From a virus (Duplodnaviria; Caudoviricetes), in the IMG/VR virus record IMGVR_UViG_3300027744_000114, positions 1 to 24,754 of that record: a DNA stretch of 24,754 nucleotides; one strand, 5' to 3'. Of this stretch, positions 1 through 24,754 are shown piece after piece (the stretch's first letter is position 1; every line of letters begins with the position of its first letter). The position numbers and the translations under genes were made by a program. A model generated the notes under the pieces. That model saw nothing but the letters and a program-made list of their open reading frames with translations. It did not search any database and was not told where the DNA came from.

Positions 1-1459
1 CTGAGGAGCCAAAGCGGACTCGCCTGACGTAGAAAGGAGCAAATGCAGGGTGGATTCCAGGAGTCACGCCAGGAAGGAGTGAAAGCGTTCCAGAAGGCTG
101 AACCGTGGTTAGACGAACGGACTCAGGCCATCCACGCTCAGCGGAGTACTGCTTATCGAATTCCTGCAAGTATTCGTATGCTGGTGAAAGCCATGAGACT
201 TGCTCATCGGAGCACTGGAGCACTCCGGTAACGGATTGACCAAGCCGAGCGTTCTTGCTGACGATATTCGTCGTCTTCTCGTAGGGGTAAGCCATTCTTG
301 TGATTTGCTTTTGAGTTTTATATAGCAAGCGTGAGATTTCATTAAATTGTTCCAATGACTCAACGTTCGGCAAGAAAATCGTAGCCAAGTTGCATGACTC
401 TCCATCGCCAAGCCCAATTTCAGCGCATGGATTGAATCCTTCAATTGAATTGTCGGCCTTGACTTCACCGAGTCTCCCGAACTTGCGAGCAAGACGACGG
501 TTCAGTAAGCCATAAGGCTCGCCGGTTCCGTCATAACCCTTCCAAAGTTCGGTCATGATTTCTTCGTAGTAGTCGGCGTAAATGGAGTTATTTGAGTTTG
601 CTCTCCATGCGGGGATGCTTCCTGATGCCCAGTTCTTGGCACGAATGAAAAGAACATCGTCTGGGTCACCCATGGCAATCTGTGCGGAACGACGAGACGA
701 ACCAGAAACAACGATGCGACCAATGATATTACAGATGTCAAGAACGTCAATTGAACGGAGCTTCTTGCCTTCACGATTTTGCATCACCTTGCAAATGTCT
801 GCAATTCCATCGATGAGTGCTCCAGGACCAGATGCGGTACCACCGAACGTTTTTAACGGTGCACCATATTCGCGAATAAGAATCGTTGAGTAAGAGAAAG
901 ACTTGCCTGTGTCGAAATATGACTTCAACACCGAATGAAGAAGTCGCTTCCATCCTTGACGTGAGTCAGGGACAATGATGTCTGCGTCATTACTGCGTTC
1001 GTGCGTAATCGTTACACCTGGTTTGACCTTTGGAAGGTCGTGAATCTTGGAACGCTCCACAGAGAAACCAACGCCTCCACCGAGCATTAAGTATTCAAAC
1101 AACAATTCGAAGTCTTCAATCTTTTCGATGTTAGTGAAGTAGCAGTTATTTAACGATGCTGCATTTAGTTTTTGGACCAGCGGGGTACCAAGCTGCCAAA
1201 GCGAACGGCCGGAGAAAGAACAGCGGAGGTTAAAGCAATGGTCGAATAATGCCTCTGCTTCTTCCTTGGTGTATTCAACCCCAATCTCCATTGCGCCATT
1301 AACAACACGTTGAAGGGTTTCTGACCAAGTTTCATTATTCCCATCGTTTTTCTTGCGGCTATAGGTGCGAAGAAAAACTATCTCTCCCATACCATTGAAT
1401 CCCCACGGAGCCTGTTTTTGGGAGTATGAGTCAACGAATGATTGGTCAAGAGAAGTCAT
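1..1459 (-). CDS. nrdJ: Adenosylcobalamin-dependent (class II, monomeric RTPR-type) ribonucleotide reductase, 3'-truncated by the window edge
   Basis: Manual translation from ATG at 1459: MTSLDQSFVDSYSQKQAPWGFNGMGEIVFLRTYSR...ETWSETLQRVVNG...SGRSLWQLG...SLNNC...LMLGGGVGFSV...VPDSRQGW...FGGTASGP...VVSGSSRRSAQI...WRANSNNS...GEPYG...EGFNPCAEI (catalytic N-x-C-x-E, nt 433-419)...ESCNL...TTVQPSGTLS. The frame stays open to position 2. AGGA SD upstream. Absent from the ORF track because there is no stop in the window. Confidence 0.93.
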   Translation of the reverse strand, partial: MTSLDQSFVDSYSQKQAPWGFNGMGEIVFLRTYSRKKNDGNNETWSETLQRVVNGAMEIGVEYTKEEAEALFDHCFNLRCSFSGRSLWQLGTPLVQKLNAASLNNCYFTNIEKIEDFELLFEYLMLGGGVGFSVERSKIHDLPKVKPGVTITHERSNDADIIVPDSRQGWKRLLHSVLKSYFDTGKSFSYSTILIREYGAPLKTFGGTASGPGALIDGIADICKVMQNREGKKLRSIDVLDICNIIGRIVVSGSSRRSAQIAMGDPDDVLFIRAKNWASGSIPAWRANSNNSIYADYYEEIMTELWKGYDGTGEPYGLLNRRLARKFGRLGEVKADNSIEGFNPCAEIGLGDGESCNLATIFLPNVESLEQFNEISRLLYKTQKQITRMAYPYEKTTNIVSKNARLGQSVTGVLQCSDEQVSWLSPAYEYLQEFDKQYSAERGWPESVRLTTVQPSGTLSLLPGVTPGIHPAFAPFYVRRVRFGSS

Positions 1460-1544
1460 GATTTTTCCTATTGTGTTAGTGATTTGAGTAGGTGTCGAGT
1501 TTAGCCCAATAGAGAATACTGAAAGGGTCTAAAATCGTTGTGAT

Positions 1545-1874
1545 TTATTTTATTAAGTTTCTTTTCTCTGCTTCTAGGTACGGTATCTGTTTTCCTTTTT
1601 TGTAAACCAGAACTTTACCCTTTAGGAAACTATTTATCTGCGTTTCGTCATAAATATCTTCTTCAACTGTAAACATTAATTTTTCTTTTAGGGATTCGTT
1701 GTCTCCGTACCCTGTTATCCGTCCGGGAGATGTTGCTTCCCCAACGCAATCACCAGTTGGGTGGCCACAGACAGGGCAGGGCATCCTGTTCGCTCCAGTA
1801 GTAGTTACATTATCAAACAATCTTCCGCCACCACCAACAGAGAAAGATTCACTTTCATAGAATGGGCGGCTCAT
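1545..1874 (-). CDS. Hypothetical protein with CPVCGHPTGDC putative metal-binding motif
   Basis: 109-aa ORF, co-oriented with nrdJ; TATAAT lies 6 nt before the ATG (leaderless). Confidence 0.75.
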   Translation of the reverse strand: MSRPFYESESFSVGGGGRLFDNVTTTGANRMPCPVCGHPTGDCVGEATSPGRITGYGDNESLKEKLMFTVEEDIYDETQINSFLKGKVLVYKKGKQIPYLEAEKRNLIK

Positions 1875-1880
1875 TTACTA

Positions 1881-1886
1881 ATTATA
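1881..1886 (-). promoter_or_regulatory. -10 element (TATAAT) of a leaderless promoter
   Basis: TATAAT-N6-ATG(1874). Confidence 0.65.
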
Positions 1887-1891
1887 TCTGA

Positions 1892-2536
1892 TTAAAATTC
1901 TTGAAGATGAAATCCGTTTGACTTAATCAAAATTCTTAATTCGTCGTATGATTCTGGCGGTAGGTCGTCTACCATTTTTTCCGAAAGTGCCCTTTTAAGC
2001 ATTGTTGGAAATTTTGGATTTCTCAAATGCTCATCTGGACCCTGTGGATAAACAATCATTTCGCCCCACTCGACGCCTCTTCCAAGTGTGTATTTATAGG
2101 GGACTGCCACCATTGTTAAATCGATTTTTCCTCCAGATTTTGCAGGCTCTTCGTTGGATACGTGGGTTACGGTTACGCACTCACCGACAACTCCATTTGG
2201 GTCCAAAAATACTGTGGATAACTCCTTATTTTTGGTTTTTTTCTGATTTGACGAGTAATAGCCCTCGGCAACCATGGATATCGAGGTAGTCCACCAATAC
2301 CTCCTTAAAACCGAGCATAATTGAGCGCATTTCTCTAATCTGGCCTCTATTGGCCATTTCATCAGTTCGCTTCGCATTTGGCATACTATGGCCAGTTCTC
2401 CGCCTACCCACCCAAAGAAGTTCATGGTGAGGTCTTCACCAATACCCTCATCCTTGACCGCTGTTGACTTTGCTAGTTGGGCAGCCGTCACGCAGAGGGC
2501 TATTTTACTGAATTCGTCGTCGTAGTTTCCATCCAC
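1892..2536 (-). CDS. Hypothetical phage protein
   Basis: 214-aa ORF with GTG start preceded by TAATCT-N6 (2548-2543); packs against the next gene. Confidence 0.75.
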   Translation of the reverse strand: MDGNYDDEFSKIALCVTAAQLAKSTAVKDEGIGEDLTMNFFGWVGGELAIVCQMRSELMKWPIEARLEKCAQLCSVLRRYWWTTSISMVAEGYYSSNQKKTKNKELSTVFLDPNGVVGECVTVTHVSNEEPAKSGGKIDLTMVAVPYKYTLGRGVEWGEMIVYPQGPDEHLRNPKFPTMLKRALSEKMVDDLPPESYDELRILIKSNGFHLQEF

Positions 2537-2614
2537 TGGGTCAGATTAGTACGAATTTACCGAAATAAAGGTAGGTTCCCCTACGAGGCAATTCGGGGTA
2601 CTAGAGTTGTTGGC

Positions 2615-2848
2615 ATGACAGCAAAAAAGACACCAGCAAAGAAGACACCAGCGAAGAAGAAGACGGCAAAAAAGGCAGCCCCAAAGAAGGCTGCTCCAAA
2701 GCCTAAGACATTTGTCGATTCGCAGAAATTCGTGACAGACGTACTTGCCGAAAATTCGGAAAAAGTTATCGCACAGATTCCGGACACAATCGACGTTCGT
2801 GCTGGAAAAAATTGGCTGAAGAAGTTCTTTAGTAAACTCCAGAAGTAG
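2615..2848 (+). CDS. Small Lys/Ala/Pro-rich histone H1/HupB-tail-like DNA-binding protein (77 aa)
   Basis: MTAKKTPAKKTPAKKKTAKKAAPKKAAPKPK...; TAGAGT (2602-2607) lies 7 nt before ATG 2615, so the start is probably 2615 rather than 2477. Confidence 0.7.
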   Translation: MTAKKTPAKKTPAKKKTAKKAAPKKAAPKPKTFVDSQKFVTDVLAENSEKVIAQIPDTIDVRAGKNWLKKFFSKLQK

Positions 2849-2874
2849 TTTCCCGCTACACAGCGGAGTAACTG

Positions 2875-3288
2875 GTGACAACCGAACGACGGCGTGCGCC
2901 TAGACGACAAGTAGTCGAAATAAGCCGAGAAGGCGCCTGGGGTAAAGTTAAATACAAACACGTCCTTGAGTGTGGACACACCGAGATACGTGCACGCGCC
3001 GCGTCAACAAGCCACCTTGCATGTGCGTGGTGCTCGCGAGCAGAAGAAAAAAACAAAGAAATCAAAGCCCTCTCAGCTGGAGCAGCAATAAAGTATCGCG
3101 ATTCCGATGAGAGATATATCTCCAATGAAATATCCATTAGTAAAACACGGGCATCGTTGTCGGCAAAGTTTGGCGTCCCTCTTGAGTCTATAGACGTAGC
3201 CGTAAATGATGTTAACGGAATTTTTCAGATTCAATACGCTCTGGTATTCCTTTCTTCCTCCGATGTGGATAGGATTTGCGAAACTTAA
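2875..3288 (+). CDS. Hypothetical protein with a putative Zn-ribbon (ECGH...CAWC)
   Basis: 137-aa ORF, GGAG SD before GTG; first gene of a tightly packed + strand block. Confidence 0.75.
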   Translation: MTTERRRAPRRQVVEISREGAWGKVKYKHVLECGHTEIRARAASTSHLACAWCSRAEEKNKEIKALSAGAAIKYRDSDERYISNEISISKTRASLSAKFGVPLESIDVAVNDVNGIFQIQYALVFLSSSDVDRICET

Positions 3289-3309
3289 CAACTCATATCT
3301 GGGGGGGTA

Positions 3310-3675
3310 ATGGTAACGCTAGCACCATCGGGAGGAAATTGTGCTGGGGAAGACACAACCATGTGGTTCCCAGTTATTGAATTCGGATTGAATCGCGAAG
3401 GGAAAAAAAATCTTCGTCAATCGATAGACAAAGCAATCGCTATTTGCAAAGATTGCTCAGTTAAGCGTGAATGCCTTGACTACTCATTAGAGAATGAACC
3501 ATGGGGGATATGGGGTGGGTTGAACGAACTACAGCGAGCCGAATTGAGAAAAAAACGTGGAGTGACTCTTGTGCGTGAGGGCAAAATATACATACCTGGA
3601 GTGGGCTCACGCTCGGCAGACGGACGCTCATTACCTAAGGTGTCCATGTTGCCAGGGGAGTTCATGTCGGAATGA
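3310..3675 (+). CDS. whiB: WhiB-family Fe-S transcription factor
   Basis: C...WFP...AIAICKDCSVKRECLDYSL.NE.WGIWGG: four conserved Cys plus the G(I/V)WGG turn. Confidence 0.92.
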   Translation: MVTLAPSGGNCAGEDTTMWFPVIEFGLNREGKKNLRQSIDKAIAICKDCSVKRECLDYSLENEPWGIWGGLNELQRAELRKKRGVTLVREGKIYIPGVGSRSADGRSLPKVSMLPGEFMSE

Positions 3676-5423
3676 GTAATCCAGGACAAGTGGCAATCAC
3701 ATTTCTTAGTCGCCTAACTGGCGTTAAGCAAACTGGTTCTGGGTGGATGGCTAGATGTCCGTGCAGAAGTGACGATATGAATCCCTCCCTTTCTGTAGCC
3801 GAAGGTGATGATGGGAGGGTGCTGGTTAACTGCCATAGAGGCAACGGGTGTGATGTAAATAAAATTTGCGCATCTGTTGGCATGACCGTTGCAGAACTAA
3901 TGCCACCGAGAGAAGAGTCATACAAGAAAAAAGACGTATTGACAAAAGTGGCGGTTTATGACTTCACCGATGAACACGGCCACCTTTTATTTCAAAAAGT
4001 TCGTTACGTAAATCAAGATGGAATTAAAACTTTTCGTCAGAGAAAACCAGATGGCAATAATGGATGGACTTACTCCCTTGGAGATACACCTAAAGTCCTC
4101 TACAATCTTCCGGCCGTACTGCGAGCAAAGCAAGAAGGTGAACCGATTTGGGTGGTCGAGGGTGAGAAAGACGCCGACACACTAATTGATTTAGGCATAT
4201 GCGCCACAACGATGCCCGGTGGAGCGGGAAAATGGCTGGATATACATACAGCCGCACTCGCTGGTGCTGTTGTTGAAATTGTCGCTGACAACGATGGCCC
4301 TGGAAAAAATCACGCCTTAAAGGTTTTGAATGAATTAACCAATGCGTCCTGTTCTGTGCAGGCTTGGATTTGTCCAGAGAAAAAAGACATCACGGACCAT
4401 TTGTCTTCTGGTGGAAAAATCGAACAGCTTTTACCGTTCGAGGACGTTGGCGAAAGCGAACAGGTCGAAGATAGGGAAGCACCAAATGAACAGGTGTCTG
4501 AACATGAACCAGAGGTTGGATTAAAAGAGCTGGCAATCGCTAGGGCTTCAGAGATAATCACCAGAGATGACCTGAGTGCTCAGCAGAAGTTGTCGAAACT
4601 GTCCCTGGTTTTATCTGCTGCCATAGTTGCAAATCCAGTAGACCCAGGAAGACTTATACAGTGGAATGATTTTATAGCGGAATCAAGCAACGATAATTAT
4701 GATTGGGTCATACCTGGTTTACTAGAAAAGGGAGAGCGTGTAATAGTTGTGGCAGCCGAAGGCGTGGGAAAGACAATGCTTGCACGTCAAATTGCGCTTT
4801 GTTCCGCAGCTGGGTTACACCCATTCACCTTTCAACCAATAAGGCCAGTCGTAACCCTGACGGTGGACCTTGAAAACCCTGAGAGAATTATTAGAAGAAT
4901 GTCCACATCTATAGTGAATAACGCAATGGCTAAATCCGGAGTGAAGTCAATTCAGGGGCACATCCTGACCAAGCCAGCAGGCATGGATTTATTAAAAGCA
5001 CAGGACCGACTGGTATTGGAGGAGGCAATCGAAAAGATAAAGCCGGACATATTGGTTCTCGGACCTCTATATAAGTCTTTTGTGGACCCTGGTGGACGAA
5101 CATCCGAAGCAATAGCAGTCGAGATAGCAAAGTACCTAGATACCCTCAGGGTCGTTTATGGGTGCGCCTTATGGCTCGAGCATCACGCACCACTCGGTAC
5201 GACAATGTCAACCCGCGATTTGCGACCATTTGGTTCCGCAGTTTGGTCAAGATGGCCGGAGTTTGGAATATCATTACAACCAGACCCAACAGCGGTTACG
5301 CCATTTGTCTATGATGTGAGACATTTTAGAGGGGCCCGAGACGAACGACCATGGCCCCTGAAGATAACAAGAGGAAAACGCTTCCCCTTCGAGGTGCTGG
5401 AATACAATAAGATTAGTACATGA
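3672..5423 (+). CDS. DNA primase-helicase (N-terminal Zn finger, TOPRIM domain, C-terminal RecA-like/AAA_25 helicase)
   Basis: CPCRSD..PSLSV...NCHRGNGC Zn finger; VVEGEKDA and ADND TOPRIM motifs; AAEGVGKT Walker A; VDLEN; LEHH; GSAVWSRW; ATGA overlap with whiB. Confidence 0.9.
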   Translation: MSNPGQVAITFLSRLTGVKQTGSGWMARCPCRSDDMNPSLSVAEGDDGRVLVNCHRGNGCDVNKICASVGMTVAELMPPREESYKKKDVLTKVAVYDFTDEHGHLLFQKVRYVNQDGIKTFRQRKPDGNNGWTYSLGDTPKVLYNLPAVLRAKQEGEPIWVVEGEKDADTLIDLGICATTMPGGAGKWLDIHTAALAGAVVEIVADNDGPGKNHALKVLNELTNASCSVQAWICPEKKDITDHLSSGGKIEQLLPFEDVGESEQVEDREAPNEQVSEHEPEVGLKELAIARASEIITRDDLSAQQKLSKLSLVLSAAIVANPVDPGRLIQWNDFIAESSNDNYDWVIPGLLEKGERVIVVAAEGVGKTMLARQIALCSAAGLHPFTFQPIRPVVTLTVDLENPERIIRRMSTSIVNNAMAKSGVKSIQGHILTKPAGMDLLKAQDRLVLEEAIEKIKPDILVLGPLYKSFVDPGGRTSEAIAVEIAKYLDTLRVVYGCALWLEHHAPLGTTMSTRDLRPFGSAVWSRWPEFGISLQPDPTAVTPFVYDVRHFRGARDERPWPLKITRGKRFPFEVLEYNKIST

Positions 5424-6064
5424 GCGAAGAAAAGAGTAAAAGCGTTTCTACGCGTGAGTTCTTAAGCGAGAGAGACTTGCGCATATTCAAGCTTCGACAG
5501 GCGGGCACGTCAACCGCGGAAATCGCAAGAAGATTTGGCATAACCACGAACGTTGTATCCAAGGCGATTCAAAGACAACTTCAAAAAATGAATAGCGAAA
5601 CCCTGCTTGCATATCCAGAGGTTCTTCGCATGGAGCTCGAAAGGCTCGACAATCTCCAGCAGGCAATCTGGCCCATGACCCAACATAGACGACAGGTTAT
5701 GGATGACGGAACGGAAATGCAAATAGAACCCGACCTAAAAGCAATCCAGCAGGTACTCGGGATAATGGATAGACGAACCAAACTGCTAGGAATGGACCAA
5801 GCAAACATAAATGTACAAATGGACGTACGTGGAGCAGCAACCGAGACTTTGAAAGCAACCCTTTCTGGTGGGAAATTAGCAGAACTATCTGCGGACAGAT
5901 TTGACCCAGAGGGCGAGGCTAGGCAACTTTTGCAATTAATGGGAATGTCTGGCGTGTTGCCGGCGGACATGGTTGCACAAATGCTGGGAGACAAAGACCA
6001 CGACATAGTTGACGCTGAATTAATAGCCCCCGAAGGAGAAGACGATGGATTCAACAATGACTAG
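5420..6064 (+). CDS. Helix-turn-helix DNA-binding protein, possibly terminase small subunit-like
   Basis: LSERDLRIFKLRQAGTSTAEIARRFGIT HTH; ELERLDNLQ...DLKAIQQVLGIMDRRTKLLGMD resembles actinophage HTH/small-terminase-like proteins (pattern recognition only). Confidence 0.6.
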   Translation: MSEEKSKSVSTREFLSERDLRIFKLRQAGTSTAEIARRFGITTNVVSKAIQRQLQKMNSETLLAYPEVLRMELERLDNLQQAIWPMTQHRRQVMDDGTEMQIEPDLKAIQQVLGIMDRRTKLLGMDQANINVQMDVRGAATETLKATLSGGKLAELSADRFDPEGEARQLLQLMGMSGVLPADMVAQMLGDKDHDIVDAELIAPEGEDDGFNND

Positions 6065-6443
6065 TAGAAAAAAGAAAGTGGGGCAAGTTATTTCTAACGT
6101 ACAACCTCCGGAACCCGAAACCTTAATCGACAATTCGAATATTGCTGCCGCAGTAGAGAGGGTTGCGAGTAACATGACAAACATGTCGGTTAAGCCAATT
6201 GCTGACAAGAACGACGACGGACCTTCTGACTGCCAGGTCCTCATTAGAACAATGAGCGGGTCGAGAGATAGATGGAAATTGGCAGCCGAAAAATCAGGGC
6301 AAACACTTTCTTCCTGGATTAGGGAAACCCTTAACAGAGCATCCGACGAATCTCTTGACTGTCAACATCCGATAGCGGAACAGAGATTTTACCCATGGGC
6401 TCATGTGTGCACCAAATGCGGGTACAGATTTAAAAAGGTGTAA
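6045..6443 (+). CDS. Putative ribbon-helix-helix DNA-binding protein with C-terminal Zn knuckle
   Basis: QVLIR...RDRWKLAAEKSGQTLSSWIRETLN (RHH-like); CQH...CTKCG; AAGGAG SD at 6033-6038. Confidence 0.6.
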   Translation: MDSTMTSRKKKVGQVISNVQPPEPETLIDNSNIAAAVERVASNMTNMSVKPIADKNDDGPSDCQVLIRTMSGSRDRWKLAAEKSGQTLSSWIRETLNRASDESLDCQHPIAEQRFYPWAHVCTKCGYRFKKV

Positions 6444-6466
6444 CTTTCTAGGCGCCGATAGGCATC

Positions 6467-6472
6467 TACAAT
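6467..6472 (+). promoter_or_regulatory. -10 element (TACAAT) of a leaderless promoter for the giant gene
   Basis: TACAAT-N6-ATG(6479). Confidence 0.6.
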
Positions 6473-6478
6473 GGTTTA

Positions 6479-9400
6479 ATGCCACAGCCCGAGGAAATAC
6501 CATTCAGCGAGTCTGCGCGCAATAAGAGGCGACAATTTCAAACCAAGGGCCTTGGTTCCCGTCTTGGCAGGGCGCTATCAAGCCGAGCGATAGATAGACC
6601 CCGTATTGGAAAGCGGAAACGCAGTATAAGGGGTACTGATATTGACCTGCCTACAGGTGGCATTCGTGGAAGCAAGAAACCAACCGGCACCAACATCGAT
6701 GTTGACAGAGATGGATGGGTCGATGAAGGGACGAGACGCCCAAGATGGGTGGGTTTATCTTCCGGAAAACCAGAAGAAGTGGTCCGTACACGCATAGACA
6801 AATCAAGACCAATAATAAAAATCAATAAACCCGAAGAAAAAATAGATAAATCACGTGCTCATAAATTAAAAAACTATAAGTACGGCGATGAGAGCGTTCT
6901 CGGGGGAAAAATATCAATTAGACAAGGACCAGATTGGCTAAAAGGTCTCACAAACGAACAAATATCAAGCCTTCTTGTCCCAGACTCAATTGAAACACAA
7001 TACAAGATGTGGCTCGACAACTACGGTGCAGGCTCGTTGATAAAAGGCTCTGAAGAAGAAGTTAAATTTAGAAAATGGTTCGATAATGCAATCGAAGCAA
7101 ATGAATATAACAAATTTGACTACTCCCCAGAGTCCAGAGCGGCAACACGTAAAGCAGTAGAGGCAGCACTAGAAGATTCACCGTTGTTTTCTTGGGCGGT
7201 TAGGAATTATGGGTCTCCAGTATTCGGTGTTGTCACCCCAAAGGGTCGTGACGAATACGTGGCTCGCCCGCAATACAAAGCTCTGATTGCAAAATTCGCA
7301 AATTCTTCTGTTGATAAAGACAAGCAAATATTTCCAAAAGCAATGGCATCGCTAGACCTAAATATGGTTTCATTTTTCCCGAATTACGTTGTTGACCGCA
7401 AAACACACGACATAGATGGTCCTGTTCCAATGAACATGAATCCATTGCACGTTCCATCTCGCGATGATGCAGTAATGAACAGGTCACTAGCTGGGACGGT
7501 TGTCCATGAGTGGGCGCACTGGCTGCATCAGATGGCGCTAAGGGACTCCGAAAGAATGGGCGTAAAAAGCGAACGTAAATACTTCGGGAACAACACTAAC
7601 GAAAGATATGTTGCCGCTCTAAAGGTAGCGGCTGAATACTCCGACACATCAAAAGACTTTCTCAAACTACACGAAGACAGAGTCTCGTTTGATGACTCAC
7701 CAAATGTCCCAAGAACCGTAACCTCGTACGGACACGCCAATATGAGGGAGGCGATGGCCGAGGGGATGGTTGCTTATATGCATCCAAATCAAGATTTGAA
7801 AAATTTCGCCATTAATAATAAATTAAGAAAAGATGTAGAGACTCTTCTCGGAGGCAAGGATGGAACTGGACCTTGGTCCAAGGAGATAGACAAGCAGACT
7901 TCACTCGGAAGTGGAAGACGAGAAAGAAGAAGTAACCCAAAGGGAATTCGCCTTGAAAAAACTATTCCTGGAGAAAACCGCAGAAACTCCCTCTCCTCTG
8001 GAGCTGAGGAAAAAATAGAATTTGAGAGTGTCCAAAAGTCGGTGGAAGATTTACTTGATTTAACGGCAACATATTTTGATATTCCCGATGATACGGAAGG
8101 ACCTCTTGATGTTCGCGCCAGAGAGCGGGCGAACACACGGGTGTTTAGGCAAACGAAAGATTCCGGTGTTCCGGATGAGCCGATAACACCTGATGAATGG
8201 TTCAGCATGGACGTAATGGAAGTCCGCCGAGTATCCATGGATGCCCTTGACTTAAACGGTCAACCGACGGGTGAGAAAATTAACGTAATAATGCATTCCC
8301 CGAGAATGCACGAAATAGAGGAGAGAGCAAGAGAGATAGGCGAATCAGTCCACCAGGAAGTATTGGCGAGACTTGAAAAAATTCTTCCGGAGGGAATCGT
8401 AAGGCCAAGTGACGTGGATGCAGCCAGGGCAAAATTAAAGGAAGAATTAGATGCTCTGGAATTGGTCGACGAAATCGAAACAAAACTTAGACAAACAGCA
8501 GACCAGTTAGTGGAAGAAGCCCTAAATATAATAACGAAATCCGACGGTAGGGACCAGACTCTAGTAGGTAGCAGATACTGGAATTTCCTAAATGTAGACA
8601 CAGCGAATCTTGCCGGCTCTGGGCAAGCAAGAATGATGACACCAGAAGTCGTTGAGGAAATTACCTTGATGAAAAATGCGCACATTCAAAGAGAAGAAAT
8701 AGTAAACAAAACTTTAAGAAATATTGATGAATTAATTAAGCTTGGATTCTTGGTGGAGGCTACTGACGACGGCGATAGACAAAACGGACGTAGGGTTTTT
8801 GTTCCAAAATCCACAATGAATGGTGAGTTATTGATGGGTGAGGCGGCAGCAATTGTCATTCACGACGTTATCCCGACAAACCAACCCAAAAATGCAGGGA
8901 TGATGTACATAATTAATAAACCAAAGAGCGACCCCTCATCCAGGCGGTCAACCCCATGGAGAGACATACCCGAAGACTCGGGAGACTCAATCCATATATC
9001 GGAAATAATTAACCAAATAACTTCGGTAGCGGTTTCTCCTCAAGAGAGAGAAATGCTCATGGGCAAATTCGATGGACGACGTTTGGGCGGCCTAGCCGTA
9101 CCTTCGGCGATACCGGACGAGTTGAATCAAAAAATGTATGCAGCAGAATATGGCAGAAGAAGAGCCAAATTATTAAGTCTCATGACGCGTGCCGCTGGGG
9201 CGCCAGAGATGCGGACCGCAGAAGAGGTGGTGGCGCGTGTTTATGAAAAGTCGGATTTGCGGGAGAAACGTCGAAAGGTACTTGTTCCCTACAGAATGGC
9301 GTACAGGGATGTGCTTCTGGATGTCATTAATGAATTACTGGAAGATGATGATTCTAAAAAACCAGACCTAATGACCGCAACCGGCGGAATGGGGGCGGAA

Positions 9401-12400
9401 AAACTCAACGAAATAGCAAAAAGATTTTTGCCGTCCGAGATTATTAGACAAATAAATTTAAAATTTGGAGAAGGGGATTATCCATACAAGAAAAATACTG
9501 GTGGACGATACAAAACAAAAAAGAAGGGCATCTACGCAATCAAGAAAGCCTCAGGTGGGGGTGAGGCTCATTTCGCCGAGAACAACGAATTACTTGGGTA
9601 CCTACAGCCAGATGGTCAGTTAATTGCCGCTGGGTATTCGTCTATCACCATTCCCGATGGGTCACTGATTGTTCGCGGAAATGATTCGGTCAAAGTGAAT
9701 GTGGATGACAGTGCCGGAAGCAATCTCCACGAATTAACCCATGTGGTAACTTTCGCAAACCCATTAGCCAGTTTGCTGGAAAATCTATTCTTCCAAAGAA
9801 GAATGGCCGGCGGCAGGAAGGGGAAAAGAGAGGAAAGCTTAAGCAAAAGAATAAACAGGGGCGCAACCAGACCAACCCTCAACAAATTAACCGACACAAA
9901 CTGGGAAGGCGATTATGGAAACCCGGTTGGCACAGGAAGGACTCCGAGGAAAAAGCGCTCCTTGCCAGATATGCAAGTTTTTGATGACCAATTCCTTAGG
10001 ACTTATCAGGGTCGTGTTTACTCGGAAAAACAGGGCACTCCATCAAAGGAAACATTTACGGTCGGAATGCAGAACCTCTTCGTGCCCGAAGAAGAAATAG
10101 TTGCATCTCCAGAAATAGACCATGACTCAAATAATTTTGTTATAGGTTCGCTACTCGTTGTCGCCGCTCAAGCAAAAAGGGAGCGCCTGAACCCAGAAAG
10201 ACAAATACGGAACAGGACTTCCATTATGGTTACGGAACCACAGCAGGTACCAACGTTTCCGACCTGGAATACGGGTGGTACGAGGCTCCCCACGGATGTT
10301 GTCCGTTCTGTTGAGATATCGGAAATAGACCTTCCGGTTCAGGGTCTGTCCAGCGGTAAAAAAATAACCCCAGAACAACGTTCGGCCATACGTGGTGCAG
10401 AAAAAACCCTACGGGATATGGGTTTACAAATCACGGAAATTGGTTTTGTAAACAAAAAAACAGGGAAAACAAGACAGAGCCCAATATTCTCGGTATCTGG
10501 AAGAGCGGTTGTTCTTGTTGATGTAAATGGGGTAAGGGTCCCATTCTACAGAAGCAGTGGTAGTGGTGGAAAGAAAAATGTCCCCTCCGGAAGATGGTAT
10601 CCAATCTTTGGTATTGGTAAAGAGCAGGTTATTTATGATGGATACGAAGAAAGACTTCGAGCAAATGGTGGTTGGTTCAATAAGGGTTCAGAAGAAGAAA
10701 TAGTTGACTACTACGGGGTTCCAGAATTACGCAGGATTGCAGAAAACCTGGATTCCCAATTGGAAGATTTGCCAAATGTGGTATTTAACGACGTGCGTCA
10801 AGAATTTAAAAAATCCGATGTTGACAAAGTAGCAATCGACGCCGGTGTCAAAACAAAACCTATGCACAGAAGCATCAACGACTCGCTTTGGGAAATAATA
10901 CATAGAGACCTTCATCCAGTCAATACGTATCGCGAATCTCCACGAGAAAATATTGACGCAGTTGTTGCGAAGATAAAATCAGGGCGCGTAAAATTGGAGA
11001 TGGATTCACTTAGTCCGACAGTAAAAAAAGACAGACTGTATGTATCTAAAAAATCAAAATTAATAAGAAAAAGAGAAGTTGAGCTTGAAATAAAAGACAA
11101 GAACGGTGAAGTTATCCGTGTCACGGTAGACGCTGAAGAAGATACACGATATGGCCAAGCCATGAAAAGGCATAATGTCACTGTTGTTATGACAAGGAAT
11201 AACAGGCAGGTTGGCATTCTTCACGCAAGAACCGATGGTGATGGACTTTTGGGAAATCCGGACAAATTGACAATCTCGGAAATACTCGTACCCGAAGACT
11301 TCCAACGTCGTGGACATGGAAGGGCAATGCTCGCTTTCGCAAGTACCTACAATATAGGTTCCGAGAAGGTTTACCATTCTTCGAAAAGAAGTGAACTTGG
11401 AGAGCTTTTTGCTACTGGAACTGGTCTTTCTAGTGGGAAAAAACCATTACCAAAGATTCCAAAAAAATCAAACATGACACCAGGAGACATGCGGTACGAC
11501 GATGTGGCTGGCAATGGAGATGGGGATTGCTTTCCAGCCGCTAGCAATCTTCTCTCATCTCTTGTGCTGAAAAACCCCGAACGCGTTAATGATTTCAGGG
11601 TTGTTCATGGCATCCCACTAGGTACAGGTGGAGACGCTGAGGGCAAAAGATTTCATCACGCATGGGTTGAGGAAACCGTAAAAAGGACCGATAAAGAAGT
11701 AGCAGAAATGCTGGATAGATTCCCTGAGGCAATGCGAGAGGGCGCGAAAAGACAACTCGGCCCGATGCTTTCGGAATACGTCATCGTCCATGACCACTCA
11801 AACGGCAGGGAGTTACGTATGCCAAAAGAGGTTTATTATGCTTTTGGGCAGATAGAGGAACCGCTCGTTCAGAAGTATTCTTTCACTGATTTGAGCGACG
11901 AGCAGTTGAGAGTTGGACATCACGGACCTTACGGGGTGGACGGTGCAGACATTTCCCAAACCAAGCGTGGAACCAAAAAGAACAGACCATCAAGAAGAGG
12001 AAATAGTGTTTATGATGCCGGTGGCTCATCTCTTTCCTCTGGGGCAAAGTATGAAGAGATTGTGAAGAGTCAGCCTCGCCCATCGGATGAACAAATTAAT
12101 GCATCAAACAACATAAAAGACTTATTGAAACTCAGCGAGTTGCGTGTTGCTGACGAATGGACAGTAACCGGGCAAGATGCATTCGGAGACGATGAAGTCG
12201 AGCTTACGGAATCAGCAGACAGAGCAAACCTCAAAGAGGAAATCAAAAAGAATATAGTTACGTTGTTCACAAATGAAATCGAACTGGAAAACGACATAAT
12301 TGTAGAGTCTCGTTCAGGGGAAAAAATTAATCTCGGCAGAAAGATAAAAATTACACCCGTCGTGAAAGATTTTTCTGTGGACAATCTATCCGAGAATGAC

Positions 12401-15193
12401 ATAAAAGAACAAAGAGATGAAATGGGAAAAATAATCCTTGATGGAAGCAAACCTGTAACGTCAGTATCCATAAGGATGTCTATATCGCCAGCTGATGACG
12501 AGGCAGTAGCGAGACTGATTCGGTCCGGAATCCCGGAACAGCTCATAGACATCGAATCTCGTGAGAAAGTTGAACTAGGTAATGCATACAGACAAATAAC
12601 CTCAGATGGAAACACAATATATATTGGGCATGAATCCATATTCATCGGAAATGGGGCAAGAAAATACGGAATTGCCAGTGCTGTAAATGGCAGAAATGAG
12701 TCAATGTACTCCGAAATGGGTGCCGACTCAATAATCACCTTGGCGGCGTCTTCTACCTCGGACCAAGATGGGGCAACGCATTGGGCAAGAAACGGTTTTA
12801 CCTGGATGGGCGAGCCATCTAAGCAAAAATTCATAAAAGTCATAGATGACGCGATAACCAACTATCCCGGATTGTTCTCCGAAGAGGAAAGAAAAAGAAT
12901 TTCATCTCTATATAAGAACCAAAATGGAGAGTTCAAGTCATCCGCCACACCGGAAGAGCTTATTAACTTCTCGGCCGCTGACCAAATATTCAAGGATGCC
13001 AACGACGGTCAAGGCGTCACAATCTATTTCAAACGCGGAGTAGAAAAGCCAAGCCGCATAAATAGCATGAAAAACAGAATGAGAAGGAGAGTTGGACCAG
13101 TTTCCAGCAGCTCTTCTTTGTCTTCTGGTAGTGGCGAAAAGCCAGCATTCCCAAGGAAACCAACATACGGTCCGTTTATCGGCAGAGCAAACGAAGTGTT
13201 TGGTCGAGCACGCACTTGGCAGGAATTCAAAGAAATATATGAAAATACAGAAATTACATACATCGACTACGAGACAACTGGTTTAGTGTTCGATGAGTTT
13301 AATGAGCCAAGTGGGAATGGTTTCCCAACACAGATTGGCGCCGTGAAGATGAAAAACGGTAAAGTCGTTGCGCGATTTGAAACATATGTCAATCCGGGTA
13401 TCCCGACAGAAAAATGGGAGAAATGGTCGCAAGACACCCTTGTTGATTATGACGGTAAAAAGATTACTAACGATTTCATTGAAAGACAGATGTCAATCGC
13501 GGAAGCCCACAAAAAACTTTCTGAGTTCATCGGCCCCAATGCAATTCTTGGTGTCCAAAACGCCGCGTTCGACAAAGACGTTCTAGAAGACAACCTAACC
13601 GCTTCAAATATAGATTGGCGTCCAGATGGGTGGATAGACCTAAAGGATGTGGCAGCCCTTTCTCTACCGCGCTGGTCGGAAGAGAGTCCAGACGGGCCGA
13701 AACGATTCGACAAGAAGAAAGACAAATTCGTTCCATCCAATTCGCTCAAAGACATAACCGAATATCTTGGGGTTGAGCTTGGCGACAAGCATCACACCGC
13801 CGATGCGGATGCGGAGGCTACGGCAAAATCAATGGCCGCCCTAATCAAAAACGCAGTAGACAAAGAATGGTCGACTGAATTGTTCAATGCTGATAATAGG
13901 TTGCAAAAAATTCAAAAAGATAACGAAAAATTCAATTCAGAAATAGAAACCTTCCGTTCCAACAAGGATAAATACCTAGGAATTGAAAGAGTTTCGAGCC
14001 TCAGTTCTGGGGGGGCAAGCGAATCAGAGAAGGAAGAAGCGCGTCGTTTGCGCCGCGTTGCCAATTATGAGAAAGTAAAAGCAAAAGGTGAAGGAAAAGA
14101 ATCCATCTTGATGTGGGACGAAAACGGCAACTACAAAGAAAGAGCAACCCCCAACTACGATTTGGACGAAGATTCAGAAGAAGATAACGACGACGATGAT
14201 GACGACAATACGTCGGATAATGGGTACGAGCTAGTGAGCGCCGCAGAGATGGCTAGAAGAAATCAGCAGTTCAGGGCATCCCAGGAAAGACTAAATTCAC
14301 CGGAATATATGGAATCATCACGTCTCGCACGTGTAGCGAGAAATAAGGGTAAAGAAACCAATTTGCACAATGCCGACGGAACAATGAAGGTAAGAGGCGG
14401 AGAAAAACTTAGCTCCGGAGCATCTGGTAACAAGAAATTTCAAAAACAACTCAAATTGATAGAAGAAGCGGTATCCAGGAGTTCCTCTAGAGGGGTGGAA
14501 ACATATTCTTACAAACAGGGTGACATAACCCCCGAGTTGGTGGATGAATTAGAAAAAGAAATTACCAATTTTGAAAGAGAAGTTGAATCCATAGGTGAGA
14601 AAATTGAGGAAGAAATGGAAAAACTCCTCGATAGCAACAAGTCTCAGAAAATCAAAGACGCCCTGTATGAGCAGCTCGACAAAGAACGAGAATCCATATA
14701 CAAGCTTGAGGAATCCGCACGGATAGCGTACTTGGCATCGAATAGAATAAAATCATTTTCCGCTAGGGATTCGGAGCAAATGTCGGCTAGTGGATGGACA
14801 ACAGAAATACACATATCACGAGATTCTGCCGGAAGAATTACTGGGATTGCAGTTACCGGGGTCCAAATGGAGAAACAAGCAAGGGTCCTCGCTAATTACT
14901 TTGAAGGCGTAGGAGACGTCGGGGATGGAAAAGCCCTTTATATTGACTATGTGGTGAGTCTTCACAAGGAGAAAGATTCCGGGAGGACGCTGCTTGGCTC
15001 CATATTGGAAGATGCCCAGAGAGATGGGGTGTCACTTGTCCAGATTGAACCAACCGACACAAGCACCGGGTACTGGGATATGTTTGGGTTTACTGCGGCA
15101 AAACGAAAGAATGAATTTGCTGTAAACGGACCCATCGCAGACTATGTTTTCCTGAAGCTAGACACACCACAGGATGATGAGGAAGATAAATAA
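6479..15193 (+). CDS. Giant (2904 aa) polyvalent/polyprotein-like protein: 2 zincin metallopeptidase, 3 GNAT-like, 1 papain/transglutaminase-like and 1 DEDDh exonuclease modules separated by LSSG motifs
   Basis: HEWAH...SYGHANMREAMAE (aa 343); HELTH (aa 1084); VPEDFQRRGHGRAML; GDCF...HHAWVE...HDHSNG; ARKYGIA...GATHWARNGFTW; YIDYETTG...QNAAFD...HHTADADA; LYIDYV...SGRTLL...GYWDMFGF. Confidence 0.85.
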   Translation: MPQPEEIPFSESARNKRRQFQTKGLGSRLGRALSSRAIDRPRIGKRKRSIRGTDIDLPTGGIRGSKKPTGTNIDVDRDGWVDEGTRRPRWVGLSSGKPEEVVRTRIDKSRPIIKINKPEEKIDKSRAHKLKNYKYGDESVLGGKISIRQGPDWLKGLTNEQISSLLVPDSIETQYKMWLDNYGAGSLIKGSEEEVKFRKWFDNAIEANEYNKFDYSPESRAATRKAVEAALEDSPLFSWAVRNYGSPVFGVVTPKGRDEYVARPQYKALIAKFANSSVDKDKQIFPKAMASLDLNMVSFFPNYVVDRKTHDIDGPVPMNMNPLHVPSRDDAVMNRSLAGTVVHEWAHWLHQMALRDSERMGVKSERKYFGNNTNERYVAALKVAAEYSDTSKDFLKLHEDRVSFDDSPNVPRTVTSYGHANMREAMAEGMVAYMHPNQDLKNFAINNKLRKDVETLLGGKDGTGPWSKEIDKQTSLGSGRRERRSNPKGIRLEKTIPGENRRNSLSSGAEEKIEFESVQKSVEDLLDLTATYFDIPDDTEGPLDVRARERANTRVFRQTKDSGVPDEPITPDEWFSMDVMEVRRVSMDALDLNGQPTGEKINVIMHSPRMHEIEERAREIGESVHQEVLARLEKILPEGIVRPSDVDAARAKLKEELDALELVDEIETKLRQTADQLVEEALNIITKSDGRDQTLVGSRYWNFLNVDTANLAGSGQARMMTPEVVEEITLMKNAHIQREEIVNKTLRNIDELIKLGFLVEATDDGDRQNGRRVFVPKSTMNGELLMGEAAAIVIHDVIPTNQPKNAGMMYIINKPKSDPSSRRSTPWRDIPEDSGDSIHISEIINQITSVAVSPQEREMLMGKFDGRRLGGLAVPSAIPDELNQKMYAAEYGRRRAKLLSLMTRAAGAPEMRTAEEVVARVYEKSDLREKRRKVLVPYRMAYRDVLLDVINELLEDDDSKKPDLMTATGGMGAEKLNEIAKRFLPSEIIRQINLKFGEGDYPYKKNTGGRYKTKKKGIYAIKKASGGGEAHFAENNELLGYLQPDGQLIAAGYSSITIPDGSLIVRGNDSVKVNVDDSAGSNLHELTHVVTFANPLASLLENLFFQRRMAGGRKGKREESLSKRINRGATRPTLNKLTDTNWEGDYGNPVGTGRTPRKKRSLPDMQVFDDQFLRTYQGRVYSEKQGTPSKETFTVGMQNLFVPEEEIVASPEIDHDSNNFVIGSLLVVAAQAKRERLNPERQIRNRTSIMVTEPQQVPTFPTWNTGGTRLPTDVVRSVEISEIDLPVQGLSSGKKITPEQRSAIRGAEKTLRDMGLQITEIGFVNKKTGKTRQSPIFSVSGRAVVLVDVNGVRVPFYRSSGSGGKKNVPSGRWYPIFGIGKEQVIYDGYEERLRANGGWFNKGSEEEIVDYYGVPELRRIAENLDSQLEDLPNVVFNDVRQEFKKSDVDKVAIDAGVKTKPMHRSINDSLWEIIHRDLHPVNTYRESPRENIDAVVAKIKSGRVKLEMDSLSPTVKKDRLYVSKKSKLIRKREVELEIKDKNGEVIRVTVDAEEDTRYGQAMKRHNVTVVMTRNNRQVGILHARTDGDGLLGNPDKLTISEILVPEDFQRRGHGRAMLAFASTYNIGSEKVYHSSKRSELGELFATGTGLSSGKKPLPKIPKKSNMTPGDMRYDDVAGNGDGDCFPAASNLLSSLVLKNPERVNDFRVVHGIPLGTGGDAEGKRFHHAWVEETVKRTDKEVAEMLDRFPEAMREGAKRQLGPMLSEYVIVHDHSNGRELRMPKEVYYAFGQIEEPLVQKYSFTDLSDEQLRVGHHGPYGVDGADISQTKRGTKKNRPSRRGNSVYDAGGSSLSSGAKYEEIVKSQPRPSDEQINASNNIKDLLKLSELRVADEWTVTGQDAFGDDEVELTESADRANLKEEIKKNIVTLFTNEIELENDIIVESRSGEKINLGRKIKITPVVKDFSVDNLSENDIKEQRDEMGKIILDGSKPVTSVSIRMSISPADDEAVARLIRSGIPEQLIDIESREKVELGNAYRQITSDGNTIYIGHESIFIGNGARKYGIASAVNGRNESMYSEMGADSIITLAASSTSDQDGATHWARNGFTWMGEPSKQKFIKVIDDAITNYPGLFSEEERKRISSLYKNQNGEFKSSATPEELINFSAADQIFKDANDGQGVTIYFKRGVEKPSRINSMKNRMRRRVGPVSSSSSLSSGSGEKPAFPRKPTYGPFIGRANEVFGRARTWQEFKEIYENTEITYIDYETTGLVFDEFNEPSGNGFPTQIGAVKMKNGKVVARFETYVNPGIPTEKWEKWSQDTLVDYDGKKITNDFIERQMSIAEAHKKLSEFIGPNAILGVQNAAFDKDVLEDNLTASNIDWRPDGWIDLKDVAALSLPRWSEESPDGPKRFDKKKDKFVPSNSLKDITEYLGVELGDKHHTADADAEATAKSMAALIKNAVDKEWSTELFNADNRLQKIQKDNEKFNSEIETFRSNKDKYLGIERVSSLSSGGASESEKEEARRLRRVANYEKVKAKGEGKESILMWDENGNYKERATPNYDLDEDSEEDNDDDDDDNTSDNGYELVSAAEMARRNQQFRASQERLNSPEYMESSRLARVARNKGKETNLHNADGTMKVRGGEKLSSGASGNKKFQKQLKLIEEAVSRSSSRGVETYSYKQGDITPELVDELEKEITNFEREVESIGEKIEEEMEKLLDSNKSQKIKDALYEQLDKERESIYKLEESARIAYLASNRIKSFSARDSEQMSASGWTTEIHISRDSAGRITGIAVTGVQMEKQARVLANYFEGVGDVGDGKALYIDYVVSLHKEKDSGRTLLGSILEDAQRDGVSLVQIEPTDTSTGYWDMFGFTAAKRKNEFAVNGPIADYVFLKLDTPQDDEEDK

Positions 15194-15195
15194 AT

Positions 15196-15354
15196 ATGGG
15201 TAAAATAAACACGTTTGACGAAATGGATGGCGACGAGTTGAGTGTCCTGCTCAAGAAGTATCGCGCTTCGGAGAACGATAATGGTTCGCGCCGAAAAAAC
15301 AGCGACTCGACAAGAAGGGCAAAACGCCGTTCCAAAAAAGAAACGGGAGAATAG
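15196..15354 (+). CDS. Small basic hypothetical protein (52 aa)
   Basis: MGKINTFDEMDGDELSVLLKKYR...KKETGE; fills the gap exactly between the giant gene and the next ORF. Confidence 0.5.
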   Translation: MGKINTFDEMDGDELSVLLKKYRASENDNGSRRKNSDSTRRAKRRSKKETGE

Positions 15355-15358
15355 GAAT

Positions 15359-15763
15359 ATGTCAGCCAACAACAAAAACATATTTTCCATGCCGGCCGAC
15401 GGAATTGGTTCCTTTTATTCAAAAGTAAAAGCAGGTGAGCGCAAGGTCCCTAATTCCGTGCGATTCCAGGTTGGCGGAGTACTTGAGTGGAGATATGCAA
15501 AAAGTGGAGGCAAAATCTACTCCGCAGTTTGGTCTGACGGATTCTTGGACACCACGGATGAGGAGTTGAAATTCGAATGTCAAAAGATAATCGAAAATAA
15601 TGAACGCATTCTTTCAAATCTTGGTGTTACCGACAGAATACTTCCAGGTCTCAAGGAAATGGACAGCGCATGGGCAACGATTTACAAGGCGATAGGCGAC
15701 ATTGATGCCATAATTGTGGATATGCCGGAATCACCATCACCACTGATTGACGCCGCCCGATAG
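15359..15763 (+). CDS. Hypothetical protein (134 aa)
   Basis: Start MSANNKN at 15359 with GGAG/AGGA SD, preferred over 15242. Confidence 0.65.
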   Translation: MSANNKNIFSMPADGIGSFYSKVKAGERKVPNSVRFQVGGVLEWRYAKSGGKIYSAVWSDGFLDTTDEELKFECQKIIENNERILSNLGVTDRILPGLKEMDSAWATIYKAIGDIDAIIVDMPESPSPLIDAAR

Positions 15764-15770
15764 GTAATAA

Positions 15771-15956
15771 ATGCCAAGATTTGACGACCAAAACGAAGAT
15801 TACCTTGAATTAATCAAGGAATACGAGAGATACGTAATAGAGCACCAGGGCATAATTGAAGATTTCGACGAATGGCTTGAACTTGAATACGGTCAATCAC
15901 GGTCGAAGCTCAGTAAGCAAAAACGTTACACAAAATTCAATAAGAACGGGAACTAG
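15771..15956 (+). CDS. Hypothetical protein (61 aa)
   Basis: Tightly packed ORF with protein-like composition. Confidence 0.65.
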   Translation: MPRFDDQNEDYLELIKEYERYVIEHQGIIEDFDEWLELEYGQSRSKLSKQKRYTKFNKNGN

Positions 15957-15964
15957 GAACAACC

Positions 15965-16123
15965 ATGACACTTCCGATAGATGGACTAAAACCAGCAATG
16001 CAAAAAGAACTCATTCAAATGCAATCAATGGATAGAGCGGCAAGTGAAGAAAGAATCATTGACTTCATCCTCCAGCAGACCTATTCGTCCAAAACCAAAA
16101 AGAATAAAGAGACTAACGACTAA
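15965..16123 (+). CDS. Hypothetical protein (52 aa)
   Basis: MTLPIDGLKPAMQKELIQMQSMDRAASEERIIDFILQQ...; AGGA SD; packed behind the previous gene. Confidence 0.5.
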   Translation: MTLPIDGLKPAMQKELIQMQSMDRAASEERIIDFILQQTYSSKTKKNKETND

Positions 16124-16313
16124 GGGACTTTAGCTCCGATGCAAAGATTTTGTTGTACTCATCCGTATAGCGGTGAACGAGAACTATCTTCGCTCTCCTG
16201 TGGGCCTCTTGCCTGATAGTGACAAGCTCCTTGCGGGTAGCTCGCTCTTTATCGCTTAGTCGTGGACGCCCTCTTCCGAGGCCTTTGTTTTTTAATTTAT
16301 TGAATTCTGACAT
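16113..16313 (-). CDS. Small AT-hook (GRGRPR) DNA-binding protein (66 aa)
   Basis: Strong SD AAGGAGG before ATG at 16313 (MSEFNKLKNKGLGRGRPRLSDKER...). Confidence 0.7.
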   Translation of the reverse strand: MSEFNKLKNKGLGRGRPRLSDKERATRKELVTIRQEAHRRAKIVLVHRYTDEYNKIFASELKSLSR

Positions 16314-16348
16314 AGTAATCCTCCTTAGAGGCGTGTAGGTTGTATTGA

Positions 16349-16377
16349 ACAATAATGACAAAATCATTAAAAAGCAA
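16349..16377 (-). promoter_or_regulatory. Sigma70/SigA-type promoter for the AT-hook gene
   Basis: TTGCTT-N17-TATTGT on the minus strand. Confidence 0.45.
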
Positions 16378-16396
16378 CCCAGGATAAACAAATTTT

Positions 16397-16418
16397 AAAC
16401 CCTTACAAACAAAGGGCT
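16397..16418. promoter_or_regulatory. Palindromic site AAACCCTT-N7-AAGGG (copy 1)
   Basis: AAACCCTT ACAAACA AAGGGCT in a divergent intergenic region. Confidence 0.4.
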
Positions 16419-16444
16419 ACATAGACAAAGGAGCATTTTTAGTA

Positions 16445-16627
16445 ATGTTTAATAAACTTGATGAATATATTGTTGCGTTATCCAAACCAAATACCGTTTC
16501 CCCGGTAATGTCCAATCAGGAGGTAATCGACATGCTCCTGGACGTACGCTCCGACATGGAAATCGGACTGATTATCGATGGCGACGAAATGACTAAATAT
16601 TTTCGCGGAAAAGCTAAGGCTTTATGA
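16445..16627 (+). CDS. Hypothetical protein (60 aa)
   Basis: AAGGAG upstream; protein-like composition. Confidence 0.6.
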   Translation: MFNKLDEYIVALSKPNTVSPVMSNQEVIDMLLDVRSDMEIGLIIDGDEMTKYFRGKAKAL

Positions 16628-16707
16628 GCTTCGGGGAAGTTGTTATCATCCTTCTGCTGATACCATTCTATTACTTAATGAAAAGAGGGAAAACTGATGG
16701 TAGTTAA
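16624..16707 (+). CDS. Possible 27-aa single-pass membrane peptide
   Basis: MSFGEVVIILLLIPFYYLMKRGKTDGS; ATGA overlap with the upstream gene and overlap with the next. Confidence 0.4.
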   Translation: MSFGEVVIILLLIPFYYLMKRGKTDGS

Positions 16708-16906
16708 ATATGAAGCCAAATACTACGGTGATGGCAAAGATGACTTCAGCGTTACGCCGTGGGAAATGGAGTTGTGGAAACTCCTTGCTATTCGGTATGC
16801 CGAAAAATCAGCCGCAGATGAACACTTTAAGGCACCAGACTGGGTGACGATAGTTGAATGCGAAGAAGAACTTGCCGCATCTGGTTTAAGTAGAACTTAC
16901 AGATAA
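16697..16906 (+). CDS. Hypothetical protein (69 aa)
   Basis: GAGGG SD; ends just before the terminator. Confidence 0.65.
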   Translation: MVVKYEAKYYGDGKDDFSVTPWEMELWKLLAIRYAEKSAADEHFKAPDWVTIVECEEELAASGLSRTYR

Positions 16907-16916
16907 AAAAGTAAAT

Positions 16917-16970
16917 AAAAAAACCCCCTCGTTGGGCTCTCCCTGGGGCCAATTAACGAGGGGGTTTTTT
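16917..16970. terminator. Bidirectional intrinsic terminator between convergent genes
   Basis: A7-CCCCCTCGTT...AACGAGGGGG-T6: 10-bp stem flanked by A and T tracts, with a 21-nt inner segment. Confidence 0.8.
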
Positions 16971-16990
16971 ATTGCACTTCGACTACTGCT

Positions 16991-17470
16991 TTAGAAAACT
17001 TCTTCTTCCGCACCTACTGGCTCAAGGCGGCGATTCGAAGTTGTTGGAGTTGCCCTACGAGCACCTTGTGATGAAGCTGGGCGTGGCTTATTGTTGCCCT
17101 GCTCACCATCTTGCTGCTTCGCACGACGAGTTACTTCTTCGATACTCCGTGTGTCAATGGCAATGGCATCTGCGATTAGCTCTACGGCTGAACGCTTATT
17201 GCCTTCTTTGTCCTCGTAGGAACGCTGCTCGAGACGACCGACGACTACAACGCCGATTCCTTTTTCAAGTGTCTTTGCTGCATTTTCTGCCGTGTAGCGC
17301 CATGCCACGATGTTAAAAAAGGATACTTTTTCCTGTTTTTCTCCAGCTTGGTCATACCAGACATAGTTTGATGCTACGGAAAAAGACAGGCGTGCCTGTC
17401 CATTTGATGTGAATGTGAGTTCTGGGTCGTTTGTGACATTCCCAGTAATCACGGTTGGTGTTGGGTTCAT
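16991..17470 (-). CDS. ssb: Single-stranded DNA-binding protein
   Basis: VITGNVTNDPELTFTSNGQA...FSVASN...FFNIVAWR..AEN...LEKG..VVVVGRLEQRSYEDKEGNKRS..EL.AD; acidic-aromatic C-terminus EEEVF; AAGGAG SD. Confidence 0.95.
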   Translation of the reverse strand: MNPTPTVITGNVTNDPELTFTSNGQARLSFSVASNYVWYDQAGEKQEKVSFFNIVAWRYTAENAAKTLEKGIGVVVVGRLEQRSYEDKEGNKRSAVELIADAIAIDTRSIEEVTRRAKQQDGEQGNNKPRPASSQGARRATPTTSNRRLEPVGAEEEVF

Positions 17471-17548
17471 ACTTCTCCTTGTTTGATTAGAGCCACCAGG
17501 AACTGGTGACTTCCTTCATGGTATCAGTGGCATGCTATGGTTGTCAAC

Positions 17549-17806
17549 ATGGCAACAAATAAAGAAGAAATGCAGATGCGCATCGTTGAACATATCGGGA
17601 CGATTCTCTTCTATTTCTTGGCATCAGATGACTTTTCGGATGACGAAGACATAGAAATGGACGACAACACACTGGATATGGCTGCAATAATTGCCGCAAC
17701 GATAAATCTTGAGGTTCAGTCCGTTGATGAAAACGATAATGCCGTAGTTTCCATACGCCTAGAAGACCCATTGTTATTTATTAAAAATTTGACCGATAAA
17801 CAGTAA
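17549..17806 (+). CDS. Acidic hypothetical protein (85 aa)
   Basis: Extended -10 TGcTATGGT (17533-17541) lies 7 nt before ATG 17549 (leaderless). Confidence 0.65.
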   Translation: MATNKEEMQMRIVEHIGTILFYFLASDDFSDDEDIEMDDNTLDMAAIIAATINLEVQSVDENDNAVVSIRLEDPLLFIKNLTDKQ

Positions 17807-17829
17807 AACCCTTATAACAAAAGGGTTTT
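17805..17829. promoter_or_regulatory. Palindromic site AAAACCCTT-N7-AAGGGTTTT (copy 2); may also act as a terminator
   Basis: Perfect 9-bp inverted repeat directly after a stop codon and 7 nt before a -35 box. Confidence 0.5.
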
Positions 17830-17836
17830 GTTGGTG

Positions 17837-17865
17837 TTGCGAGTCATGCAAATATTTGGTAATAT
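17837..17865 (+). promoter_or_regulatory. Sigma70/SigA-type promoter of the transglycosylase gene
   Basis: TTGCGA-N17-TAATAT with TG extension. Confidence 0.55.
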
Positions 17866-17945
17866 ATATATACCCGTTACTGCAACATAGGCAGGCCCAT
17901 TACTAAAGCCTGTTGCCCTATCCCCTAAAGTACAGGAGAATCAAA

Positions 17946-18692
17946 TTGAGACAAATCGCCGGATGGTCTATTTCTATAGTTTTTTACGCTTTGGGGGTAG
18001 CAATGCCAGGCGCAGAGCTGGCGGCGGAGGTTGACATACCAAGGCCAAAAGTCCAATATGTTTACGAATTGGCAGACAGGGTAGAAACTCAGTCGGCTGT
18101 GTCGCCTCAAACAAAAGCCGTCCAAGTACTCACCATGTCCTACTCACTTGGGGAGAATGGGAAAAGGGTCTCCACTCTCCAGAGGGTTATTGGAACCGTC
18201 CGCGTGGACGGGGAGTATGGAGAAATAACCAGACGAGAACATGTCGAAGCGTTGGTGGCACTCGGCCTCCCTACGTCAAATGTCCCACCAGTCGCCAATA
18301 AGACCACGGACTCTGGGTACAACATCCCTTCTGACCCAGCCAAGCGCTGCCCTCAATGGGAAAGTCATTTCGCTGAAATTGGCTTATTACCAGTTGATGT
18401 ATTTTCCTATATAGCGTGGAGAGAAAGTGGCTGTAGCCCTAACGCCCAAAATGCAACATGGGACAAGAACGGAAACATGACTTACCACTTGAATAAAGAT
18501 AAGTCCTATGACACAGGACTTTTGCAAATCAACTCCAGTTGGAGAACGGTAACAAAAAAAGTCTGTGGCAATGATTCGGTCGACAACTACATGCATGGCC
18601 TAAAAGACCCTATGTGCAACATGATGGTTGCTAAGTACATCATGGACAACTCCAAAGGCAAGCTAGGAAACTGGCGCGTTTACAAGAACTAA
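17946..18692 (+). CDS. Secreted lytic transglycosylase (SLT/lysozyme-like fold) with a probable peptidoglycan-binding domain
   Basis: AGGAG SD then TTG 17946; N-terminal hydrophobic signal; RVSTLQRVIG...VDGEYGEIT (PG-binding-1-like); IAWRESGC.PNA.N...DTGLLQINSSW...DPMCNMMVA...W. Confidence 0.85.
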   Translation: MRQIAGWSISIVFYALGVAMPGAELAAEVDIPRPKVQYVYELADRVETQSAVSPQTKAVQVLTMSYSLGENGKRVSTLQRVIGTVRVDGEYGEITRREHVEALVALGLPTSNVPPVANKTTDSGYNIPSDPAKRCPQWESHFAEIGLLPVDVFSYIAWRESGCSPNAQNATWDKNGNMTYHLNKDKSYDTGLLQINSSWRTVTKKVCGNDSVDNYMHGLKDPMCNMMVAKYIMDNSKGKLGNWRVYKN

Positions 18693-18695
18693 TAA

Positions 18696-18917
18696 ATGAC
18701 TGAAACAATCGTCATACATCGCTCGAAGGGTCTCTCTGGTTCAGGCTTCTATGACAGCGTATGCGGTCTTGTCGATACCGACCACTACACGACATTCGGT
18801 GATAATGGAATAACTTGTGTTGAATGCAAAAAGGGTATGTCCATGAATCGCCGTGAAAAACAACGCCAAGAGTCGGTGATAAAACAATTTGAGCAAAATT
18901 CTGGAATGTCGAAATAA
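18696..18917 (+). CDS. Small hypothetical protein with H..C..CxxC putative Zn site
   Basis: VIH...SVCG...ITCVEC; starts 3 nt after the previous stop. Confidence 0.55.
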   Translation: MTETIVIHRSKGLSGSGFYDSVCGLVDTDHYTTFGDNGITCVECKKGMSMNRREKQRQESVIKQFEQNSGMSK

Positions 18918-18945
18918 ATCCAACGTAATTCGCTAGATTGTTTGG

Positions 18946-19398
18946 GTGAACCAAAAATACGATATCCCCGGAAGGGTTTTTGATTTCAAGACAGACCTCG
19001 CCTATGGGCAGGCTGGGGAAATGCTCGTTGACGGCTTCCTGCAGTCTCTCTCCGGTGGTTCACTTGAAGTAAAGAGTGACCGCTACAGGAACGGGAGAAT
19101 GGTTATTGAGACCGACCAGAATCCACGAGGCATTCTCGATGAATCTGGCGCCCAGGTCTGGGTTAAGAGCGGAATAAATGTGACAACGGCGAAATGGTGG
19201 GTCTACATATACTCCCCAGAAGGCGCTTTTCTGATTATAGAAACAGACCGCCTCAAGAGATACTTGCGTCAAAATCAAAACAAATTCAACCCGTCCACAA
19301 AGAAGAATTTAGGCGGAAAAGATAATCCAGCCTTGGGTTTTTTGCTAATGCCGGGCGATGTTATGGATATGATTTCAAATGAAAAGTACGATTTGTAA
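18946..19398 (+). CDS. PD-(D/E)XK-superfamily nuclease-like protein
   Basis: DLAYGQAGE...LEVKSDRYRNGRMVIE...SGINVTTAKWWVY; TAGATT-N6-GTG leaderless start. Confidence 0.7.
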   Translation: MNQKYDIPGRVFDFKTDLAYGQAGEMLVDGFLQSLSGGSLEVKSDRYRNGRMVIETDQNPRGILDESGAQVWVKSGINVTTAKWWVYIYSPEGAFLIIETDRLKRYLRQNQNKFNPSTKKNLGGKDNPALGFLLMPGDVMDMISNEKYDL

Positions 19399-19406
19399 AG
19401 AGCGAT

Positions 19407-19619
19407 ATGACAAACGACGACGAAAAATCCATAGAAGAACTCCGCAAGGAAATTGTTACCATACGTCTTGATAGGGATGCATGGATTAAGCAGTGGACTG
19501 CAGAAAAAGATATTTCCGACGAGCTTTACTTTTTTATAAAAGATAACATTCAAGATATTGCTAAATTTAATAGTAGTTCCGAAAACACAAAATACAAAAG
19601 TTCAAGGGGGATGCACTAA
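19407..19619 (+). CDS. Hypothetical protein (70 aa)
   Basis: Packed ORF with a coiled-coil-like N-terminus. Confidence 0.55.
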   Translation: MTNDDEKSIEELRKEIVTIRLDRDAWIKQWTAEKDISDELYFFIKDNIQDIAKFNSSSENTKYKSSRGMH

Positions 19620-19750
19620 TGGGTAAGTCGTGGGTTGAAAAAATCATAAAACTAGAGCGTCCGTCAATAATGGAAACAGAAATCATAATGGAACCTGTTA
19701 CGGAAGAGAATGAAGAACCAGAGCAGCATGAAGACTCCGAAGAAAAGTAA
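19619..19750 (+). CDS. Small acidic hypothetical protein (43 aa)
   Basis: TAATG overlap, GGGGG SD-like; MGKSWVEKIIKLERPSIME... Confidence 0.5.
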   Translation: MGKSWVEKIIKLERPSIMETEIIMEPVTEENEEPEQHEDSEEK

Positions 19751-19809
19751 AGAAAACACCGACAAGTCATGACATTAATTGTGTTCCGAATACATAGGGG
19801 TTAATGAAT

Positions 19810-19884
19810 GCCCCTGTATCGGCTCACTCTTATAAGGTGTAGAAACCGTAGCGGTCCACGTTGGTTCAACTCCAACCAGGGGCA
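19810..19884 (+). tRNA. Non-canonical tRNA-like gene, anticodon UAU (Ile), lacking a D-arm and with a long variable region
   Basis: Acceptor GCCCCTG/CAGGGGC plus A discriminator; T-arm GTTGG-TTCAACT-CCAAC; anticodon arm CACT-CTTATAA-GGTG; only 8 nt (TATCGGCT) between acceptor and anticodon stems; 19-nt variable region with ACCG-TAG-CGGT hairpin. Confidence 0.65.
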
Positions 19885-19918
19885 CTACAAAATACTAGAA
19901 AAATAGGGAGAATTTAAA

Positions 19919-20101
19919 ATGTCACAAGCAGCACTATTCGGTTTTGGGTCAGTCATATTTTTTATCGTAATGACTGGTGCCCTGCTATATGGGATGGCGG
20001 TAGCCAAAGAAATTTTTGACAGAGATGAATCATCTTTGTTCAGAAGGGTGAGTCACTATTCACTTACTGATGAAGATGCGTGGTGGGAGGCAATCAAGTG
20101 A
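19919..20101 (+). CDS. Small single-pass membrane protein (60 aa)
   Basis: AGGGAG SD; hydrophobic AALFGFGSVIFFIVMTGALLYGMAVA. Confidence 0.65.
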   Translation: MSQAALFGFGSVIFFIVMTGALLYGMAVAKEIFDRDESSLFRRVSHYSLTDEDAWWEAIK

Positions 20102-20217
20102 CGGCAGAACCAAGCATGGAGCAGCTAGACAAAGAGATTGCTGAACTCAAAAAAGACATTGCTAATCTTGAGAAGGAAATTGCGTTGCTCGAAAAAGAAA
20201 TAGCAAGGTTTAAGTAA
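20098..20217 (+). CDS. 39-aa heptad-repeat coiled-coil peptide
   Basis: GGGAGG SD, GTGA overlap; MTAEPSMEQ-LDKEIAE-LKKDIAN-LEKEIAL-LEKEIAR-FK. Confidence 0.6.
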   Translation: MTAEPSMEQLDKEIAELKKDIANLEKEIALLEKEIARFK

Positions 20218-20221
20218 CAAT

Positions 20222-20337
20222 GGATAGATTCGTACGATGCCAAGCAATGACCAAAAGTGGAACCCAGTGCAGAACGGGGGCGATGTCACTTACTCCCTTC
20301 TGCGGGATGCATCAAGGCTCCGAACACCCCGATATCA
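20222..20337 (+). ncRNA. Candidate rod-shaped structured RNA
   Basis: Nested complementary blocks GATA/TATC, TTCG/CGAA, GATGC/GCATC, CCC/GGG, GCAGAA/TTCTGC, GGGGG/CTCCC in an intergenic gap before a tRNA. Confidence 0.35.
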
Positions 20338-20368
20338 AAAAGGCAAAAGGAGTAAAAGCAAACACCAA

Positions 20369-20441
<73 letters not shown>

Positions 20442-21293
20442 CTAAAAGTATTTGTCGCCCAGTTTCCTGTGTGCCCATAATCCATAGAATGAACGTTCAG
20501 AAGGTTTGAACCCACCCAATACGGCGTGAGCCATAAGGAATAAGTCAACAACGATGAGGTCGTTTTCCTGCCACGCGTGGAATTGATGTAGGTCTTCATT
20601 TTCTTGTACATTCTCCGTGAATTTCCAACAGAGCTTTTCAAATCTTAAATTCTCTTCTTCGGATGGTTCCCTGTTGTCAAAAGTATGTAAGTAAAAACTT
20701 TCTCTGTCATATTTGAACAGAGCATTTAATCTCAAGGCATACCTTCCTGATGTTTCGTACATCTCAACCGCATCATGCAGTGATGGTTCTCCCTGCTCGT
20801 CTATGTCCAGTTGTTCCCAGCTATAAAATGCAGCTATCTTGCACTTTTTCAAGAACAATGCTTCTTCTTCACTGAATAAATCGTAAACATCAGAGATATT
20901 CACAAACAAGGTGTTCCCCTTATCGTTATCGCAGGAGAATTTCTCCATATTCCAGGTAGCGCCGATTGCTGGATTTCTATGACCCATGTGCTCTATGTGC
21001 CACGGCAAGAACAGCTCATCTTTGGGGATACCGTGTTTATTGAGTGCATCCATCGTTCGTGAATGGTTTTCTTCGTATGGCCAGCATTGCTCAAACGGGA
21101 TTGTGGAGTTTGGATACCAGTTGGCATGGTCACCAAATAGCCTTGTTACCTCTAGTTGCTGTTCACGGGAGAACTTGAAGCCACGGAAAATAACAATTGC
21201 CTGTTTCTTGAACAATTCAACGTATTCCGGCAGTCCCCGAACGAGCGACTCAAACGAATCAATATGTATTGTCGATATCGGTCTTCTCGGCAC
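20442..21293 (-). CDS. TauD/TfdA-family Fe(II)/2-oxoglutarate dioxygenase
   Basis: IVIFRGFKFSREQQ...FG; WHIEH (HxE); GNTLFVN..DVY; HAWQENDLIVVD...HAV...R; AGGGAG SD. Confidence 0.85.
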   Translation of the reverse strand: MPRRPISTIHIDSFESLVRGLPEYVELFKKQAIVIFRGFKFSREQQLEVTRLFGDHANWYPNSTIPFEQCWPYEENHSRTMDALNKHGIPKDELFLPWHIEHMGHRNPAIGATWNMEKFSCDNDKGNTLFVNISDVYDLFSEEEALFLKKCKIAAFYSWEQLDIDEQGEPSLHDAVEMYETSGRYALRLNALFKYDRESFYLHTFDNREPSEEENLRFEKLCWKFTENVQENEDLHQFHAWQENDLIVVDLFLMAHAVLGGFKPSERSFYGLWAHRKLGDKYF

Positions 21294-21371
21294 TCTTTAC
21301 TCCCTGCGTGGCTGCGCTATCCATCTCTATTCTGGCATATATCCACAAGATTCGGTTGATAGGATGGCGGT

Positions 21372-21812
21372 ATGGGGGATGTCGGTATTGAGTACACAAA
21401 AATCGATAATTTTCAAATATATCCCAACGATATTGGCAAAATGAATTGGCATGTTGCGGTCAAGGTGTGTTCTGAGCTGGGTGACGGTTGGCGTTTGCCA
21501 ACAAAAGAAGAACTCAACGCCATGTATGTAAACCGTGGTTTAATAAGCAATCTTTTGAATGAAGACTATTGGAGTGGTATCCCTGGATATTTCCCCAATC
21601 GTGCTTGGGGACAATATTTTGCTAATGGACGGCAGCTAATAGCATCTGGGTCACACCCGATGCGCGTACGTCCAGTGCGAGATATGGTGAACCAGGAAGA
21701 AACATCAAATATTCCGGAACTATTTTCTTCTCACATTAAACAGCGATTAGCCATAGACAAAGAATTAGAGAACAAGATTAATGAAGTATTGTTTGGAACG
21801 AGGTTATTTTAA
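21372..21812 (+). CDS. DUF1566/Lcl C-type-lectin-like domain protein
   Basis: MNWHVAVKVCSELGDGWRLPTKEELNAMY...YWS...AWGQYFANG...VRPVR; TGaTAGGAT-N6-ATG leaderless start. Confidence 0.8.
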   Translation: MGDVGIEYTKIDNFQIYPNDIGKMNWHVAVKVCSELGDGWRLPTKEELNAMYVNRGLISNLLNEDYWSGIPGYFPNRAWGQYFANGRQLIASGSHPMRVRPVRDMVNQEETSNIPELFSSHIKQRLAIDKELENKINEVLFGTRLF

Positions 21813-22129
21813 TGTTGAGACTGATACGAAAGTTTTTTAGCGGCATCACGGATTATCCGCATCAAGAGTGGCGGTCTGATGACGATGACGAAGCAGGCAT
21901 GGACACGGAAGAGCCAGACACCGCTAAGTTTGTTAATCCCTACCAGCAATTGTTTATTGCATGCCAGCTTCGAAGGAGTCAAACTTTAGAAGCTGACATG
22001 GACGCAGAAGAGCGAGATATGGATGATTATCATCCCTTGGGTCAACCTTTATGGGATGGTAAATCAAGTCCCCTTTTCACCGACGCCGAACTTGACGTAA
22101 TAAGAGGGTTGGGCAAAACAAGTGACTAG
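21812..22129 (+). CDS. Acidic hypothetical protein
   Basis: TAATG overlap with the previous gene, GAGG SD. Confidence 0.55.
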   Translation: MLRLIRKFFSGITDYPHQEWRSDDDDEAGMDTEEPDTAKFVNPYQQLFIACQLRRSQTLEADMDAEERDMDDYHPLGQPLWDGKSSPLFTDAELDVIRGLGKTSD

Positions 22130-22169
22130 ACAACAGTTGTTTCCTGGTTCTGGTGGTTAGGATGAAAAT

Positions 22170-22328
22170 ATGAAAAACGTCAACGTAACAATCAAGACGG
22201 TCCTGGATATGTTCGGTGAATCAGAGCGATGCATAATGCACAAAAATATTGCGCCGGTTGAGGTGATTGAAAAGTTTTTAACCAATGATGAATTGGATGA
22301 ATTAATCGGAAAGTATCCGAATGAATAA
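22170..22328 (+). CDS. Hypothetical protein (52 aa)
   Basis: TAGGAT-N6-ATG; MKNVNVTIKTVLDMFGESERC...; overlaps the start of the next gene. Confidence 0.5.
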   Translation: MKNVNVTIKTVLDMFGESERCIMHKNIAPVEVIEKFLTNDELDELIGKYPNE

Positions 22329-22863
22329 GTGCTGCGCTTGTCTGTTGAACATGGACATAGATAATGATGAATGGGGGTGGAGTGCAACAAAGGAAGACTA
22401 CATCTGTACGTCCTGTAGGGATATCGACGAGAGTTCCCTTTCGACCCTAATTGTTGTCTCACCCGACAACGGAGCAATCAAATATTTTATAGGAGAACAT
22501 ACGCGCATGTCCGAAGACGGGGATGACATGTATGACTCCAATTTAACCGTAGACAGAGTTTGGGTCTCCAGCAATGCATACCGTGGCCACTACAACACCA
22601 CCATCTCTGGGTGGGAAGAGGTTTTGGTTGGGTGGACAACAGGGGCATGGGGCGATGACACAGCCAATAAGAAGCAATCCTTCAACGAATGGGCCGAAAA
22701 TGTTTGCACGGGCGAGATAATCCCACCCGTTCCTTTGGCAATAGTTATGGACCCAACAAGTAATTTGTTTAGTATGGGGATATCTGTTTTGACCCCACAC
22801 CCAGATAAATTTAAACAATGGTCTGAGTCCGATTTTCAAGATTTATCAGATTCACTGTCATAG
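22321..22863 (+). CDS. Hypothetical protein with N-terminal CxxC...CxxC Zn ribbon
   Basis: 180-aa ORF: CCAC...CTSC. Confidence 0.75.
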   Translation: MNKCCACLLNMDIDNDEWGWSATKEDYICTSCRDIDESSLSTLIVVSPDNGAIKYFIGEHTRMSEDGDDMYDSNLTVDRVWVSSNAYRGHYNTTISGWEEVLVGWTTGAWGDDTANKKQSFNEWAENVCTGEIIPPVPLAIVMDPTSNLFSMGISVLTPHPDKFKQWSESDFQDLSDSLS

Positions 22864-22871
22864 GAGTGCAA

Positions 22872-23291
22872 ATGAATGAGCTACAACTGCAAGTGGAGGA
22901 ACTTAAGAAAAAAATAGTTCCTGAATACTGGAAATCAATAGATGTTGACGAGGGCTGGTATCGGCTGGTCATGGATTGCGACAGAGATATCACCCTGGTC
23001 GACCCAAATTACGAGATTTATCAAGTAAAAGAAAAATTTGGGACTCTTCGTTACTATGTCAAGCCCTCAAACCAGGAAGACACAGAAACCATTAAGAAAA
23101 TACAGGAAATAGTTACGCGCTACGAAGAACTATCTGCCGTCACATGTGAAGCAACTGGGGATTGGGGGGTTTTGATGCACTCCTCGACAGGTTGGAGAAA
23201 AACGCTCAACCCGATGTACGCAGCCAAGGCGCCACACCTCTCCGGATACTCAATTGTGCACCCATGGTGGCTTCGTAATTTAGATGTATGA
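22872..23291 (+). CDS. Conserved phage hypothetical protein (GW...QVKEKFG.LRYY...TCE motif)
   Basis: AGGAG SD before ATG 22872; the motif is recognisable as a widespread phage family of unknown function. Confidence 0.75.
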   Translation: MNELQLQVEELKKKIVPEYWKSIDVDEGWYRLVMDCDRDITLVDPNYEIYQVKEKFGTLRYYVKPSNQEDTETIKKIQEIVTRYEELSAVTCEATGDWGVLMHSSTGWRKTLNPMYAAKAPHLSGYSIVHPWWLRNLDV

Positions 23292-23300
23292 TTGCCATAT

Positions 23301-23564
23301 ATGAAGAAACATAGATTTTTCACCAGATTCACACCAAAAGGCGAAAACGTAAAGCTTTTCGTTCTGGACCTGTCCGAAAAAGAAACCATCTACGAGTACT
23401 ACCTTCACAACGGAAAAATGAAGGAAACCACCGAGTTGATGAAGGTCATGATTGACGGATTCCAGAACATTAGGGAAATAGATGCGGACGAAGCAGCCGA
23501 CCTATACCTAAAAGATGGATTCAAAGAGGCTATGGCCTCAATTACCAAAATCAAAAAAATCTGA
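23301..23564 (+). CDS. Hypothetical protein (87 aa)
   Basis: MKKHRFFTRF...; TATGAT lies 8 nt upstream of ATG 23301. Confidence 0.6.
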   Translation: MKKHRFFTRFTPKGENVKLFVLDLSEKETIYEYYLHNGKMKETTELMKVMIDGFQNIREIDADEAADLYLKDGFKEAMASITKIKKI

Positions 23565-23769
23565 GCCGCCCCCGCGCGCGCGAGACTCCGCTCTCCGCAT
23601 GAACATACCTTCCGAAAAAGTGAGGAGAACCCTCCGAAATTTTTTTGAATTTCACTGTTTCAGATAAATTTATCCGCCAATGAACTTGCTCTTATATTTT
23701 GTGTTGATATAAAATCAGCAGCTTCTAGATAAATTTATCCCAGATGACAAACACCACGAAATATTTGAT

Positions 23770-24297
23770 ATGGCTCAATATATAAACCCCATAGGAAGCA
23801 ATGGCTACCTAATGAGTGACACATTCGTCTGGCGCAGGCAGAAGCTCTGTATCTGGTCTCATAAGGTACTTGCACATGTTGATGTTTGTTCCTATTGTGC
23901 GAAGAGGGGGACAGCACAGAAAGACCCACGAGGGAGGAGCTGGCACATGGACCATGTCATCCCCTATGGGGCGAGAGGAACGAACACCCCCTCGAATATC
24001 GTCAAAGCATGTCGCTCCTGCAACCTACACAAAAGCAATAAAAAAGGAATACAACCACTGCCTGGCTCCGTCTATGCAGATGGACACATAGAACCATTCC
24101 GTCCCAACGCAACCGTGCTGAAGCCACACACCAACAAGAACGTGGAGAAGAAAAGAGGGCGCCGGCCTGTCGGAAAAAGTAAGCACTCCGGTATCCACCC
24201 GCAGCAGATGGAGCGCATCCGAATAGTGCACGCAACAGGAGGGGACGCTGAAACCCTCGCCTTATTCGAAGACTGGTTCGCCAAACCGACTGGATAA
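23770..24297 (+). CDS. HNH endonuclease with basic C-terminal extension
   Basis: CSYC...WHMDHVIPYGARGTNTPSNIVKACRSCNLHKSNK; start uncertain (23770 or 23812). Confidence 0.85.
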   Translation: MAQYINPIGSNGYLMSDTFVWRRQKLCIWSHKVLAHVDVCSYCAKRGTAQKDPRGRSWHMDHVIPYGARGTNTPSNIVKACRSCNLHKSNKKGIQPLPGSVYADGHIEPFRPNATVLKPHTNKNVEKKRGRRPVGKSKHSGIHPQQMERIRIVHATGGDAETLALFEDWFAKPTG

Positions 24298-24395
24298 ATC
24301 TATCCTAAAAAGCTGCAGCTCAATATTTTGCGATTTAGCTCCCCACCAGGCAGGGGGCATCGCCAAAAAGTTCAAAAGAGCCCCGCCCCTCGAGG

Positions 24396-24754
24396 TGTGA
24401 TTACTCACAAACACATACTGTATAACTCGCAAGCACATCACATCATCATCATTGTCATTGTCGTATCGTTATCGCATTCATCATTGCGATAGTCATTGAC
24501 TGTATGTCATTCGCTCATTAGATAAGTAATCACATACATCATCACATCATCACATAGTAATCATTCGTTATTCATTTGCTTAGTGATTAGTAATCATTCA
24601 CTGTAGTAATCGTTACATCATCACATCACTACATCGTTACATCATCACATACATATTCATTCATTCATTCATTCATTCATTACTCATCATCATCATCATA
24701 GTTATCACAAGTTATTATTCTTTTGCTCATCACATCATAATCATCATCACAAGG
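24396..24754. repeat. Low-complexity TCA/TCAT/ACATCATCAC-rich non-coding tract
   Basis: (ATTC)x6.75 at 24655-24681; 18-mer ATCGTTACATCATCACAT at 24609 and 24633; many CATCATCAC units; G-poor on the + strand. Confidence 0.85.

Follow-up and report, generated by a model that had tools for sequence, protein, structure and literature searches.

An LSSG junction peptide with phage-specific dialects marks module joints in giant polyvalent-type phage proteins

The peptide LSSG, which recurs in a 2904-amino-acid (aa) phage protein, represents a real and conserved code that is phage-wide and marks the joints between modules. The junction peptide is likely to be a protease signal, because relatives of the phage carry their own version of it at the joints and in the tape measure, and cleavage of some kind at the motif is, judging from sequence comparisons, probable. 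The protein is encoded in IMG/VR record IMGVR_UViG_3300027744_000114, the whole of which (24,754 nucleotides) was analysed and is referred to as the window. As this entire 24.7-kb contig is without a head or tail gene, what is said below of the reader of the motif and of the tape measure derives from relatives. The features of the window are as follows.

3310..6443, + strand, conserved upstream context: WhiB, primase-helicase, HTH and RHH-like gene
6479..15193, + strand, 2904-aa mosaic polyprotein of polyvalent type
6479..6754, + strand, N-terminal leader; Lys-Gly at aa 23-24, DxDxDG at aa 74
6755..6766, + strand, LSSG 1, aa 93 (pLDDT<50)
6767..7903, + strand, zincin module M2; HEWAH at aa 343 with Glu424/Glu428; locus anchor
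7904..7915, + strand, LGSG variant, aa 476 (LSSG in the homologue P0005)
7991..8002, + strand, LSSG 2, aa 505, preceded by a 29-aa spacer
8003..10345, + strand, module M28; helical region and second HExxH zincin-like domain, HELTH at aa 1084
10346..10357, + strand, LSSG 3, aa 1290
10358..11425, + strand, module M8; unnamed domain and GNAT (E 8e-4, below cut-off)
11426..11437, + strand, LSSG 4, aa 1650
11438..12031, + strand, module M12; predicted papain/transglutaminase-like fold, Cys1684-His1727-Glu1731
12032..12043, + strand, LSSG 5, aa 1852
12044..13117, + strand, module M5; GNAT-like by motif only, no family match
13118..13129, + strand, LSSG 6, aa 2214
13130..13999, + strand, module M1; DEDDh 3'-5' exonuclease (PF00929, E 2.8e-13)
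14000..14011, + strand, LSSG 7, aa 2508; start of the joint in a strain without M24
14012..14407, + strand, module M24; charged, 136 aa, absent in a co-occurring strain
14408..14419, + strand, LSSG 8, aa 2644
14420..15190, + strand, module M19; coiled coil and weak GNAT (E 0.02)

The eight LSSG copies and the single LGSG lie exactly where a first-pass annotation of the sequence had placed them. It had estimated well under one chance copy of LSSG, and the amino-acid composition of the protein predicts 0.093; in 2000 shuffles LSSG occurred at most twice, and five copies, seen one time, was the highest number for any 4-mer. Its claim that conservation is at the peptide level also stood, since the eight LSSG-coding 12-mers are all distinct and their codon likeness is that expected by chance (p=0.32 vs codon usage). 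No motif overlaps a Pfam stretch of the protein, in agreement with the statement that none falls within a catalytic domain. The best Pfam stretches in each of 13 homologues, which make up a small part of the protein, were motif-free as well. Hydrophobicity is low around the motifs. In AlphaFold models the motifs at residues 93, 505, 1650 and 1852 are in segments with pLDDT<50 and LGSG476 is at the end of the last helix; the structural check that had been proposed for the inter-LSSG segments thus places the four modelled LSSG copies in predicted disordered stretches.

The cargo is of the polyvalent type that had been suggested, with an exonuclease, GNAT, two HExxH domains and a predicted papain-like fold. 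The assignment of M1 as a DEDDh exonuclease is firm at the level of sequence. In M2 the HExxH and the downstream Glu are invariant (24/24 rows), and its model (pLDDT 81) has a weak fold match to the lethal-factor/PPEP zincins (E 0.045); PF18818 matched only a relative. M28 is confined to close relatives, with the HExxH retained in 5/5. The 'Cys-His-Asp' label given earlier to M12 needs correction, as GDCF...HAWVE makes Cys1684/His1727/Glu1731 the likely triad, and from its model M12 could be a protease or a deamidase. Fold comparisons gave modest similarity to LapG (Z 6.3, rmsd 3.8, 105 aligned) and C8orf32 (Z 6.0); a Foldseek search with the M12 structure returned nothing, PDB profile searches gave no significant match and the ESM Atlas gave unnamed viral clusters only. 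M24, described as a charged repeat, has no repeat structure; it is a module that recurs in other polyproteins, and M19 is C-terminal in 7/7. A tblastn search of 50,697 GenBank phages with the whole 2904-aa protein found nothing.

M8 (aa 1293-1652) comprises two halves that also move apart from each other (P0016, P0028), so that the motif is at module boundaries, as had been claimed, but not at every domain joint. An unnamed domain in M8 (aa ~1330-1447, window 10460-10820; PFYxSxGxGxK...WYPxFG...GWFNK) is also present in 3000-4000-aa proteins of unrelated phages (loci L179-L189), which are without the junction motif. The sequence MGSG at residue 913 of P0005 was rejected as a look-alike, being within a helix-like stretch and at no joint.

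WhiB serves as a marker of actinobacterial phages according to the part of PMC10914622 that was available. The WhiB gene in the window, together with the presence of the window DNA in lake-water runs, suggests that the host is actinobacterial; matches in GTDB were spread over bins of four different phyla and gave no host. Scans of the window for promoters and terminators were at or under chance, and contigs from RNA runs were present in 24 and 13 of 30 bins, which is not a demonstration of transcription. The window also contains a gene for a TauD-family dioxygenase (20442-21293) and an ORF (20237-20509) whose translation looks like a tRNA gene (~20323-20420). A single LSSG in the primase (DHLSSGG, window 4401) is kept in genomes G001 and G002 and lacking in G003 and G004; it is located at the primase-helicase linker and is probably unrelated to the junction code.

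A search of relatives for LSSG-punctuated proteins, as had been proposed, revealed that the motif is family-wide, with at least three [LF]SSG in 42/45 homologues of 1700-4700 aa; two of the remaining three have another peptide and one is a weak match with a different repeat. Related S78 prohead proteases occur at 592 loci, many of them near-copies, and the best 80 were also surveyed. S78 lies within an ORF of at least 800 aa in 65 of these 80, and every one of their ORFs of at least 1500 aa (50/50) carries at least three motifs. The consensus of 638 distinct contexts is [RSKG]-[LF]-S-S-G-[RAK]; among them LSSG occurs 516 times against 5.7 expected and FSSG 91 times against 2.8, and the other single substitutions of LSSG each occur at most 20 times among those listed. 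Two marine relatives, L267 and L268, have the same S78 protease without the first polyprotein, and no recurring motif was found in the 10 kb examined downstream.

The 510 motif-delimited segments group into clusters, 69 of them multi-member, within which lengths are tight and whose order varies between phages, which confirms the shuffling at the motif that had been suspected; each module has several different neighbours, M28 excepted. After masking of the motif in both query and subjects, 171/220 alignment ends against the 40 non-collinear homologues were at most 15 aa from a motif, where the background is 10% by position. A conserved site at domain boundaries, one of the marks of a processed viral polyprotein, is therefore present, although 22/124 HSPs pass across a motif and some module joints are without one. 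Doubled motifs with 6-60-aa spacers between them resemble cassette ends.

Single modules also occur alone or are lost. M2 anchors a conserved primase-HTH-RHH locus, where it is a stand-alone, motif-free ORF of 311-412 aa in 14/55 new loci (two of them end-cut by the contig), while in the remaining 41/55 it belongs to a longer ORF that has motifs. One homologue search for a stand-alone M12 found none, but M12 is a stand-alone gene of ~160 aa in L190-L194. The genes that are split in L050 and L076 break directly behind a motif. A contig of a co-occurring strain, found in 5/6 DNA runs that may share their source with the window, joins position 14010 to 14433 via 14 letters of other sequence; the net deletion of 408 nt removes exactly M24, in frame. 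Because each cassette ends in a site, modules could be added, removed or moved without new processing information. No DNA repeat of the kind that defines a DNA cassette array was found at the joints, and there is no codon excess at the motifs of G005, G006 and G010, as in the window. In G001-G004 there is an excess of TCT (identical-codon fraction 0.32-0.38 vs 0.23-0.28, p<=0.001), although their 12-mers are nearly all distinct and use both Ser codon boxes; selection works on the peptide, and common descent of the junctions may add a DNA trace.

Seven related genomes, four of them complete by CheckV, were compared whole. Each uses one of the dialects [LF]SSG, SL[SA]SG, GLAS or GSKSTT in two to five long proteins, and GFAS and GMRS dialects were found in further loci. 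The dialects track phage clades, and all match x-(L/F/M/S)-(S/A/R/K)-S, in which the last Ser is the sole invariant position. A register of GSKSTT as hydrophobic-x-G-S was dropped after the GMRS dialect fixed that of the Ser. The tape measure, which has no family match itself and was recognised from its position after the genes for tail tube and chaperone, carries the dialect of its own phage in 7/7 genomes (1-3 copies vs 0.002-0.12 expected), at places that are homologous between genomes; two tape measures additionally have one GLAS (~0.16 expected). A dialect common to the giant proteins and the tape measure suggests one reader per phage. The C-terminus of the tape measure (L084:12733-13240) has conserved His/Asp motifs, which we take to resemble a peptidoglycan peptidase (no database match).

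LSSG-like sites had also been anticipated in capsid, portal and scaffold precursors. None of the 21 capsid, portal and PepSY/scaffold proteins has the junction motif (0/21); they have Lys-Ser/Ala sites instead. The proposed link of the polyprotein to the head was supported by the leader, a homologue of which is found inside prohead-protease fusion proteins of relatives, behind S78. The gene for the 2904-aa protein adjoins the primase, and its leader and modules recur in the S78 fusions and head-module genes of relatives. The leader is N-terminal in 26/26 and its DxDxDG is common to head-module proteins. Lys-[AGSN], a loose pattern, is present at aa 20-26 in 38/39 leader-type proteins, and Lys-Gly at aa 23-24 is a likely candidate for a prohead-protease site. 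In G010 (C1:49004-55646, tiles L206) a DUF3721-type head protein of 794 aa and its 1298-aa neighbour both have a leader with Lys site and DxDxDG followed by GLAS-delimited modules; the leader therefore seems portable to several head genes.

As reader of the motif the first-pass annotation had named the prohead protease or the protein's own peptidases, and the comparison of genomes speaks against both. The three candidate peptidase modules of the 2904-aa protein are not universal among motif-bearing genomes and are for that reason disfavoured: M12 and the second zincin, M28, matched 0/7 genomes each, and M2, the first zincin, is present in 4/7 and missing from the complete LSSG genomes G001 and G002. 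An ArdC-type MPTase was rejected; it is found in 6/7 genomes and is itself a swappable module. S78 is present in 7/7 genomes; the surroundings of its catalytic motifs are nearly the same whatever the dialect (score ratio 0.95), Lys sites of its own flank the core in every dialect and its presumed substrates are without the motif, and for these reasons it is disfavoured. An HslV/proteasome-like peptidase gene, which begins MTT (L089:16482-17102), occurs in 5/7 genomes and is missing only from incomplete records; its identity has not diverged with dialect, and it is kept as a candidate.

The best candidate, for which the sequence data are a pointer only, is the N-terminal zincin of a second head polyprotein. 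It is present in 7/7 genomes, its HExxH and ExxxE are invariant (30/30 rows), and in 55/55 loci it is directly behind a gene for a PepSY domain, which in Pfam has the name 'peptidase propeptide'. Of 56 core regions it is the most disproportionately diverged in other-dialect genomes (ratio 0.23, compared with 0.25 for a baseplate gene and 0.93 for the ArdC-type MPTase), a ranking that draws on two such genomes, G005 (63% complete) and G010 (88%), is open to alignment error and for the zincin takes its score from G005 only, there being no match in G010. The zincin tree has long branches to the changed dialects; the zincin and PepSY trees are both at the minimum of four dialect changes, such that topology does not single out the zincin. 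Other genes of the head module were noted. The PepSY gene (L211:5870-6499 and 55 loci) encodes an acidic, Met-rich protein with four near-invariant cysteines and always precedes the second polyprotein. A conserved 692-aa protein (L086:12943-15018), found in 7/7 genomes, has a C-terminus that is kinase-like by eye and no match in Pfam, PHROG or NCBIfam. A Cys/His-rich protein of 221 aa (L086:12333-12995; phrog_6439), highly conserved and 57-92% identical in 7/7 genomes, may be an enzyme.

The best explanation of these findings is a cassette array, in which independently shuffled modules are joined by LSSG and the packaged polyprotein and the tape measure would be cut for delivery to the host. 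The leader would take the polyprotein into the prohead, for trimming at Lys23 by the HK97-type S78 protease. The head zincin behind the PepSY gene would then cut x-[LFM]-[SAR]-S, perhaps on the N-terminal side of the hydrophobic residue, and the exonuclease, acetyltransferases, Cys enzyme and zincins so released would act apart on host targets. Thermolysin-type enzymes cleave before a hydrophobic residue. That the cut comes from a phage protease distinct from S78, with the head zincin as the best candidate, has somewhat less than an even chance. The wider proposal of a two-protease programme is a tentative one; here S78 would act at the Lys sites of the shell, the PepSY-linked zincin would read a phage-specific code on the ejected proteins, and enzyme and code would change together between clades. 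Against this explanation, the route of a head enzyme to the tape measure of the tail has no explanation, some HSPs cross the motif and some joints lack it, L267 and L268 are without it in the region examined, the GMRS and GSKS dialects suit the Lys/Arg-Ser site of a prohead protease, and the baseplate gene ranks nearly level in divergence. These dialects, which match hydrophobic/Ser-Lys/Arg-Ser, would fit S78 cutting both the Lys-Ser/Ala sites and LSSG, with Ser at P1' in an assemblin-like manner (L-S^S-G, M-R^S, S-K^S); S78 is in all seven genomes, is cargo-fused in most of the loci surveyed, and the SPN3US protease gp245 favours Ser at P1' in the part of PMC10052503 available. The near-invariance of its core, flanked by its own Lys sites, the absence of LSSG from capsid, portal and scaffold, and the usual assembly of tails separately from heads (same source, same limit) make this reading unlikely.

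Not every reading involves a phage protease. The motif might be an uncut tag, with the invariant Ser modified (e.g. by the kinase-like head protein) or the peptide serving as a handle for packaging or for threading of ejected proteins through the tail, and indeed Ser alone is invariant across five dialects, ejection is expected of the proteins that carry the motif, the tape measure included, and 7/7 genomes have the kinase-like gene in their head module. However, a tag has no need for one copy at each joint, gene splits and stand-alone modules fall at motif positions, doubled motifs look like cassette ends and the kinase-like gene is without a family match, so we regard a tag as rather improbable. 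There is little likelihood that LSSG is a mere flexible linker and recombination junction spread by cassette exchange at short homology. The low hydrophobicity and pLDDT around the motifs, the TCT-rich Ser codons of G001-G004 and the in-frame loss of M24 at a motif would agree with it, but the nearly all distinct 12-mers with both Ser codon boxes in use, the lack of codon excess in the window, G005, G006 and G010 and of DNA repeats at joints, the strong disfavour of single substitutions other than Phe, and a tape measure that keeps to the dialect yet swaps no cassettes do not. Least probable, and very unlikely, is a cut after injection by a host protease or Ser-driven self-cleavage. It would explain why head cargo and tape measure bear a single signal, and such processing is proposed by Iyer et al. 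for some polyvalent proteins in the available text of PMC5512222; the dialects nevertheless track phage clades, and self-cleavage needs a fold around the site, where the flanks are predicted to be disordered and are unrelated.

Processing by a prohead protease is known from T4 gp21 and HK97 gp4, and the polyproteins of eukaryotic viruses are cut at repeated short motifs. If cleavage holds, the phage proteins resemble the latter in having many enzymes and one short site in one ORF, and differ in that modules vary freely in order and content and a different gene probably encodes the reader. The sources for the comparisons that follow were available in part, and the comparisons apply to those parts. 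Polyvalent proteins of phages and conjugative elements, for which zincin processing was proposed (Iyer et al. 2017, PMC5512222), are likewise giant mosaics of zincin metallopeptidases, GNATs and nucleases; they are linked to virion genes, a link that is putative for the 2904-aa protein. The 2904-aa protein has disparate domains in one ORF, a zincin HExxH with a downstream Glu and a mosaic architecture, and is on these testable features a polyvalent protein as far as sequence goes, its delivery to the host being putative. ArdC-N/MPTase and ADP-ribosyltransferase modules, as in polyvalent proteins, occur in the relatives, and supplementary files of PMC5512222 may list related proteins. Unlike the proteins described there, those studied here have a junction peptide, with phage-specific dialects and sharing with the tape measure, and S78 is N-terminal, where the assemblin-like peptidases of PMC5512222 are C-terminal. 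DdrB/DarA of phage P1 (in PMC5512222) are polyvalent proteins that are cut before packaging, with a zincin suspected; theirs is one cut, whereas here a repeated code is found at ~5-17 joints. In SPN3US, gp245 also reads a short code (A-X-E) on many virion proteins, and the leader resembles the 20-24-aa N-terminal propeptides of its head proteins (PMC10052503). There, 13/14 sites remove such propeptides, in contrast to the motif described here, which is between enzyme modules and in the tape measure and not in shell proteins. Some jumbo phages have an additional conserved zincin, which might be responsible for further maturation cleavages (PMC7824862).

Proteins of the polyvalent kind are already known; the junction code with its dialects is the new element and was not found in print. 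A search of mostly open-access literature found no such junction code described. The 2017 proposal that polyvalent proteins are cut into effectors by their own zincins named no site in the text available (PMC5512222). Now that a site has been named, with five natural dialects and a ranked candidate enzyme, the question of polyvalent processing becomes testable, and the motif gives the exact limits of dozens of phage enzyme modules that are as yet uncharacterised. If the proposal is true, a site-specific protease with natural specificity variants could serve as a reagent, and, should the two-protease programme hold, several genes of these phages would be plug-in arrays that accept any enzyme cassette.
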